This document shows, one piece after another, positions 1-64,000 of a stretch of 64,000 bases of DNA. Source of the stretch: Caulobacteraceae bacterium. Its GTDB lineage: Bacteria; Pseudomonadota; Alphaproteobacteria; Caulobacterales; Caulobacteraceae. How positions within the stretch are numbered: position 1 is the first letter of the stretch; each line of letters starts with the position of its first letter. The position numbers were made by a program, and so were the translations under genes. Below the pieces are notes generated by a model. It ran no database searches and was not told the DNA's origin. It saw only the letters and a list, made by a program, of their open reading frames with translations. The stretch covers positions 1,287,352 to 1,351,351 of the forward strand of contig OZ260070.1 of NCBI GenBank assembly GCA_965284305.1, written 5' to 3'.

Positions 1-116
1 AAGGCCGCGGCGCGGAAGTGCGTTAAACATGCGATATCCCCACAAGGACGCACGGCGCGTCCAGCGCGCCGAAAGTTCGAGGGTCTTATAACGCGCGGAG
101 AACCGTTTTCCGACCG

Positions 117-1052
117 TTAATCGAACAGTTTGGACACGGATTCCTCGTTGGCGATCCGCCGGATAGCCTCTCCGATCAACGGTGCCACGGAAACCGTACG
201 GATTTTTCCGCAGTTCAAAACTTCGTGGGGCTGCTCAATGGAGTCCGTGATCACCAGTTCTTTCAGCGGTCCGTCGGTGATCCGCTGCACGGCCGGACCC
301 GACAGCACACCGTGGCTGATATAGGCCGAGACCTCTGTCGCCCCCTTGTCCATCAGCGCCTGCGCCGCATTGACCAGGGTGCCGCCGGAATCGACGATGT
401 CATCGAACAGGATGCAGCGCCGGCCCTGGACATCACCGATGATGTTCATCACCTCGCTTTCGCCGGCCCGGGCCCGGCGCTTGTCGACGATGGCGAGATC
501 GGCGTTGAGACGCGACGCCAGCGAACGGGCCCGTACGACACCGCCGACGTCGGGCGACACGATCATCAGGTCGTCGCCGCGTGGATAGTGATCCCTGATA
601 TCCTGGGCGAGGACGGGTGTTGCCACCAGATTGTCGGTCGGAATGTCGAAGAAGCCCTGGATCTGGCCCGCATGCAGATCCATCGTCAGCACCCGGTGTG
701 CCCCGGCCCGGGTGATCATATTGGCCACCAGCTTGGCCGAGATGGGGGTCCGTCCGCCGGTCTTGCGGTCCTGCCGGGCATAGCCGAAATAGGGCATGAC
801 GGCCGTGATCCGCTTGGCGGACGCCCGGACCAGGGCGTCCGTCATGATCAGCAGTTCCATGAGATTGTCATTGGCCGGATAGCTGGTCGACTGGATCACG
901 AAGACGTCCTCGCCGCGGACGTTCTCCTCGATGACCGCGAACACCTCATTGTCGGCGAACCGTTTTACCTGGGCCTTGGTCAAAGGCATGTCGAGGTGGG
1001 CCGCCATGGCCTGGGACAGCGTGCGGTTGGAGTTGCCAGAGAGCAGTTTCAT
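117..1052 (-). CDS. prs: ribose-phosphate pyrophosphokinase
   Basis: 311 aa. The N-terminus MKLLSGNSN...[25 protein letters not shown] and the PRPP-binding loop DDIVDSGGT are typical of Prs. Confidence 0.95.
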
Positions 1053-1260
1053 GTCCGGTCATCCTTTCGCCGTCATCGCCGGGCTGAGAATGCGTCCGCA
1101 GCGTTGGCGCGCTTCATACCAGCGGACGGCCCGGCCACAAGGCGCGGCGCGCCATTTCGGCGCTCTTCTTCGCGCATTGGCGTGGGCAGGTTCGCTGGTG
1201 TAGAGATCGCGTCTCGTTTTTGGGGGGCGCCGCCGGGTCCGCGCCCGCCGGCATTTCAAG

Positions 1261-2118
1261 TTGAGGTCGTCCTTGCCTGCATCCCAATTCCGCGCCGGCC
1301 TGATCCTGGCCACCGTGGCTGTTTCCGCCCTGACGATCTCGGCCTGCAGCGGTCGCACTGACCGGCCGCGTCTGGCCTATGAGGAGCGGCCGGTCGAGGC
1401 GCTCTACAACACCGGCTACCAGCGCCTGGAACGTGGCCGCTGGGCCGATGCGATCGATTATTTCCAGGAGGTCGAGCGCCAGCATCCGTATTCGGAATGG
1501 TCGCGCCGCGCGATCCTGATGCAGATCTACGCCTACTATCAGAACAACAACTACGCCGACGCCATCGCCGCCTCGGACCGGTTCATCCAGCTGTTCCCGG
1601 GCAATCCGTCGGCCCCGTACGCCTTCTACATGAAGGCCCTGTGCAATTTCGAACAGATCACCGACGTGGGCCGCGACCAGGGCTATGCCCAGGCGGCTCT
1701 GGACGGGCTCAAGGATGTGCAGCGCCGTTACCCCGGCACGTCCTATGCCACCGACGCCACGGTCAAGATCGACATGGTCAACGACCAGCTGGCGGGCAAG
1801 GAAATGGCCATCGGCCGCTACTATCAGCGCGCGGGCCAGCCGCTGGCGGCGATCAACCGCTACAAGGCGGTGATCGACAACGAAGCCTATCAGCGGACCT
1901 CACACACGCCCGAGGCCCTGTACCGGCTGGTCGAGGTCAATCTGACCCTGGGCCTGAAGGAAGAGGCGACCCGCAACGGGGCCGTGCTCGGCTTCAACTA
2001 TCCGGGCAGCCCCTGGTACGCCGAGGCCTATGCCCTGCTGTCCGAAGACGGCCGCCGGCCCGAGGTCGCCCCGACCGCCCAGCGCGAAAGCTGGCTGCGC
2101 CGGATCATTCCGGGCTGA
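1261..2118 (+). CDS. bamD: outer membrane protein assembly factor BamD (TPR lipoprotein)
   Basis: 285 aa with a lipobox-like signal (LTISAC). The TPR-like text YNTGYQRLERGRWADAIDYFQEVERQHPYSEW fits YfiO/BamD. The start is TTG, so its position is uncertain. Confidence 0.88.
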   Translation: MRSSLPASQFRAGLILATVAVSALTISACSGRTDRPRLAYEERPVEALYNTGYQRLERGRWADAIDYFQEVERQHPYSEWSRRAILMQIYAYYQNNNYADAIAASDRFIQLFPGNPSAPYAFYMKALCNFEQITDVGRDQGYAQAALDGLKDVQRRYPGTSYATDATVKIDMVNDQLAGKEMAIGRYYQRAGQPLAAINRYKAVIDNEAYQRTSHTPEALYRLVEVNLTLGLKEEATRNGAVLGFNYPGSPWYAEAYALLSEDGRRPEVAPTAQRESWLRRIIPG

Positions 2119-2132
2119 GGTCGCCTTGACCG

Positions 2133-2162
2133 CGATCATTTATGTAGCTACATAAATGATCG
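2133..2162. promoter_or_regulatory. perfect 30-bp palindrome overlapping the brnT start codon (candidate BrnA/BrnT operator)
   Basis: I checked CGATCATTTATGTAG|CTACATAAATGATCG base by base: 15/15 complementary pairs. It is AT-rich in a GC-rich genome, and the ATG at 2156 lies in the right arm. Confidence 0.6.
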
Positions 2163-2440
2163 TCTTCGATCCCGAAAAGGACAGGGTGAACATCGCCAAA
2201 CACGGCGTGTGACTCAGCCGTGCCCGAGACTTCGTTTTCGAGAACTCGTTGGTCGAAGCGGATGACCGGTTCGACTACGATGAGCGACGGTGGGTAGCCT
2301 ACGGTGATCTGGACGGCAGGCTTTATGTTCTGGTCTTCGTGGTCCGGGACGACATGACTCGCGCGATAAGCCTGCGGAAGGCGAACGAACGGGAGAAGCG
2401 GCATGCCAAACGGCAAGGGCGCCTCGGAGGCGCCGGTTGA
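2156..2440 (+). pseudogene. brnT: BrnT-family (DUF497) ribonuclease toxin interrupted by an in-frame TGA at codon 19
   Basis: The frame starting at ATG 2156 reads MIVFDPEKDRVNIAKHGV-TGA(2210-2212)-LSRARDFVFENSLVEADDRFDYDERRWVAYGDLDGRLYVLVFVVRDDMTRAISLRKANEREKRH. This is a contiguous BrnT-like sequence in a single frame, broken only by the stop. Confidence 0.7.
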
Positions 2441-2702
2441 GTATCTGGTCGATGACGACGATGACACGCCCGAGCTGACCGCCGAGCGCGCCGCCCGGCT
2501 GCGTCCGGCCAGGGACGTTTTCCCGGAATATGTGCTGGCGCAGTTCAAGCGGTCGCCGGGCCGGCCTCGCTCCGCCTCTGCCAAGAAGCAGGTCACACTT
2601 CGGCTGGACGCAGAGATACTGGACTACTTCCGGGCCGGGGGAGACGGCTGGCAATCCCGCATCAACCGGGCCCTGCGACAGGCCGCCGGTTTCACGGATT
2701 GA
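2403..2702 (+). CDS. brnA: BrnA-family antitoxin (ribbon-helix-helix)
   Basis: 99 aa. The C-terminal text KKQVTLRLDAEILDYFRAGGDGWQSRINRALRQ is typical of BrnA. The gene overlaps the 3' end of brnT. Confidence 0.8.
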   Translation: MPNGKGASEAPVEYLVDDDDDTPELTAERAARLRPARDVFPEYVLAQFKRSPGRPRSASAKKQVTLRLDAEILDYFRAGGDGWQSRINRALRQAAGFTD

Positions 2703-2750
2703 TCGTCCGCACTTTGCTAGACTGCCGCTGATGCCGAATCGCCGCCGTTC

Positions 2751-4451
2751 ATGCTGACCGCCCTGTCCATCCGCGACATCGTGCTGGTCGATGCCCTCGA
2801 CCTCGAGGTGCACGGCGGCCTGACCGTGCTGACCGGCGAGACCGGGGCGGGGAAGTCGATCATTCTTGACGCCCTCGGCCTGGCCCTGGGCGCGCGGGCC
2901 GACGCCGGTCTGGTGCGGGCCGGCGCGAAACAGGCCTCCGCCACCGCCGTCTTCACCGCCCCCGACGATCCCGCCCTGATCGCCCTGATCAGCGAGCGGG
3001 GCTTTGACGTCGTGCCGGGCGAGGAGCTGATCCTGCGCCGCACCCTCGCCGCCGACGGCCGCAGCCGCGCCTTCGTCAATGACCAGCCGGCGGGCGTCAC
3101 CGCCCTGCGCGAGATCGGCCAGGCCCTGGTCGAGGTGCATGGCCAGCATGAGACCGTCGGCCTGCTGGACTGGAAGACCCACCGGGCCCTGCTGGACAAC
3201 TATGGCGGCCTGCAGCCCCAGCTGGACGGGGTGGCCCGCGCGGCCGACCGGCTCAAGGCCGCCGAACGTACCGTCGCCGACCTCAGGGCCGCCGCAGCCG
3301 ACGCCGCCTCACGGGCCGAGGAACTGACGCAGAATCTCGCCGACCTCGACGACCTCGACCCGCGCGCCGATGAGGAGACCGAACTGGCCGGCGAACGCGC
3401 CATCCTCGGGGCCGCGGAAAAGGCCGTTGCGGACCTCGCCGACGCCCGGGCCTCCCTGGGCGGGGACAAGCTGTCCCAGAAGCTTTCGGCGGCCCTGCGC
3501 GCCGTCGAACATGCGCGGGCGCGGGCGGGGCAGGCGGGCACGGACCCTGAACACCCCCTGCTGCAGAAGCTGACCGCCGCCGCCGAGGCCATCGACCGCA
3601 CCATGGTCGAGGCCGAAGAGGCCATCGCCTGCGTCGACGCCGCCGCCAATGCCTTCGACTTCGAACCCGGCCGCCTCGACAAGGCCGAGGAGCGGCTGTT
3701 CGCCCTGCGCGCCGCCGCGCGGAAGCTGAACACCTCGGTCGACAGCCTGCCGGTCCTGCGCCTCCGCTTCCGCGAACAGCTGCGGCTGATCGAGGACGGG
3801 GCCGAGGCCATCAGCGCCGCCGAACGCGCCGCCTCCGCCGCCCGCGAGGCCTATGACGTGGCCGCCATCCTCCTGACCTCCGCCCGCGAGGCCGCCGCCG
3901 ACCGCCTGACCGCCGCCGTGATGGAAGAGCTGGCCCCCCTGAAGCTGGAGCGCGCCCGTTTCCGTGTCGGCTTCGAGCCGGTCGCCGACGGCCGGCGCGG
4001 CCCGCTGGGCGTCGAGACGGTCCGCTTCGAGATCGCCACCAACGCAGGCACCCCCTTCGGCCCGCTGGACGCCATTGCCTCGGGCGGCGAACTGGCCCGT
4101 TTCGCCCTCGCCATGAAGGCGGCCCTGGCCGGGCGCGAGGACCAGCGCCAGCCGGTGATGATCTTCGACGAGGTCGATCAGGGCGTCGGCGGCGCCGTGG
4201 CCTCCGCCGTCGGCGCGCGGCTGGAGCGGCTGTCGAAAGGCGCCCAGGTCCTGGTCGTGACCCACAGCCCCCAGGTCGCCGCCCGCGGCCACGCCCACTG
4301 GAAGGTCCGCAAGGCCGACGCCGGTGGCGTGACCACGACGACGGTGGATGCCCTGGACGACGACGCCCGCCGCGAGGAGATCGCGCGCATGCTGTCGGGG
4401 GCGGTGGTGACGGACGAGGCCCGGGCGGCGGCGAGAAGCCTGATCGGGTGA
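2751..4451 (+). CDS. recN: DNA repair protein RecN
   Basis: 566 aa. It has an N-terminal Walker A (LTGETGAGKSII), a long coiled-coil middle and a C-terminal signature region (ASGGELARFALA...IFDEVDQGVGG). Confidence 0.95.
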   Translation: MLTALSIRDIVLVDALDLEVHGGLTVLTGETGAGKSIILDALGLALGARADAGLVRAGAKQASATAVFTAPDDPALIALISERGFDVVPGEELILRRTLAADGRSRAFVNDQPAGVTALREIGQALVEVHGQHETVGLLDWKTHRALLDNYGGLQPQLDGVARAADRLKAAERTVADLRAAAADAASRAEELTQNLADLDDLDPRADEETELAGERAILGAAEKAVADLADARASLGGDKLSQKLSAALRAVEHARARAGQAGTDPEHPLLQKLTAAAEAIDRTMVEAEEAIACVDAAANAFDFEPGRLDKAEERLFALRAAARKLNTSVDSLPVLRLRFREQLRLIEDGAEAISAAERAASAAREAYDVAAILLTSAREAAADRLTAAVMEELAPLKLERARFRVGFEPVADGRRGPLGVETVRFEIATNAGTPFGPLDAIASGGELARFALAMKAALAGREDQRQPVMIFDEVDQGVGGAVASAVGARLERLSKGAQVLVVTHSPQVAARGHAHWKVRKADAGGVTTTTVDALDDDARREEIARMLSGAVVTDEARAAARSLIG

Positions 4452-4466
4452 ATGATAAAGTCCCAT

Positions 4467-4562
4467 GACGGGGAAGTGGGGACACACATACCACTTTCCA
4501 TGGTTGTTCGGCCGAGCGAGACAGAAAGTGGTGTGTGTCCCCACTTCGTCCCCACTTCCGTC
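4467..4562. repeat. about 96-nt long imperfect hairpin between convergent recN and zur
   Basis: The left arm GGAAGTGGGGACACACATACCACTTTC (4472-4498) pairs with the right arm GAAAGTGGTGTGTGTCCCCACTTC (4524-4547). The right side carries a tandem GTCCCCACTTC duplication. Confidence 0.7.
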
Positions 4563-4630
4563 GGGACGGATGAGCGCCGCACCCGCAAGGGCACGATGAT
4601 CACACTGAAGGTCAGCGGAACCTTCTGAGA

Positions 4631-5107
4631 TCAGGCCGCGGCGGTTGAGGCCTCGACACAGGTGCGGCATCGTCCCTGTACCTCCTGGACGATCTGTTCA
4701 CACTCGAATCCCGAGTCCTGCGCCAGGTTCTGGAGAAGGGTCCCGGCTTCGCGCAGGCTGACCTCAGTCGCTGCCTTGCAGACCCGGCAGACCAGGAAGA
4801 TCGGGCGATGGCTTTGGTTAGCGCTCCTGCAGACAACGTAGGCCTTGCGACTGCTGATGCGGTGGACCAGTCCGACCCGCTCGAGGAACTCGAGTGCGCG
4901 ATAGACGGTCGGCGGATGGGCTCGTCCCCGCAGCAACTGCATCCGCGCGATCAGGTCATAGGCAGCCAAGGGCTGCTTCGCGTCGAAGAGAAGAGACAGG
5001 ACGTCCCGTCGGGGCGATGTGAGCGTGCCTCCGGCCTCGGCGCAGGTGCGTTCGGCCCACGACAGGTCGCCGTGCGATGGGCAAGCGGTCTTGTCAGGGA
5101 TGGTCAT
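4631..5107 (-). CDS. zur: Fur-family metalloregulator, most likely Zur
   Basis: 158 aa. It has a winged-helix region (PPTVYRALEFLERVGLVHR) and CxxC pairs (CRVC...CRTC). The genomic context fits Zur: it is divergent from a metal-type ABC transporter and has a palindromic box in the shared promoter region. Confidence 0.72.
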   Translation of the reverse strand: MTIPDKTACPSHGDLSWAERTCAEAGGTLTSPRRDVLSLLFDAKQPLAAYDLIARMQLLRGRAHPPTVYRALEFLERVGLVHRISSRKAYVVCRSANQSHRPIFLVCRVCKAATEVSLREAGTLLQNLAQDSGFECEQIVQEVQGRCRTCVEASTAAA

Positions 5108-5477
5108 GCGGCTGTCGCGTCCGTCGCCAGTTCAGGGCGTGGACCGTGGCGAGAACGAGGCCCCCGGCGATCGTCATCAGCGCCTCGCTCTCGTGATCCG
5201 GCCAACCCGCCGCGCCCGCGATCAACAGGCTAAGGCCAAGCACGGCACCGACGATGAGGAAGCCGGACCGTCGCCTGCCCAAACCCAGGAGCGCATAGGT
5301 CGAGACCGGGACAGCCAGGGCCACGAACAGCCAGTGGACCCATTCCGCCTCCGCCAGGACGCCGAGGAAGGGCAGGGCGACCGCCAGGACAGGCAAGGCC
5401 AGGCAGTGCAGCAGACAAAGACCCGAGAGCGACATCGCCAAGCCGTCGAACCCTCGCGATCGCAAGACACCCGCCAT
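5094..5477 (-). CDS. MerC-domain membrane protein
   Basis: 127 aa with 4 predicted TM segments and the motif LSGLCLLHCLALP, which is typical of MerC-like proteins. It overlaps the zur start by 14 nt, which implies one operon. Confidence 0.7.
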   Translation of the reverse strand: MAGVLRSRGFDGLAMSLSGLCLLHCLALPVLAVALPFLGVLAEAEWVHWLFVALAVPVSTYALLGLGRRRSGFLIVGAVLGLSLLIAGAAGWPDHESEALMTIAGGLVLATVHALNWRRTRQPHDHP

Positions 5478-5508
5478 CGTTCATCCTCTTCACGTCGGCG
5501 CTTGATAT

Positions 5509-5521
5509 GTTATATCGTAAC
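5509..5521. promoter_or_regulatory. candidate Zur box GTTATATCGTAAC
   Basis: This is a GTTA-N5-TAAC inverted repeat in the 145-bp divergent region between the merC-like/zur operon and the ABC transporter. A near-identical 13-mer occurs at 22245-22257. Confidence 0.5.
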
Positions 5522-5622
5522 GTTCAACGCAAGGCCGGGAGAGAAGAATCCAGCGATCAGCCGACATTCTGGTCGACCCGATCGCGGCGACGGCGAGGCT
5601 TCCGCCCCCCGCGATTCAGACC

Positions 5623-6249
5623 GTGGCGTTGCGCATCGGCCAGGGCGGCCTCGCCCTGACGGCGCTGCACAACCTCGCCTTTGGCGCGGGTGAGGCAAGG
5701 CTGCTGCTCGGCCCGTCCGGGTGCGGAAAGACGACGCTCCTGATGACCCTGGCCGGGTTGATTCCGCCCGTTTCTGGCGACGTGCTGCTGGACGGCGTTC
5801 GGCTGGGGGCTCTGACGCAGACGCAGCGGGATCGCCTTCGTGGTCTTCAGATCGGGCTGGTCTTTCAAGACATTCACGGCGTCGCCGGGGTGTCGGTCCT
5901 GGCCAATGTCCTCCTGGGAGCCTTTGCCGTCGGCGTCCCCCAGGACCGCGAGCGGGCGATGCACTTGCTCGATCGGGTCGGGATGGCACCTCTGGCCGCG
6001 CGACGCTTCGAGACGCTGAGCCGGGGTGAGGCACAGAGGGTCGCGATCGCGCGGGCCCTGTTGCTATCGCCTACGGTGATCCTGGCCGACGAGCCGACCG
6101 CCAGCCTCGATGACGCCAATGCTGAAAAGATCGCCGACCTGCTGCTCTCGATGGCGAGCGAAGCCGGGGCGGCCCTGATCATCGCCACCCACGACCAGCG
6201 CCTGCGCGGCCGGGTCGGCGCGGTCGTCGATATGGCGGCATCGACATGA
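5623..6249 (+). CDS. ABC transporter ATP-binding protein (MacB/LolD-like)
   Basis: 208 aa with Walker A GPSGCGKTT, signature LSRGEAQR and Walker B ILADEPT. The start is GTG, and the true start may lie slightly upstream. Confidence 0.85.
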   Translation: MALRIGQGGLALTALHNLAFGAGEARLLLGPSGCGKTTLLMTLAGLIPPVSGDVLLDGVRLGALTQTQRDRLRGLQIGLVFQDIHGVAGVSVLANVLLGAFAVGVPQDRERAMHLLDRVGMAPLAARRFETLSRGEAQRVAIARALLLSPTVILADEPTASLDDANAEKIADLLLSMASEAGAALIIATHDQRLRGRVGAVVDMAAST

Positions 6250-7481
6250 CGGCCGTCGGCCTTGTCGCGGCCCTGATCCGGCGGGCCCCCTTTACCTGGG
6301 CCTTCCACGCCCTCGGCCTCGCGGTCGCCGTCGCCGTGCTGGGATCGGTGCTCCTCCTGCAGCGCGCGGCCGAGGAGCGGCTGACACGTGACCTCGCGGG
6401 TGTCGATCTGGTCGTGGGTGCCAAGGGCAGTCCGCTCCAACTCGTCACCTCGACCCTATTCCAGGTCGATGCGCCGACCGGCAACATTCCCATTTCGGTC
6501 CAGACAACGCTCGCAGGAGACCCCCTCGTCGAGGCCGCCGTGCCGGTGTCCCTTGGCGACAGCGTGGCCGGCGCGCGGATCGTGGGCACGACGGCAGCCT
6601 ATCTCGGGCTCTACGACGCCCACCTGGAGCGCGGTGCGGTGTGGGATGGCCCCATGGAGGCCGTGCTCGGGTCGGAGGCCGCACGTCGCTTGTCCCTTTC
6701 CATCGGCGACACCTTCGCGGGCGAGCATGGACTGACGGGAGGAGAGGCGCATGCCGATCGACCTTATCGGGTGGTCGGAATTCTGAGCCCGACCGGCGCC
6801 GTTATCGATCGTCTCATCCTGACCGATCTGACCAGTGTCTGGGCGCTGCACGACCATAGTGTCGGGGCCGCTGTCGGCGAGGACCGCCATAACCATGATC
6901 ACGATCACGCTACGTCGAATGATGAGGCGAGCGTTGACGCCAACCCCGAGATCACGGCCGTGCTTGTCCGCTATCGCTCGCCCCTCGCGGCGGTCGTCCT
7001 GCCGCGTCGCATAGCCGGGATGCCTGATCTTCAACCGGCCGCTCCGCCCGAGGAGGCGCGACGGCTCGCTGCCCTGGTGGGTGCGGGCTCTCGTGCGATC
7101 GCGTGGCTGGGCGTCGCCCTTCTGGTCTTGTCCGTTCTGGGCTTCCTGATCGCCCTGATCGCGGCCGTGGCCGCGCGTAGGCGTGAGATCGCCCTGTTGC
7201 GCGCCCTTGGGGCCTCGCCCGGTCGCATGATGTCGCTGAGCCTGATGGAGGGCAGTCTGCTGGGTGCCGTGGGTGGGACCCTGGGGGCCTTGGGAGCGAG
7301 AGCCGTGGCCGAAGTCGTCGCGTTGGCCGGGCCGGGTGGTCATCCTCTCCCCCTGGCTTCGCCCGGCGCGATAGAAGCGTCGCTGGTGGGGGTCGCGCTC
7401 GGTCTGGGACTGCTTGGCTCACTCGCACCAGGATGGATCACCGCCCGGACGCCCGTGGTCCGTACCTTGGGAGGCGGTTGA
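6246..7481 (+). CDS. ABC transporter permease, FtsX/MacB type, with a His-rich loop
   Basis: 411 aa with an N-terminal TM segment, a large periplasmic domain and a C-terminal FtsX-like 3-TM bundle. It contains the loop HDHSVGAAVGEDRHNHDHDHATSNDE. The 4-nt ATGA at 6246-6249 is shared between this gene's start codon and the upstream ATPase gene's stop codon. Confidence 0.85.
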   Translation: MTAVGLVAALIRRAPFTWAFHALGLAVAVAVLGSVLLLQRAAEERLTRDLAGVDLVVGAKGSPLQLVTSTLFQVDAPTGNIPISVQTTLAGDPLVEAAVPVSLGDSVAGARIVGTTAAYLGLYDAHLERGAVWDGPMEAVLGSEAARRLSLSIGDTFAGEHGLTGGEAHADRPYRVVGILSPTGAVIDRLILTDLTSVWALHDHSVGAAVGEDRHNHDHDHATSNDEASVDANPEITAVLVRYRSPLAAVVLPRRIAGMPDLQPAAPPEEARRLAALVGAGSRAIAWLGVALLVLSVLGFLIALIAAVAARRREIALLRALGASPGRMMSLSLMEGSLLGAVGGTLGALGARAVAEVVALAGPGGHPLPLASPGAIEASLVGVALGLGLLGSLAPGWITARTPVVRTLGGG

Positions 7482-8143
7482 TGGTCGTTCGCTTCTTACT
7501 CTCCCTGTCCCTGTTGCTGGCGGCCGCCTGTCGACCGGTGGAGCCACCCAACAAGGCGACGGCCACCGTCACGCCGGAGGAGCCACCCAACAAGGCGACG
7601 GCCACCGTCACGCCGGAGGAGATGGCGTTGGAGCCGGGCATCGGATTCATCGATGTGCCCCTATCCGGAGCAGCTGAAGCCCAGGAGAACGCCCCTGCGG
7701 AGGATGATCCCTTGGCCTCCGAGTTGGCCGAGGAACGGGCGATGCAGCTCAATCTGCCGACTGCCGACGGCCCGATGTGGCGGGTGCTGCGTCAGACCCG
7801 GATCACCATCGACGAACAGTCCCAGCTGTTCCAGGCGGCCCATTCCCAAGCCGTGCGGGACATGGCCGGGCGTCGCATCACGCTGCAGGGCTATATGCTG
7901 CCCTTGGAGTCGGACCTGCGGACGCGCCACTTCCTCATCTCGCCCTATACTCCTGTCTGCTTCTTCCACCCCCCGGCCGAGCCCAATGAGGTGATCGAGG
8001 TCACCCTGAGCAGACCCATTCCGGCGGGCTATCACCGCCTCGAAGTGACCGGGGTGCTGACCCTGGCCGACAACGGCGAAAAGGGGCTGTTCTTCCAGAT
8101 CAACGACGCCACGGCTCGGATCGTGGAGCGGGTTGACGGATGA
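7481..8143 (+). CDS. DUF3299-type lipoprotein
   Basis: It has a lipobox (LLLAAAC). The C-terminal text ITLQGYMLPLESDLRTRHFLISPYTPVCFFHPPAEPNEVIEV is typical of DUF3299. The start is coupled by TGATG to the permease stop, and a GGGAGG RBS lies upstream. Confidence 0.8.
   Translation: MVVRFLLSLSLLLAAACRPVEPPNKATATVTPEEPPNKATATVTPEEMALEPGIGFIDVPLSGAAEAQENAPAEDDPLASELAEERAMQLNLPTADGPMWRVLRQTRITIDEQSQLFQAAHSQAVRDMAGRRITLQGYMLPLESDLRTRHFLISPYTPVCFFHPPAEPNEVIEVTLSRPIPAGYHRLEVTGVLTLADNGEKGLFFQINDATARIVERVDG
7541..7618 (+). repeat. perfect 39-bp tandem duplication inside the DUF3299 gene linker
   Basis: GAGCCACCCAACAAGGCGACGGCCACCGTCACGCCGGAG occurs twice back to back (7541-7579 and 7580-7618). It encodes EPPNKATATVTPE twice. 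Confidence 0.95.
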
Positions 8144-8243
8144 TTCCACAACACTCTTGGTCGTGCGCCCGACGGCCGTCCTGACAATCCTGCTTTCGCT
8201 CCCGTTTCGACTCCCCAAGACCCTACAGATGGAGACTATTGAA

Positions 8244-9857
8244 ATGACCCTTCGCACCTCCTCGCCCGCTGTGTCCGTCGCCGCCCTGCTGGGTGCCCTT
8301 GCCCTGATGTCTCCAGGCTGGGCCACCGCCCAGACACTGTCTCGCCCCGCTGAGGCCTCGACCGTCACGCCGCGTCAGATGACGTTCAGCGACCGTATGG
8401 GAGACGCAGTGGGTGTGCTTGTAATCCCGCTCGGCGGGTCGGAAGAGCTCACAACACGGGGGGCCGGTCTTGACGACGCGACGCGGCAAGCAGTCGAACG
8501 CGCCCTGGGCTCGGCCGCATTCCGCTATGGTTCGCGCCAGACTCTCACACTCCGGGGCATCGGCGACTGGGACCGGATCGTCATCGTTGGATACGGAACC
8601 TCAGCGGCCGACCCCCAGTGGAGCGGAGCGGTCGTTGGGCGCGCCCTCGTCAACGACCCCAGCCCGATCACCGTTCTGGCGCGGGGTCTGCCGGCGGAGA
8701 CCGTGGCAGCCTTCACCACCGGAATGGGGATTGGCCACTACCGGTCCGATCTCTATCAAGCGGGGCGTCGGACCAGCGCGCCGGGTGGTCCAGTCACGGT
8801 CGTCTCGGACTTTGCAGATCCGGCCCGCTCAAGCTTCGAGGACCGGGGCGCAGCGCTTGTAGAGGCCATGGCCTGGGCGCGCGATGTGTCCAACGAGCCC
8901 GCCAACGTGATCTACCCCGAAACCTTCGTTGATCGGGCTCGCGCCGCCTTCGCCGGGATCCCCGGCGTGCGGATCGAGGTGCTGGATGTCCCCGCGATGG
9001 AGCGTCTGGGTATGGGGGCGCTCTTGGGGGTCGGTCAGGGTTCGGAGCGTCCGCCCCGTCTGCTGGTGGTCCGTTATCGTGGCCAGGGCGCGCCGGAAGG
9101 GGGCCCCGTCGCCCTCGTTGGCAAGGGGGTTACCTTCGACACCGGGGGGATCTCCATCAAGCCCGCTGCCGGCATGGGCAATATGAAGATGGACATGTCG
9201 GGTGCAGCCGCAGTCACAGCCTCGGTCCTGGCTCTCGCACGATCCAGAGCCCCTGTGGACGTCGTCGCCGTGGCGGCCTTGGCCGAGAACATGCCCGACG
9301 GCCGTGCGATCCGGCCCGGAGACGTTCTGACAGCCATGAACGGCAAGAGCATCGAAATCATCAACACCGACGCCGAGGGGCGGCTGGTCCTGGCCGATGC
9401 CTTGGTCTGGGCCGAGCGCAACCTCGAACCGGCCGCCGTGGTGGACGTCGCCACCCTGACCGGGGCGGTCAGCGGGGCCTTGGGCGACGACTACGCCGGG
9501 CTGTTCAGCCGGCACGACGCACTGGCGGACCAGTTGCAGGCAGCGGGTCAGGCCACCGGAGAGCGTCTGTGGCGATTGCCACTGAATGCTTCGCATGGTT
9601 CCGACATGGCCTCCACCATCGCCGACCTGAAGAACACCAGCGACGGCGGTGCGGGGGCCAGCACCGGAGCCTGGTTCATTGGCGAGTTCGTCAGTCGCGA
9701 CATCCCCTGGGCCCACCTGGACATCGCCAACATGGCCTGGAGCGGCTCGGGCGACTGGAGCGCACCAGGCTCGGCGGGCTTTGCGGTCCGGCTGCTGGAA
9801 CAGTTCGTGCGCGACTGGCGACCGATCGCTCGGGGACCGGGCGACGGCGGGGGGTGA
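8244..9857 (+). CDS. M17 leucyl aminopeptidase family protein with a predicted signal peptide
   Basis: The motif NTDAEGRLVLADAL and the GKGVTFDTGG region are M17 hallmarks. The N-terminus MTLRTSSPAVSVAALLGALALMSPGWATAQ looks like a Sec signal. I chose this ATG because a GGAG lies 9 nt upstream. Confidence 0.85.
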   Translation: MTLRTSSPAVSVAALLGALALMSPGWATAQTLSRPAEASTVTPRQMTFSDRMGDAVGVLVIPLGGSEELTTRGAGLDDATRQAVERALGSAAFRYGSRQTLTLRGIGDWDRIVIVGYGTSAADPQWSGAVVGRALVNDPSPITVLARGLPAETVAAFTTGMGIGHYRSDLYQAGRRTSAPGGPVTVVSDFADPARSSFEDRGAALVEAMAWARDVSNEPANVIYPETFVDRARAAFAGIPGVRIEVLDVPAMERLGMGALLGVGQGSERPPRLLVVRYRGQGAPEGGPVALVGKGVTFDTGGISIKPAAGMGNMKMDMSGAAAVTASVLALARSRAPVDVVAVAALAENMPDGRAIRPGDVLTAMNGKSIEIINTDAEGRLVLADALVWAERNLEPAAVVDVATLTGAVSGALGDDYAGLFSRHDALADQLQAAGQATGERLWRLPLNASHGSDMASTIADLKNTSDGGAGASTGAWFIGEFVSRDIPWAHLDIANMAWSGSGDWSAPGSAGFAVRLLEQFVRDWRPIARGPGDGGG

Positions 9858-10113
9858 TGTCGCCGACCTTCCGCCGTGATGGCGTTCACCAGCCCTCGCG
9901 GTTCCCTTCGTTCGTGAACTTTCCGGGCAAAGGTTCCAGTAGGACCGCTTGACGCCTCCTGCCCTCGATGGGGGCTTGGAATGGCAGCGCCGACGTCCGC
10001 TACGGGTCGCGCCCGCCAAAGGCATTGCGCTTGTTTCCGAACATTCGGCACCCGCGCGCGCCATGGCCGTCGCCAAGGACTGCTTCGGAAAGCGGTATCC
10101 CCTCCGCCCGGGC

Positions 10114-10143
10114 GTGTATTCTCGCCCCGTGTCTTCTCGCCCC
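10114..10143. repeat. tandem 15-mer (GTGTATTCTCGCCCC / GTGTCTTCTCGCCCC)
   Basis: Two adjacent copies, 14/15 identical, inside a 716-bp ORF-poor spacer. Confidence 0.85.
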
Positions 10144-10417
10144 TTGAGGACCGTGATCCTCCCCTTTCGACCCTGCGACGCGGGCCGTCGCCGACCCGGA
10201 ACCGGCGTGACGACCGTTTCTGACGCAGTCCCGTGCATAGTGGTGAAAGGCCCGACGGGCCTGGTCTTTGACATTGCCAAACCCGTCGCCGCCACCGCCC
10301 GAAGGGACGGCGACCCCCTCAGCGGGCGATGACGGATGCGCCGCGTTCGCCGCCGGCATTTTTTGTCCGGAAAGCGATACTCTCTGCCCTTGAACCGCGG
10401 TCGAGCTTTCCAGAATT

Positions 10418-10551
10418 CCGCTCATCCCCGCGAACGCGGGGACCCAGTGCTGTCCAGCTTGACGCCGGTGTTTGTGGACCAGCTTTCGAGGATCACAGGA
10501 ACCGCTGCATCGCCCAAAGAACTGGGTCCCCGCGTTCGCGGGGATGAGCGG
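10418..10551. mobile_element. MITE/REP-like nested-hairpin repeat, copy A
   Basis: It has 31-bp perfect terminal inverted repeats: CCGCTCATCCCCGCGAACGCGGGGACCCAGT (10418-10448) and ACTGGGTCCCCGCGTTCGCGGGGATGAGCGG (10521-10551). Each arm contains its own small hairpin. A related copy lies at 57068-57200. Confidence 0.7.
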
Positions 10552-10573
10552 TTTGGGGGGAGCGAAGGCGACC

Positions 10574-11377
10574 CTACCCCCGCAACACCTTCAGCAACTG
10601 CGGATGCAGGTCCGAGTTCGTGGCCAGGATCTGCGCGCCCGTCTCCGGCCGGCCCTCGCCGTCGATGGTCGTGACCACGCCGCCGGCCTCGGTGACGAAC
10701 AGGATGCCCGCCGCCACGTCCCAGGGCTGGAGGTTGCGCTCATAGTAGGCGTCGTAGCGCCCGGCCGCGACCCAGGCGAGGTCGAGGGCCGAGGAGCCGA
10801 GGCGGCGGATGCCGGCGACGCGCTGGCCGATGGCGTGGATGTCCTTGATGGCCTGGGCGTGGCCGGTCTTGCCGATGAAGGGCAGGCCGGTGGCAATCAG
10901 GCTTTCCGACAGGTCGCGGCGGCCGGCGACGCGGATGCGCTGGTCGTTCAGATAACAGCCCTTGCCCTTTTCGGCCCAGAACAGCTCGTTCATGACGGGG
11001 TTGTAGGTCACGCCCGCCACGATCTCGGAGCTGCCGTCCGGCGCGGTGCGCTGCAGGCCCACCGTGATCGCGAAATGGGGCATGGCGTGCATGAAGTTGG
11101 TGGTGCCGTCGATCGGATCGACGATCCACAGGTGGGACTTGTCGGTCCCCTCGATCATGCCGCGCTCCTCGCCCAGGAAGCCGTAGCCGGGGCGGGCCTT
11201 CATCAGCAGTTCGTACAGGGTGTCCTCGGCCCGGATGTCGGCGGCGGTGACGAAGTCTCCGGGACCTTTGCGCGACACCTGCAGCTGGGCGACCTCGCCG
11301 AAGTCGCGCAGCATCGGGCGGGCGGTCTTGCGGACCGCGTCGATCATGACGGAAACGAGGGCAGAGGCGAGGGCCAT
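10574..11377 (-). CDS. suhB: inositol monophosphatase family protein (SuhB-like)
   Basis: 267 aa. The motifs WIVDPIDGTTNF and the WDVAAG region are typical of the IMPase family. Confidence 0.85.
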   Translation of the reverse strand: MALASALVSVMIDAVRKTARPMLRDFGEVAQLQVSRKGPGDFVTAADIRAEDTLYELLMKARPGYGFLGEERGMIEGTDKSHLWIVDPIDGTTNFMHAMPHFAITVGLQRTAPDGSSEIVAGVTYNPVMNELFWAEKGKGCYLNDQRIRVAGRRDLSESLIATGLPFIGKTGHAQAIKDIHAIGQRVAGIRRLGSSALDLAWVAAGRYDAYYERNLQPWDVAAGILFVTEAGGVVTTIDGEGRPETGAQILATNSDLHPQLLKVLRG

Positions 11378-11446
11378 GGGGGAAGCTCCTGGTCCGACTA
11401 TCCTGAAAAGGCGCTGGGGCCCGGATAGGCGGAGAAGTTCAAGGGG

Positions 11447-11499
11447 GTAGGGCTTGGGGCTTAGGGCTTGGAAGCGGACGACTAAGCCCTAAGCCCTAC
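11447..11499. repeat. hairpin built from GGGCTT(A/G) heptamer repeats between efp and suhB
   Basis: A 13-bp perfect stem is formed by GGGCTTAGGGCTT (11457-11469) and AAGCCCTAAGCCC (11484-11496), with a 14-nt loop. The left side has an extra repeat unit. The G-tracts on the plus strand satisfy a G-quadruplex pattern. Confidence 0.65.
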
Positions 11500-11509
11500 T
11501 CACCAAGAC

Positions 11510-12079
11510 CTATTCAGCGCGCCGGACGTATTCGCCCGTCGTGGTGTCGACGACGATCCGCTCGCCCACGCCCATATAGGGGGGGATCATGATGCGGACG
11601 CCGTTGTTGGCGATGGCCGGCTTGTAGGACGAAGAGGCGGTCTGGCCCTTCACGGTCGGCTCGGTCTCGACGACTTCCAGGGTCACCTGATCGGGCAGGG
11701 ACAGGCCGATGGGACGGTCCTCGTGCATTTCGATGACGACCTTCATGCCGTCCTGGAGGTAGGCGACGCGGTCCTCGCCGACCCAGTCCTTCTGCAGCTC
11801 GGTCTGCTCGTAGGTGGCGTCATCCATGAACACCAGGGCGTCGCCCTGCTCGTACAGATAGGAGAACTCCTTCTGCTCCAGGGTCACGCGCTCGACCTTG
11901 TCCTCCGAGCGGAAGCGTTCGCTCAGCTTGTTGCCGGTCTCGAGGTTCTTGGCCTCGATGTTGGCGAAGGCACCGCCCTTGCCCGGCTTGACGTGGCTGG
12001 CCTTGGTCACGACCCACAGGCCCTTGTTGTGCTCAAGGACCATGCCGGGCTTGATGTTGTTGCCGTTGATTTTTGCCAT
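11510..12079 (-). CDS. efp: elongation factor P
   Basis: 189 aa. The text [24 protein letters not shown]...KPGKGGAF is the conserved EF-P loop region. Confidence 0.95.
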
Positions 12080-12192
12080 GGGGGATCGCCGGGGCTGGGG
12101 CGCAGCCAGGAGGGCGCGCGAATTCGGTCGCGATCCCTAGAGGAAGCCGCCCGGCTGGGCAAGGCGGGGGCGTCGGTGGCCGGCCGGGGGCC

Positions 12193-12693
12193 CTAGTTCC
12201 CCGTCGCGCTCTTGTCCGGGGCGATCTCGGTCATGGCGGACTGCAGATAGTTCTGCTCGCCCAGTTGTTCGATCAGTTTGAACTGCGCCTCGAGGAAGTC
12301 GATGTGCTCCTCGGTGTCGTTCAGGATGCGCATCAGGATGTCGCGGCTGACGAAGTCCTGGGCCGCCTCGCACTGGGCCACGCCGGCCTTCACCGTCTCG
12401 CGCCCGCCCAGCTCCAGCTGCAGGTCGGCGCCGAGGCATTCGACGGCGGTCTCGCCGATCTTGAGCTTGTGGAGGTCCTGCATATTGGGTAGGCCGTCGA
12501 GGAACAGCACGCGCTTGATCAGCATGTCGGCGTGTTTCATCTCGCCGATCGATTCGTCGTAGATGATCTGGCCGAGGTGTTTCAGCCCCCAGGACTCGAA
12601 CATCCGGGCGTGCAGGAAATACTGGTTCACGGCCGTCAGTTCGTTGGTCAGCACCGCGTTGAGGGTGCGGATGATCGCGGGGTCGCCCTTCAT
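12193..12693 (-). CDS. bfr: bacterioferritin
   Basis: 166 aa. MKGDPAIIRTLNAVLTNELTAVNQYFLHARMFESWG is a classic Bfr N-terminus and includes the heme-ligand Met region. Confidence 0.95.
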   Translation of the reverse strand: MKGDPAIIRTLNAVLTNELTAVNQYFLHARMFESWGLKHLGQIIYDESIGEMKHADMLIKRVLFLDGLPNMQDLHKLKIGETAVECLGADLQLELGGRETVKAGVAQCEAAQDFVSRDILMRILNDTEEHIDFLEAQFKLIEQLGEQNYLQSAMTEIAPDKSATGN

Positions 12694-12795
12694 GGCTCAG
12701 CTCCTGTCTGCGGAGACGACCGAGTCGCCGCGTCTTGCCGGTTCATAACACGCAAACAGCCCGGGTGTTCACCTGCGAACACTTCTCACAACATT

Positions 12796-12814
12796 GAAAA
12801 TGCGAATGAATCTC
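12796..12814. promoter_or_regulatory. candidate Fur-type iron box upstream of bfr
   Basis: GAAAATGCGAATGAATCTC is an AT-rich 19-mer about 100 nt upstream of the bfr start. By my hand alignment it matches the classical Fur box at 13/19 positions, and it matches the 13035-13053 site at 14/19. Confidence 0.4.
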
Positions 12815-12833
12815 CCGTGAGGGAGGGCAGGGC

Positions 12834-13019
12834 CTATTCGGCTGCCATGGCGAAGGCCTGGCGGGTTTCCTGGATCATCTCGCGCATTTCGCAGACGCAT
12901 TTGGCGCACTGGGCGGCGCACTGGTTGCGGGCGAAGACGTCGCGCGGCCGGGTCGCACCGGCCTCGATGGCGGCGGCGACATCCCGTTTGCGAAGGCCGT
13001 TGCAGTTGCAGACGTACAC
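12834..13019 (-). CDS. bfd: bacterioferritin-associated ferredoxin (2Fe-2S)
   Basis: 61 aa if started at the GTG, giving VYVCNCNG...QCAKCVC. This is the Bfd Cys pattern. The longer 177-aa ORF in the track has an implausible N-terminal extension. Confidence 0.75.
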   Translation of the reverse strand: MYVCNCNGLRKRDVAAAIEAGATRPRDVFARNQCAAQCAKCVCEMREMIQETRQAFAMAAE

Positions 13020-13034
13020 GGTGGGGCGGGCCCG

Positions 13035-13053
13035 GTGATTGCGAATGGTTCTC
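13035..13053. promoter_or_regulatory. candidate Fur-type iron box upstream of bfd
   Basis: GTGATTGCGAATGGTTCTC lies 16 nt upstream of the bfd GTG start and shares the TGCGAATG..TCTC core with 12796-12814. A third GCGAA-N9-TTCGC palindrome lies at 13072-13090. Confidence 0.4.
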
Positions 13054-13134
13054 CATAGCAGGAGAGGCGTGGCGAATGCAAGTCGTTCGCAGCGGGATGT
13101 TGACCGCGCGGCCCATCCGTCGCACTTCCCGCCC

Positions 13135-13794
13135 ATGTCCAGGACCCCCGTCGTTCCCGAGCGCCCGCCCTGCCGGCTGTATTTGATCACGCCGCCGGCG
13201 ATCCCGGATCTGGCCGCCTTTGCGCGCGATCTGGAGTCGGCGCTGGACGCAGGGGATGTGGCGGCGCTGCAGATCCGGCTGAAGGAGGTCGACGACGCGG
13301 CCGTGCTGGCGGCTGTGGCGGTGATCAAGCCGGTCGCCCAGGCGCGGGGCGTGGCGGTCATCCTCAACGACCGGGCCGATCTGGCGGCGAGGTCGGGCTG
13401 CGACGGTGTGCATCTGGGTCAGTCCGACGGCACGGTCAGCGCGGCGCGGACCATGATGGGGCGGGACGCCATGATCGGCGTCACCTGTCACGACAGTCGC
13501 GAACTGGCCATGGATGCGGCCGAGGCGGGGGCGGACTATGTTGCCTTCGGGGCCTTCTATCCGACCGCCACCAAGGCGACGGTCCACCGGCCGGATCCGG
13601 AGATCCTGACCATCTGGCAGGAGACGGTTGAGGTCCCGTGCGTGGCCATCGGCGGGATCACGGCCGCGAACGCGGGCGACCTCGCGCGCGCCGGGGCCGA
13701 CTTCGTCGCGGTCAGCGCCGCCGTGTGGTGCCACCCCGACGGACCCGCTGCGGCTGTCCGGGAACTGGATCGGGTTTTGTCCCCGGCCGCCTGA
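13135..13794 (+). CDS. thiE: thiamine-phosphate synthase
   Basis: The motifs RLYLITPP..., [17 protein letters not shown] and GVHLGQSD are typical of ThiE. I chose the internal ATG (MSRTPVV) as the start. Confidence 0.85.
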
Positions 13795-13860
13795 CCTTCA
13801 GGGGATATTAGGACGCATCGGGCTAAAGAACGGCTGACTTTTCGCCGTCCGGATCCGCCG

Positions 13861-15541
13861 ATGACCCTGAGCCACACGCTCGACCCGCCAGAGCCTGTCT
13901 TCGGCGCTGAGGCTCCGGCCGTGGCGCGTGCCCTTGCCGGGACGCGCCCGACAAGGGTCGGCCAGCCCATGGCACCGGTCTTTACGGCCATGGCCGTGCT
14001 GGTGCTTGTCGTCCTCTCCCTGACCTTTGCGCGCTCTGCCGGCATGGTGGCGGCGTTGTGGGGTGCCGGCGGCGTTGCTGTCGCGGTGTGGCTCCGAACC
14101 TCGCGCGGAGCCGCCTATGACCTGTCGTTCGGCGGGCTGGTTGCGGCCGGGATCGCAGCGGGGAATCTGCTGGTGGGCAATTCGCCTGAGCTGACGCTGA
14201 TGTTCACCGTCGCAAACATGATGGAAATCTATGTTGCGGTCGTGCTCGCGCGCCGGTTCGCCCCGACCCTGAACCTGGCCTCCGTCCAGGGCACCTGCCG
14301 CTTCCTGCTAGCGGCGGCCATCGTCGCACCCCTCCCGGCGGCGGCCTTCGCGGGTGGGATGCTCTGGTGGATGACGGACGCCGATTTTCTGGCCTCGGCG
14401 CAGACGTGGTGGTTCGGTCACGCGCTCGGTATCGCCGTTCTGTCCAGCTTCGGCCTTGTGCTGACACGACACGAGGTCGCGCGCTTCCGGGTTCCCGCCC
14501 GTGCCATCGAGGCTTCGGTCCTGCTCGTTGGACTGGCGGTCCTGTCCTATGCGGTGTTCTCCCAACAGGAGTTGCCGATCAGCTTTGTCACCATGCCGCT
14601 GCTGCTGCTTATCGCGGTAAGACTGCGCATGTTGGGCGTTATGGCGGCGCTGGTCATAACCTCCATCCTGGCTGTGGGCGGCAGCATGAGTGGCTACGGT
14701 CCCTATGCTGCGGCCTTTGAGGGCGTGGATCGCGCCATGACGGCCCAGCTTCTGGTGCTGTTCGGCTATCTGCCGATCATGCTGGTCGCCGCCCTGCTGG
14801 AGGAGCGTGATCGTTTCGCCGACCGGGCACGACTGGGTCAGGCTCGTGCCGAGAAGGCGTCTGAAGCCAAGTCGCGCCTGCTGGCCAACGTCGCGCATGA
14901 GATCAAGAGCCCCGTCGGCGGCGTGATCGGCATCGGGGAACTGTGGAAGGCCGGTCAACTGGGGCCTGTTTCGGCCACCCGCCGAGATGGCGGATATGCT
15001 CGTCAAGACCGCCCGTCAGGTCGAGGCCCTGGCCCATGATCTGCTGGACGTGGCCCGGGCCGAGTCCGGGGCGGTCAAGGTCGAACTGCGCCCGACCGAT
15101 GTCCCCGGCGTGCTGGAGGATGTGCGCCGCGCGATCGCCTTGCGCCCGGACGCCGAGGGACTCCGGCTGGAGGTGATCAGTGAAGGTGTCGGACTGGTGG
15201 CGCTGGCCGACTCCCAGCGCCTGACCCAGGTGATCGCCAATCTGGCCTCCAATGCTGTCAAGTACGGCGGGACCGGAGGCGTGGTCCTGTTCCGGGCCAG
15301 CAAGGTCCATGACGGCGTCCGGATCGAGATCATTGACCGGGGCATCGGCCTGTCGGTCGAGAAGCAGACTCAACTCTTCGAGCCCTTCAACCGCCTGGGG
15401 CTCGAGCGTTCGACGGTCGAGGGTCACGGCATCGGTCTGGCCCTGGCCAAGCGGCTGGTCGAACTGCAAGGCGGCTCCATCGGCGTGACCTCGGCGCCCG
15501 GCAAGGGCGCGACATTCTGGGTGGAACTGCCCGCCGCCTGA
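13861..15541 (+). pseudogene. membrane sensor histidine kinase (MASE1-like N-terminus, HisKA, HATPase_c) split by a +1 frameshift
   Basis: ORF 13861-15039 carries the TM region and the H-box (LLANVAHEIKSPVGG). The rest of the HisKA domain and the ATPase domain (NLASNAVKYG, DRGIGL, GHGIGLALAK) continue in the next frame from about 14975. The join reads ...GPVSAT[c]AEMADMLVK. Confidence 0.7.
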
Positions 15542-15585
15542 CGAGGCCCTTGCCGTCCGCGGGTTGAGGGGGGATTGTCGTCGCC

Positions 15586-16389
15586 ATGAAAGTCATCGCC
15601 GCCGCCGCTGCCGCCGCCCTGCTGCTTGCCGGAGTTGTGCAAGCCCAGACGCCGCCGCCCCCGCCCGCCAGCAGTCTCACCCGCGACCTGAACAGCGGAC
15701 CGCCGGCACCGGCGGTCTATCTGATGCCGGCCCCTGCGCCTGTGATCGCGCCGCCGACGACCCCGCCTGCCGCCCCGACCATCATTCCGGCTCCGCGCCC
15801 CGCAACGACGACGGGACCTTCGAACACCGCGCCTTCCGTCTCGCCCCCTGAAAGGGTGGTCACCGCGCCCGCTCCCACCCGGCCGCCGTCCACGCCGCCG
15901 ATCGGTGCGGTCCAGCCCCCGTCCCGGCCCTTGACGCCGCCCGGCGGAGGTTCTGCGCCGGTGCCGTCGGTTGCGCCGGAGGCGGTCATCGCTGCGCCTC
16001 CTGTTCCGCCCGTCGCTCCTGCCGTGATCGTGCTGGACAGCGCCGCCCGCGCCGCCCTGCCGTTCACCGCCGACCTGCCGCCGGGATTCGAGATCGTCAC
16101 CGGCCGCCCGGGTCCCGATTTCCGCATCTATACGATCCGTCGGGGCACCCAGTCGTTCGTGATGGTCTATGCCGGCCCGGCCTCCCAGTTCCCGATCTAC
16201 AGCGGCCAGATGGTCGAGGCGGCTGGGCGCGCCTCTATCCTCTCGACCGAGGACGGGGTACGCCACGCGGTGGAACATCTGTTCCAGCGGACGGCCACGC
16301 CGCGCGAAATCCACGTCTGGACCATGAGCCTGGACGGCGCCGATCGCGACCTGGCCGAACAGATCGCCCAGTCGGTCGACGTCCGCTAG
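15586..16389 (+). CDS. secreted proline-rich hypothetical protein
   Basis: 267 aa with a signal peptide (MKVIAAAAAAALLLAGVVQAQ), about 130 aa of Pro/Ala/Thr-rich linker, and then a globular C-terminal domain that I do not recognise. Confidence 0.55.
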   Translation: MKVIAAAAAAALLLAGVVQAQTPPPPPASSLTRDLNSGPPAPAVYLMPAPAPVIAPPTTPPAAPTIIPAPRPATTTGPSNTAPSVSPPERVVTAPAPTRPPSTPPIGAVQPPSRPLTPPGGGSAPVPSVAPEAVIAAPPVPPVAPAVIVLDSAARAALPFTADLPPGFEIVTGRPGPDFRIYTIRRGTQSFVMVYAGPASQFPIYSGQMVEAAGRASILSTEDGVRHAVEHLFQRTATPREIHVWTMSLDGADRDLAEQIAQSVDVR

Positions 16390-16768
16390 CGAGAGGTCAG
16401 ACCCGGCGCACGGGGGCGTCCGGGTCGCCCGGCCGCAGCCCGCGCGCGCCGGCGAGGACCACCACTTCCTGTCCCTGCGCGGCGGCGCAGCGTCGTCTGC
16501 CAGGGCTCGGGCCGCCAGTCATGGGACCGCGCCGCGTCGCATTCGACTACCGGTCGGGCCCCGCCCTGTCCGGTGTGCCGCACGAAGCCGGCCGTGGGTG
16601 GCTTCCAGCTGTCTTCCAGCGCCTCAGTCAGCAGCCACAGGCCGCACGCCGCAGTTCCTGGCGGTGGCATGGGGCACGGTGTGGGCCGCGCAAAGTCCTC
16701 ACGCATGGGTGATGTTCCACCCGGACCGCTGTCCGTGGTCGGCTCGCGTCATGCGGCGGCCTACGCGC

Positions 16769-17509
16769 TCACAACACCTCGCGCCGGGACAGGTGAACGG
16801 TCATCAGGACCAGGGCGACAAGGCCGAGCCCGCAACCCAGACCGAGGGCGGTGTTCACCCGCCAGGCCTCAGTGGCCAGCATGTTGACCGGCATCTGCCA
16901 GGGCAGGAAGACGCCCTGTTTTGCCGAGGTCGCAACGACCGCGAAAAACGTCCCCGCAATGCCCAGCACAAGGCCGGGCACGAAGCTGGCGAACCTGAGG
17001 GCCGTCCAGAGCTGGATCGCGATCAGCAGCAGGCCGGCGAGATACATGGTCCCCATCAGCCTTGCCGAGCCCGCGAGGTCGAACACGCCGGTGGCGGCCA
17101 TCTTGGGCTTGATCGCGCCGGCGAGGCTGATCCCGGCCCAGCTGAAGGCGATCACGGCGACGCTCATCAGGGCCACGACCAGCAGCACGCAGACCGCCTT
17201 GGCCGCATACAGACGCCAGCGAGGCAGCGGGAGGGCGCGCAGGTGATCCCAGCTGCGGGGGCCATGCTCCATATGGGCCACGAGAGCAGCGAGGGCCGTG
17301 ACACTCATCGGCATCATGAAGAAGGCCCAGACGCCCGCTGCGTTCATCATCCACATGTCCCAGGGTGAGGCATGTTTGGCGCGCAGGATCATGAAGAAGA
17401 GGAAGATCGCGATTAGGGAAGGCGCGGCGACGGCGAGCAGGGCCGCCAGGGAGCGGTTCAGCTTGCGGGTCTCGACGGCGAGGGGGGCGAAGAAGGGGGC
17501 GGCGGACAT
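16769..17509 (-). CDS. ABC-2 type transporter permease (6 TM)
   Basis: 246 aa, strongly hydrophobic. Its start codon overlaps the upstream ATPase gene's stop codon at 17509, which implies translational coupling. Confidence 0.75.
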   Translation of the reverse strand: MSAAPFFAPLAVETRKLNRSLAALLAVAAPSLIAIFLFFMILRAKHASPWDMWMMNAAGVWAFFMMPMSVTALAALVAHMEHGPRSWDHLRALPLPRWRLYAAKAVCVLLVVALMSVAVIAFSWAGISLAGAIKPKMAATGVFDLAGSARLMGTMYLAGLLLIAIQLWTALRFASFVPGLVLGIAGTFFAVVATSAKQGVFLPWQMPVNMLATEAWRVNTALGLGCGLGLVALVLMTVHLSRREVL

Positions 17510-18456
17510 CAGACCAGCTCCGGCTGCATGAGGGGTTGGGCAGGGGATGGGGCGGACACCTCGCGATAGATGCCCTCCAGCGTTCGCGCCTGCGGCCCGA
17601 TGGCGAACACGGCGATGTCGGCTGCGAGCAGGGCGCGGTTCAGGGCGGCCGAGGCGGCGCGGGCGTCCTCGCCGGGCTTGAGACCGGCGATGATCCGGTC
17701 GGGTGTACGGGTGACGGCGAAGCCATGGGCCGAGGCGAGGGCGGCGGCGCGCTCCGGATCATCGGTCTCGGCCGCGATCTCGGGGGCCAGCTCGGCCTTC
17801 AGCCGGGCCAGTTCACCCTCCAGCACCAGCCGCCCCTGATGGATGATGCCGACATGGGTGGCGGTCTGTTCGATCTCGCCCAGCAGGTGGCTGGACAGCA
17901 GCACCGTGGCCCCGGTCCGGGCCGGCAGTTCGCCGAGAAAGCGGCGCATGTCGGCGATGCCGTCCGGGTCCAGCCCGTTGGTCGGTTCATCCAGGATCAG
18001 CACCGGCGGTGCCCCCAGCATGGCGCGGGCCAGCCCCAGCCGCTGGCGCATGCCGAGGGAATAGTCGGAGACCCGGCGGCGGGCGTGTTCGGTCATCTCG
18101 ACCACCTCAAGAACCCGGTCGACCTCGCGCTTCGGCAGGCCGATCAGGGCGCGGGTCAGGTCGAGGTTCTCAGCACCGGACAGATTGCCGTAGAAGCCGT
18201 GCGCCTCCAGCAGGGCCCCGACCTGACGGGCGGCCCCCAGACGGTCGCGAACCACGTCGATGCCGCAGATGCGGGCCGTTCCGCTGCTGGGCTGGATCAG
18301 GCCCAGCAGCATCTTCAGAGTCGTGGTCTTGCCCGCCCCGTTGCGGCCGAGGAAGCCGTAGACGGCCTGATCCGGCACGGTCATCGATACCGCATCCACC
18401 GCCATCTGGCGTTTGAAGCGGCGGGTCAGGGCCTGTGTTTCGATCGCGTCAGGCAT
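17509..18456 (-). CDS. ABC transporter ATP-binding protein (ABC-2/DrrA-like)
   Basis: 315 aa with Walker A GRNGAGKTT, signature YSLGMRQRL and Walker B LILDEPTNGLD. Confidence 0.9.
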   Translation of the reverse strand: MPDAIETQALTRRFKRQMAVDAVSMTVPDQAVYGFLGRNGAGKTTTLKMLLGLIQPSSGTARICGIDVVRDRLGAARQVGALLEAHGFYGNLSGAENLDLTRALIGLPKREVDRVLEVVEMTEHARRRVSDYSLGMRQRLGLARAMLGAPPVLILDEPTNGLDPDGIADMRRFLGELPARTGATVLLSSHLLGEIEQTATHVGIIHQGRLVLEGELARLKAELAPEIAAETDDPERAAALASAHGFAVTRTPDRIIAGLKPGEDARAASAALNRALLAADIAVFAIGPQARTLEGIYREVSAPSPAQPLMQPELV

Positions 18457-18474
18457 CGTCGGTACTCTTGATCG

Positions 18475-18517
18475 TTTAAGTCAGACATAAAGTTGCAAAC
18501 CGAGCGTCTTTAAGTCA
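18475..18517. promoter_or_regulatory. direct repeat TTTAAGTCA x2 in an AT-rich divergent promoter region
   Basis: TTTAAGTCA occurs at 18475-18483 and 18509-18517, 34 bp apart. It lies between the ABC operon (minus strand) and the DUF2975/HTH operon (plus strand), so it is a candidate operator. Confidence 0.3.
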
Positions 18518-18538
18518 AGATTAAAGATAAGACAGACT

Positions 18539-19057
18539 ATGGACGCCGGAGCCCGACCCGTGAGCCAGACCGATATCGACCGCTTCCGCCGGCGCTGCGC
18601 CCAGTTCCGCTGGCTGGCCGTCTTCATGGTCGTCAGCGTGGGTGCCCTGATCGCGTTGATCCATGTGATCTCTCCGCTCGTGCTCTGGAGCCGCGGCGAG
18701 CCCGGCCATCCGCAGACCTTCTACCGGATGGCGCTCACGGGCCTGCCCGCCGCCTGCTATCTGTTCGGGGTCTGGTCGATTGGTCAGGCCATGGGACAGT
18801 TGGCCAAGGGGCGGTTGATCCAGCCGATCCTTGCTGACGCCCTGCGCCGCGTGGGTCTGGCCCTGTGGATCGGCGGCATGTTGAGCGTCTTCGTCCTCAC
18901 CAATGTCCTGCGCGTCGTTGGCCTGACCACGGGCGGGTATCTGCATTTCGACGTGCCCGGCATGACCCTGGGCATGATCGGTGCCGCCCTGTTCCTGCTG
19001 GGCCGGGTGGCGGATCAGGCGGGCCGGGTCCAGGCCGAACTGGACGAGATGATCTGA
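18539..19057 (+). CDS. DUF2975-like membrane protein
   Basis: 172 aa with 4 predicted TM segments. It is positioned immediately upstream of, and translationally coupled (TGATG) to, a small XRE-type HTH gene. This is the usual DUF2975/YozG arrangement. Confidence 0.65.
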   Translation: MDAGARPVSQTDIDRFRRRCAQFRWLAVFMVVSVGALIALIHVISPLVLWSRGEPGHPQTFYRMALTGLPAACYLFGVWSIGQAMGQLAKGRLIQPILADALRRVGLALWIGGMLSVFVLTNVLRVVGLTTGGYLHFDVPGMTLGMIGAALFLLGRVADQAGRVQAELDEMI

Positions 19058-19293
19058 TGCCGATCCGCGTCACCCTCGACCAGCTGATCGTCAGGAAGGG
19101 GTTGAAGGCTCGTGACCTTGCCGCCGAGGTCGGCCTCAGCGAGACCCAGCTGTCCCTGTTCCGCTCGGGCAAGGTGAAGGGCATCCGCTTCCGCACGCTG
19201 GCGAAGCTTTGCGCCGCGCTGGATTGCAGGCCCGGGGACTTGCTGGATTATGACTTCGATCCAGCGGACCTCGCCGTCGTGGACGAGGACTAG
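19057..19293 (+). CDS. helix-turn-helix transcriptional regulator (XRE/YozG family)
   Basis: 78 aa. The text LDQLIVRKGLKARDLAAEVGLSETQLSLFRSGKVKGIRFRTLAKLCAALDCRPGDLL is typical of the family. Confidence 0.85.
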   Translation: MPIRVTLDQLIVRKGLKARDLAAEVGLSETQLSLFRSGKVKGIRFRTLAKLCAALDCRPGDLLDYDFDPADLAVVDED

Positions 19294-19790
19294 CCGCCGA
19301 ACGTCACCGTCTGCGCCTGCGAGCCCGGCCGGAACACCACGGTCCGGGTCACGCCGTTGATCCGCACATTGACCTGCTGTTCCTGGTCGTCGTGGACGCC
19401 GGGGAAGAAGTCGAGGTCGATCGTGACGGCGGCGATGTCCCGGTCGGCTGTCTCGCCGGTGAAGGCCACGCGGACGTTGTCGCCCGCCAGATCGGTGGTG
19501 GCGTGGGTCACCGCGATGGCGGCACCGTCGATGTCCAGACGAAACCGCTGGCGCAGATGGGTTTCAAGCTCCGCCACGGCGCGCGGGTCGTCCAGGCTGG
19601 GCTGGGCCTCCGGAGCGATGGAGACCAGGGCCGGCTCGACGTCATGGGCAGCGAAGCGGTGCACCACACTGACCACGCCGGAGACGGGGTCGATCTCAAC
19701 CACCGTCAGGCCGGCATGGCCGCGATGGGCCAGGACCGGCGTGGCGAGGGCGGCGATCAGTGTCGCCGCGAGCAGCGCCCGCCGCATCAC
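19290..19790 (-). CDS. secreted hypothetical protein (DUF6702-like), predicted mature N-terminus HRGH
   Basis: 166 aa with the signal peptide MMRRALLAATLIAALATPVLA followed by HRGHAGL. The 4-nt ATGA at 19787-19790 is shared between this gene's start codon and the upstream M1 peptidase gene's stop codon. Confidence 0.6.
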   Translation of the reverse strand: MMRRALLAATLIAALATPVLAHRGHAGLTVVEIDPVSGVVSVVHRFAAHDVEPALVSIAPEAQPSLDDPRAVAELETHLRQRFRLDIDGAAIAVTHATTDLAGDNVRVAFTGETADRDIAAVTIDLDFFPGVHDDQEQQVNVRINGVTRTVVFRPGSQAQTVTFGG

Positions 19791-22204
19791 TGGGCGGCCG
19801 CCGCCGGGCGCCGAACCCGGGTCGCGGTCGAATCCGGGCTGACCTCGACGTCCGAGTCCCGCATCCGGTTCTCGCCGGGCGGCGGCGGCGGTGCCAGGCG
19901 CAGGGTCCGCTCGTCGATCTGGCGCGGGAACAGGTTGTTGGGGCGGTTGGCGTCTGCGGTCTCACGCAGGGGGTCGACCTCGGCAGAGACCAGGGTCTTC
20001 GATGACACGTGCTGCCAGATCACCTGCTGGGCGTTGCGCCGCCAGATTTCGGCGGGGATGCGGATCGTCTCGTCGGAGCCGTCCGACCAGGTCAACTTCA
20101 GGATGACCGGCATGACCAGCCCACCGACGTTGCGGAAGGTAAAGCGGTAGATGTTGTCGTCGAACCCTTGCGCCGCGCGGCGGTCGGCATCGGCCCGACG
20201 GGCGGCGCTTTCGGCGTCGCGGCGCTGCTGGGCCGTGGTCGTGAACCGGTCCGTCTCATTGTAGAAGTCCCGCGTCGCCGGATCGCGCTCAACCACGGTC
20301 TCGATGCCGCGGTTGTTCTCGACCGTGCGCGAGATCGGCTCCTGCTCGAACCGCTCGCGGGCCGCGCGGTTCCGTACCTCGGGATCGGCCGATTCCAGCG
20401 TCGCCGCCGTGACATTCTCCAGCGAAATGTCGACGTGGTCGGTCGAATAGAACCAGCCGCGCCAGAACCAGTCGAGATCGACGCCCGAGCTTTCCTCCAT
20501 GGTGCGGAAGAAGTCATAGGGGGTCGGGCGTTTGAAGGCCCAGCGCTGGGCGTATTCGCGGAAGGCCCGGTCGAACAGTTCGCGGCCCAGAATGGTCTCG
20601 CGCAGGATCACCAGGGCCGTCGCCGGCTTGGCATAGGCGTTGTTGCCGAACTGCAGCAGGGAGTCCGACTGGGTCATGATCGGCACCTGGTCCTGGCTGA
20701 TCATGTATTCGATGATGCTGGACGGCTCGCCCCGGGCGGGGAAGTTGGCGTCCCAAAGCTTTTCGGCCTGGAACTGCAGGAAGCTGTTCAGCCCCTCGTC
20801 CATCCAGGTCCACTGGCGCTCGTCGGAGTTGACGACCATCGGGAAATAGATATGCCCGACCTCATGGATGACCACGCCGATCAGGCCGTTCTTGGCGCGT
20901 TCGGTATAGGTCAGGCGGCCGTCGTCACCCCGCACCGGGCGCGGCCCGTTGAAGGTGATCATGGGGTATTCCATCCCGCCGACCGGGCCGTTGACCGACT
21001 GGGCCGTCGGATAGGGATAGGTGAAGGCGAACTGGTTGTAGACGTCGATGGTGTGGGCGATCGACCGCGTCGAATAGGTGTCCCAGAGCGGCCGGGCCTC
21101 CTTCGGATAGAAGGACATGGCCATGACCACGGGGTGCTCGGTGCTTTCCTGTTCGACGCCCATGGCGTCCCAGATGAATTTCCGGCTTGAGGCCCAGCCG
21201 AAATCGCGGACGTTGTCTGCGCTGAAATTCCAGGTGCGGGTGCCGGAGCGGGCAGGGCGGGCTTCGGCGGCTGCGGCCTCGGCGGGGGTCACGATATAGA
21301 CCGGGGCGTCGGCGGTGCGGGCCTGGGCCAGTCGCGCCCGCTGTTCGGCGCTGAGGATGTCGGTGTTCTGAAGTTCGCCGGTCGCCGCCACCGTGTGATC
21401 GGCGGGCGCAGTGATGGAGACGTCATAGTCGCCGAACTCGAGCGTGAACTCGCCGCCTCCCAGGAACTGGGCATTATGCCAGCCCTCATAGTCGGAATAG
21501 ACGGCCAGGCGCGGGAACCACTGGGCGGCCAGGAACAGGCAGTTGCCGTCCTCGCCGGGCTTGGTGAAACACTCATAGCCGCTGCGGCCGCCGACGACCC
21601 TGGTTTCGGGCAGAGGCAGGCTGAAGTCGATGGTGAAGCCGAAGCTCTCCCCGGTCGCCAGCGGGCGGGGCAGTTCGATCCGCATCATGGAATCGACGAT
21701 GGTGAAGGGCAGGGCCTGGCCGTCCGGGCCGGTCACCCGCAGGTCGTTGAAGCCGCCTTCCCAGGCTTGCATCCGCTGCACCCGCAGCACCTCATTGACG
21801 CTGACGGTGTCCGAGGCGGTGTAGGTCCGGCTGCGCTCCTCCAGGGAGCCGCGGCGATAGTTCTGCTGGTCCAGCAGCAGCCACAGATAGCCGAGGGCGT
21901 CGGGGGCGTTGTTGGTGTAGGTGATCGCCTCGCGGCCGGTCAGGGTGCGGCTGGCCTCGTTCAGGCTGACGTCGATGTCATAGTCGACCTGCTGCTGCCA
22001 GTAGCGATGCCCGGGGGCTCCCGAAGCGTTGCGGTAGTCGGTCGGGGTCGGCCAGTCCTCGCCCTCGAACTGGCGGAATTTGTCTTCGAACGTGCCCTTC
22101 GTCTGGTCGACCGGACCGACGCTCTGCTGCGCCAGGGCGGCCGTGGCCATCAGGGAAACGCCGGCGACCGACGCCAGCAACATACCGATCCGCATTCGAA
22201 ACAC
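19787..22204 (-). CDS. M1-family zinc metallopeptidase, secreted
   Basis: 805 aa with HEXXH (VIHEVGHIYF), the downstream Glu (WMDEGLNSF) and an N-terminal signal peptide. The start is either GTG 22204 or ATG 22195. Confidence 0.9.
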   Translation of the reverse strand: MFRMRIGMLLASVAGVSLMATAALAQQSVGPVDQTKGTFEDKFRQFEGEDWPTPTDYRNASGAPGHRYWQQQVDYDIDVSLNEASRTLTGREAITYTNNAPDALGYLWLLLDQQNYRRGSLEERSRTYTASDTVSVNEVLRVQRMQAWEGGFNDLRVTGPDGQALPFTIVDSMMRIELPRPLATGESFGFTIDFSLPLPETRVVGGRSGYECFTKPGEDGNCLFLAAQWFPRLAVYSDYEGWHNAQFLGGGEFTLEFGDYDVSITAPADHTVAATGELQNTDILSAEQRARLAQARTADAPVYIVTPAEAAAAEARPARSGTRTWNFSADNVRDFGWASSRKFIWDAMGVEQESTEHPVVMAMSFYPKEARPLWDTYSTRSIAHTIDVYNQFAFTYPYPTAQSVNGPVGGMEYPMITFNGPRPVRGDDGRLTYTERAKNGLIGVVIHEVGHIYFPMVVNSDERQWTWMDEGLNSFLQFQAEKLWDANFPARGEPSSIIEYMISQDQVPIMTQSDSLLQFGNNAYAKPATALVILRETILGRELFDRAFREYAQRWAFKRPTPYDFFRTMEESSGVDLDWFWRGWFYSTDHVDISLENVTAATLESADPEVRNRAARERFEQEPISRTVENNRGIETVVERDPATRDFYNETDRFTTTAQQRRDAESAARRADADRRAAQGFDDNIYRFTFRNVGGLVMPVILKLTWSDGSDETIRIPAEIWRRNAQQVIWQHVSSKTLVSAEVDPLRETADANRPNNLFPRQIDERTLRLAPPPPPGENRMRDSDVEVSPDSTATRVRRPAAAAQ

Positions 22205-22244
22205 CGTCCTTTACCTGAGAGCCCGGGCGGACCTTAGTTCATCC

Positions 22245-22257
22245 GTTATATTGTAAC
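22245..22257. promoter_or_regulatory. second candidate Zur box GTTATATTGTAAC
   Basis: It is 12/13 identical to the box at 5509-5521. It lies about 41 nt upstream of the M1 peptidase start, in an otherwise GC-rich spacer. Confidence 0.45.
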
Positions 22258-22306
22258 AAGGCGACGATGGCTGAGTCTGTGTGCTTCAACCGTCCCGCTG
22301 ACCGGA

Positions 22307-23488
22307 TCAGATCAGTTCCACCGCCACCGCCACGGCCTCGCCGCCGCCGATGCACAGGCTGGCCACGCCCTTCCTGCCGCCGCGCGCCTGGAGCGCCGCC
22401 AGCAGGGTGGTCAGGACGCGGGCACCCGAGGCACCGATGGGGTGGCCCAGTGCCGTGGCACCGCCATTGACGTTCAGCTTCGCCCGGTCGATGCCGAGGT
22501 CGCGCATGGCGATCATGGCGACGACGGCGAAGGCCTCGTTGATCTCCCACAGGTCGACGTCCTCGACCGACCAGCCGGCCTTGTTCAAGGCCTTCTGCAT
22601 GGCCGGCACCGGGGCGGTGGTAAACAGGCCCGGCTCATGGGCGTGGGCGGCGTGGCTGATGATGCGGGCGACGATGGGCAGGCCGAGTGCTTTCGCCACG
22701 CTCTCGCGGGTCATGACCAGGGCGGCCGCGCCGTCCGAGATCGAACTGGCGTTGGCGGCGGTGATGGTGCCGTCCTTCGAGAACGCGGGCTTCAGGGTCG
22801 GGATCTTCTCCGGCATGGCCTTACCGGGTTGCTCGTCCTCGGTGACCGTGACGACGCCCTTGCGCGAGGTCACCTCGACCGGGGCAATCTCGGCCTTGAA
22901 GGCACCAGAGGCGATGGCCTCCAGCGCACGGCTCAGGCTCTCCAGCGCATATTCGTCCTGGGCCTCGCGGGTGAATTGATAGGTGCGGGCCGAGTCCTCG
23001 GCGAAGGCCCCCATCAGCTTGCCGGGGGTGTAGGCGTCCTCCAGTCCGTCCATATACATGCTGTCGACGATGACATCGTGGCCGATCCGGGCCCCGCCGC
23101 GGTGCTTGGTCATCAGATAGGGCGCGCCGGACATCGACTCCATGCCGCCCGCCACGATGACGTCGGCGGTGCCGGCCAGCAGGGCGTCCGAGGCCATCAT
23201 CACGGCCTGCAGGCCCGAGCCGCACATCTTGTTCACCGTGGTGGCCTCGACATTCAGGCCGAGGCCGGCACCGATCGCGGCCTGACGCGCCGGGGCCTGA
23301 CCGAGGCCGGCGGGCAGGACGCAACCCATGTAGATCTGCTCGACCTTCGCCGGATTGATGCCGGCGCGCTCGACCGCAGCCCGTACGGCCGTCGCGCCCA
23401 GCTCGGTCGCCTTGACGCCGGACAGGGCACCCTGGAAACCGCCCATGGGCGTGCGGGCGAAGGAGACGATGACGACGGGGTCGGACAT
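22307..23488 (-). CDS. acetyl-CoA C-acetyltransferase (thiolase II)
   Basis: 393 aa. It has the active-site Cys region (VNKMCGSGLQ) and the C-terminal motifs NVNGGATALGHPIGASG and CIGGGEAVA. Confidence 0.95.
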   Translation of the reverse strand: MSDPVVIVSFARTPMGGFQGALSGVKATELGATAVRAAVERAGINPAKVEQIYMGCVLPAGLGQAPARQAAIGAGLGLNVEATTVNKMCGSGLQAVMMASDALLAGTADVIVAGGMESMSGAPYLMTKHRGGARIGHDVIVDSMYMDGLEDAYTPGKLMGAFAEDSARTYQFTREAQDEYALESLSRALEAIASGAFKAEIAPVEVTSRKGVVTVTEDEQPGKAMPEKIPTLKPAFSKDGTITAANASSISDGAAALVMTRESVAKALGLPIVARIISHAAHAHEPGLFTTAPVPAMQKALNKAGWSVEDVDLWEINEAFAVVAMIAMRDLGIDRAKLNVNGGATALGHPIGASGARVLTTLLAALQARGGRKGVASLCIGGGEAVAVAVELI

Positions 23489-23557
23489 GGAAAGGCTACC
23501 CTTGGGAGGAAGATTTGCGCGGCTGGATGGGCCGGGGCGGGCGGAAAGGCAAGAGGC

Positions 23558-24061
23558 TCAGGCGGCCTCTTCGTCGGCCCTTTCCCGGGGCATCATATCG
23601 CCGACCGTGGGACGGTTCTCGGCCCGGGTCAGCAGGATGTCGCGCGGTTTGACGATCTCGTTGCAGTGGCCGCAGGCGATGCGCGGTGCCAGGTCGTGGC
23701 CGCAGGCCTTGTGGATCATGGAGACGCCGGAATCGGCATCGCCATAGACATGTTTCGCACCCCAGCCGTGGAGGGTGACCAGGACCCCGTACAGGTCCTT
23801 GCCCTTGGCGGTCAGGACATATTCGTTGCGGGGCGGGCGTTCGGAATAGAGCCGGGGCTCCAGCACGCCATGCTGGACCAAACTCTTCAGCCGGGCCGCC
23901 AGCACATTGCGGGCGACGCCCAGCCGCTCCTGCCACTGTTCAAAGCGGCCGACGCCGTTGAAGGCATCGCGGATGACCAGCAGGGTCCAGGGGTCGCCGA
24001 TCACTTCCAGCGTCGCGGCGATCGAACAGCTCTGTCGTGAGTAATCAGCGGTGCGTCCCAT
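23558..24061 (-). CDS. HxlR-family transcriptional regulator
   Basis: CSIAATLEVIGDPWTLLVIRDAFNGVGRFEQWQERLGVARNVLAARLKSL is the HxlR winged-helix signature. I chose the internal ATG as the start. Confidence 0.85.
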   Translation of the reverse strand: MGRTADYSRQSCSIAATLEVIGDPWTLLVIRDAFNGVGRFEQWQERLGVARNVLAARLKSLVQHGVLEPRLYSERPPRNEYVLTAKGKDLYGVLVTLHGWGAKHVYGDADSGVSMIHKACGHDLAPRIACGHCNEIVKPRDILLTRAENRPTVGDMMPRERADEEAA

Positions 24062-24228
24062 CTTGCGAAAGTGACCCTGCGTCAGCCGTTTGGCAAGAGG
24101 GTTGCCAATCTGAACGGACTTGGTCAGTCTTGTTTGGCTACGGACGCGCTGCGGCGTTTCCGATCCCTTGACTTCGGGCGGAGGACTTCCGTCTTCCGCC
24201 CGCCTTTCCTGCACGATAGCAAGGCCCC

Positions 24229-25080
24229 ATGACCCAGCAGACCCTGGCCGAGGCCCTGTCCCTGAGCGACGATGGTGACGGCGGCCTGACCGCCCGCCTG
24301 ACCGGGGGCTTTTCGAACGCCCCGCAGTCAGCCCCGCAGGAGAGGGGCGCGCCGTTCGGCGGTCTGATGGCGGCCCTCGCGGCCGGGGCCATGCGTCAAG
24401 GGCTGGGCATTGAGACTCCGCTGCAGTCCCTGACCGTCCAGTACCTCGCTGCCGCCCGGTTTGAGGAGGCGCTCTTCACCCCGACGATGAACCGCGGCGG
24501 CCGGAACGTGGCCTATGCCTCGGTGACGGGCGGACAGGGCGACCGCGCGGCCATTCAGGCGCTGGGGACCTATGGCCGGGATGTCGCCGGGCCGGTGCTC
24601 ACGCCGCTGAAGGCTTCGCCGACCCCGGTTGAGGATCTGGACTCGACCCCGCTCGACGCCACCTTTGGCCCCTGGTTCACGCGCCACATCGATCACCGCT
24701 TCATCGCCGGTCCGAAACTGTTCGGCGAGAACGCCGGTCGGACGCCCGAGCTCGGCTGCTGGATGCGGACCATCGATGCAGCCCCGCTGGACGAGGCGAG
24801 GCTGCTGTTCCTGCTGGACGGCCTGTATCCGACCTATTTCACGGCCTTTCCCGCCCCGCCGAACATCTCGGCCAGCGTTGACCTTCGGGCCGATCTGTTG
24901 ACTGAACTCACGCCGGACACATCGCCGGAGGGCTGGACCTGGTTCCACTTCACCAGCCGCGACGTCGGCGGGGGCTGGGCGGTCGAGGATGGGGTGGCCC
25001 GGGCACCCGACGGCCGGCCGCTGGCACTGGTGCGGCAACGCAGGAAGCTGATGCCGATGAGGACGCCGCCCGAAGCCTGA
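24229..25080 (+). CDS. acyl-CoA thioesterase-like (double hotdog) protein
   Basis: 283 aa, a length consistent with a double-hotdog thioesterase. The TesB/4HBT_3-like assignment is from general resemblance of the translation, and no diagnostic motif was confirmed. It is divergent from the hxlR-like gene. Confidence 0.65.
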   Translation: MTQQTLAEALSLSDDGDGGLTARLTGGFSNAPQSAPQERGAPFGGLMAALAAGAMRQGLGIETPLQSLTVQYLAAARFEEALFTPTMNRGGRNVAYASVTGGQGDRAAIQALGTYGRDVAGPVLTPLKASPTPVEDLDSTPLDATFGPWFTRHIDHRFIAGPKLFGENAGRTPELGCWMRTIDAAPLDEARLLFLLDGLYPTYFTAFPAPPNISASVDLRADLLTELTPDTSPEGWTWFHFTSRDVGGGWAVEDGVARAPDGRPLALVRQRRKLMPMRTPPEA

Positions 25081-25105
25081 GCCGCGGCGGCGTCCTCCCG
25101 AACGG

Positions 25106-27034
25106 TCAGTCCCGGACGTGCTGGTTCAGGAAGTTCAGATAGGCTTCCTGGGCCGTGATCCGGTTGTCGCGACGCTGGAAGCCGTGGCCTTCGTTGGGGA
25201 ACAGGACGTACTCGACCGGGACGTTGTTGGCGCGAACGGCGGCGACCAGTTCGTCCGACTCGACCTGAAGGACCCGAGGGTCGTTGGCCCCCTGGACCAC
25301 CAGCATGGGCCGGCGGATGTTGCCGGCGTGGAACAGGGGCGAGATGCGACGATGGCGCTCTGCGTCCGTAGCCGGGTCGCCCATCTCGTCAAACAGGGCG
25401 ATACGGTTGGCACCCCACCAGGCGGGTATGGACCCCAGCGTCCTTACCCAGTTGGTCACGCCGAAGATGTTGATGCCCGCCTCGAACGCCTCGGGGTGAA
25501 AGGCCAGGGCAGCAGCAGTGATATAGCCGCCGTAGGAGCCTCCCATCACCGCGACCTGGTCGTCGGCGACCCAATCCTGATCGCGCAGCCACTGGCCGCC
25601 TGCCACGATGTCGCGCAGATCGGCCTCGCCGTGCTGTTTGTCGTCCATGTGAAAGAAGGTCTTGCCATAGCCGGACGAGCCGCGATTGTTGGCACCCAGC
25701 ACCGCATAGCCGTGATTGACCAGGTGCTGGATCGAGGCGGAATAGCCGCGCCTGGTCTGGCCTCCGGGACCACCGTGCACCAGGACAATGGCCGGGACCG
25801 GATGAGCGGCCGAGGCCCCGCGGGGTCTGTACAGGATGGCGGGGATCATCACGCCGCCCTCGCCCGGATAGCGGACGACGGTGGCCTCGACCAGGTCAGA
25901 CTCGGCGATCTGGGTATTGAGGGCCGTGGTCAGCCGTCGTGCCCGGCCATCAGACAGGTCGGCCACGAAGATGTCCGACGGTGAGGTGTCCGACAGGACG
26001 GTAAAGGCGATGCGGCTTTCGTCGGGACTGAACCGCACGGCACCCACGTCGCCGTTGGGTATGCCGGTTACGGCCACGGGTTGGCCGGTGGTGGTGTCCA
26101 GGATGGTGACCCGGGTCGAACCGTCCGCGTTCAGGCTGGACAGCCGATAGCGGCCCGAGGGCGAGAATGCGACGTTGGACACGTCCCAATCTGCCGCGAT
26201 CAAGACCGCACTCTGGCCGGAGGCAAGGTCGTGGCTCCAGGCCTGGGTAAACTCGCCGTGCTGGTCGGTGCCGTAGATCAGCGCGTTGGAATCCGGCGTG
26301 AAGTCATAGACGTTGTGGCTGATGTTCCCCTCGGGCGTGATCAGGCGTGGCTCTCCGCCGGCCTGGAGATCGACCAGATAGAGGTCGGTCCGGGCGCTGG
26401 AGACATTCTTCGAAAGGGCCAGCCAGCGACCGTCGGGCGAAATCGCGTCGGGAAAGACGCCACCCGGATTCTGGAACAGCGTGCGGCTTTCGTAGGTGGT
26501 GGCGTCATAGGCGATGACGTCAAAGGCAGCGGGATCGCGGGCGTTGGATGTCAGGTAGAAGGTCTTGCCGTCGCCGCTCCAGTCGAAGGGCGCGGCCTTG
26601 AGATTATCGCCCGGCGTCAGGTCGCGTAGCGTCCCGTCGACCTCGCGCACATAGACGTGGTTCAGCTCATCGCCACCGCCGTCTGCAGTGACCAGCACCC
26701 GTCCATCTGTCGGAAAATAGGAGACCGCGAAGGTGGCGTTGGTCGTGGAAGCCGTCAGCGGCCGGGCGTCGCCGCCGTTGATCGGGAGGGCGTAGCCGTT
26801 GAACACTCCGGTCTGATCGGATGAGATCAGGATGGACGCGCCATCCGGCGAGAAGGTTCCGACCCGTCCGCCGGCGAGCGCATAGCTGCGGTTCTCGTAG
26901 AACTGCGCCGCAGTATAGGTTCGGGCGGGCGCTTGCTGCTCAACAACCCGCCCGGACGGGTTGGGATTGGCCCAGACGGGCGTTGAAATGACGCTGACGA
27001 GCGCCAGAACGGAAACCAGGCAGGTGGTGCGCAT
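25106..27034 (-). CDS. S9 prolyl-oligopeptidase-family serine peptidase with an N-terminal beta-propeller
   Basis: 642 aa with a signal peptide, the nucleophile motif GGSYGGY, and PD40/TolB-like repeats in the N-terminal half. Confidence 0.9.
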   Translation of the reverse strand: MRTTCLVSVLALVSVISTPVWANPNPSGRVVEQQAPARTYTAAQFYENRSYALAGGRVGTFSPDGASILISSDQTGVFNGYALPINGGDARPLTASTTNATFAVSYFPTDGRVLVTADGGGDELNHVYVREVDGTLRDLTPGDNLKAAPFDWSGDGKTFYLTSNARDPAAFDVIAYDATTYESRTLFQNPGGVFPDAISPDGRWLALSKNVSSARTDLYLVDLQAGGEPRLITPEGNISHNVYDFTPDSNALIYGTDQHGEFTQAWSHDLASGQSAVLIAADWDVSNVAFSPSGRYRLSSLNADGSTRVTILDTTTGQPVAVTGIPNGDVGAVRFSPDESRIAFTVLSDTSPSDIFVADLSDGRARRLTTALNTQIAESDLVEATVVRYPGEGGVMIPAILYRPRGASAAHPVPAIVLVHGGPGGQTRRGYSASIQHLVNHGYAVLGANNRGSSGYGKTFFHMDDKQHGEADLRDIVAGGQWLRDQDWVADDQVAVMGGSYGGYITAAALAFHPEAFEAGINIFGVTNWVRTLGSIPAWWGANRIALFDEMGDPATDAERHRRISPLFHAGNIRRPMLVVQGANDPRVLQVESDELVAAVRANNVPVEYVLFPNEGHGFQRRDNRITAQEAYLNFLNQHVRD

Positions 27035-27132
27035 GTCGAAAAGCCCCTCAGTGATTGACGACCCCTAGAGGCCCCACAAGAACATTTCAGACGCAATCTG
27101 TCTGCGATTTAATCCAGCGCGGCTCGCTGACC

Positions 27133-28344
27133 TTAGGCAGCCGCCGTTGTGGCCTTGATGAAGCCGCCGCCCAGCAGGCGGTCCGGATCGGCCGGGTCAT
27201 AGAGGGCGCAGGCCTGGCCCGGGGCCACGCCTTCCTCGCCCGAGGCGAAGGTCACGGCGACCGCGCCGTCGACAACCGACAGGCGGGCGGGGGAGGGCGG
27301 ACGGGTCGAGCGGACGCGGGCCAGCACCGGGACCCCGGCATCCGCCGCCGCCTCGATCGAGGCCTCGTCGCCCAGCCAGTTGGTCTCGTCCAGCGTCAGG
27401 GACGCGGTCAGCAGGGCCTCGCGCGGGCCGACGATGACGTGGCGCTTCGCCGGATCCAGCCGGGTCACGAACAGGGGTTCGCCCACGGCGACGTTCAGGC
27501 CGCGGCGCTGGCCGATGGTGTAGTCGGTAATACCCGAATGGCCGCCCAGCACGCGGCCGTCCATATGCACGATCTCGCCCGCCTCGCGCCCCTGCGGACG
27601 CAGCTTGTCGATCAGGGTCCGGTAGTCGCCATTGGGGACGAAACAGATGTCCTGGCTGTCCGGCTTGGCGGCGATGCGCAGGCCCAGTTCGGCCGCGACG
27701 CCGCGCACCTGCGGCTTTTCCAGATCGGCCAGCGGGAAGCGCAGATAGTCGAGCTGCTGCGCCGTGGTGGCGAACAGGAAATAGGACTGGTCGCGCGAAT
27801 GGTCGATCGCCTTGCGCATCTGGGCCCGGCCGTCGACGACCGAGCGCCGGACATAGTGGCCCGTGGCCATGGCCTCGGCCCCGAGGTCGCGGGCGACGTC
27901 CAGCAGGTCGCGGAATTTGACCGTCTGGTTGCAGCGGATGCAGGGCACGGGCGTCTGGCCGGCCAGATAGGAGTCGGCGAACTGATCGATCACCGCGTCC
28001 CGGAACCGGCTTTCGTAGTCCAGGACATAGTGGGGAATGCCCAGCATCTCGGCCGCCAGCCGGGCGTCGTGGATGTCCTGACCGGCGCAGCAGGCACCCT
28101 TTTTCTTCAGCGCCGCGCCGTGGTCATAGAGCTGCAGGGTTACGCCGACGACGTCATAGCCGGCCTTGTGCAGCAGGGCTGCGACCACGGTGGAATCCAC
28201 CCCGCCCGACATGGCCGCGACCACGCGCGACCCGACCGGCAGGCCGACCGCCGCGCGCGCGGCTTCGATCGCTGCATCCATGTCGGCCGGAGAGGACACG
28301 GGAGCGATGGCCGGGATCGGGCAGATGTCCTCGATGAGGGTCAT
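27133..28344 (-). CDS. mnmA: tRNA 2-thiouridine(34) synthase
   Basis: 403 aa. It has the PP-loop [11 protein letters not shown] and the conserved Cys residues of the MnmA family. Confidence 0.95.
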
Positions 28345-28450
28345 GACGCGCTATCTAGTGTGAAAGCGGCGCGAATTCGAGGCCGGCCTGCAAACGAAAA
28401 CGGCCGCCCCCGTCGCCGGGAGCGGCCGTGATCTCTTCGGAGCGGTCGCC

Positions 28451-28753
28451 TTACGGGCGGCCGTAGTGCTGGATCCGCGTCGTGCGCAGGCCCTGCATGC
28501 CCCATTTGTCGATCGCCTTCTGCCAGGCGAGGAACTCCTCGGCCGTCAGGCGATAGCGCGCGAGCGCATCTTCCAGACTGATCAATCCGCCACGCACGGC
28601 GGCCACGACTTCCGCCTTGCGGCGGATAACCCAGCGGTCCGTATTGGCCGGGGGAAGGTCGTGCATTGTCAGCGGCGTGCCCGTAGGCCCGACCACATAT
28701 TGTTCGCCCTGATTATTCAGGCGTCGCTCTTGCAACATGGGCTTCTGCCTCAT
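28451..28753 (-). CDS. sciP: DUF1153 protein, SciP-type small CtrA inhibitor
   Basis: WVIRRKAEVVAAVRGGLISLEDALARYRLTAEEFLAWQKAIDKWGMQGLRTTRIQ is the DUF1153/SciP signature. The gene lies directly downstream of the hook operon, as I recall for Caulobacter. The start may be the Met at position 6. Confidence 0.75.
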   Translation of the reverse strand: MRQKPMLQERRLNNQGEQYVVGPTGTPLTMHDLPPANTDRWVIRRKAEVVAAVRGGLISLEDALARYRLTAEEFLAWQKAIDKWGMQGLRTTRIQHYGRP

Positions 28754-28793
28754 TGACCACCACCACTATGAACATGACCATAGGGGTCCGCGG

Positions 28794-28808
28794 CTAAGGG
28801 CCGTTTAA
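28794..28808. promoter_or_regulatory. CtrA-box-like half match (TTAA-N7-TTAG on the minus strand) upstream of sciP
   Basis: The plus strand reads CTAAGGGCCGTTTAA, 41-55 nt upstream of the sciP ORF start. It has one mismatch to TTAA-N7-TTAA. Confidence 0.3.
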
Positions 28809-28902
28809 GCGTCGTGGTGAAGGAAAGGCTAAAATGCCATCCGCCCACAGTCTCAATATTCAACGAAGGATTCATTGAGGTTTACGCTCTGTTACTCAAG
28901 GA

Positions 28903-30357
28903 TCAGCGTTTGATGCTGATAAGTTCGGCGAGCATCTCGTCCGCAGTGGTGATGATCTTGGACGATGCGGAGTAGGCGCGCTGGGTGGTGATCAGCCCCG
29001 TGAACTCGGCTGACAGATCGACGGTCGAGGCCTCCAGCTGGGATGCCCCGATCGAACCCGCGCCGCCGCTGCCCGCGGCCTTGAGATTGTAGGTGCCGGA
29101 GCCCTGGCTGACGCGATAGGCGTTGCCCGAGGTCTGCGCCAGACTGTCCGGGCTGGGGAAGGTCGCCAGGGCGATCTGCGCGATCTGGCGGGTGACGCCG
29201 TTGTCGAAGATCGCCGTGACGAAGCCCGTTTCGTCAATCTTCACTTCGGACAGGTTTCCAAAGGCTGTGCCGTTGGTCAGGACGGCCTGCACCACAGAGC
29301 CGCTGTCGTACTGGGTCAGGCCGCCGGTCGCCGCCGTCAGGTCAAAGGCCAGGTCCTGGCTGTCGATGCCGAGCCCGGGGGCCCAGTTCACCGCGCCGGC
29401 GGCCGGCGCGCCGGAGCTCGACGAGCCGAAGCTCAGGGTTGCCGTCGTGACGTCCGGGAACAGGGCGCTGGCACCAAGGGCGGCCATGGCGTCGGCGTCG
29501 AGGCGGCCATCCTGGGTGAAGGCGACCAGGCCGCTCTTGATCTGCCCGTTCGACAGTCCGGTACCGGTGACGACGTCCGATGCCGGAATCGCCCGGATTT
29601 CGGCGAACCACTGGTTGGGAACGGTGCTCTTGAGGAAGGAGAGGGCGACTGTCCGTTGCCCGCCCTTGGAGTCCGAGACCGGAATGGTGAGTTCGAAGTC
29701 GGGTTTCACGCCGGCTCCGGTTTCCGGATCCCACATGGCCATGGAGTTGGTCGCGGGATTATAGGCGTTGACACCCGGAGGAACGGCGGCGGCGTCGGTG
29801 GCCTCGGCCGAGACCAGTTGGCTGGACTTGATGTTGGCGTTCAGCTGGATCCGGGTAGTGGCTTCCGCCGTACCACCGACCGAACCGACGTTGATCGTCC
29901 GCAGCCGGTTCAGGTCGGACGGGTCGGTGGCGATATTGCCCTCAGCGTCGACCGGCCACCCCTGCAGGTACAGGCCTGAAGTGTTCTTCAGATAGCCGAG
30001 ATTGTCGACGCTGAAGGCACCGGCGCGGGTGAACAGACGGCTGTCGGTGACCTGCAGGTTCTCCGGCTTTTCGGTGACCACGAAGAAGCCCTGACCGGCG
30101 ATACCCAGGTCGGTATTCGAGGTCGTGCGCTGCAACTGCCCGTTCTGGCTGGTGAAGTGGCGGGCCGTGGCCAGCACCCCGCCGGCGGAATAGCCTGCGC
30201 CCTGCGACTGGCTGTTGATGACCGTCGAAAACTCGCCTGCGGTACGCTTGTAGCCGACGGTGTTCACGTTCGCGATGTTCTGCGAGATCGCGGCAAGAGC
30301 GGCGGCGTTGGCGGTCAGGCCGGACACGCCGGCCAGAAGGGCGCTGTTGATACTCAT
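28903..30357 (-). CDS. flgE: flagellar hook protein FlgE
   Basis: 484 aa. It has the N-terminal rod/hook motif (ISQNIANVNTVGYKR) and a C-terminal flagellar basal-body rod-type motif (TTQRAYSASSKIITTADEMLAEL). Confidence 0.95.
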   Translation of the reverse strand: MSINSALLAGVSGLTANAAALAAISQNIANVNTVGYKRTAGEFSTVINSQSQGAGYSAGGVLATARHFTSQNGQLQRTTSNTDLGIAGQGFFVVTEKPENLQVTDSRLFTRAGAFSVDNLGYLKNTSGLYLQGWPVDAEGNIATDPSDLNRLRTINVGSVGGTAEATTRIQLNANIKSSQLVSAEATDAAAVPPGVNAYNPATNSMAMWDPETGAGVKPDFELTIPVSDSKGGQRTVALSFLKSTVPNQWFAEIRAIPASDVVTGTGLSNGQIKSGLVAFTQDGRLDADAMAALGASALFPDVTTATLSFGSSSSGAPAAGAVNWAPGLGIDSQDLAFDLTAATGGLTQYDSGSVVQAVLTNGTAFGNLSEVKIDETGFVTAIFDNGVTRQIAQIALATFPSPDSLAQTSGNAYRVSQGSGTYNLKAAGSGGAGSIGASQLEASTVDLSAEFTGLITTQRAYSASSKIITTADEMLAELISIKR

Positions 30358-30370
30358 GGCGCGGGGCTCC

Positions 30371-31132
30371 TTACGAGAACAGTTTCAATGGATTGAGGGA
30401 AGCGGCGATGGAGGCCATCAGGCTGTCCTCGCTGTCGTCATTGGCGGGCGGCGGTGCCGCGGCCGTCCGGGACTCTTCCAGCGCGATCACGGTGGAGAGC
30501 GGCAGGATGGAGTTGCCAACGGTCAGATAGGGAACACCGTCGTACATCTCGACGCCGCTGATCCGGCCGCGGGTCAGGACCTGGCTGCCGACAGCGCCGC
30601 CGGCGGCGTCCTTGGCCACGACCCGCAGGGAATAGACCTGTCCCTCCTGACCATCGTTTCCGGTGGTGGCGTTGCCGTCCCAGGTGAAGTCATGGACGCC
30701 GGTGGTCTTGTCTGGCGCGTCGCCCGACCAGACCACCTTGCCCGAACCGTCCAGCACCTCGAGCCGCGCCGAGGCGGCGTTTGCGGCCAGTTCGTAGCTC
30801 CAGGTCGCCTCACCGTCGGTGAGTTTGGTGGCCGACCAGGCTGCGGTGGCTTCCTTGCCGATATAGGTGGCTGCGTTGGCCAGACCGCCGCCGCCCTGGG
30901 CGGCCAGCAGTCCCTTGAGCAGGTCGTTGGTCAGCAGTTGCTGCTCCACCCCGGCCATCTGGGTCAGCTGGGCGGTGAATTGGTTGGAATCCACCGGCGA
31001 CAGGGGATCCTGGTTCTTCAGCTGTGAGGTCAGCAGGGCCAGGAAGGTCTCGAAATTCGAGGCCAGCATGGTCGAGCCAGCGCCGATCCTGCTGGTCGCG
31101 TTGGCGGTCGTACTGGTGACGGAGTCAACCAT
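30371..31132 (-). CDS. flgD: flagellar hook capping/assembly protein FlgD
   Basis: 253 aa. FLALLTSQLKNQDPLSPVDSNQFTAQLTQMAGVEQ is the FlgD signature. Confidence 0.9.
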   Translation of the reverse strand: MVDSVTSTTANATSRIGAGSTMLASNFETFLALLTSQLKNQDPLSPVDSNQFTAQLTQMAGVEQQLLTNDLLKGLLAAQGGGGLANAATYIGKEATAAWSATKLTDGEATWSYELAANAASARLEVLDGSGKVVWSGDAPDKTTGVHDFTWDGNATTGNDGQEGQVYSLRVVAKDAAGGAVGSQVLTRGRISGVEMYDGVPYLTVGNSILPLSTVIALEESRTAAAPPPANDDSEDSLMASIAASLNPLKLFS

Positions 31133-31136
31133 CGGA

Positions 31137-32582
31137 TCAGACCTTCATGTCCACGCCCGAGGGCGAGAGGGAGAGCGCCAGCCAGCGGGGCGGCTGGGCG
31201 ACATCGATTTCGGTGTTGAGACGTGTCGCCGCCGCGAAGGCGCGCGACGAGCCGTCCCGGGTATCCTGACCGCGATCGAAGGCGCTGGAGCCGCTGTCAC
31301 GGTCGGTGAATTCGAAGGCGTCGTCGGCCAGTTGGAAGCCGGCGTCCTCAAGCTGACGCCGCAGTTCGTCGGCGCGGCCCTTCAGGTCGGTCGCGGCGGC
31401 CGGGTTGTCGAAGGCGAGGCGAGCGTTCAGCCGACCTTCGGAGTCGATGTCGAGCTTGACGTCCACCCGGCCCAGTTCGTCCGGCGTCAGGGCCATTTCG
31501 AACCGGGTGGAGCGGCCTTCCAGCCGGCGCAGGATCTGGGCGGCGATCTGGGCAGTCGCCTCGATCGTGGCACGCGACAGCTGGGACAGGCCGGCCTCGC
31601 GTGCGCCGGCTGCGGTATGGGCCGGGGCCGTGGTGCCTTCGACCGGTGGCAATGGCTCCGACCCGGACCCTTCGGCTTCGCCGTTGCTGGCGAGGTCGTG
31701 GCTGATGGCGGCGGCGATGAAGTCTGCGGGACCCGTGGCCGGCCTTGCGGTCACGTTCGGGGCGGGAGGCAGGGTCGTGGGTACCGGTCGGGCCGGGTCC
31801 TTCGTCCCGGATCCTTCACCGGTCCTGGGGTCGACGGGGCCCAGCAGTCGCGGGTTGCGTTCCGACGACGGGCGGAGCGGCGGGGGTGGGGTCGCCGGGG
31901 GCAATGTCAAGGGCGTGGAGCCACTGCGGGCCTGGGCCTCGACGGCCTCCGTCGCGGCGGCGACCTGGGCAAGGGTCAGCGCGGTGTCTGAGGTTTCCGG
32001 CACCGGGACGGGGGACTCACGTAACGGGGGCTGAACTTCAGGTCGGGGGGGGTGGGTGACCTCAAGCTTGCCCACAGGCAACGGAAACGGGGTTTGCTCG
32101 CGAGGTTGAACCTCCAGGCCGGAGGTCTTGGCGGTCGTATCCTTGTCCGCCGGCAGCGGGGTCGTGGCCCCGGCGCCATCCGGATCACCGGCACTACCCT
32201 TGCCGGCCCGTTCTCCCGATCCTTCCGACACCCCTTCGGCCCCAGAGGTCGCGTCCCCGGCAGCCGGAAGAACGAGGGTCACGGGCGGTGGCGAGGGCAC
32301 CGTAAGGAAGCCTGCAGCCGCAGCAGCATCGCCCGCTGCCTCGACCTGCGCCTCGGCCGGCTTGAGCGGATCAGTCGGGACCCCCGCCGCCGCAACCGTC
32401 GTCTCTTCGCCCGACAGGGTCGCCAGCAGCGCCTGGAAGTCCGACGCGACCTCGCCCGACGGCCCTTGCGGGACGCTGGGGATGGCTGGCGCGATGACGG
32501 ACAGCAGGTTGAGGGCGGACATGATTCCGGGAGGGCGGTTCGCCGAAGCGAGGGGGGCGAGGGCGCCTGCTGCGCCGGACAT
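31137..32582 (-). CDS. fliK: flagellar hook-length control protein FliK
   Basis: The middle is Pro/Ala-rich. The C-terminal Flg_hook domain reads FEMALTPDELGRVDVKLDIDSEGRLNARLAFDNPAAATDLK. The start is uncertain: 32582 or 32522. The ORF-track start at 32678 lies in the AT-rich region upstream of the sigma54 promoter, so I rejected it. Confidence 0.75.
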   Translation of the reverse strand: MSGAAGALAPLASANRPPGIMSALNLLSVIAPAIPSVPQGPSGEVASDFQALLATLSGEETTVAAAGVPTDPLKPAEAQVEAAGDAAAAAGFLTVPSPPPVTLVLPAAGDATSGAEGVSEGSGERAGKGSAGDPDGAGATTPLPADKDTTAKTSGLEVQPREQTPFPLPVGKLEVTHPPRPEVQPPLRESPVPVPETSDTALTLAQVAAATEAVEAQARSGSTPLTLPPATPPPPLRPSSERNPRLLGPVDPRTGEGSGTKDPARPVPTTLPPAPNVTARPATGPADFIAAAISHDLASNGEAEGSGSEPLPPVEGTTAPAHTAAGAREAGLSQLSRATIEATAQIAAQILRRLEGRSTRFEMALTPDELGRVDVKLDIDSEGRLNARLAFDNPAAATDLKGRADELRRQLEDAGFQLADDAFEFTDRDSGSSAFDRGQDTRDGSSRAFAAATRLNTEIDVAQPPRWLALSLSPSGVDMKV

Positions 32583-32596
32583 TCGGAACCCGTGGC

Positions 32597-32611
32597 GCAA
32601 GTCGTGGGCCA
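32597..32611 (-). promoter_or_regulatory. sigma54-type promoter TGGCCC-N5-TTGC for the fliK-flgD-flgE operon
   Basis: The minus strand reads TGGCCCACGACTTGC, with correct GG-N10-GC spacing. It lies 14 nt upstream of ATG 32582. Confidence 0.55.
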
Positions 32612-32770
32612 ACTGGGGGAGTGAGTAGTAAGTCAATGAATCGTAGAGGATAAGTTCTGTCGCTGTCCGAAATTTCACCGTCGAGGTTCAGTCGAAACTT
32701 GCCGCGTGAAGACGATTCTTGCCCGGTGCCTGCCATAGACCGACACGTTCTGGTCGGCCCGGTGCCCGCA

Positions 32771-32785
32771 TGGCCCGGCGTTTGC
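32771..32785 (+). promoter_or_regulatory. sigma54-type promoter TGGCCC-N5-TTGC for flgK-flgL
   Basis: The plus strand reads TGGCCCGGCGTTTGC, with correct GG-N10-GC spacing, about 145 nt upstream of the flgK ATG. It has the same TGGCCC/TTGC halves as the divergent promoter. Confidence 0.55.
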
Positions 32786-32930
32786 GCCCCTTGCCGCTCA
32801 TGATCGAAGCGCGAAACGCAAGAGCGCGTAAATTCAGTAGCTTGCACGGCCCGCCCTGGTGCGATGCCGGGCAAAAAACGCGCATCGGCTGGCATAGCTT
32901 GCCGGGTGCCTTGTCTACGGAGGCCTTCGG

Positions 32931-35045
32931 ATGTCCCTGAACGCCATCATGAACACCGCGAGTTCGGGCCTCCAGACCGCCCAGACCCAGCTCCGCGTCG
33001 TTTCGGACAACGTCTCAAACGTCAACACGCCCGGCTATGTCCGCAAGATCGCGGAGCAGCGGACCCTGACCAGTCAGGGTCTGGGCTCAGGCGTGGAGGT
33101 GTCGCGCATTCGCCTCGCCACTGACCGGTTTCTGCAGGCGGCGAGCCTGAATGCCGGGGCTGAGTCCGCGCGCATGGGGGTGCGCCATGAGCTGTACGAC
33201 CGGATCCAGTCGCTGTTCGGAGACCCGGGCGGCAACGCCGGTTTCTTCTCGCAGGTCGATGCCGTCTTTTCGGCCTTCGCGGCCAGCGCCGAGGATCCGA
33301 CATCTCCGCCCCGTCGTCAGGACGCGCTGTTCCGGACCCAGGCCCTGTTCGACGAGGCCAGCCGGATCGCCGGCCAGATCCAGGCGGTCCGGGAGGACGC
33401 TGACAGCCGAATTCAGAGCGCTGTCGAACGGGCCAACAGCCTGCTGGAACAGATCGAGGGCCTGAACCTGGAGATCGCGCGCGCCACGGCGGTCGATGGC
33501 GACGCCTCTGGTGCCGAGACGGCCCAGTCAGCCCTGGTCGGGCAACTGGCGGAACTGATAGACATCCGGGTGGCCGCACGGCCCGTTGGCGGCGTGTCGA
33601 TCCGGACAGGCTCGGGCACGCTTCTGGCCGGCCAGGGCGCTGCGACCCTCGGCTACAACCCCGCCGGGACGGTCACAGGCGAGACCGCTTTCAATGAAAT
33701 CTGGGTCACCGAACCAGGTGGGCAGAAGCGGTCCCTGCTCGACGGCGTCACGTCGGGCGAGATCAAGGGTCTGGTTGAGCTGCGCGATGTCGATGCACCC
33801 GCTGCGGCGGAACGACTGGCCGAACTGGTCGCAAGTGCGGCCGATCAACTGAACCGCGCCCACAACGCCAACTCCGCCGTGCCCGCGCCGACCCGTCTGA
33901 CAGGTCGCAATGTGGGACAGTCGCTCGAGACCGCGATCGCCGGCTTCTCGGGGCAAGCCACTGTCGCCGTGACCAACGCGGCCGGCGTGATCCAGACCCG
34001 GGCCGACATCGTCTTCTCCGGCGCGACGATGACGGTGAACGGTGCCGCCGCGACGCCGGCGAATTTTCTGACCGTTCTGAACGCCCAGCTGGGCGGGGCG
34101 GCGACGGCCAGTTTCACAGACGGCCGGCTGACGATTGCGGCAACCGGCACCAACGGGGTGGCCGTGGCCGATGACGCCGCCGGACCGTCCGCCAAGGCGG
34201 GTCGGAGTTTCTCGCACTATTTCGGGCTCAACGATCTGGTTTCGTCGGACCGGCCGGCCTTCTACGACAACGGCCTGACCGCCACCTCGCCGCACGGTTT
34301 CGCTGCCGGCGAGACCGTGATGTTCCGGTTCACCTCCGAGACCGGCTCGCGCCTGCGTGACGTGCGGGTCGCCGTGCCGGCGGGCGGCACGGTCGGACAG
34401 CTGGTCGCCGCGCTGAACGATCCCGCGACGGGGATCGGTCGACTGGGATCCTTCTCGCTTGCGGCCGATGGATCGCTCTCGTTCACCGGATTCGGCAATC
34501 CCGCGCCGGTGATGACCGTCCTGGAGGACCGCACCACCCAGGTTCCGTCTGGCGTGTCCGTGACCGAGTTGTTCGGCATCGGCGGCGGGGTGCGCGCCTC
34601 GCGTGCCGACGGCTTCGCCGTGCGTGCCGACATTCGCCAGAGCCCTTCCAGACTGGCCCTTGCGCAGCTGAACCTGTCGGCGCCAGTCGGCAAGGCAGCC
34701 CTGAGTATCGGCGATGGTCGCGGGGCCCTCGCCCTGGCCGATGCCGGTGCGCGGGCGGCGAACTTTCAGCCCGCAGGCGGATCTTCCGGCGGATCACTTT
34801 CGGTCTCACGCTACGCCGCCGAGCTGTCGGGCGAGATCGGTGGCAAGGCGGCTGCGGCCAGGAACCGGATGGAGACGGCGAAGGCCCTCTACACCGAAAC
34901 CGAGGCCCGCCAGACGGCGCATGAAGGCGTCAATCTGGACGAGGAGCTGGTGCTGATGACCACCTATCAGCAGGCCTTCAACGCCTCGGCCCGGATGATT
35001 CAGGCGGCCAAGGACATGTACGATACGCTGATGGGGATGGTCTGA
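32931..35045 (+). CDS. flgK: flagellar hook-associated protein 1 FlgK
   Basis: 704 aa. The N-terminus reads MSLNAIMNTASSGLQTAQTQLRVVSDNVSNVNTPGYVR, and the C-terminus has the conserved motif EELVLMTTYQQAFNASARMI. Confidence 0.92.
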   Translation: MSLNAIMNTASSGLQTAQTQLRVVSDNVSNVNTPGYVRKIAEQRTLTSQGLGSGVEVSRIRLATDRFLQAASLNAGAESARMGVRHELYDRIQSLFGDPGGNAGFFSQVDAVFSAFAASAEDPTSPPRRQDALFRTQALFDEASRIAGQIQAVREDADSRIQSAVERANSLLEQIEGLNLEIARATAVDGDASGAETAQSALVGQLAELIDIRVAARPVGGVSIRTGSGTLLAGQGAATLGYNPAGTVTGETAFNEIWVTEPGGQKRSLLDGVTSGEIKGLVELRDVDAPAAAERLAELVASAADQLNRAHNANSAVPAPTRLTGRNVGQSLETAIAGFSGQATVAVTNAAGVIQTRADIVFSGATMTVNGAAATPANFLTVLNAQLGGAATASFTDGRLTIAATGTNGVAVADDAAGPSAKAGRSFSHYFGLNDLVSSDRPAFYDNGLTATSPHGFAAGETVMFRFTSETGSRLRDVRVAVPAGGTVGQLVAALNDPATGIGRLGSFSLAADGSLSFTGFGNPAPVMTVLEDRTTQVPSGVSVTELFGIGGGVRASRADGFAVRADIRQSPSRLALAQLNLSAPVGKAALSIGDGRGALALADAGARAANFQPAGGSSGGSLSVSRYAAELSGEIGGKAAAARNRMETAKALYTETEARQTAHEGVNLDEELVLMTTYQQAFNASARMIQAAKDMYDTLMGMV

Positions 35046-35974
35046 TGACCCGCGTCGCCACCTTCGGGAACTATCAATCGGCCCTGCTGGATCTGATGAG
35101 CGCCCAGGCCCGGGCAGCCGAGGCGCAGGAGCGGGTCGCGACCCAGAAGAACGCCACCGATTTGACCGGCTTCGGCCGGCAGTCCGAGACGCTCACGGCC
35201 TTGAAGGGCTCCCAGAGCCGGATCCAGGGCTTCATCGACACCAGTGCGGCCGTCAGCGCGCGTCTCACGACCCAGGACCTGGCCCTCGGTCAGGTAAAGG
35301 ACGCCATCACCGGGGTTCGCGATGCGGTGGGTAGCGCAATTTCCACCGATTCCGGTGCCTTGCTGATGCTGGAGCTCGATGGTCATTTCCAGTCAGCGCG
35401 AGGCGGGCTGAACATGCGGCACCACGGCGGCTATCTGTTCGCCGGTAACTCGACCGCGACCACTCCTGTCGCGGCGACCAGCCTCGCCGAACTGGCGGCC
35501 GCTCCGGACGTGGCCTCGCTGTTCAGCAACGACACGCTGAAGACGGCAAGCCGGGTGGCCGAGGGGACGACACTGGAGACGGGCTTCCTCGCCGACGAAC
35601 TGGGCACGGACATTCTGGGCATCCTGCGGGACATCCAGACCTTTCACGCGACCCCTGGATCAGGCCCGCTGGCCGGCAAGCTGACCGCACCGCAGAAGGC
35701 ATTCCTCTCCACGCAGCTGGCGCGGCTCGAACAGGCCGGAACGGCTGTGGTCGACAAGATGGCCAGGACCGGGTCGCTCGCCAAACAGGTGGAGAGCATT
35801 ACCGACGGTCACGAAGCCCAGAAGGCTGCGCTGGACGAGCTGGTGGCGGGCCGTACCGATGCTGACATGGCGAAAGCGATCACCGACCTTCAGCTGTCGC
35901 AGGTCGCCATCCAGGCCTCGGCACAGGTGATAAGCCAGTTGCGCCAGGTGTCCCTGCTCAACTATCTGAACTGA
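35045..35974 (+). CDS. flgL: flagellar hook-associated protein 3 FlgL
   Basis: 309 aa with flagellin-like N- and C-terminal helices. Its start overlaps the flgK stop (ATGA). Confidence 0.85.
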   Translation: MTRVATFGNYQSALLDLMSAQARAAEAQERVATQKNATDLTGFGRQSETLTALKGSQSRIQGFIDTSAAVSARLTTQDLALGQVKDAITGVRDAVGSAISTDSGALLMLELDGHFQSARGGLNMRHHGGYLFAGNSTATTPVAATSLAELAAAPDVASLFSNDTLKTASRVAEGTTLETGFLADELGTDILGILRDIQTFHATPGSGPLAGKLTAPQKAFLSTQLARLEQAGTAVVDKMARTGSLAKQVESITDGHEAQKAALDELVAGRTDADMAKAITDLQLSQVAIQASAQVISQLRQVSLLNYLN

Positions 35975-36123
35975 TGTAGCGGGCACCCGCGCCGCCCTGC
36001 CTTGCTACCCTATGCCCGGAAACCGTGGCTGAACGAATACGGCCGGGCCGCGTTCTGAGGCCTGCTCCAACTTTGCCGTGTGGCCAGCGTAGGCAAAACG
36101 GACAGGGCGATCTAGGTAGGGGC

Positions 36124-37239
36124 ATGGCCGCAGCGGATTTCCAGATCGAGGACGGCGGGTCGGGCTTGACCCTGCGTCTGACCGGCGACTGGACCGCGAC
36201 CGAGTTGGGCCGAATCTCGCGCCGGCTGGACGATGCATTGCGCGATCGGTGCGTCGGTGCGGTCGATCTGACCGATATGGGGCGCTTCGACACGGCGGGT
36301 GCCCTGGCCATCGTCCAGGCGTCCGGCTGCATCCTGCCGCCGACGGCCTGGACCCAGCGACCCGAGGCCGGCCGCATCTACGCCATGGTGGAGATGCTGG
36401 AGCGAGAGAGCGCGGTTCCACCGCACCGGACTCCGGGCTGGGTGCGCGCCTTCGCCAAGGTGGGGCGCGGCATGGGTGACATCGCGGCCGAGGCGACCCT
36501 GTCCATGGCCTTCCTCGGCCGGCTGATCGTCGCGGTGGGTGCCGCCCTGCGTCATCCCCGGGCTATTCGCTGGCCGGCCTGGTTCAGCCAGGCCGAACGA
36601 TCGGGGCTTGACGCCATCCCCATCGTCGCGGTCACCAACTTCTTTATCGGTGCGGTTATCGCCTATCTGGGGGCCAATCTGCTGACCCAGTTCGGTGCCG
36701 GCGTCTTTACGGTCCAGCTGGTCGCCGTGGCGGTGTTGCGGGAGTTCGCCGTGGTCATCACATCTGTTCTCCTCGCCGGTCGCTCATCATCGTCGTTTGC
36801 GGCGGAGATCGGCTCGATGCGGATGAACCAGGAAGTTGACGCCATGCAGGTGATGGGGGTGAACCCCTTCCAGGCCCTGGTGATCCCCAGACTCGCCGCC
36901 ATGCTGGTCATGCTTCCGCTGCTGACCTTCATCGGCATGATCTCCGGGCTGTTCGGTGGCATGCTGGTGACCTGGAGTGAGCTGGACTACGGACCCGCCT
37001 TCTTCCTTCAGCGCATCACCGAGGATTCGAAGATGATCACCCACCTTGGCGTGGGGCTGATCAAGGCGCCGGTTTTCGCGGTGGTGGTGGCCGCCATCGG
37101 CTGCCGTCAGGGTATGGCCGTGGCCGGGGATGTCGAGAGTCTGGGGCGGCGGGTGACGGCTGCGGTGGTCCAGGCCATCTTCGCCATCATCTTCCTCGAT
37201 GCCGTCTTCGCAATGATCTTCCTGGAGCTGAACTGGTGA
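36124..37239 (+). CDS. MlaE-family ABC permease with an N-terminal STAS-like domain
   Basis: The N-terminus (FQIEDGGSGLTLRLTGDWTATELGRISRRLDDA) looks STAS-like, and the C-terminal portion is a multi-TM MlaE-like region. I chose the internal ATG at 36124, which is preceded by GGTAGGGG. Confidence 0.85.
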   Translation: MAAADFQIEDGGSGLTLRLTGDWTATELGRISRRLDDALRDRCVGAVDLTDMGRFDTAGALAIVQASGCILPPTAWTQRPEAGRIYAMVEMLERESAVPPHRTPGWVRAFAKVGRGMGDIAAEATLSMAFLGRLIVAVGAALRHPRAIRWPAWFSQAERSGLDAIPIVAVTNFFIGAVIAYLGANLLTQFGAGVFTVQLVAVAVLREFAVVITSVLLAGRSSSSFAAEIGSMRMNQEVDAMQVMGVNPFQALVIPRLAAMLVMLPLLTFIGMISGLFGGMLVTWSELDYGPAFFLQRITEDSKMITHLGVGLIKAPVFAVVVAAIGCRQGMAVAGDVESLGRRVTAAVVQAIFAIIFLDAVFAMIFLELNW

Positions 37240-38021
37240 CCGCCACCCCGGGATCCTCTCCCGAGCTGCTGATCGAGGTGCGCGGCCTGCTGAGTCAGTT
37301 CGGCGAGCGCGTGATCCACGAAAACCTCGACCTTGAGTTGGAGCGCGGCGAGGTCCTCGGCGTGGTCGGCGGTTCGGGATCGGGCAAGACGGTGCTGCTC
37401 AACTCGATCATCGGCCTCAAGGAGCCGGAGGGCGGAACTGTCAGCGTCCTCGGCTACGATCGCGCGACCATGACGGAAGCGCAGGAGGCCGACATTGAGC
37501 GTCGAACGGGCATCCTTTTCCAGCAGGGGGCCCTGTTCTCGGCGCTCAGCGTCATCGAAAACGTCGCCTCGCCGCTGGTGGAACACACCCGTCTGCCCAG
37601 GGAGGTGATCCGAGAATTGGCGGAGATGAAGATCGCCATGGTGGGGCTGAAGCCGGAGGCGCATCATCTGAAACCGGCTGAACTCTCCGGCGGTATGCGG
37701 AAGCGGGTCGGCCTCGCCCGGGCCCTGGCCCTGGACCCCGAACTGCTGTTCCTCGACGAGCCGACGGCGGGGCTGGACCCGATCGCGGCCGGGGCGTTTG
37801 ACGAACTCATACGTCGACTGTCCGACGATCTGGGCCTGACCGTGTTCATGATTACCCACGACCTCGACAGCCTGTACGCCATCACCGACAAGGTCGCGGT
37901 GGTCGCAGACAAGCGGGTCGTCGCCAAGGCCACGGTTCGGGAACTCGAGCATTCAGAGCACCCCTGGATACGAGAATATTTCCTTGGTCCGCGCGGTCGC
38001 GCCGCGGTCAAGGCGGCTTAA
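37236..38021 (+). CDS. MlaF-like ABC transporter ATP-binding protein
   Basis: 261 aa with Walker A GGSGSGKTV, signature LSGGMRKRV and Walker B LFLDEPTAGLD. Confidence 0.9.
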   Translation: MTATPGSSPELLIEVRGLLSQFGERVIHENLDLELERGEVLGVVGGSGSGKTVLLNSIIGLKEPEGGTVSVLGYDRATMTEAQEADIERRTGILFQQGALFSALSVIENVASPLVEHTRLPREVIRELAEMKIAMVGLKPEAHHLKPAELSGGMRKRVGLARALALDPELLFLDEPTAGLDPIAAGAFDELIRRLSDDLGLTVFMITHDLDSLYAITDKVAVVADKRVVAKATVRELEHSEHPWIREYFLGPRGRAAVKAA

Positions 38022-38033
38022 GGAGAGCCGAGC

Positions 38034-38972
38034 ATGGAAAGAGACGCCCACTACGCCGCCGTCGGCATCGCCTCCATCGCCCTCATGGCGGCGCTGGCGG
38101 TGTTCGCCATCTGGCTGGCCCGTCTGCAGTTCAACAATGACTACGACGTCTATGACATCGTCTTCTACGGTCCCGTGCGCGGCCTGTCCGAAGGCGGCGA
38201 GGTGCATTTCAACGGCATCCGCGTCGGCGAGGTCACTGACCTGAATCTGGATCCGGAAAAAGGCGACCAGGTCATCGCCCGCATCCGGGTCGACGCGACC
38301 ACGCCGGTCCGCGTCACCTCGCGCGCCCAGCTGGAGCCACAGGGCATCACCGGCCTGAACTATATCCAGATCACCGCCGGCAACCCGCAGAGCGCCATTC
38401 TCAAGGAGCAGTATCCGGACAATGTGGTGCCGGTGATCCAGAGCCAGCCCTCGCCCATCGCAGAATTGCTGAGTGGGTCCGGCACGGTGCTGGCCCAGAC
38501 CGTCGATGCGCTGAACCGCATCAACCGGGTGCTGTCGGATGACAATGTCCGCTCCTTCTCCACCAGCCTGAAGAATGTCGAGGCCCTGACCACCGAACTG
38601 GAAGCCCGCAAGGGCATGCTGGAACAGCTGGAGCAGGCGCTGACCAAGGCCAATTCGGCCGTCGCCGAGTTCGAGGCCCTCGCGGTCAGCACCCGCGGCG
38701 TCATTGAGGGCGACGGCCGCGAGGCCGTGGCCAATATCAATGCCGCAGCCGAAGAGGCGCGGGCGGCGGTGGCCTCGATCAACCGCACGGCGACCAACGT
38801 CGAGGGGCCGCTCAACGAGTTTGCCACGACCGGCATGCCGCAGCTGCAGCAGTCGATCCAGGGGCTGGAGGATGCGACCCGGTCGCTGGAGGGATTGATC
38901 GACGAGGTCCGTGCCAGCCCGCGTGATTTCATCAGCCGCCCGCCGACCAAGGAACTGGAGGTCCAGCCGTGA
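38034..38972 (+). CDS. MlaD/MCE-domain substrate-binding protein
   Basis: 312 aa with an N-terminal TM anchor followed by an MCE domain (GLSEGGEVHFNGIRVGEVTDLNLDP...). Confidence 0.85.
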   Translation: MERDAHYAAVGIASIALMAALAVFAIWLARLQFNNDYDVYDIVFYGPVRGLSEGGEVHFNGIRVGEVTDLNLDPEKGDQVIARIRVDATTPVRVTSRAQLEPQGITGLNYIQITAGNPQSAILKEQYPDNVVPVIQSQPSPIAELLSGSGTVLAQTVDALNRINRVLSDDNVRSFSTSLKNVEALTTELEARKGMLEQLEQALTKANSAVAEFEALAVSTRGVIEGDGREAVANINAAAEEARAAVASINRTATNVEGPLNEFATTGMPQLQQSIQGLEDATRSLEGLIDEVRASPRDFISRPPTKELEVQP

Positions 38973-39583
38973 ACCGCTTTTCGCTGATCCGTCCGCTCGC
39001 GGCGACCGCGGCCCTGATGGCGCTCTCGGCCTGCGCCCTGCTGTCGACGCCCGACCCGGTGCAGACCTACCGGTTCGGAGGCACCGCCGCCGCCACCTCC
39101 GCCGCCGTGGTCGCCAGCCCGGTTCAGGTCACCCTGCGCCGGGTCGAGTTCCCGGAGTCTGTCAAGGGCGACAAGCTGCTCGGCGTCACCGGGACCGAGG
39201 CCGCCTATATCGCCGGCGCCCGCTGGGTCTCGCCGGCGTCGGACCTTTATATGGAGAGCATCGAGAACGCCTTCGCCGCCCAGGCGACGCGCGTGCGGCT
39301 GATCGGTCCGCGCGAGCTGACCCGGGGCCAGCGGTCGCTCGATATCGACATCCGCTCGTTCGAGGCCCGGTATGACGCCCCCGGTGCCACACCGACCATC
39401 GTGGTGACGGCCCGCGCCCGTATGCTGGTCCTGCCGGAGCGGACGGTATCCGCCGAACGGCTGTTCACCGTGGAGCAGCCGGCGACGGCCAACCGGGTCT
39501 CCTCGATTGTCGAGGCCTTCGATCTGGCAACGCGGGATCTCAATACGCAGATCGTCGCCTGGACCGACGCCAGCGCGAGCTGA
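38969..39583 (+). CDS. ABC-type transport auxiliary lipoprotein (DUF330/PqiC-like)
   Basis: 204 aa with a lipobox (ALSAC). It is the last gene of the MCE operon, and the 4-nt GTGA at 38969-38972 is shared between its start codon and the preceding gene's stop codon. Confidence 0.7.
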   Translation: MNRFSLIRPLAATAALMALSACALLSTPDPVQTYRFGGTAAATSAAVVASPVQVTLRRVEFPESVKGDKLLGVTGTEAAYIAGARWVSPASDLYMESIENAFAAQATRVRLIGPRELTRGQRSLDIDIRSFEARYDAPGATPTIVVTARARMLVLPERTVSAERLFTVEQPATANRVSSIVEAFDLATRDLNTQIVAWTDASAS

Positions 39584-39598
39584 TCAGAGCGGCCTGAA

Positions 39599-40453
39599 TC
39601 AAAGAGGCCGGCGAAGGTCGGCCATCCGGCTCTCGACCTCGGCGCGGCGGCTGCGCGACGCCGTCAGTTCGGCCAGGGCCCGGTCCATGCGCGCCTTCAG
39701 GTCCGCGCGCGCCTTGCCCATCCGGTCGCGGTCGGGGCGGACCTTCTTCGGCCGTCTGGCGTTGAGCCCGAGCGCTTCTTTCCAGTCATCGCGCCATGCG
39801 GCGACGCTATCGGCGCAGGCCTTGAGCGCCTCGGCGGCGCGGGCGTCCGCGTTCTGGGCGCTGCGGATCAGCGGCAGGGACTGCAGGGCGGCGGCGCGGC
39901 AGGCGTCCAGCGTGGCGCGGCGAGCGACCAGTGGATGCGGCGAGTCGCCCTCGGCCGGGGCATGACCCGCCAGCCGGGCTGCGGCGGCGGCGAGGTGGGC
40001 ATCGAGGTCGGCGAGCGCGTCCCGGATCTCGATCCAGGCCTTGTCGAGCGCGCCTGAGCGCTGGGCGGCGCCTTCGACCCGGCCCGCCAGCTCGCTCGCG
40101 GTTTCGGTCAGGCCGGCAGCGGCCCGGCTCCATGTCTCGCGGAAATGCTTCAGTCTTCCGCCCCGGCTGTCGAACAGGCCGGCGAGCCCGCGACGGGGCT
40201 CCAGCGCGCCCGGATCCAGACCCTCCAGCACCGAACGGGCGTGGGTCAGCTGGGCCGAGGCCTCGGTCAGATCGCCGGTCCGGGCGGCGGCGAGGGCGCG
40301 TTCGATGCGCTCGACCGCGGCGACCCGCACGGGCTCGGCGAAGGTGCCGACCTGTGCATCATCCCAGGCGGCGTCGATTTCTGCGACGCGCGCCGCGTCA
40401 GGCGCAGGCCAGTTGCCCTGCCAGCGATAGGCGCCGTCGGCCATCACACTCAC
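39599..40453 (-). CDS. hypothetical Ala/Arg-rich helical protein
   Basis: 284 aa with no motif I can name with confidence. Its composition suggests long helices (possibly TelA-like). Confidence 0.45.
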   Translation of the reverse strand: MSVMADGAYRWQGNWPAPDAARVAEIDAAWDDAQVGTFAEPVRVAAVERIERALAAARTGDLTEASAQLTHARSVLEGLDPGALEPRRGLAGLFDSRGGRLKHFRETWSRAAAGLTETASELAGRVEGAAQRSGALDKAWIEIRDALADLDAHLAAAAARLAGHAPAEGDSPHPLVARRATLDACRAAALQSLPLIRSAQNADARAAEALKACADSVAAWRDDWKEALGLNARRPKKVRPDRDRMGKARADLKARMDRALAELTASRSRRAEVESRMADLRRPL

Positions 40454-40620
40454 TCCACCCCTCCGGTTCTGCGACCGGTCCGGGAGTATGACTACGACTT
40501 GGGCCCGGCGGCAACGGTACAGGTTGTCCCGGTTGTATGACCGGCGGCCAGGCCTCTCGCATTGTCCGGTCCGATGGCGAATGATAGGCGGCTTGGGCCG
40601 GTTGTCTCGAGGGAACCCCG

Positions 40621-41799
40621 TTGGACGTTCAGTTGCACCGCCGGATGGTCCTCGCCGGGCTGGGGTATGTCGGCCTTGCGGGCTGCGCCTCGGCCCCCGC
40701 GCGTCTCGCGACGACCATCCGCCCTGTCTTCCAACGCCAGATCTTCGCGCCCCTGCTGACCGACCCGGGCCGGCTGAGCCGGATCACCGTCTGCACGCGG
40801 CCGTTCCGGGCACAGGGTCCACGTATCGAGGTGGAGGCGGTCGGCGACAAACGGGTGGTTCACAACTACGGCCACGGTGGATCGGGCTGGTCCCTGGCCT
40901 GGGGATCGGCGGCGGCGGCGCGCGATCTGGCGCTTGCGGGCGGGCAGCGGGACGTGGCCGTCATCGGCTGCGGCGCGCTCGGCCTCACGGCGGCGCTTCA
41001 GATCCTGAGAGCCGGCGCGCGGGCCACTATCTTTGCCGCAGAGCGCACGCCCTGGACCCGGTCCGCCCGGGCTACCGGCGTCTGGTCGCCGGACTCGCGG
41101 ATCGCGGCGGAGGCCTCGGTCTCCGCAGACTTCCCCGCGCGCTGGGAGGCGATGGCGCGGCGGTCCTGGGTCGATCACCACGCCTTCGTGGGCCTCGACG
41201 GCGACCCCGTGCGGTTCATCGATCAGTACAATCTGTCGGCCAAGCGGGGGGGCAACGGTGCGGTCGGTCCGGCGCCGACGCCGGGGCGGGTCGGCTTCGC
41301 GCATTACGCGGACCGGCTGGCTGACCTGGTCCCGCACTCGCGTGAACTGGCGATGGGCGAGCATCCTTTCCCCGTGGCGTCCGCCCGGGTGGTCCCGCAG
41401 ATGACCTTCAATGTGGCGGAGTATGCGCGGCAGCTGACCGAGGCCTTCCTGATGGAGGGCGGGCGCATCGTGCAGCGGGTGTTCAACCATCCGTCGGAAC
41501 TGGCGACCCTCGCCGAGCCGGTGGTGGTCAACTGCACGGGCTACGGCGCGCGGGCCCTGTTCGGGGACGAGAGCGTCATTCCGGTCCGGGGCCAGATCGC
41601 CTGGCTGCCGCCTCAGCCCGAGCTGACCTATGCCGTCAATTTCCGGGCAATCAGCATGGTGCCGCGCCACGACGGCATCGTCATCCAGGCCAATGGCGCG
41701 AGCCAGATGGTCGGCTATGGCGTCGAGGACGAGACGCCCGACCGGGCCGAGGCAGAACAGGCGTTGGCGGCGCTCGCGACGCTGTACGCGAACGCCTGA
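40621..41799 (+). CDS. FAD-dependent oxidoreductase, D-amino-acid-oxidase-like, with permuted segment order and an export signal
   Basis: The DAAO signature VVHNYGHGGSGWSLAWG lies near the N-terminus. It is followed by the Rossmann motif VAVIGCGALGLTAA and later by VVNCTGYGARALF...PVRGQ. The N-terminus reads MDVQLHRRMVLAGLGYVGLAGC (signal/lipobox-like). Confidence 0.8.
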   Translation: MDVQLHRRMVLAGLGYVGLAGCASAPARLATTIRPVFQRQIFAPLLTDPGRLSRITVCTRPFRAQGPRIEVEAVGDKRVVHNYGHGGSGWSLAWGSAAAARDLALAGGQRDVAVIGCGALGLTAALQILRAGARATIFAAERTPWTRSARATGVWSPDSRIAAEASVSADFPARWEAMARRSWVDHHAFVGLDGDPVRFIDQYNLSAKRGGNGAVGPAPTPGRVGFAHYADRLADLVPHSRELAMGEHPFPVASARVVPQMTFNVAEYARQLTEAFLMEGGRIVQRVFNHPSELATLAEPVVVNCTGYGARALFGDESVIPVRGQIAWLPPQPELTYAVNFRAISMVPRHDGIVIQANGASQMVGYGVEDETPDRAEAEQALAALATLYANA

Positions 41800-41805
41800 G
41801 GCCCG

Positions 41806-42456
41806 TCAGGCCAGTCCGGGCGCGATGGTGTAGGTCGCCTCGGTCTTGCTGGCGACCTCTTCAAGGGTGACGCCCTCGGCCAGCTCGATCAGTTCCAGAC
41901 CCGAGCCGTCCGGCTTGACGTCGAAGACGCACAGGTCGGTGATGATGCGGCTGACCACGCCGGTCCCGGTCAGGGGCAGGGTGCAGGCCTTCAGCACCTT
42001 GGACTGGCCGTGCTTGTTGGCGTGATCCATGACCACGACCACGCGCTTGACGCCGGCGACCAGGTCCATGGCGCCACCCATGCCCTTCACCAGCTTGCCG
42101 GGGATCATCCAGTTGGCGATGTCGCCGTTCTCGGCCACTTCCATGGCACCCAGGATGGACAGGTTGATGTGGCCGCCGCGGATCATGGCGAAACTGTCCG
42201 AAGAGCTGAAATAGCTGCTCTCGGCGATCTCGGTGATGGTCTGTTTGCCGGCGTTGATCAGGTCGGCATCGACCTCGTCCTCATAGGGAAAGGGACCCAT
42301 GCCCAACATGCCGTTCTCGGACTGGAGGGTGACCTCCATCCCGTGCGGGATGTAGTTCGCCACCAGGGTCGGGATGCCGATGCCCAGGTTGACGTAGAAG
42401 CCGTCCTGCAGCTCGTGGGCGGCGCGGGCGGCCAGTTGTTCGCGGGTACGGGGCAT
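41806..42456 (-). CDS. scoB: 3-oxoacid CoA-transferase subunit B
   Basis: 216 aa. [18 protein letters not shown] and the SENG region are typical of the family. Confidence 0.95.
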
Positions 42457-42467
42457 TGGGGTGATCC

Positions 42468-42915
42468 GGGTGTGGGGGATGGGGTGTGGGGTGTGGGGTC
42501 AGGTTTCGGTGGCGTCGCGTGCTCGGAGTGAGCGGATAAGGGCACCGAGCGCTCGACCCAGTTGATCACATCGGCCCAGAACCGGGTCGACCTCCGCCTG
42601 TGCGGTGTGCCCGACTTCCGCAGCGATGATCAGGTGGGTTTCCAGTTCCTTCAGCGATCCTTGTGCGATCATCAGGTGCCTGACGTAGTCCTTCCGGGTG
42701 CCTCGCCCGTATCCCTCGGCGATGTTGGCCGGAACGGACACGGCGGAGCGTCTGATCTGGGAGGTCAGGCCGAACAACTCGTCCCTCGGGAGTGTTTGAG
42801 TGACCAGGTAGCACGCCTTCACAAGGGCGATGCCATCACGCCAGACGGTCAATTCCCGGTAGGATTTGAGCGGCGCTGTCACCCTTCACACCCCATACCC
42901 GACACCCCACACCCT
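42468..42915 (-). mobile_element. IVS-like insertion cassette: four-helix-bundle gene bracketed by G-rich/C-rich imperfect inverted repeats
   Basis: The left flank is GGGTGTGGGGGATGGGGTGTGGGGTGTGGGG (42468-42498). The right flank is CCCTTCACACCCCATACCCGACACCCCACACCC (42883-42915). Together they fill almost the whole scoA-scoB gap. Confidence 0.5.
42499..42882 (-). CDS. four-helix-bundle protein ('23S rRNA intervening-sequence protein' family)
   Basis: 127 aa. YRELTVWRDGIALVKACYLVTQTLPRDELFGLTSQIRRSAVSVPANIAEGYGR is the family signature. The start is GTG. Confidence 0.85.
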   Translation of the reverse strand: MTAPLKSYRELTVWRDGIALVKACYLVTQTLPRDELFGLTSQIRRSAVSVPANIAEGYGRGTRKDYVRHLMIAQGSLKELETHLIIAAEVGHTAQAEVDPVLGRCDQLGRALGALIRSLRARDATET

Positions 42916-42917
42916 GT

Positions 42918-43622
42918 TCAGGCGCTCTCGCGCTGGCGGACCGTCCGCTGTTCGATGCGCTTCTCGGGCACGGTCAGGACGATGCGGTCGACATAGATGC
43001 CGGGGGTGTGGATCTGGTCGGGGTCCATCGAGCCGGTCGGGACGATGTGCTCAACCTCGACGACGGTGACCTTGCCGGCCGTGGCCATCATCGGATTGAA
43101 GTTGCGGGCGGTCTTGCGGAACTGGAGATTGCCGCGGCCGTCGGCCTTCCAGGCCTTGACGATCGACAGGTCGGCGACGAGCCCGGTCTCCATGACATAG
43201 TCGCGGCCGTTGAAATTGCGGACTTCCTTGCCCTCGGCCACCAGGGTGCCGACGCCGGTGGCGGTGAAGAAGGCGGGGATGCCCGCGCCGCCAGCACGGA
43301 TGCGCTCGGCCAGGGTGCCCTGCGGGTTGAATTCCAGCTGCAGCTCGCCGGCCAGATACTGGCGCTCGAACTCCTTGTTCTCGCCCACATAGGACGAGAT
43401 CATCTTGGCGATCTGGCGGGTCTCCAGCAGCTGGCCGAGGCCGAAGCCGTCGACGCCGGCGTTGTTGGAGATGACGGTCAGACCCTTTGCACCGCTGTCG
43501 CGCAGGGCGGCGATCAGGTGTTCGGGAATACCGCACAGGCCGAAGCCGCCGGACATCACGGTCATGCCGTCGAAGGTCAGGCCCTCGAGGGCGGACGCCG
43601 CGTCGGGGAAGATCTTCCGCAT
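42918..43622 (-). CDS. scoA: 3-oxoacid CoA-transferase subunit A
   Basis: 234 aa. The text [19 protein letters not shown]...[13 protein letters not shown] is typical of the family. Confidence 0.95.
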
Positions 43623-43722
43623 CGCTTCCTCATATTTTCACCGCCTGATGAATATTGGCGGCGGTTGTCCGTCCCTAACGCGAGGGGCGTTCAGGAGCAA
43701 GGCGGACGGGCCCGGAAAAAGC

Positions 43723-43749
43723 GAGTCCAAAGAGTCCAGAGAGTCCAAA
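43723..43749. repeat. tandem 9-mer x3 (GAGTCCAAA GAGTCCAGA GAGTCCAAA)
   Basis: Read directly from the sequence. It lies in the scoA upstream region. Confidence 0.9.
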
Positions 43750-43760
43750 GCCGCCGAAAT

Positions 43761-43793
43761 GTGCACCTGCAATTTCGAGTGCACATAGTGCAC
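43761..43793. promoter_or_regulatory. three GTGCAC palindromes within 33 bp (candidate operator cluster)
   Basis: GTGCAC occurs at 43761-43766, 43779-43784 and 43788-43793, in a relatively AT-rich stretch 140-170 nt upstream of scoA. Confidence 0.3.
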
Positions 43794-43847
43794 AATTGGT
43801 CGCTGATACGCAGGGACCTTAGCTGCCGCCTACGTCGGAATTGGTCG

Positions 43848-44225
43848 TCAGGCCGCGAGGCCGTCGATCAGGGCGCCGGGAGGAATGTGCCAGGCGCGGC
43901 TGAGCTTGCGGATCTGATCGAGGTTGATCTCGCGACGGCCGTTCAGCAGATCAGCGGCCCGCGCCTTGGACCCGATGACCTCAATCAGGTCTGCGCGGGT
44001 GTAGCTGTTGGCCGCCATCACCGACTTGACGACCGAGACAGGGTCCGCGCGGGCAATCGGATAGTTGCGTGCCTCATAGTCCTCAATCAGCAGGGTGAGG
44101 GCGTCGAAATTGGCGGCTTCCGGCGTGTCTGCGGCGGGTTCGTTGTCGAAATACGGGCGGACAGCGGCAAGCGCGGCCTCGTATTCGGCCTCGTCACGCA
44201 GGGTTCGCAGGGTGCTGAAATCCAT
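43848..44225 (-). CDS. higA: HigA-family antitoxin (HTH)
   Basis: 125 aa. The C-terminal HTH reads YTRADLIEVIGSKARAADLLNGRREINLDQIRKLSRAWHIPPGALI. The gene lies downstream of the toxin gene, which is the HigBA gene order. Confidence 0.8.
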   Translation of the reverse strand: MDFSTLRTLRDEAEYEAALAAVRPYFDNEPAADTPEAANFDALTLLIEDYEARNYPIARADPVSVVKSVMAANSYTRADLIEVIGSKARAADLLNGRREINLDQIRKLSRAWHIPPGALIDGLAA

Positions 44226-44234
44226 AATCGCCTC

Positions 44235-44570
44235 CTAGAGCTTCGCCACGTCGATCCGGTCGTAGTCGGTGTGCGTGCCGACAAACAGAATGAACACGCG
44301 TTTCGTCCTGAAGCCGATCAGGCCGACGACGCGATACTTGTTCCCGCCGACGTCGAAGACAATCTTGCCGTCGGCGACATAGTCGGCGCTGTTGAACGTG
44401 GCCTTCACCTCGCTGAAGTTGCCCCAGTCGGCGTCCGACACGGTGGTGTGCCATTCCGTCAAGGCAATGCGGGCGGTGTCGGCGAGCTTGCCTTTCGGCA
44501 AACCCGACCAGAATTTCACCAGCGTCGACTTGGCGATGATGCGCAAACAGTCAATATAGTGTGTTCCCAA
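44235..44570 (-). CDS. higB: HigB-family toxin (mRNA interferase)
   Basis: RIIAKSTLVKFW...WGNFSEVKATFNSADYV...FDVGGNKYRVVGLIGFRTKRVFILFVGTHTDYDR is the HigB_toxin pattern. The start is TTG at 44570 or at 44546. Confidence 0.8.
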   Translation of the reverse strand: MGTHYIDCLRIIAKSTLVKFWSGLPKGKLADTARIALTEWHTTVSDADWGNFSEVKATFNSADYVADGKIVFDVGGNKYRVVGLIGFRTKRVFILFVGTHTDYDRIDVAKL

Positions 44571-44583
44571 TATGGAAACAAGG

Positions 44584-45411
44584 CTAGCGTGCGGATCCCT
44601 CGGTCACCGGATGCGCGGGCGGCGCACCGCGGTGACGGTAGCGGGCCCCCTTGAGCATCATCTTCGCCGCCTCCCAGTGGATGCCCAAGGTGACCTTCCA
44701 GGTCAGCAGGGGGTGGGTCAGGAAGGCGCGAAGCAGCTGGCCGTCGGTCAGGGGGCGACGCCGGCCGGCGAAGCTGGCCGTCAGGATCGGCGCGTCGCCC
44801 CGACGGACGGCGACGACGACGGACACGGCTTCGCCGGGCGGGTGGACGGTGAAGTCATAGGTCAGGTCGCGGTCCATGAAGGGCGAGACGAACAGCTGCT
44901 TTTCCACCGTCTGCCGGACCGGAGCACAGTTGACCCCTCCACCATCCTTCGGATGGTCCCCCTCCCCATCCTCCGGACGGGGAGGAGACGGAACCGCGAC
45001 CAGATAGCTGTGGCGCTCATGGAAGGTGTTGGTGACCTCATAGAGCAGGGCCGCCAGGGCGCCGTCGGGCGTGTGGCAGAAGAAGACGCTGATCGGGTTG
45101 AAGCCGTAGCCGAGGATGCGCGGCATGGTCAGCAGGCGGATCGGCCCGCCGGCGATGTCGATGCCCGCCTCCGCCAGATGCCCCTCGACCTGGCCGCGCA
45201 GGGGGCGGTCAGAGCGGTCGCCATGGTCGGACGTGCGCAGGCTGATGAGGCCGAACCGGCCGCGGCCCAGCAGGCGCAGGCGCGACTGCAGCCCGTCCAG
45301 CTCATCCAGATCGGCCAGCACCATCCACAGGCGATAGCGCAGGCGGTGCGCGAAGGTCCGCACCCTTTGATGCACGACCTCGCCGACATAGAGGGCGGAC
45401 GATGGGGCCAT
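44584..45411 (-). CDS. DUF1365 family protein
   Basis: YVGEVVHQRVRTFAHRLRYRLWMVLADLDEL...MPRILGYGFNPISVFFCH is the DUF1365 pattern. I chose the internal ATG (MAPSSALY) as the start. Confidence 0.8.
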   Translation of the reverse strand: MAPSSALYVGEVVHQRVRTFAHRLRYRLWMVLADLDELDGLQSRLRLLGRGRFGLISLRTSDHGDRSDRPLRGQVEGHLAEAGIDIAGGPIRLLTMPRILGYGFNPISVFFCHTPDGALAALLYEVTNTFHERHSYLVAVPSPPRPEDGEGDHPKDGGGVNCAPVRQTVEKQLFVSPFMDRDLTYDFTVHPPGEAVSVVVAVRRGDAPILTASFAGRRRPLTDGQLLRAFLTHPLLTWKVTLGIHWEAAKMMLKGARYRHRGAPPAHPVTEGSAR

Positions 45412-45425
45412 GGCCGGGCGGGTGG

Positions 45426-46796
45426 TCACGCCGCCTCGGTCAGCCGGTCCGGGTCGACGGGCGAGCGCACCTGAATCCGGCCGCTCTCGTTCTCGACCGA
45501 CCATGGCCGGCGTACGCCGCCCAGCTGTTCTGCGACCGCGAGGCCGGCCTGCAGTCCGTCCTCATGGAAGCCCGAACCGAACCAGGCCCCCGCGAACCAG
45601 ACATTTCGGTGGCCCTGAAGCGACCAGAGCTCGCTCTGGACGGCCACGGCAGCCGCGTCGAAGACGGGATGCTCATAGTCCCATTCGCCGATCACCAGTG
45701 CCGGGTCCGGCGCCTTGGCCGGGTTCAGGCTGACGAACAGGGGCGGGCCGGGGAGCGACTGGAGTTCGTTCATCCAGTAGGTGACGCCGCCTTCGCCCGC
45801 GCGGTCGGAATAGCCGAGGTGGGTCCAGGCGGCCCAGGCCTTGCGGCGCTTCGGCATCAGCGAGGTGTCCCGGTGCAGGATCACCTTGTTGGGCCGGTAG
45901 CCGATCGCGCCCAGCAGGCGGCGGTCCTCCGCCGACGGTGCTTCCAGCAGCGCCAGGGCCTGGTCGGAATGGGTGGCCAGCACCACGGCGTCGAACCGCT
46001 CCAGCCGCCCGTCGTCGAACCGCAAGGCCGCGCCGTCGAGTCCGCGCAAGACGCCGGTGATCCGGGCATTGGTGACGACCTGTCCGCGGAAGGACTCGAC
46101 CAGCCGGGTCACATAGGACCGGCTGCCGCCATCCACCGTGCGCCAGGTCGGTCGGAGATCCAGCTTGAGCAGATTATGGTTCATGTAGAACCGGACGAAT
46201 GAGGCCGCCGGATAGTCGGCCATCTGTCCCATGGAGCAGGACCAGATGGCGGCGGCCTGGGGCAGCAGATGGGCCTCGCGGAACAGGGTCCCGTAGCCAC
46301 CCCGCGCCAGATAGGCCTGCAGCGTCTCACCCGTCCGTTCCAGCTCAGCCAGGTCGCGCGGGGCCTGCTTCTGGAACCGCAGCAGGTCGCTGATCATGCG
46401 CCAGAACCGGGGGCTGGCGTAGTTTCGCTTCTGGGCGAACAGGGCACCGAGGCCCTGGCTGCAGTATTCGAAAGCGCCGTCGTCGATGGAGACGGCAAAG
46501 GACATCATGGCCGGCTTGGTCGGTACGTCCAGATGCGCGAACAGGGCGGTCAGGTTGGGATAGTTGGCCTCATTGTAGACGATGAAGCCGGTGTCGACGG
46601 CCACCGGCCCGGCCGGAGACGGTGCGTCCACGGTGCTGGAATGGCCGCCCAACCGGTCGTCGGCCTCGAACAGGGTGACCTCATGCTCCTGCGACAGCAG
46701 CCAGGCGCAGGACAGGCCTGAAATGCCGGAGCCGACGACAGCGATGCGCCGCCCGGCGGGCGAGGCGGGCGTCTCCGCGACGAGATGAGGGGGCAT
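45426..46796 (-). CDS. NAD(P)/FAD-dependent oxidoreductase, amine-oxidase/phytoene-desaturase-like
   Basis: 456 aa with an N-terminal dinucleotide fold (IAVVGSGISGLSCAWLL...VTLFEADDRLGGH). Confidence 0.85.
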   Translation of the reverse strand: MPPHLVAETPASPAGRRIAVVGSGISGLSCAWLLSQEHEVTLFEADDRLGGHSSTVDAPSPAGPVAVDTGFIVYNEANYPNLTALFAHLDVPTKPAMMSFAVSIDDGAFEYCSQGLGALFAQKRNYASPRFWRMISDLLRFQKQAPRDLAELERTGETLQAYLARGGYGTLFREAHLLPQAAAIWSCSMGQMADYPAASFVRFYMNHNLLKLDLRPTWRTVDGGSRSYVTRLVESFRGQVVTNARITGVLRGLDGAALRFDDGRLERFDAVVLATHSDQALALLEAPSAEDRRLLGAIGYRPNKVILHRDTSLMPKRRKAWAAWTHLGYSDRAGEGGVTYWMNELQSLPGPPLFVSLNPAKAPDPALVIGEWDYEHPVFDAAAVAVQSELWSLQGHRNVWFAGAWFGSGFHEDGLQAGLAVAEQLGGVRRPWSVENESGRIQVRSPVDPDRLTEAA

Positions 46797-46824
46797 GCCG
46801 ACTCCAACTGCTGACGGGGCCAGA

Positions 46825-46850
46825 TACGCCGGAAGCCGCGCGATGGATGC
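46825..46850 (-). promoter_or_regulatory. candidate ECF-type promoter GCATCC-N16-CGTA for the oxidoreductase/DUF1365 operon
   Basis: The minus strand reads GCATCC (46850-46845), a 16-nt spacer, then CGTA (46828-46825). It lies about 29 nt upstream of ATG 46796. Confidence 0.4.
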
Positions 46851-46853
46851 GGC

Positions 46854-46879
46854 TCATCCGGATGCTAGGCTGTCCCGTA
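46854..46879 (+). promoter_or_regulatory. candidate ECF-type promoter TCATCC-N16-CGTA for the CFA-synthase-like operon
   Basis: The plus strand reads TCATCC (46854-46859), a 16-nt spacer, then CGTA (46876-46879). It lies about 34 nt upstream of ATG 46913. The two -35 boxes together form the palindrome GGATGCGGCTCATCC. Confidence 0.45.
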
Positions 46880-46912
46880 GTTGTGTACCAATCAGGCCTG
46901 TCAGGAGCGTCC

Positions 46913-47944
46913 ATGTCTTTCGCGAACGTCGCCATACGTCGGCTGCAGGACGCGCCCTTTCCCGATTTCATCGCCCGCCCGGCGATCGACAGTCTGGTCA
47001 GCGAGGCGCGCCGGCGGCTGGACCGCGAGGGCCCGCATGACGAGGCCGTCTTCGCCCGCGACATGGCGCAGCGGGCCATCGCCGAACACACGGCGGCGGC
47101 CAACGAACAGCACTATGAACTGCCGCCCGAGTTCTTCGAGATCTGCCTGGGCAAACGGCTGAAATATTCCTGCTGCCTCTATCCTTCGGAGGCGACGACA
47201 CTGGACGAGGCGGAAGAGGCGGCGCTGGTGGACACCTGTGCGCACGCGGAACTGGCGGATGGGCAGCACATCCTCGAACTGGGTTGTGGCTGGGGCAGTT
47301 TGAGCCTCTGGATGGCCGAGCGCTATCCGAACTCGGCGATCACGGCGGTGTCGAACAGCCACGGCCAGCGCGGCCATATCGAGGCCCAGGCGAAGGCGCG
47401 AGGCCTGACCAATCTGACCGTCATCACCTGCGACATGAACGACTTCAAACCGGCCGCAGACGACGGGTTCGACCGGATCGTCTCGGTCGAGATGTTCGAG
47501 CACATGGCCAACTGGCGGGCCCTGCTGACGCGCGCCCGTGGCTGGCTGAAGCCGGACGGGCGGATGTTCATCCACATCTTCACCCACCGGGACGCGCCCT
47601 ACCGGTTCGATCACACCGACAGCGGCGACTTCATTGCCCAACATTTCTTCACCGGCGGGGTCATGCCCAGCCGCGGCCTGATGCGGCAGTTCCCGGACCT
47701 GTTCGAGGTCGAGCGCGAATGGACCTGGAGCGGGGTCAACTACCAGCGCACCGCCGACCACTGGCTGGCCAATATGGACGCCAATGGCGACCGGGTGATG
47801 GAGCTGATGCGGGAGGCCTACGGCCCCGATGCGGCCCTGTGGCGGCGGCGCTGGCGGCGGTTCTATCTGGCCACGGCAGGCCTGTTCGGCAACGACGACG
47901 GCAACACCTGGGCCGTCAACCACTATCTCCTGAAGCCAGCGTAA
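46913..47944 (+). CDS. cyclopropane-fatty-acyl-phospholipid-synthase-family SAM-dependent methyltransferase
   Basis: It has the SAM motif ILELGCGWGSL and CFA-synthase-like N- and C-terminal regions. The ATG is preceded by AGGAG. Confidence 0.9.
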   Translation: MSFANVAIRRLQDAPFPDFIARPAIDSLVSEARRRLDREGPHDEAVFARDMAQRAIAEHTAAANEQHYELPPEFFEICLGKRLKYSCCLYPSEATTLDEAEEAALVDTCAHAELADGQHILELGCGWGSLSLWMAERYPNSAITAVSNSHGQRGHIEAQAKARGLTNLTVITCDMNDFKPAADDGFDRIVSVEMFEHMANWRALLTRARGWLKPDGRMFIHIFTHRDAPYRFDHTDSGDFIAQHFFTGGVMPSRGLMRQFPDLFEVEREWTWSGVNYQRTADHWLANMDANGDRVMELMREAYGPDAALWRRRWRRFYLATAGLFGNDDGNTWAVNHYLLKPA

Positions 47945-47957
47945 GGGTCGGAAAAAA

Positions 47958-48371
47958 ATGAAGAAATACATCATCGGTTATCTGGGTGCAGGACTGACGT
48001 TCGCGGCCATTGACGCGGTCTGGCTGTTCAATATGACCGACCGCCTCTACCGACCCGTGCTGGCTCCGATCCTGGCGGAAAAGCCGGACATGGCCGCCGC
48101 CGTGGCCTTCTATCTGATCTACATTTCCGGCATCGTCTTCATGGCCGTGGCACCGGCGCTGCGTCAGGGAGGCTGGCACCGGGCGGCGTTGAACGGCGGG
48201 GTGCTCGGCTTTGTGGCCTATGCCACCTATGACCTGACCAACCAGGCGACCCTGAAGGTGTGGGCCCTGCATCTCACCCTGATCGACATCACCTGGGGGA
48301 CGATCCTGACGGGCTTCGCTGCGGTTGGCGGCTACCTCGCGGCCCGGTCGGTCAAGTCGCGGCTCGGCTAA
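47958..48371 (+). CDS. DUF2177 family membrane protein
   Basis: 137 aa with 4 TM segments. The N-terminus MKKYIIGYLGAGLTFAAIDAVWL is typical of the family. Confidence 0.72.
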   Translation: MKKYIIGYLGAGLTFAAIDAVWLFNMTDRLYRPVLAPILAEKPDMAAAVAFYLIYISGIVFMAVAPALRQGGWHRAALNGGVLGFVAYATYDLTNQATLKVWALHLTLIDITWGTILTGFAAVGGYLAARSVKSRLG

Positions 48372-48456
48372 ACCCCTGCGGGTTAACCTTTTTCTTCCCG
48401 CCACACGGGCGCGAGATGGCCAGATCGCGACGATGGGGTAAAAGGTCGGACTGGAC

Positions 48457-49377
48457 GTGGTTCAGTCGGGGGACGCTTTGCGCGCTGGCATCAACGCTTT
48501 GACGGTGGTCTTCGTGATCGGCGTTCTGGCCGGACTGGCGTTGACGCCGGACGGGCGGGCTTGGCTGCGCCATCCGACCATCATGCTGGGCGACAAGGCG
48601 GCGGCCTCTGCACCGCCGCCGGCAACACCCGCGCCGGCCGCTGCGGTGCCTGCGGCTGCGCCCGCCCCCGTCATGGCCCGAGTGACGCCGCTGAATGCCC
48701 GGCTGGCCCGGGGACCCTTGCGCATCGGTGTGTTCGGCGACTCCATGGCGGACGGCCTGTACGCGGGCCTGTATCGCGACCTGCAGGACCAGCCGAACGT
48801 CGCGGTAACCAAATTCTCGCAGGTTTCGACGGGGCTGAGCCGCTACGACTATGTGAACATTCACGCCAAGACCCGGGCGCAGCTGGACGAGCATCCGGTC
48901 GATGTGGCCGTGATGCTGTTCGGCACCAATGATGCCCAGGGCATAGATACCGGCAGTACCGTGCACATGTTCGGCACGGACGGCTGGAAGGCCGCCTATG
49001 CCAGCCGGATCGACGAACTGGTCGCCCTTCTGCGCAGCCGCAATGTGGTGGTTTACTGGGTCGGCCTGCCCCGCATGAAGCGCGACAGTTTCGACGGCCG
49101 GATGATGCTGATCAATGAGGTGGTCGAGGCACGGATGCGGGCGCTGGGCGTGCCCTGGATCGAGACCGTGGGCCTGACCTCGAACGCCGACGGCGGCTAT
49201 GAGGCCTATCTTCCCACCGAGGGTGGTCGGCGTGTGCTGATGCGCGCCGACGACGGAATCCATATGTCGATGGCCGGGTATCTGCGGATGAGCGAGGCGG
49301 TCGCGGCAAGGCTCAAGCGGGATGCCGGCCTGGATCGCCCGCCGGTGCCGGCCCGGCCCGCAGCCCCCGCCGCCTGA
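48457..49377 (+). CDS. SGNH/GDSL hydrolase (DUF459-like)
   Basis: It has an N-terminal TM anchor, block I (IGVFGDSMADGL) and block III (MLFGTNDAQ). The start is GTG. Confidence 0.75.
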   Translation: MVQSGDALRAGINALTVVFVIGVLAGLALTPDGRAWLRHPTIMLGDKAAASAPPPATPAPAAAVPAAAPAPVMARVTPLNARLARGPLRIGVFGDSMADGLYAGLYRDLQDQPNVAVTKFSQVSTGLSRYDYVNIHAKTRAQLDEHPVDVAVMLFGTNDAQGIDTGSTVHMFGTDGWKAAYASRIDELVALLRSRNVVVYWVGLPRMKRDSFDGRMMLINEVVEARMRALGVPWIETVGLTSNADGGYEAYLPTEGGRRVLMRADDGIHMSMAGYLRMSEAVAARLKRDAGLDRPPVPARPAAPAA

Positions 49378-49379
49378 GC

Positions 49380-50627
49380 ATGAAGCCGCTCGCCGGGGCC
49401 CTTGTCGCGGCTGTTCTGGCGTCTGCGGCGTTCGCCCAGGTGCCCTATGGACCCGCAGATGTCCCGGCACCGGGCGTGTCCGTCTGTCCCGCCGGCCTGT
49501 GTCAGCCCGAGGCCTTGAACGGCGTGTTCGAAGCCCTCGCCCAGGCAGAAGCCGGGCTTGGTCGTGCGCCCGTCCATATCCTCCAGATCGGCGACAGCCA
49601 CACAGCGGGCGACCGCATCACCGGCAAGCTGAGGGCGGCGCTGCAGGCGCGCTTCGGCGACGGCGGCCGCGGCGTCCTGCCGCCAGGCGTGCCCTACGAC
49701 GGCTACGCCCCCTTGCAGGTCGAAGTGACGGCCAGCGGATGGAACACCACACTCGCGCCGCTGGCGGGCCATGCAGGCTATGTCCGGGACGGAGTCGGCC
49801 TGACCGGGGTGCAGGCGATCACCGTACAGGCAGGCAGCACCCTGACGCTTCGGCTGGATAGGCCGGTGTCGCGGCCCGGCCGGGTCGAACTGTGCGGGAC
49901 GGGGCCGGGCCGGCTGCAGGTCGCTGCGGGCAACGAGACCTGGCCCGTCACGTTTGATGACGGCGGCTGTGCGACCCTGCGGCCGGAACGGGATCACCGG
50001 CAGGTCGAGCTGCAGGCCCTGGACGACTCCCTGTCCTTGCATTCGGTGCGGCTTACGAGCGCGTCGGGTGGTGTGGAGCTTTCCAATCTCGGTGTTGTCG
50101 GGGCGACCATCCGGGACCTGGCGGCGCGCGATCAGCGCGTCGTAGCGAGGGAGCTGGCGGCATGGCGGCCCGCGCTGATCGTCCTGGCTTTCGGCACCAA
50201 TGAGGGGTTTGACGACGGCCTCGAACCCCGCAGCTATGAGGCGCTGCTGCGCGGGCAGGTCGTGCGGCTGCGCAGGCTGGCACCGGGGGCTTCATTGATG
50301 ATCCTCGGCGCGCCGGACGCCCTGCGCAATGGCGTTACCAACGGCTGCAGCGCCGACGGCCGGCGCAGCCCGCCGCCGTCGCTGGCGGTGGTGCGGGACG
50401 TGCAACGCCGGGTCGCCGCCGACATGGGTGTGGCGTTCTGGGACTGGCACGGGCGGATGGGCGGAGACTGTTCAGCGGATCGGCTGGCGATGCGGGGCGA
50501 GCCCTTCATGTTGCGCGACCGTGTGCATTTCAGTTCCGCCGGTGCCGACTGGATCGGCGGGGTGCTGCACGCCGACCTGATGACGGCCTACGACGCCTGG
50601 TCGGCGCGGCGCGGGGAGGCGGGTTAG
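49380..50627 (+). CDS. SGNH/GDSL hydrolase family protein
   Basis: It has a signal peptide, block I (LQIGDSHTAGD), block III (LAFGTNEG) and a C-terminal D..H region (RDRVHFS). Confidence 0.7.
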   Translation: MKPLAGALVAAVLASAAFAQVPYGPADVPAPGVSVCPAGLCQPEALNGVFEALAQAEAGLGRAPVHILQIGDSHTAGDRITGKLRAALQARFGDGGRGVLPPGVPYDGYAPLQVEVTASGWNTTLAPLAGHAGYVRDGVGLTGVQAITVQAGSTLTLRLDRPVSRPGRVELCGTGPGRLQVAAGNETWPVTFDDGGCATLRPERDHRQVELQALDDSLSLHSVRLTSASGGVELSNLGVVGATIRDLAARDQRVVARELAAWRPALIVLAFGTNEGFDDGLEPRSYEALLRGQVVRLRRLAPGASLMILGAPDALRNGVTNGCSADGRRSPPPSLAVVRDVQRRVAADMGVAFWDWHGRMGGDCSADRLAMRGEPFMLRDRVHFSSAGADWIGGVLHADLMTAYDAWSARRGEAG

Positions 50628-52037
50628 ATGCTGTTCCCCACGCTCGCCTTCGGCGTCTTCTTCCTGTTCGTCTATTTCACCGCCTGGTCGCTGGATCGCG
50701 AGAACGGGCGGCGCAAGCTCTTCCTGCTGCTTGTCAGCTGGTTCTTCTACGCCCAGTGGGACTGGCGGTTCGTCGCCCTGCTGATCGCCTCCGCAGTGCT
50801 GAACTGGGCCATCGGCGCGCTGATCGCGCGGACGCGGGAGCGAGGCGACGAGCGCACGGCCTGGATGGTCGGCCTCGGGGTCGCCGCCAACCTGCTGATC
50901 CTCGGCTTCTTCAAATACTACGGCTTCTTCATCGAACAGGCCGGTGACCTGCTGATGCGGTTCGGCTGGGAGCGGGACCTGCCGCTGCTGCAGATCGTCC
51001 TGCCGGTGGGGATTTCCTTCTTCACCTTCCAGGGCATCAGCTACGTCGTCGACGTCCATCGCGGGAAGACGCCGCCGGCGAGGAGCCTGCTCGACGTCAT
51101 GCTGCTGATGAGCTTCTTCCCGCATCTGGTGGCGGGGCCGATCGTACGGGCCTCGGACCTGCTGCCGCAGTTCGACCAGGCCCCGCGGCTGACGCGGGTG
51201 ATGGCGACCCACGGCCTGCTGCTGATCGTCTGGGGCCTGTTCAAGAAGACGGTGATCGCGTCCGAACTGTCAGTGAACCTGGTCGATCCGGTGTTCTTCG
51301 ATCCCTCGGCCTATTCGGCCTTCGACATCGCGGCGGCGACCTATGGCTATGCGGTCCAGATCTATTGCGACTTCTCGGCCTATTCGGACATGGCGATCGG
51401 GATCGCCGCCCTGCTGGGCTATTCCTTCCCGCGCAATTTTGACCAGCCGTACCGGGCGTCGTCGATGCAGAGCTTCTGGCGGCGCTGGCATATCAGCCTG
51501 TCCAGCTGGCTGCGCGACTATCTCTATGTGCCGCTGGGCGGTGGTCGGAAGGGGCTGGTCTCGTCCTGCATCAACGTCTTCATCACCATGGTGCTGGGCG
51601 GGCTGTGGCACGGGGCAGCCTGGACCTTCCTGGCCTGGGGCGCGCTGCACGGCGGGGTGCAGGTGGTCGAACGGCTGGGTCGCGCGGCCTTCGGGGACCG
51701 CAAGGTCATCCCGACCGCGATCGGTGTGCTGGTCACCTTCCACATCGTCTGCCTGGGCTGGATCCTGTTCCGGGCCGAGACCTTCGAACTGGCCATGGCC
51801 ATGCTGCAGGGGCTGGGCAGGATGGGGCCGGTGACGGCGCTCACGCCGCTGCTGCTGACCGTGATCGTCGGCGGTCTGGCCATGCACTGGCTGCCACCCC
51901 GCGCCATCGAGGGCGTGGCCGAGCGGCTCAAGGCGGCGCCGTCGGTGACCCTGGGCCTGCTGATCGGCGCAGCCATCCTGCTGGTCGAGGCCGTGCGTCC
52001 CGAGGGCGTGGCCCCCTTCATCTATTTCCAGTTCTGA
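50628..52037 (+). CDS. MBOAT-family O-acyltransferase (AlgI/PatA/DltB-like)
   Basis: 469 aa, polytopic, with a conserved His region (WRRWHISLSSWLRDYLYVPLGG). Its start directly abuts the previous stop (TAGATG). Confidence 0.9.
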   Translation: MLFPTLAFGVFFLFVYFTAWSLDRENGRRKLFLLLVSWFFYAQWDWRFVALLIASAVLNWAIGALIARTRERGDERTAWMVGLGVAANLLILGFFKYYGFFIEQAGDLLMRFGWERDLPLLQIVLPVGISFFTFQGISYVVDVHRGKTPPARSLLDVMLLMSFFPHLVAGPIVRASDLLPQFDQAPRLTRVMATHGLLLIVWGLFKKTVIASELSVNLVDPVFFDPSAYSAFDIAAATYGYAVQIYCDFSAYSDMAIGIAALLGYSFPRNFDQPYRASSMQSFWRRWHISLSSWLRDYLYVPLGGGRKGLVSSCINVFITMVLGGLWHGAAWTFLAWGALHGGVQVVERLGRAAFGDRKVIPTAIGVLVTFHIVCLGWILFRAETFELAMAMLQGLGRMGPVTALTPLLLTVIVGGLAMHWLPPRAIEGVAERLKAAPSVTLGLLIGAAILLVEAVRPEGVAPFIYFQF

Positions 52038-52052
52038 GGCGTTGAGACGGCG

Positions 52053-52565
52053 ATGAACGACCACCGCGATCCCCCTGAAATCCCCCTGGAGCCGTTTCCG
52101 GTTCACCGGCCGGAATCGCCCTTTCCGCCCCTCTACGACAGCCTGCCGCCGGGAGCGGGCGATCCCCGCAGTGACTGGAACCGGAACGCCGACGCCCACG
52201 ACCTGGCCGTCGCTCATGATGCGGGGCCCGAGAACCGGCTGGCGGCGCTGGGCCGCTTCGCCTTTCCGCCCGCTCCGCCGCTGGACGACGAAGGCCTTGC
52301 CGCCCGCGACCGCCGCTGGACCACCCGCACGATCGTCATCAGCACGGCCTTCCTGCTGGTGTTCAACGCCGTCTCGCCCCTGAACTGGTCGCGACAGCAG
52401 GCACCATCCTGGCTGCAGGGGACGGTCCAGCAGATGTCCGAGGTCTGGGTTGGCCAGCTGGCGGTGTTCGGCGTGGACATGCCGCGCCAGGGCGTGCGCG
52501 AGGGCTGGATGGCGGTGCGGGACGCAAGGTTCGTGGGTCAGGAGCCGGCGGCGGGCGCGCCTTGA
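52053..52565 (+). CDS. hypothetical single-pass membrane protein
   Basis: 170 aa with a Pro-rich N-terminus and one TM segment (TIVISTAFLLVFNAV). It is the last gene of the MBOAT cluster. I recognise no family. Confidence 0.45.
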   Translation: MNDHRDPPEIPLEPFPVHRPESPFPPLYDSLPPGAGDPRSDWNRNADAHDLAVAHDAGPENRLAALGRFAFPPAPPLDDEGLAARDRRWTTRTIVISTAFLLVFNAVSPLNWSRQQAPSWLQGTVQQMSEVWVGQLAVFGVDMPRQGVREGWMAVRDARFVGQEPAAGAP

Positions 52566-52628
52566 CCGGAGCGGTGCCCCGCCCCTAGCTTGCAACGCCC
52601 ATCCGGGGCCGTTGTTTGGGAATGGATC

Positions 52629-55085
52629 ATGCGTCATCGTCTGCTCGGTCGGGCCCTGCCCGCCTTTGTGTTGCTGGCCGCGCTGGCCGGTCCCGTCATG
52701 GCGCAGGAAGGTCGCACCTATCAGCAGCCGCCGGCCCCGATCGCCGAGATTCTCGATACCAAACCGACCCCGTCGCCCAGCCTGTCGCCCGACCGGACCA
52801 TGCTGGCGCTGTTCGACCGGGCCAATCTGCCGCCGATCGCGGAACTGGCCGAGCCGATGCTGCGGCTGGGTGGTTACCGGATCAATCCGCGCAACAACGG
52901 CCAGGCCAACAGCCGGGTGGGCTGGTTGACCGGCCTGAGCTTCCAGCCGGTCGCCGGCGGGGCGGCGCGGACGGTGAGCCTGCCGGCCAATGCCCGCTTC
53001 CTCTCGCCGGGCTGGTCGCCAGACGGCCGCTCGGTGGCCATGCTGATGGACGCGCCGACTGGGTTGGAGCTGTGGACTGTGGATGTGGCCAGTGGCCGCG
53101 CGCGCAAATTGACGGACGCACGGGTCAATGCTGCGGGTGGCGGCGCTTTCGACTGGCTGCCTGACAGTTCGGGTCTGGTTGTGCGGATGACACCGGAAGG
53201 CCGCGGCCCGGCGCCTGACGTCAGCCGTCCGCCGGAAGGGCCGATCGTCGAGGAGAGCATGGGCCGCACCGCGCCGGCCCGGACCTATCAGGATCTGTTG
53301 TCCAACGCCGGCGACGAGGCCCTGTTCGACCACTATTTCACCTCGCAGTTGACGCTGGTCCCGCTTGCGGGGCCGGCGCGGAAGCTGGGTGCGCCCGCAG
53401 TCTATCTGGGTTCGGGCGTGTCGCCGGACGGGCGCTACATCCTGCAGACCACGGTGAAGCGGCCCTACAGCTATGTCGTACCGGCGGGCCTGTTCCCGGC
53501 CGAGGTGACGATCACGGACCTGCAGGGCCGGGTCGTGCACCGGGTCGCCGACCTGCCGCTGCGCGACAACATCCCGACGCCGTTCGACTCGGTGGCTCCC
53601 GGGCCGCGCTCGGCCCAGTGGCGGGCCGACGCGCCTTCGACCCTGGTCTGGGTCGAGGCCCAGGATGGCGGTGATCCGCGCACTGCGGCCGAGGTCCGGG
53701 ACCGGGTCTTCACCCTCGCAGCACCGTTCAACGGCCAGCCGGTCCCCCTGATCGATCTGAGGGACCGCTACGCCGGTATGGTCTGGGGCGATGCCGATAC
53801 GGCCCTGGTGGTCAGCCGACAGTTCAACAGCCGGCGCGAGACCCGGTATCTGGTCGATCCGTCCAACCCCGGTCAGGGCCGGGTGCTGCTCGAGCGAAAC
53901 TATCAGGACCGCTACAACGACCCGGGCACCCCGGTGACCGAACCCAATGCCAGCGGCTTTCCGGTGATGCGATTCAGCGCCGATGGATCGCGCGTGCTGA
54001 TGACCGGTGCCGGGGCCACACGGGCCGGGGAATATCCCTTCCTGTCGAGCCTGGACCTGGCCACCGGCGCGACCGAGCGGGTCTGGACCTCGGCGGAGGG
54101 GGTCTATGAGAGTGTCGTCGGCATCCTTGATGAGGATGGTCGCCGGATGGTGACGCGGCGCGAGACCCGCAACGATCCGCCCAACCTCTATGTCCGTGAT
54201 CTGGACGCCGATGCGACGCCACTGACCAGCTTCCCGGATCCCGCACCACAGATGGCCGGGGTGACGAAGCAGCTGATCAGCTACACCCGCGCCGACGGGG
54301 TGCAGCTGTCCGGGACGCTGTATCTGCCCGCCGGCTATGACAAGGGCAGCGACGGGCCGCTGCCGCTGGTGATGTGGGCCTATCCGGCCGAGTTCACCGA
54401 CGCGGCCGTGGCGGGGCAGGTGGTCGACACCGCCAACCGCTTCACCCGGCCGGGCGGTATCAGTCACCTGTTCCTGCTGACCCAAGGCTATGCCGTGCTG
54501 GACGATCCGTCGATGCCGATCGTCGGCGTCAACGGGGCCGAACCCAACGACACCTACATCCAGCAGCTGACGGCGAGCGCCGAGGCGGCGGTGAATGCGG
54601 TGGTGGAAATGGGCGTGGCCGACCGCGACCGGATCGCCGTCGGCGGGCACAGCTACGGTGCCTTCATGACCGCCAACCTGCTGGCCCACACCGACCTGTT
54701 CCGCACCGGCATCGCCCGTTCGGGTGCCTACAACCGCACCCTGACCCCGTTCGGCTTCCAGGCCGAGCAGCGGAGCTACTGGGAGGCGGGTGACACCTAT
54801 ACGGAGATGTCGCCCTTCACCTTCGCCAACCGGGTCAATGAGCCGATCCTGCTGATCCACGGGGAGGCCGACGACAACTCCGGCACCTTCCCGGTTCAGT
54901 CGGAACGCTTCTATGCGGCCCTGAAGGGCAATGGTGCCAATGTCCGCTACGTCGTCCTGCCGCTGGAGGCGCACGGCTACCGCGCGCGGGAATCGGTCGG
55001 CCACACCCAGTGGGAGATGACCCGCTGGCTGGACCAGTACCTGAAGAACGCCGGGCCACGGACGGTGCCGACCGCGGCTCCCTGA
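52629..55085 (+). CDS. S9-family serine peptidase with an N-terminal beta-propeller
   Basis: It has a signal peptide (MRHRLLGRALPAFVLLAALAGPVMAQ), the nucleophile motif GGHSYGAF, and a C-terminal Asp/His region (HGEADDN...EAHGY). Confidence 0.9.
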   Translation: MRHRLLGRALPAFVLLAALAGPVMAQEGRTYQQPPAPIAEILDTKPTPSPSLSPDRTMLALFDRANLPPIAELAEPMLRLGGYRINPRNNGQANSRVGWLTGLSFQPVAGGAARTVSLPANARFLSPGWSPDGRSVAMLMDAPTGLELWTVDVASGRARKLTDARVNAAGGGAFDWLPDSSGLVVRMTPEGRGPAPDVSRPPEGPIVEESMGRTAPARTYQDLLSNAGDEALFDHYFTSQLTLVPLAGPARKLGAPAVYLGSGVSPDGRYILQTTVKRPYSYVVPAGLFPAEVTITDLQGRVVHRVADLPLRDNIPTPFDSVAPGPRSAQWRADAPSTLVWVEAQDGGDPRTAAEVRDRVFTLAAPFNGQPVPLIDLRDRYAGMVWGDADTALVVSRQFNSRRETRYLVDPSNPGQGRVLLERNYQDRYNDPGTPVTEPNASGFPVMRFSADGSRVLMTGAGATRAGEYPFLSSLDLATGATERVWTSAEGVYESVVGILDEDGRRMVTRRETRNDPPNLYVRDLDADATPLTSFPDPAPQMAGVTKQLISYTRADGVQLSGTLYLPAGYDKGSDGPLPLVMWAYPAEFTDAAVAGQVVDTANRFTRPGGISHLFLLTQGYAVLDDPSMPIVGVNGAEPNDTYIQQLTASAEAAVNAVVEMGVADRDRIAVGGHSYGAFMTANLLAHTDLFRTGIARSGAYNRTLTPFGFQAEQRSYWEAGDTYTEMSPFTFANRVNEPILLIHGEADDNSGTFPVQSERFYAALKGNGANVRYVVLPLEAHGYRARESVGHTQWEMTRWLDQYLKNAGPRTVPTAAP

Positions 55086-55163
55086 CCGGCGTTCGTCAGG
55101 AATCGACAGGCCCCGCCCGGCCCTGCGCGTGGTCATCTGCGCGCGGGACTGGAGGGACATTCC

Positions 55164-55541
55164 ATGAAAACGCTTCTTCGTGCCGCCGCCGCGGCAACCG
55201 TCATCGGCCTGGCCGGCACCCTGTCGGGCTGTGCGTCGCTGATCACCGGCGGTGAGCTGATCCGGCCGGGTGAGCCCACGGGCGGCCTGCAGATTCGCAA
55301 TGTGTCGGGGACCAACTCCATCGACGTGGTGCTGGTCTCGGACTGCAACGCCCACACCTATGGCCTGAACCGGCTGCCCTCGGGCTATCGCATTCCGCCG
55401 GGCGGCAGCTATACCTTCACCCTCTCCGCCGGCTGCTGGGATGTGGGTGCGGGTGAGGTCCTGAGCCAGAACTCCTGGACCGAGGGCTATACCAAGGTGA
55501 CGGTCTTCCCCGGACGGACCACGACGGTCCAGTCGCGCTGA
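55164..55541 (+). CDS. small lipoprotein, hypothetical
   Basis: 125 aa with a lipobox (LSGC). The mature part contains two further Cys residues. I recognise no family. Confidence 0.55.
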   Translation: MKTLLRAAAAATVIGLAGTLSGCASLITGGELIRPGEPTGGLQIRNVSGTNSIDVVLVSDCNAHTYGLNRLPSGYRIPPGGSYTFTLSAGCWDVGAGEVLSQNSWTEGYTKVTVFPGRTTTVQSR

Positions 55542-55628
55542 CACTGATCCTTTGTGGCGGCGCAACATTCCTGTTGCGCCAGCGCCGTTTGTCGGGTCAC
55601 GCTGCAAGATCGTTGCAGTGGGAGCGGC

Positions 55629-57053
55629 ATGGCCTTCGACGAGATGTCAGGTGAGACGTCCGGTTACGGCGGGGCCGTCCGCGAAAGCTATCGCGGGCTC
55701 GCCCGCTGGCTGGTCGATGCCCCGGAAGGATTGCTCCAGGCGCGCTCCCGCCAGGCGGAGCTGTTCTTCCGCCGCATGGGCATCACCTTCGCCGTCTATG
55801 GCGATGCCGAATCCAGTGAACGGCTGATCCCGTTCGATGTGGTGCCCCGCATCATCGGCGCCGCCGAATGGGCCGGGCTCGAGGCCGGGCTGACCCAGCG
55901 GGTGCGGGCGATCAACCTGTTCCTGGCCGACGTCTATGGTCCGCAGGAGTGTCTGAAGGCCGGGATCGTCCCGGCCGAGCTGATCCTGACCAATCCCCAC
56001 TATGTGCCCGAGATGCAGGGCCGCCGGCCGCCGCGCGGGGTCTGGGTCCATATCGCCGGCGTCGATCTGGTGCGCACGGGCGAGGACGGCTTCTACGTGC
56101 TGGAAGACAACTGCCGCACGCCGTCGGGGGTCTCCTACATGCTGGAGAACCGCGAGATGATGATGCGGTTGTTCCCCGACCTGTTCGCCGACTATCCGGT
56201 GCGGCCGGTCGAGACCTATACCGACATGCTGCTGGCCAGCCTGCGCGGTTCGGCGCCCGAGGCGGCGGGGCCGGATCCGACCATCGTCGTCCTGACGCCG
56301 GGGCCGTTCAACTCGGCCTATTACGAACACTCCTTCCTGGCCGACAAACTGGGCGTCGATCTGGTCGAGGGGCGCGATCTGTTCGTCGACGACGGCAAGG
56401 TCTTCATGCGCACGACCCAGGGCCGTCAGCAGGTCGATGTTGTCTACCGCCGGATCGACGACGACTTCCTCGATCCCCTGACCTTCCGGCCGGACTCAAC
56501 GCTCGGCGTGCCGGGGCTGATGACGGCCTATCAGGCCGGGACCGTAACCCTGGCCAACGCGGTCGGGACCGGCGTCGCCGACGACAAGGCCGTCTACACC
56601 TATATGCCCGAGATCATCCGCTTCTTCACCGGCGAGGAGCCGATCCTGAAGAACGTCCCGACCTGGCGCTGCCGCGAGCCGGAGGCGCTGAAGGAGGTGC
56701 TGTCGAAACTGGACCAGCTGGTGGTCAAGGAGGTCGGCGGCTCGGGCGGCTACGGCATGCTGGTGGGACCGGCCTCGACCAAGGCCGAGATCGAGGCCTT
56801 CCGGAAGAAGCTGATCAACGACCCCGATGACTTCATCGCCCAGCCGACGCTGGACCTGTCGACCGCGCCGACGCTGGACAAGGGCGAACTTCACGGCCGC
56901 CACGTCGATCTGCGGCCGTTCGTGCTGTCGAGCCCCGACGGGGTGAAGGTGGCGCCCGGCGGGCTGACACGTGTGGCGCTGAAGCCTGGGTCGCTGGTGG
57001 TCAACTCCAGCCAGGGCGGCGGAACCAAGGACACCTGGGTGCTGGATGTTTGA
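55629..57053 (+). CDS. circularly permuted type-2 ATP-grasp protein
   Basis: VDVVYRRIDDDFLDPLTFRPDSTLGVPGLMTAYQAGTVTLANAVGTGVADDKAVYTYMPEIIRFF is the family signature. I chose the ATG preceded by GGGAG. Confidence 0.85.
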   Translation: MAFDEMSGETSGYGGAVRESYRGLARWLVDAPEGLLQARSRQAELFFRRMGITFAVYGDAESSERLIPFDVVPRIIGAAEWAGLEAGLTQRVRAINLFLADVYGPQECLKAGIVPAELILTNPHYVPEMQGRRPPRGVWVHIAGVDLVRTGEDGFYVLEDNCRTPSGVSYMLENREMMMRLFPDLFADYPVRPVETYTDMLLASLRGSAPEAAGPDPTIVVLTPGPFNSAYYEHSFLADKLGVDLVEGRDLFVDDGKVFMRTTQGRQQVDVVYRRIDDDFLDPLTFRPDSTLGVPGLMTAYQAGTVTLANAVGTGVADDKAVYTYMPEIIRFFTGEEPILKNVPTWRCREPEALKEVLSKLDQLVVKEVGGSGGYGMLVGPASTKAEIEAFRKKLINDPDDFIAQPTLDLSTAPTLDKGELHGRHVDLRPFVLSSPDGVKVAPGGLTRVALKPGSLVVNSSQGGGTKDTWVLDV

Positions 57054-57067
57054 GATCATCAAACATC

Positions 57068-57200
57068 CCGCTCGTCCCGGCGAAAGCCGGGACCCAGTCC
57101 TGTCCAGATTGGCGACAGGGCATGGGATTGGCGTCTCTGCCAAGGCACCAGACGCTGGTCATCCAAAGAACTGGGTCCCGGCTTTCGCCGGGATGAGCGG
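57068..57200. mobile_element. MITE/REP-like nested-hairpin repeat, copy B
   Basis: The terminal inverted repeats are CCGCTCGTCCCGGCGAAAGCCGGGACCCAGT (57068-57098) and ACTGGGTCCCGGCTTTCGCCGGGATGAGCGG (57170-57200), 30/31 complementary. It shares the ends and subterminal motifs (CTGTCCAG, CCAAAGAACTGGGTCCC) with copy A. Confidence 0.7.
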
Positions 57201-57203
57201 AAT

Positions 57204-58136
57204 ATGCTGAGCCGCACCGCAGACAGCCTGTACTGGACCGGCCGCTATATCGAGCGGGCGGACTTCCTCGCCCGCATCCTCGAGGCGACGCTGCGTCTCG
57301 CCGCCATTCCGACGCGCGGTGATGGCGATGCGGAGACGGTCTGGGCCAGCGCCCTGGCCTCGGCCGGAGCGCCCAAGGCGCTGGGCCGGTCGCCGACCGA
57401 GAAATCGGTGCGCGAATATCTGGCCTTCGCCCCCAACAACGCCTCGTCGATCACCGCCTGCATCACCCGCGCGCGCACCAACGCCCGCTCGGTGCGCACG
57501 GCCCTGACGGTCGAGCTCTGGGAAGCCATCAACGGCGCCTGGAACGGTCTGGAGGAGCAGGGCCAGCCGACCCGTCGCGACGAGTTCGCGCGGTTCCTCG
57601 AATGGGTGAAGACGGTCACCCTGTCGGTCGAGGGCGCGACCTCGCGGACCATGCTCCGCAACGACGGCTATTATTTCCTGCGGCTGGGCGCGGCGATCGA
57701 GCGGGCCGACAACACGGCGCGGCTGCTGGACGTGAAATACCATCTGCTGCTGCCCGAGGGCGAACGGGTCGGGGGTCAGCTGGACTATTTCCAGTGGACG
57801 ACCCTGCTGCGCGAAGTCTCGGCGCTGACGGCCTATCGCTGGGTTTACCGGGATAGCGTCAAGCCCTGGCTGGTGGCCGACCTGCTGGTGCTGAACCGGC
57901 AGATGCCGCGCTCGCTGGCCAGCTGCCAGGCCTCGATCGTGCGGTATCTGGAGCGGCTGGCCAATGACTATGGCCGGCGCGGCCCGGCGCAGCGGCTGGC
58001 GGCGGACCGGATGCGGGCGTTCGACAACTCGCGCATCGAGGACATCTTCCAGTCGGGTCTGCACGAATACATCCAGGCCTTCCTCGGCGAGAACGGCCGT
58101 CTGGGGCAGGCCATCCATGACCAGTATCTGAGCTGA
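57204..58136 (+). CDS. alpha-E domain protein
   Basis: 310 aa. MLSRTADSLYWTGRYIERADFLARIL is the characteristic alpha-E N-terminus. Confidence 0.85.
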   Translation: MLSRTADSLYWTGRYIERADFLARILEATLRLAAIPTRGDGDAETVWASALASAGAPKALGRSPTEKSVREYLAFAPNNASSITACITRARTNARSVRTALTVELWEAINGAWNGLEEQGQPTRRDEFARFLEWVKTVTLSVEGATSRTMLRNDGYYFLRLGAAIERADNTARLLDVKYHLLLPEGERVGGQLDYFQWTTLLREVSALTAYRWVYRDSVKPWLVADLLVLNRQMPRSLASCQASIVRYLERLANDYGRRGPAQRLAADRMRAFDNSRIEDIFQSGLHEYIQAFLGENGRLGQAIHDQYLS

Positions 58137-58139
58137 CCT

Positions 58140-58967
58140 GTGCGCATCAGCATCGACCACGCGACCACCTATGCCTACGACCGGGCGGCGCGTTTCATCA
58201 TCCAGACCCTGAGGCTGACGCCCCGCTCGTCCGAGGCGCAGCAGGTCCGCAACTGGCGGGTCGAGACCGATGTCGACGCCCGCCTGCGCAAGTCCGAGGA
58301 CGCCTTCGGCAACATCGTCCACACCCTCTACACCGAACAGCCGACCCAGAGCCTGACGGTCCGGGTCTCGGGCGAGGTGGTGACCACGGATACGGCCGGC
58401 GTCGTGCCGGCGGGGCAGGAGACGCTGTCGCCGCTGGTCTTCCTGCGCGACACCGCCCTGACGCGGCGGGACAAGCTGATCTCGGTCTTCGCTTCGGAGT
58501 TCTCGGCCCATCCGCCGCTCGAGCGGCTGCACCGGTTGATGGCGGGGATCCACGGCTCGGTGGCCTTCGAGGTCGGGGTGACGACGCCGACCCATACGGC
58601 GGCCGAGGTGTTGGCCCTCGGTCGCGGCGTCTGTCAGGACCACGCCCACGTCTTCATCGCCTGCGCCCGGCAGATGGGCATGCCCGCCCGTTATGTCTCG
58701 GGCCATCTGCTGCGCCGCGACGGCAAGGACGATCAGGAGGCGGCGCATGCCTGGGCCGAGGCCTGGATTCCGGACCTTGGCTGGGTCGGCTTCGACCCGG
58801 CCAATGGCATCTGTTCGACGGACCGCTATGTGCGGGTCGCGGCCGGGCTGGACTATCGCGGCGCGGCCCCGGTGCGCGGGGCCAGCTACGGCGGCGGGGG
58901 CGAGCGACTGGCCGTGCGGCTGAACGTGCGTGATGCCGACATGCAACAGGGTCAGCAACAGGCTTAG
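58140..58967 (+). CDS. transglutaminase-like cysteine protease/ligase family protein
   Basis: 275 aa with Cys-His-Asp motifs GRGVCQDHAH, AAHAWAEAW and GFDPANG. The start is GTG, 3 nt after the alpha-E stop. Confidence 0.85.
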   Translation: MRISIDHATTYAYDRAARFIIQTLRLTPRSSEAQQVRNWRVETDVDARLRKSEDAFGNIVHTLYTEQPTQSLTVRVSGEVVTTDTAGVVPAGQETLSPLVFLRDTALTRRDKLISVFASEFSAHPPLERLHRLMAGIHGSVAFEVGVTTPTHTAAEVLALGRGVCQDHAHVFIACARQMGMPARYVSGHLLRRDGKDDQEAAHAWAEAWIPDLGWVGFDPANGICSTDRYVRVAAGLDYRGAAPVRGASYGGGGERLAVRLNVRDADMQQGQQQA

Positions 58968-59041
58968 GCTGTGGGTTATCTGACGCGGGAATCTGTTACC
59001 GTGGCCGTCATGACGGACGGGCAGTGGGGATTGCGCGCCGC

Positions 59042-59806
59042 ATGACCTATTGCGTGGGCATGCTGGTGGAGGACGGGTTGGCGTTGATCGCCGACACGCG
59101 CACCAATGCGGGCGTCGACAGCATCTCGACCTATCGCAAGCTGCATGTCGTCGATCGGCCGGGCGAGCGCGTGCTGGGCATCTGCACGGCCGGCAACCTC
59201 TCCGTCACCCAGACGGCCCTGGCCATGGCGCGCGAGGGCGTCCACCTGAATGTCGGCGAGCCGGCCGAGACGCTGGAGACCGCGCCGACGCTGTTCCGCT
59301 GCGCCCAGATCCTGGGCCACGCCCTGCGCAGCGTCCGGCTGTCGATCTCGCCGGCGCTGGAGGCCGACAGCCTGAACACCTCGGCCTCGATGCTGCTGGG
59401 CGGCCAGATCAACGGCGGCCAGATGGGGCTGTTCCTGATCTACAGCCAGGGCAATTTCATCGAATGCGGGCAGGACACCCCCTACCTCCAGATCGGCGAG
59501 CTGAAGTACGGCAAGCCGATCCTCGAGAGCGGGCTGGCGTTCGACACACCGCTCGCCGAGGCCGTGAAGCTCGGGCTGATCTCATTCTCGACCACGATGC
59601 GTTCGAACGTCGGCGTGGGCGCGCCGTTCGATGTCCTGACCCTGCGCCGGGACTATTTGAGCGGCGACCAGCGGCGGCTCGAACAGGACGATTCCTATTT
59701 CGCCGACCTGCACCTACGCTGGACCCAGGCCCAGGCGGCCGCGCGCCGGTCGATGCCCGAGCCGCCGTGGATGAAGCGCGCCCGACCGTCAGTCGTCGAA
59801 GGCTGA
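59042..59806 (+). CDS. proteasome-type (Ntn hydrolase) protease
   Basis: The N-terminus MTYCVGMLVEDGLALIADTRTNAG places Thr immediately after the initiator Met, as expected for an N-terminal nucleophile. Confidence 0.8.
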   Translation: MTYCVGMLVEDGLALIADTRTNAGVDSISTYRKLHVVDRPGERVLGICTAGNLSVTQTALAMAREGVHLNVGEPAETLETAPTLFRCAQILGHALRSVRLSISPALEADSLNTSASMLLGGQINGGQMGLFLIYSQGNFIECGQDTPYLQIGELKYGKPILESGLAFDTPLAEAVKLGLISFSTTMRSNVGVGAPFDVLTLRRDYLSGDQRRLEQDDSYFADLHLRWTQAQAAARRSMPEPPWMKRARPSVVEG

Positions 59807-59872
59807 AGGGCATGGAAGGGCCCGAGAACGGGTGTGCGTCCCCAGAGTTGAACAAGTGTCTAGCCAGTGTGA

Positions 59873-60637
59873 CTAGGGCTTGCTCGGGGGGGCGGGTGTT
59901 GCCGCTGGCGCTGCGACCGTCGCAGGTACCGGACCTTTGGCACGCTTCGGCTTGGCGGGGATGGAGGCTTTCAGGCCTAGTGCCTTCTTCTCGACGATGA
60001 ATGCCTTTTGAAGGAACACCTCCATTACCGTGATCAACTGGGACGCTTCGTCAGCGTCAGGGCTCCACCCTCGGTGAGCCGCTGCACTGCCTGCGTCGAT
60101 CACCACTTCTAGAATCTGCTTCTCCGTATCGCCGATCCAGCCACCCGTCTGAAGCTCCTTAAGCTTCTCTTGGAAGGATTTCGCGGCGTCGATGCCCAGC
60201 AGCTCGGTAGCACGGTCGATTGCCGTCCTGATCCCCACAGTCGCCAAGATGAGCAAGTTGCTGTCATAGGCGAGATAAGTCTCGTCTAGGATTCGACCTA
60301 GCTGGGAATCGGCCTTCTGAACTTGGGGGAACCAAAGCGGCTTGGTTTTGCTGGTCGGCTTGGGATAGGTCGTGAGGGTCCGAAAGTATGCGCTGCCAGT
60401 TGAACCGTCAGGTTCATACCAGTGGTCAATATCCTCGCTGTCATAACTCGACTGCCGATAGAATACGGTTTCGCACCCGCGACATTGAAGCAAGGCATGG
60501 TCAGCGCCTCCGTTCATAGAGTGCTGCTTGTCGGCGGATTCCCAATCCCAAGAAGTCTTAGTCGTCCCGTGAACGTCGCAGACCCGCTCCCCGTCACACT
60601 CGGGACAGTGGGCTTTCAGGGTGGCAGGTGCGGTCAT
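59873..60637 (-). CDS. zinc-ribbon plus DUF4145 domain protein on a low-GC islet
   Basis: 254 aa. The N-terminus has CPECDG...CRGC. The C-terminal text ILATVGIRTAIDRATELL...KLKELQTGGWIGDTEKQILEVVIDAGSAAAHRGWSPDADEA fits DUF4145. The tail is Pro/Ala/Lys-rich. GC content is visibly lower than in the neighbouring genes. Confidence 0.7.
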   Translation of the reverse strand: MTAPATLKAHCPECDGERVCDVHGTTKTSWDWESADKQHSMNGGADHALLQCRGCETVFYRQSSYDSEDIDHWYEPDGSTGSAYFRTLTTYPKPTSKTKPLWFPQVQKADSQLGRILDETYLAYDSNLLILATVGIRTAIDRATELLGIDAAKSFQEKLKELQTGGWIGDTEKQILEVVIDAGSAAAHRGWSPDADEASQLITVMEVFLQKAFIVEKKALGLKASIPAKPKRAKGPVPATVAAPAATPAPPSKP

Positions 60638-60712
60638 GGCGGAACGCTAGTCGGCGGCGGGCATCCGCTCAACACGATTTGCTCGACCCGCAAATGTTGA
60701 AGGCAGGAAAGC

Positions 60713-60756
60713 GGGGACGCGCACCACCCATTTGGTCGAAGGTGGCGCGCGTCCCC
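60713..60756 (-). terminator. 16-bp-stem hairpin just downstream of the amidohydrolase gene
   Basis: GGGGACGCGCACCACC (60713-60728) pairs with GGTGGCGCGCGTCCCC (60741-60756), 15/16 complementary. On the minus strand it is followed by GCTTTCC, so the U-tract is weak. Confidence 0.5.
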
Positions 60757-60762
60757 CGATAG

Positions 60763-63700
60763 CTAGTGACCGTGGCCGTCGGTCTCGGCCTCCGTCGCCC
60801 CCGCGGCCCAGCCTTCACCACCGGTTTCAGCGAACCAGAACGGCGCACGCGCCCGCTGGCGCGGAGCCACTTCGTTCATGCCGGAGTCGTACACCCGGCC
60901 GTTGGCGATCGTGTAGGCGATCGAGGTGGTGTTGCGGATGTTCTCGAGCGGGTTCTGATCCATCACCACCATGTCGGCCAGCTTGCCGACTTCCAGCGAG
61001 CCGATGTCGCGGTCCAGCCCCAGCGCCCGGGCGCCGTTCAGGGTGCCGGCGCGGATCACGTCGATCGGCGCCATCCCGCCCTGGGCCAGGCTCCACAGCT
61101 CCCAGTGCGCCGCCAGCCCTTCGCGCTGGCCATGCGCGCCGATCAGGACGCTGACGCCCTGTTCGGACAGACGGGTGGCCTCACGGGCGACGGAGATGTG
61201 GTTCCACTCAGTGTCGGGCAGGGTCACCGGCCGACGCGCACGGGAGTCGAGGATGCGGCGCGGGACGTACTGGGTCAGGATCGGATGGTTCCAGACCTCG
61301 CTCTCCTGGTACCAGTAGTTTTCGCCGTAGCTGCCGCCATAGGCCACCACCAGGGTCGGGTTGTAGGCCACCCCGGTCTGACGCCACAGTTGGTGGACGT
61401 CGTCGTACAGGCGCGCCAGCGGGATCGAATGCTCGATCGTCGTGTGGCCGTCGACGATCATCGACATATTGTGCTGGAACAGCGAGCCGCCCTCCGGCAC
61501 CACCATCATATTCAGCTGGCGCGCGGCCTCGATGATCTGCTGGCGCTGGTCGCGGCGGGGCTGGTTGTAGCTCTTGACGCTCCAGGCGCCCGCCGCCTGC
61601 ATCCGCCGCAGGGTCGACAGGGCGTCGTCGAGGTCATCGACCTGGGCCGTGAAGCCCGTGCTGGCGCCGTAGAGGATGGTGCCGGTCGAGAAGATGCGCG
61701 GCGCCGTGATCCGGCCCGTACGGGCCAGTTCGCTGTGGGCGAAGATCTCGCTGGTGTCGGCCGAGGGGTTGTGGATCGTGGTCACCCCGAAGGCCAGCGA
61801 GGCGTAGTCGACCCAGCTCTGTTCTGGGATGATCTCGTCCGACCCCATCGAGCCGTGCCAGTGGGCGTCGATCAGGCCGGGCATGATGGTCTTGCCGGCC
61901 ATGTCCATGACCGGCACGCCGGCTGGGACAGGGGTGCTGGCGGCCGCACCGATGGCCTCGATCCGGTTGCCGTTGACGATGACCACGCCGTTCTCGATCA
62001 CCTCGGCGCCGTTCATTGTGATCAGCCGCGCGCCGGTCAGGGCCATGCGGCCTTCGGGCACGTCGGCCTGGGCGCTGAAGCTCAGGTTGATCCCGGTCTC
62101 GTCGGGCCTGGGCAGCTCGTCCGGCGCGCCGTCCACGAAGGTGAAGGCCTGGTTCAGGTCGCGGGTGAACAGTTCCGGCCCCAGCGACCACTGCAGTCGC
62201 TGCGAGTCGCCTGACCAGCTCAGCCACTCGCCGGCGTCGCGGGTGACGCGGGCCTGGGGCAGGGACTTGCCTTCGGCGCTGATGGTGACCGGGCGGCCTG
62301 CGGCGACGAAGGGGGCCACATAGGCATTGAACCGCTCGGTCCAGCCGATCCAGTTCCCGTCGGGTGAGACGGCGAATTCACTGGCCCATTCCGAGGTCAG
62401 GTGGGTGCGTTCGTCGCTGCCGTCCAGATCGACCGAGATCAGGGTCTGGCTGGTCCCTTCGCGGCTGGACAGGAACAGGCGGTCGTTGTCAGCGGCGAAC
62501 TGGGGCCGCGATCCCTCTTCGGTCACAAGGGCCGGCTCTCCGCCGGCCGTCGGGATGCGATAGATGCCGGGATCGCGGGTCCACAGGGCCGACATCAGGG
62601 AGCCGCCGCCGGTGGTGCGATAGACGACCGTGCGACCGTCCGGCGAGAATACCGGCTCGACATAGTGGCCGGGGTTGGGGGTGATGACGCGGCCGACGCC
62701 GCCCGAGACCGGGACCACCCGGACCGAGCCAAGCGCCTGATCGTCCCAGGTCGTATAGACGATGGAGCGGCCGTCGCGGGACCAGTTCGGATAGAGTTCG
62801 AAATGGTCGTTCTGGCGGGTCAGCCGGCGTGCGGTTCCGGTCGGCAGGTCGCGAATCCACAGATTGCCGAGGGCCTCGAACACGACCCTGGTGCCGTCCG
62901 GTGAGGGCCGGGCCCAGCGGATCATGCGGACGTCGAATGTGTCCGGCGCGACCTCGACGGGGAAGCGGACCGTGTCCTGCACCCGGCGGGTATCGGCGAC
63001 ATGGAAGGGAATGTCGGCGACCGCCTGGGTGGCGACCTCGACGCGCTGGATGCGGCCGTCGGCCCAGAAGACGATGGAGCGGTTGTCGGGGGTCCAGCTG
63101 ATCGCCGGATAGACGCCGTGGATGGCCCAGGTTTCCTGCAGGTCGCGGTCGAGGCCCGAGAAGATCGGGGTCTCGCGCCCGGACTCGATGTCCATGACAT
63201 AGAGGGTCGACTGGTAGCGAACGCGGCGGATGAAGGCGATCGACTTGCCGTCAGGCGACGGCGTGGGCCGGATCGAGCCGCCCGGGCCGGTGATATAGGG
63301 ATCGACCTCGCCCGTCTCACGGTCCAGACGGCGGATGATGTAGATCTGGTCGTTGACGTCCTTGGAGTATTCGAAGGTCGCCCCCGGCGTGGCGTCGTCG
63401 CTGAAATAGACATAGCGGCCGTCCGGCGAGAAGGCGGGCTCGCCCGTGTCCTTCTGCTGGGTCCGGCGCTCGGTCATCTGCACGCCGTTGCCGCCCGAGC
63501 GGTGGTACATCCACAACTCCCCGGCCCCCAGCGAGCGGGACGAGGTGAAATGTTTCCGCGCCACGATGAACTGGCCGTCCGGCGACCACTCCGGCTGGTT
63601 CAGCAGGCGGAAGCTCTCTTTCGACACCTGGGTCGGGTTGGAGCCGTCGGCCTCCATGATCCAGATGTTGTCGCCGCCCGCCCGGTCCGAGGTGAAGGCG

Positions 63701-64000
63701 ATGAGGCGGCCGTCGGGCGACCATTTCGGCTGCATGTCCCAGGCCACGCCCGAGGCGATGGCCCGTGCCTCGCCCCCGCTGACGGGCATGACATAGATGT
63801 CGCCCAGCATGTCGAAAACGATGGTCTGGCCGTCCGGGCTGACGTCCAGCGACATCCAGGTGCCGCGGGTCACATCGATCGGGATGTCGCGCGACGGTCC
63901 CGGCGGGTTCTGCACATCCCATTTGGGCGTCTCGGCCGGAGCGGCGACGGCGGGCGCGGCCGCCGGTCCAGCGGCCGCCGGCGGCTCGACCAGTCCGGGG
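60763..64000 (-). CDS. secreted TolB-like beta-propeller / amidohydrolase fusion protein (5' end outside the window)
   Basis: The N-terminal half has PD40-type repeats (SPDG... many times). The C-terminal part is an amidohydrolase domain with the metal motif LIDAHWHG. The frame stays open from 63915 to the window edge (PGLVEPPAAAGPAAAPAVAAPAETPKWDV), so the true start is probably beyond 64000. Confidence 0.85.
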   Translation of the reverse strand, partial: PGLVEPPAAAGPAAAPAVAAPAETPKWDVQNPPGPSRDIPIDVTRGTWMSLDVSPDGQTIVFDMLGDIYVMPVSGGEARAIASGVAWDMQPKWSPDGRLIAFTSDRAGGDNIWIMEADGSNPTQVSKESFRLLNQPEWSPDGQFIVARKHFTSSRSLGAGELWMYHRSGGNGVQMTERRTQQKDTGEPAFSPDGRYVYFSDDATPGATFEYSKDVNDQIYIIRRLDRETGEVDPYITGPGGSIRPTPSPDGKSIAFIRRVRYQSTLYVMDIESGRETPIFSGLDRDLQETWAIHGVYPAISWTPDNRSIVFWADGRIQRVEVATQAVADIPFHVADTRRVQDTVRFPVEVAPDTFDVRMIRWARPSPDGTRVVFEALGNLWIRDLPTGTARRLTRQNDHFELYPNWSRDGRSIVYTTWDDQALGSVRVVPVSGGVGRVITPNPGHYVEPVFSPDGRTVVYRTTGGGSLMSALWTRDPGIYRIPTAGGEPALVTEEGSRPQFAADNDRLFLSSREGTSQTLISVDLDGSDERTHLTSEWASEFAVSPDGNWIGWTERFNAYVAPFVAAGRPVTISAEGKSLPQARVTRDAGEWLSWSGDSQRLQWSLGPELFTRDLNQAFTFVDGAPDELPRPDETGINLSFSAQADVPEGRMALTGARLITMNGAEVIENGVVIVNGNRIEAIGAAASTPVPAGVPVMDMAGKTIMPGLIDAHWHGSMGSDEIIPEQSWVDYASLAFGVTTIHNPSADTSEIFAHSELARTGRITAPRIFSTGTILYGASTGFTAQVDDLDDALSTLRRMQAAGAWSVKSYNQPRRDQRQQIIEAARQLNMMVVPEGGSLFQHNMSMIVDGHTTIEHSIPLARLYDDVHQLWRQTGVAYNPTLVVAYGGSYGENYWYQESEVWNHPILTQYVPRRILDSRARRPVTLPDTEWNHISVAREATRLSEQGVSVLIGAHGQREGLAAHWELWSLAQGGMAPIDVIRAGTLNGARALGLDRDIGSLEVGKLADMVVMDQNPLENIRNTTSIAYTIANGRVYDSGMNEVAPRQRARAPFWFAETGGEGWAAGATEAETDGHGH

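Follow-up and report, generated by a model that had tools for sequence, protein, structure and literature searches.

The four genes and their identity

The window, the whole 64,000-nucleotide stretch of DNA analysed, contains four co-directional open reading frames on the + strand, with the following associated features:

55562-55577, no strand assigned: perfect palindrome GCAACATTCCTGTTGC (GCAACA-N4-TGTTGC), candidate operator, recognised by its conservation
55629-57053, + strand: gene 1, circularly permuted ATP-grasp ligase, 474 aa (Pfam, PDB)
57054-57203, no strand assigned: palindromic repeat element, similar to a miniature transposable element (inverted repeats, fold)
57204-58136, + strand: gene 2, Alpha-E protein, 310 aa (Pfam Alpha-E, 7.1e-90, full length)
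58140-58967, + strand: gene 3, transglutaminase-like Cys-His-Asp enzyme, 275 aa (Pfam, PDB 3ISR)
58989-58998, + strand: motif GAATCTGTTA (GAATCTGYTA), candidate internal promoter or regulatory site, invariant in the gene 3/4 spacer
59042-59806, + strand: gene 4, Anbu (ancestral beta subunit) of type Anbu-1, N-terminal-nucleophile hydrolase, 254 aa (PDB)

The preliminary description had placed the same four families at these coordinates, and Pfam profiles and PDB matches uphold all four assignments. Gene 1 matches CP_ATPgrasp_2 (9.6e-168) and CP_ATPgrasp_1 (2.7e-154), its Pfam search reporting no family besides CP_ATPgrasp, and is a close orthologue of PDB 3N6X (9.9e-190 over residues 16-472), the only solved ATP-grasp homologue, which is annotated as putative glutathionylspermidine-synthase-like; it is also the most conserved of the four proteins, with 62-68% identity in distant loci. 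An in-frame GTG lies at 55554, and the ATG at 55629 is backed as the start by a conserved GGGAG Shine-Dalgarno sequence followed by ATGGCC in an alignment of 66 orthologous 5' regions. The ATP-grasp protein of Yersinia bercovieri releases phosphate from ATP (PMC5666114, PMC6376114). Alpha-E has two ER motifs, RYIERAD at residues 14-20 and AIERADN at 163-169; its invariant residues among 44 diverse homologues include R14, R18, R24, R91, R98, E166, and R173, and its AlphaFold2 model is all-alpha (pLDDT 95.3). Gene 3 starts with GTG and combines Bact_transglu_N (1.1e-21) with Transglut_core (8.2e-23); its match to PDB 3ISR (2.5e-9) aligns the catalytic Cys and His, and the triad consists of Cys165 (GRGVCQDH), His203 (HAWAEAW), and Asp219 (GFDPANG).

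Gene 4 matches Pfam Proteasome at 8.4e-6 and the Anbu structures 5LOY, 5NYJ, 5NYF, 5LOX, and 5NYW in the PDB with E-values of 4e-74 to 1e-55. The protein begins Met-Thr, and Thr1, Asp17, and Lys32 are all present; the catalytic residues of both hydrolases are thus as intact as had been described. Its S1 pocket reads T20/Y30/T48/L52/T55, that of P. aeruginosa Anbu-1 T20/F30/T48/L52/S55 (PMC5666114). The start at ATG 59042, with a GTG in frame at 59024, is backed by an invariant ATGACC (Met-Thr) and by the lack of conservation of the in-frame sequence upstream, in an alignment of 79 orthologous 5' regions. None of the four translations has an N-terminal hydrophobic signal-like stretch; the neighbouring lipoprotein does.

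From these assignments, the conserved gene order, and published descriptions of exactly such a four-gene operon (PMC6376114, PMC5666114, PMC3235984), it follows with near certainty that the block is the canonical Anbu operon as it occurs in Brevundimonas, its genes running in the order circularly permuted ATP-grasp, Alpha-E, transglutaminase-like protein, Anbu-1. The system had been taken for undescribed and biochemically uncharacterised, and neither term applies: the operon was named and described in 2008-2009 (Valas & Bourne 2008, PMC3235984) and comprises four genes in conserved order (PMC6376114); Anbu structures appeared in 2017-18, inhibitor binding, phosphate release by ATP-grasp, and pull-downs have been published (PMC5666114, PMC6376114), and 3N6X is in the PDB. 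As the preliminary description had it, no substrate, product, or phenotype of the operon was found in the literature, here searched up to 2026.

The operons of Pseudomonas (PA1733 in P. aeruginosa; PP_2685-PP_2688 in P. putida) and Y. bercovieri share the four families, their order, and the single strand, as well as an Anbu of type 1 with a Met-Thr start and no propeptide, Thr1/Asp17/Lys32, a near-identical S1 pocket, and no linked AAA+ ATPase; the proteins show no difference.

Gene order and spacing

All 80 Caulobacterales/Maricaulaceae genome loci of sufficient length have the four genes in this order and on one strand, bearing out the block's proposed conservation. Among the more distant metagenome loci that extend at least 3.5 kb past Alpha-E, the transglutaminase-like gene lies downstream of Alpha-E in 46/46 and Anbu in 40; the ATP-grasp gene is directly upstream of Alpha-E in 50 of the 55 distant loci with enough upstream sequence. 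The other six of the 46 keep genes 1-3 but have no Anbu in the vicinity; Anbu is thus not obligatory. A few loci have genes between the transglutaminase-like gene and Anbu, unrelated to one another. Flanking genes vary by lineage, with no fifth conserved partner, tag gene, or precursor gene at the loci examined, and neither of the two neighbours earlier flagged as possible partners is conserved alongside the operon: the upstream lipoprotein is limited to close relatives, and the DUF4145 gene lies within an insertion of ~920 nt specific to the window.

The block had further been called tightly spaced, which fits genes 2/3 (3 nt) but not genes 1/2 (150 nt) or genes 3/4 (74 nt). In most loci the gap between genes 1/2 is -1 or 0 nt, most relatives having a TGATG or TGAATG overlap at this junction, and that between genes 2/3 is 2-4 nt; judged by these junctions, the coupling of genes 1-3, at gaps from -1 to 4 nt, is ancestral. 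The wide gap between genes 1/2 is due to the repeat element, whose terminal inverted repeats GTCCCGGCGAAAGCCGGGACCCAG lie at 57074-57097 (+) and 57171-57194 (-) and whose predicted fold has -111 kcal/mol (z = -12.9); it is an insertion of ~150 nt that splits the ancestral stop/start overlap. The Pseudomonas and Yersinia operons differ in this respect, their genes 1/2 not being parted by such a repeat.

Promoters and regulation

The right arm of the palindrome overlaps a -35-like TTGCGC at 55574-55579, with a -10-like CACGCT at 55598-55603. Its arms show neither change nor co-variation between loci of Brevundimonas, Oceanicaulis, and Glycocaulis, including those with a different upstream gene. 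In 1.28 Mb of loci, 66 of which had an intact ATP-grasp 5' end, 56 of its occurrences fall in the 150 nt before the ATP-grasp gene and a single one lies elsewhere; it is unique within the window. Of 53 distant loci, 42 have a -24/-12 element in its strict form, TGGC-N7-TTGC, in the 200 nt that precede the ATP-grasp gene (control: 0.7% of random 200-mers), and this sigma-54 element is found at none of the 66 loci of the present lineage. Brevundimonas is reported to be without ntrC (bioRxiv 10.1101/2023.06.06.543975). In B. cenocepacia, the ATP-grasp/Alpha-E/transglutaminase cluster I35_5080-83 is NtrC- and sigma-54-dependent (PMC5491218). In P. putida, PP_2688 and PP_2685 are up ~16- to 22-fold on nitrate relative to ammonium; the region upstream of PP_2688 responds to nitrogen limitation, that upstream of PP_2685 (Anbu) is a constitutive promoter (PMC8050072). 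This link to nitrogen limitation, although already published, was missing from the preliminary description.

The spacer before Anbu is 61-90 nt long in every case and carries an invariant motif within the present lineage: all 70 occurrences of GAATC[T/G]G[C/T]TA in the 1.28 Mb lie 41-64 nt ahead of the Anbu ATG; GAATCTGTTA is likewise unique within the window. Its TGnTA resembles an extended -10 and its GAATC fits GANTC, and the motif is probably Anbu's own promoter. Of 42 Anbu spacers from distant loci, 10 contain TTGC-N17-20-YTATA, against a control rate of 0.02%. The promoter-like spacer matches the constitutive PP_2685 promoter fragment. Upstream of gene 1, in contrast, the present copy departs from the Pseudomonas and Yersinia operons, having the palindrome and a sigma-70-like promoter instead of the sigma-54 promoter typical of other lineages. 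In most lineages, a nitrogen-regulated sigma-54 promoter would read genes 1-3, Anbu having its own constitutive promoter as well; in the present lineage, the sigma-54 element would have been replaced by the sigma-70-like promoter, overlapped by the conserved palindrome, with NtrX as a candidate regulator.

Two functional units might share only a locus: genes 1-3 as one pathway, and Anbu as an independent, constitutive housekeeping protease reached by read-through transcription, with no common substrate. Anbu is indeed set apart by its constant-length spacer and its own conserved promoter-like element, its upstream region is constitutive in P. putida (PMC8050072), genes 1-3 stand without it at the six distant loci and in genomes lacking Anbu (PMC3235984), and physical interaction was not detected (PMC6376114). 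However, Anbu lies immediately downstream in the same orientation in all 80 genome loci and in 40/46 metagenome loci, the same linkage is reported in alpha-, beta-, and gamma-proteobacteria and cyanobacteria (PMC3235984), and Anbu mRNA in P. putida rises together with ATP-grasp mRNA (PMC8050072); so lasting a linkage would be surprising if the genes had no functional connection, and we consider two separate units distinctly unlikely.

Possible functions

We tentatively favour, with somewhat less than even confidence, a cytoplasmic module for forming and cleaving amide bonds on peptides or proteins, tied to nitrogen economy; apart from the Y. bercovieri and Anbu data, we infer it throughout. 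The ATP-grasp protein would use ATP hydrolysis to activate a carboxylate for ligation to an amine; the Y. bercovieri orthologue has been shown to release phosphate from ATP. Alpha-E, ancestrally translationally coupled, would work with it, its invariant Arg and Glu residues perhaps holding an acidic substrate or target. The ligation would attach an amino acid or short peptide as a tag, with no gene for it in the operon, and the Cys-His-Asp enzyme would trim, transfer, or remove this tag; Anbu would break down marked or unfolded polypeptides, and the amino acids would be recycled. The complete catalytic residues suggest competence, and the sigma-54 elements of distant loci with the B. cenocepacia and P. 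putida data suggest the nitrogen link, although Brevundimonas itself lacks the element. A proteolytic role for Anbu is suggested by its split-ring dodecamer with many identical active sites and its covalent binding of proteasome inhibitors (PMC5666114), known from crystal and SAXS structures and binding studies (PMC5666114, PMC6376114). Against this mechanism, Anbu is inactive on standard peptide and proteasome substrates, pull-downs with the four Y. bercovieri proteins gave no specific interaction and no stable complexes, and Anbu does not stimulate the ATPase of the ATP-grasp protein (PMC6376114); the loci examined hold no tag, precursor, or fifth-partner gene, 6/46 distant loci have no Anbu nearby, and the glutathionylspermidine-synthase-like family of the 3N6X annotation has small molecules rather than proteins as its substrates.

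The Pup-proteasome system of Actinobacteria (PafA ligase, Dop deamidase/depupylase, 20S proteasome) is a functional analogue only: it too joins ATP-dependent carboxylate-amine ligation to an amidase or deamidase and a hydrolase of the proteasome family. The Pup system matters for mycobacterial amino-acid recycling in nitrogen starvation. Membership of the operon in it was rejected: the ligase is ATP-grasp here and glutamine-synthetase-like there, the amidase papain/transglutaminase-like here and a PafA paralogue there, the split ring of Anbu is open where the 20S barrel is closed, and a Pup-like tag gene and an AAA+ unfoldase are absent. HslV is, like Anbu, a bacterial proteasome-beta homologue with a Thr1 nucleophile, but the operon has no HslU-like ATPase, and quaternary structure, gene context, and regulation differ, Anbu not being heat-shock-induced (PMC3235984, PMC6376114). 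ATP-grasp protein taggers (RimK, tubulin tyrosine ligase-like) with their reversing peptidases share the logic proposed by Zhang & Aravind, in which amino-acid tags would be added by ATP-grasp and removed by a transglutaminase-like peptidase (PMC3495828); those taggers belong to another ATP-grasp clade, and the tagging logic is a proposal only.

The module might instead serve small-molecule amide metabolism in nitrogen scavenging or storage, ATP-grasp and Alpha-E making a low-molecular-weight amide, such as a gamma-glutamyl or polyamine conjugate, with the transglutaminase-like thiol enzyme as the matching amidase; Anbu would then be no protease but an amidase with an N-terminal nucleophile. 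Such a pairing of a synthetase with a Cys-His thiol amidase, both acting on one amide bond, characterises the bifunctional glutathionylspermidine synthetase/amidase GspSA, and 3N6X, the closest solved structure, carries the corresponding annotation. Unlike GspSA, gene 1 falls in the CP_ATPgrasp families, the thiol enzyme forms a protein of its own, in which a transglutaminase core is joined to a Bact_transglu_N domain, and Alpha-E and Anbu have no counterpart. No tested peptide is cleaved by Anbu, and some hydrolases of its class cut non-peptide amides (PMC6376114); the operon is co-regulated under NtrC with urea, nitrate, and polyamine genes (PMC5491218, PMC8050072), and no locus examined links a protein or peptide substrate gene to it. 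Set against this are the proteasome-like S1 pocket of Anbu, its reaction with peptide-based proteasome inhibitors, and a split-ring dodecamer that suggests processive proteolysis (PMC5666114); M. tuberculosis Rv2411c and Rv2567 did not make GABA-trehalose, the sole metabolite in a very narrow test (bioRxiv 10.64898/2026.04.15.718621). On balance, we regard small-molecule metabolism as rather unlikely.

Most improbable is the original 2009 reading, non-ribosomal peptide synthesis, with ATP-grasp and Alpha-E building a peptide and the transglutaminase-like enzyme and Anbu as maturation peptidases. ATP-grasp peptide ligases of this kind do exist. The prediction is known to us as quoted in PMC5666114, whose authors judge it less likely; the peptide-ligation or tagging role that the preliminary description ascribed to comparative genomics is likewise in the literature, credited to Iyer et al. 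2009 where cited in PMC5666114, PMC6376114, and PMC3495828. Exporter, immunity, and precursor genes are absent in or near the operon in all lineages examined, PADLOC gave no matches, and nitrogen-limitation regulation, near-universal chromosomal presence, and a single copy of kept order resemble core physiology rather than secondary metabolism.

The Anbu operon is a widespread bacterial gene set responsive to nitrogen limitation, of which the present copy is an ordinary one. What the comparison adds is that genes 1-3, by their junctions an ancestrally coupled unit, are here split between 1 and 2 by a palindromic repeat element; that an invariant palindrome stands in this lineage in place of the sigma-54 promoter of distant relatives; and that Anbu is preceded by a spacer of 61-90 nt with an invariant motif.

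Identity of the four-gene block

Judged from its sequence, the four-gene block is the Brevundimonas copy of the operon of Anbu (ancestral beta subunit), a bacterial relative of the proteasome; the window is assigned to this genus by its best match among the genome loci, a set of orthologous Caulobacterales and Maricaulaceae loci, with 98% identity in Anbu. All four open reading frames lie on the forward strand where the preliminary description had placed them, the start codons it chose are backed by the orthologous alignments, and its family assignments are confirmed throughout by profile search with Pfam, and for the fourth gene also by sequence search of the PDB.

Genes of the block
55629-59806, forward strand: Anbu operon in the order ATP-grasp, Alpha-E, transglutaminase-like, Anbu (Pfam and PDB sequence search)
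55629-57053, forward strand: gene 1, circularly permuted ATP-grasp
57204-58136, forward strand: gene 2, Alpha-E
58140-58967, forward strand: gene 3, transglutaminase-like
59042-59806, forward strand: gene 4, Anbu

The product of gene 1 covers the whole of Pfam CP_ATPgrasp_2 (9.6e-168, model positions 1-374 of 374), also matches CP_ATPgrasp_1 (2.7e-154), and is a close orthologue of the structural-genomics entry 3N6X (E 9.9e-190 in a PDB search); both a full-length family model and a solved member of the circularly permuted ATP-grasp proteins (COG2308) are thus matched, and the protein is predicted to catalyze ATP-dependent carboxylate-amine ligation. Gene 3 encodes a Bact_transglu_N domain (1.1e-21) and a Transglut_core domain (8.2e-23), the latter with an intact Cys-His-Asp set, as had been proposed; this is C165/H203/D219, of which C165 and H203 align with their counterparts in 3ISR.

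The product of gene 2 spans the full Pfam Alpha-E model (7.1e-90, positions 1-294 of 294). It carries two ER motifs. Among 44 diverse homologues, R18, E166 and R173 never vary, and conservation is at least 90% at E17 and R167; the invariant residues are mostly arginines, together with the glutamates of the two motifs, a set that is compatible with the binding of an anionic ligand, as only a hint. An AlphaFold2 model built with the same number of diverse homologues (pLDDT 95.3, pTM 0.93) has 14 helices and no strands, so that the all-alpha domain and the conserved ER motif of Alpha-E (COG2307) are both present. Foldseek returned no solved relatives of the model (best E 0.49, TM at most 0.27) and a PDB sequence search with the protein gave no match; Alpha-E, a family of 5412 clusters at 50% identity (E at most 1e-3), thus appears from the model to be a fold without an experimental structure. 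It is the sole component of the operon without structural information, and fold comparison, empty in both searches, yielded no clue to its function.

Gene 4 matches Pfam Proteasome at 8.4e-6 but scores only 16 bits with the NCBIfam archaeal beta-subunit model (cutoff 224), and all five of its matches in the PDB sequence search are Anbu (5LOY, 5NYJ, 5NYF, 5LOX and 5NYW; E 4e-74 to 1e-55), the best being 5LOY, a designed Anbu-1 consensus protein. By these comparisons its closest relatives are Anbu proteins, not HslV or 20S beta subunits, and the operon is not a member of the HslVU system. The protein begins MTYCVG, with T1, D17 and K32 present and a propeptide absent; the Thr directly after the initiator Met, remarked on in the preliminary description, holds across relatives, as ATGACC is invariant in 79 orthologous Anbu spacers and an in-frame upstream extension is not conserved. 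Its predicted S1 pocket (T20/Y30/T48/L52/T55) shows two conservative changes relative to the amphiphilic pocket of Pseudomonas aeruginosa Anbu-1 (T20/F30/T48/L52/S55), and is of the Anbu-1 type; the pocket of Anbu-2 is basic (PMC5666114). The 5LOY alignment reaches residue 243 of gene 4 and residue 239 of 240 in 5LOY, so that the C-terminal region is present. An N-terminal signal-like stretch is absent from all four translations.

All sequence-testable defining features of the Anbu operon and of Anbu-1 are in this way found at the locus, and its departures from the Pseudomonas and Yersinia operons would amount only to the type of promoter and a repeat insertion. The finding is real and already known: what had been put forward as an undescribed system is the named and partly studied Anbu operon. 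Anbu was named by Valas & Bourne (2008) and adjoins COG2308, COG2307 and COG1305, a context found in cyanobacteria and in alpha-, beta- and gamma-proteobacteria (PMC3235984); a matching context is given by Fuchs et al. (PMC5666114), and the gene order in the window agrees with the operon as described in PMC6376114. The proposal of peptide ligation or tagging goes back to Iyer et al. (2009), as related in PMC5666114, PMC6376114 and PMC3495828. Crystal and SAXS structures of Anbu yielded a dodecameric split ring, and stable complexes among the four operon proteins were not found (PMC5666114, PMC6376114); the ATP-grasp protein of Y. bercovieri releases phosphate from ATP (PMC6376114). The literature searched up to 2026 holds no later functional assignment of the operon, and within this literature the preliminary description remains correct in naming no demonstrated substrate, product or phenotype. 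The Mycobacterium tuberculosis homologues Rv2411c and Rv2567 figure as negatives only, for GABA-trehalose synthesis, in a 2026 preprint (bioRxiv 10.64898/2026.04.15.718621). A paper on Rv2569c, which claims a secreted protease, deals with a different paralogue.

Conservation of the block and its surroundings

A genome scan with one genome per species gave 80 loci, nearly all from Brevundimonas, with one each from Oceanicaulis and Glycocaulis; a second set of 80 more distant loci (53-94% identity) was found in metagenomes with an Alpha-E alignment of 12 sequences. The order ATP-grasp, Alpha-E, transglutaminase-like, Anbu is seen in every genome locus long enough to show it. Among the 46 metagenome loci with at least 3.5 kb 3' of Alpha-E, the transglutaminase-like gene is present in all 46 and Anbu, on the same strand, in 40; the ATP-grasp gene lies directly 5' of Alpha-E in 50 of the 55 with enough upstream sequence. 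The order of the four genes thus stands across relatives, in the 80 genome loci as in 40/46 metagenome loci. Genes in the flanks vary; neither the S9 peptidase nor the small lipoprotein is seen outside near relatives.

Neighbouring genes in the window
50628-52565, forward strand: MBOAT/DltB-like membrane O-acyltransferase, 469 aa (TIGR04091), followed by a 170-aa ORF
52590-55085, forward strand: S9-family serine peptidase with beta-propeller, 831 aa, directly upstream
55164-55541, forward strand: predicted lipoprotein, 125 aa, with signal peptide and lipobox LSGC and no family match
59873-60637, reverse strand: DUF4145 gene, within an insertion of low GC, about 920 nt long (about 59835-60755)
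60763-63915, reverse strand: PD40 beta-propeller and amidohydrolase protein, 1050 aa, convergent, the real downstream gene

The two neighbours suspected of being partners, the lipoprotein and the DUF4145 gene, are not conserved with the operon and drop out as such. The DUF4145 gene is window-specific: it is the single gene of an insertion (GC 0.60 against 0.68) between the stop codons of Anbu and of the convergent PD40/amidohydrolase gene, and is next to the operon in 0/80 genome loci and 0/80 metagenome loci, hence absent from all 160. Not all close relatives have the lipoprotein upstream of the operon, only some of them do, and as an exported protein it is unlikely to serve a cytoplasmic ATP-grasp enzyme as substrate. 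Nor is there a fifth conserved gene or precursor ORF, as the extra genes in enlarged gaps between gene 3 and Anbu in distant loci are mutually unrelated; they encode a two-component system, a GT4 glycosyltransferase, a hexapeptide transferase, an acyl-CoA dehydrogenase, a solute-binding protein and a Sel1 protein. Membership in a defence system was rejected, since PADLOC anti-phage models gave no match among seven proteins.

Some further features of the surroundings can be recorded. The O-acyltransferase matches TIGR04091 at 166 bits, under the cutoff of 375, and is kept as a pair in close relatives with the 170-aa ORF, which has no family match. The S9 peptidase, which stands beside the operon in near relatives only, is weakly similar to Atxe2-family lasso-peptide isopeptidases (80 bits, cutoff 400). 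A 482-aa ORF over the PD40/amidohydrolase gene (60766-62214, forward strand) is without Pfam match and looks like a high-GC shadow ORF; a 1445-aa ORF (51270-55607, reverse strand) is likewise without Pfam match.

Within the block, the stop codon of the ATP-grasp gene and the start codon of Alpha-E overlap or touch in most loci (TGATG or TGAATG, gap -1 or 0) and 2-4 nt separate Alpha-E from the transglutaminase-like gene, which is a signature of translational coupling; the spacer before Anbu is always 61-90 nt. In the window, the first junction is broken by a repeat.

Repeat element in the window
57054-57203, 150 nt: palindromic repeat element between genes 1 and 2

The element has the terminal repeats GTCCCGGCGAAAGCCGGGACCCAG and a predicted fold of -111 kcal/mol (z = -12.9); an Rfam search with it gave only sub-threshold matches to microRNA hairpins. 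Palindromic repeats of at least three unrelated families sit at this exact stop/start junction in different Brevundimonas lineages (the window and loci L004, L006, L010, L016-L018, L022, L028, L033, L034, L036, L042, L065 and L075), mostly with 135-188 nt and in one shorter copy with 69 nt (L036), which marks the junction as an insertion hotspot tolerated by the operon.

Two probable promoter regions

Conserved sites in the window
55562-55577, upstream of the ATP-grasp gene: palindrome GCAACATTCCTGTTGC, GCAACA-N4-TGTTGC (alignment of orthologous loci)
58989-58998, spacer before Anbu: motif GAATCTGTTA, GAATC[T/G]G[C/T]TA (orthologous alignment)

The arms of the palindrome are invariant in Brevundimonas, Oceanicaulis and Glycocaulis, and in 1.28 Mb of loci it occurs 56 times upstream of the ATP-grasp gene against once elsewhere; it is essentially operon-specific. 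The right arm shares bases with a -35-like TTGC, which is followed 18 nt further on by a conserved CA...T. The spacer motif, invariant in this lineage and found in 70 loci at 41-64 nt 5' of the Anbu start and nowhere else in the 1.28 Mb, combines a GANTC site, at which the CcrM methylase acts, with an adjoining TGnTA that resembles an extended -10. For the spacers, a conserved RNA structure was rejected: the bases of the motifs are invariant and do not co-vary, and they are thus read as DNA sites.

An NtrC/sigma-54 promoter is typical of the Anbu operon, not defining for it. Its element in strict form, TGGC-N7-TTGC, is located no more than 200 nt from the start in 42 of 53 distant loci (control rate 0.7%), with the -24/-12 elements 57-158 nt 5' of the ATP-grasp start (loci L088-L158), but in 0/66 Brevundimonas and Maricaulaceae loci, the window included; there the palindrome and sigma-70-like hexamers occupy the site. 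A consensus scan of the window region gave no sigma-70 promoter and no convincing terminator. The elements in the distant loci agree with experiments on nitrogen regulation: the Burkholderia cenocepacia cluster is under NtrC and sigma-54 (PMC5491218), and Pseudomonas putida PP_2688 and PP_2685 are up on a poor nitrogen source (PMC8050072; Hervas 2008, through PMC3235984). In Brevundimonas, ntrC is reported absent and only ntrX retained (bioRxiv 10.1101/2023.06.06.543975); the pattern across loci points to a promoter swap in this genus, from sigma-54 to a palindrome-controlled, sigma-70-like promoter. Read as half-sites, the palindrome is GCA-N10-TGC or CAA-N8-TTG, near to but not identical with the NtrX motifs GCA-N9-TGC and CAA-N2-5-TTG (PMC9223101); NtrX is a candidate regulator and nothing more, and NtrC, which belongs to the family whose motif GCA-N9-TGC the half-sites resemble, was rejected in this role on the spacing (N10 against N9) and on its reported absence from the genus.

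In distant loci, the Anbu spacer contains TTGC-N17-20-YTATA in 10 of 42 cases (control rate 0.02%). The promoter-like elements of the spacers fit findings in P. putida, where the fragment 5' of PP_2685 acts as a constitutive promoter and the one 5' of PP_2688 is nitrogen-responsive (PMC8050072). The operon thus appears to be read from two promoters, of which the first is regulated and serves all four genes and the second is constitutive and serves Anbu; gamma- and alpha-proteobacteria appear to have this layout in common. A promoter of its own would suit an Anbu that is functionally apart from genes 1-3, as would its absence from 6 of the 46 metagenome loci; set against the very persistent linkage of Anbu to these genes, we regard this second rival as unlikely.

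Possible roles of the operon

Catalytic or signature residues are intact in all four proteins; Anbu-1 has a proteasome-like active site and binds peptide-based inhibitors (PMC5666114), proteasome inhibitors covalently, standard fluorogenic peptides not being cleaved (PMC5666114, PMC6376114); and nitrogen limitation induces the operon in Pseudomonas and Burkholderia (PMC8050072, PMC5491218). A mechanism of ligation, editing and degradation of peptides or proteins would be consistent with these observations. ATP-grasp and Alpha-E, acting jointly, as their ancestral coupling suggests, would couple a carboxylate with an amine of a peptide or protein; the bond so formed would be undone or edited by the Cys-His-Asp enzyme; and Anbu would break down the products, whose amino acids would be recycled under nitrogen scarcity. 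As a whole we hold this mechanism tentatively, at somewhat less than even confidence. The annotation of 3N6X, and the lack of peptidase activity in Anbu, favor the main rival, a metabolism of small-molecule amides akin to that of glutathionylspermidine synthetase/amidase, which we consider rather unlikely. Peptide biosynthesis is the least likely reading, and a very improbable one.

The ligation-editing-degradation mechanism can be taken further, to a third bacterial pathway of protein tagging and degradation after ssrA tagging and pupylation. In nitrogen-starved cells, cytoplasmic proteins would receive from ATP-grasp and Alpha-E a non-ribosomal tag, an amino acid or short peptide. Editing of the tag would fall to the transglutaminase-like enzyme, and breakdown of the tagged proteins, with no ATPase involved, to the split ring of Anbu; in Brevundimonas, control by NtrC and sigma-54 would have given way to an NtrX-like regulator acting at GCAACA-N4-TGTTGC on a sigma-70 promoter. 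As a joint claim this is improbable. Any likeness to the Pup-proteasome would be a functional analogy only: the Pup tag gene and the families of PafA/Dop, the 20S alpha/beta core and the Mpa ATPase are all absent from the region, and Pfam finds no AAA+ ATPase near the operon, the neighbours being the S9 peptidase, the family-less lipoprotein, DUF4145 and the PD40/amidohydrolase protein.

The Anbu operon is among the most widespread conserved bacterial gene sets without a known biochemical function, and Anbu bears on ideas of the origin of the proteasome. The copy in the window is an ordinary one, which brings no new component and makes the question of operon function no easier to test. Its value is modest and regulatory, and lies in small additions; the operator sequence offers a concrete starting point for learning what regulates and what induces the operon in Brevundimonas.
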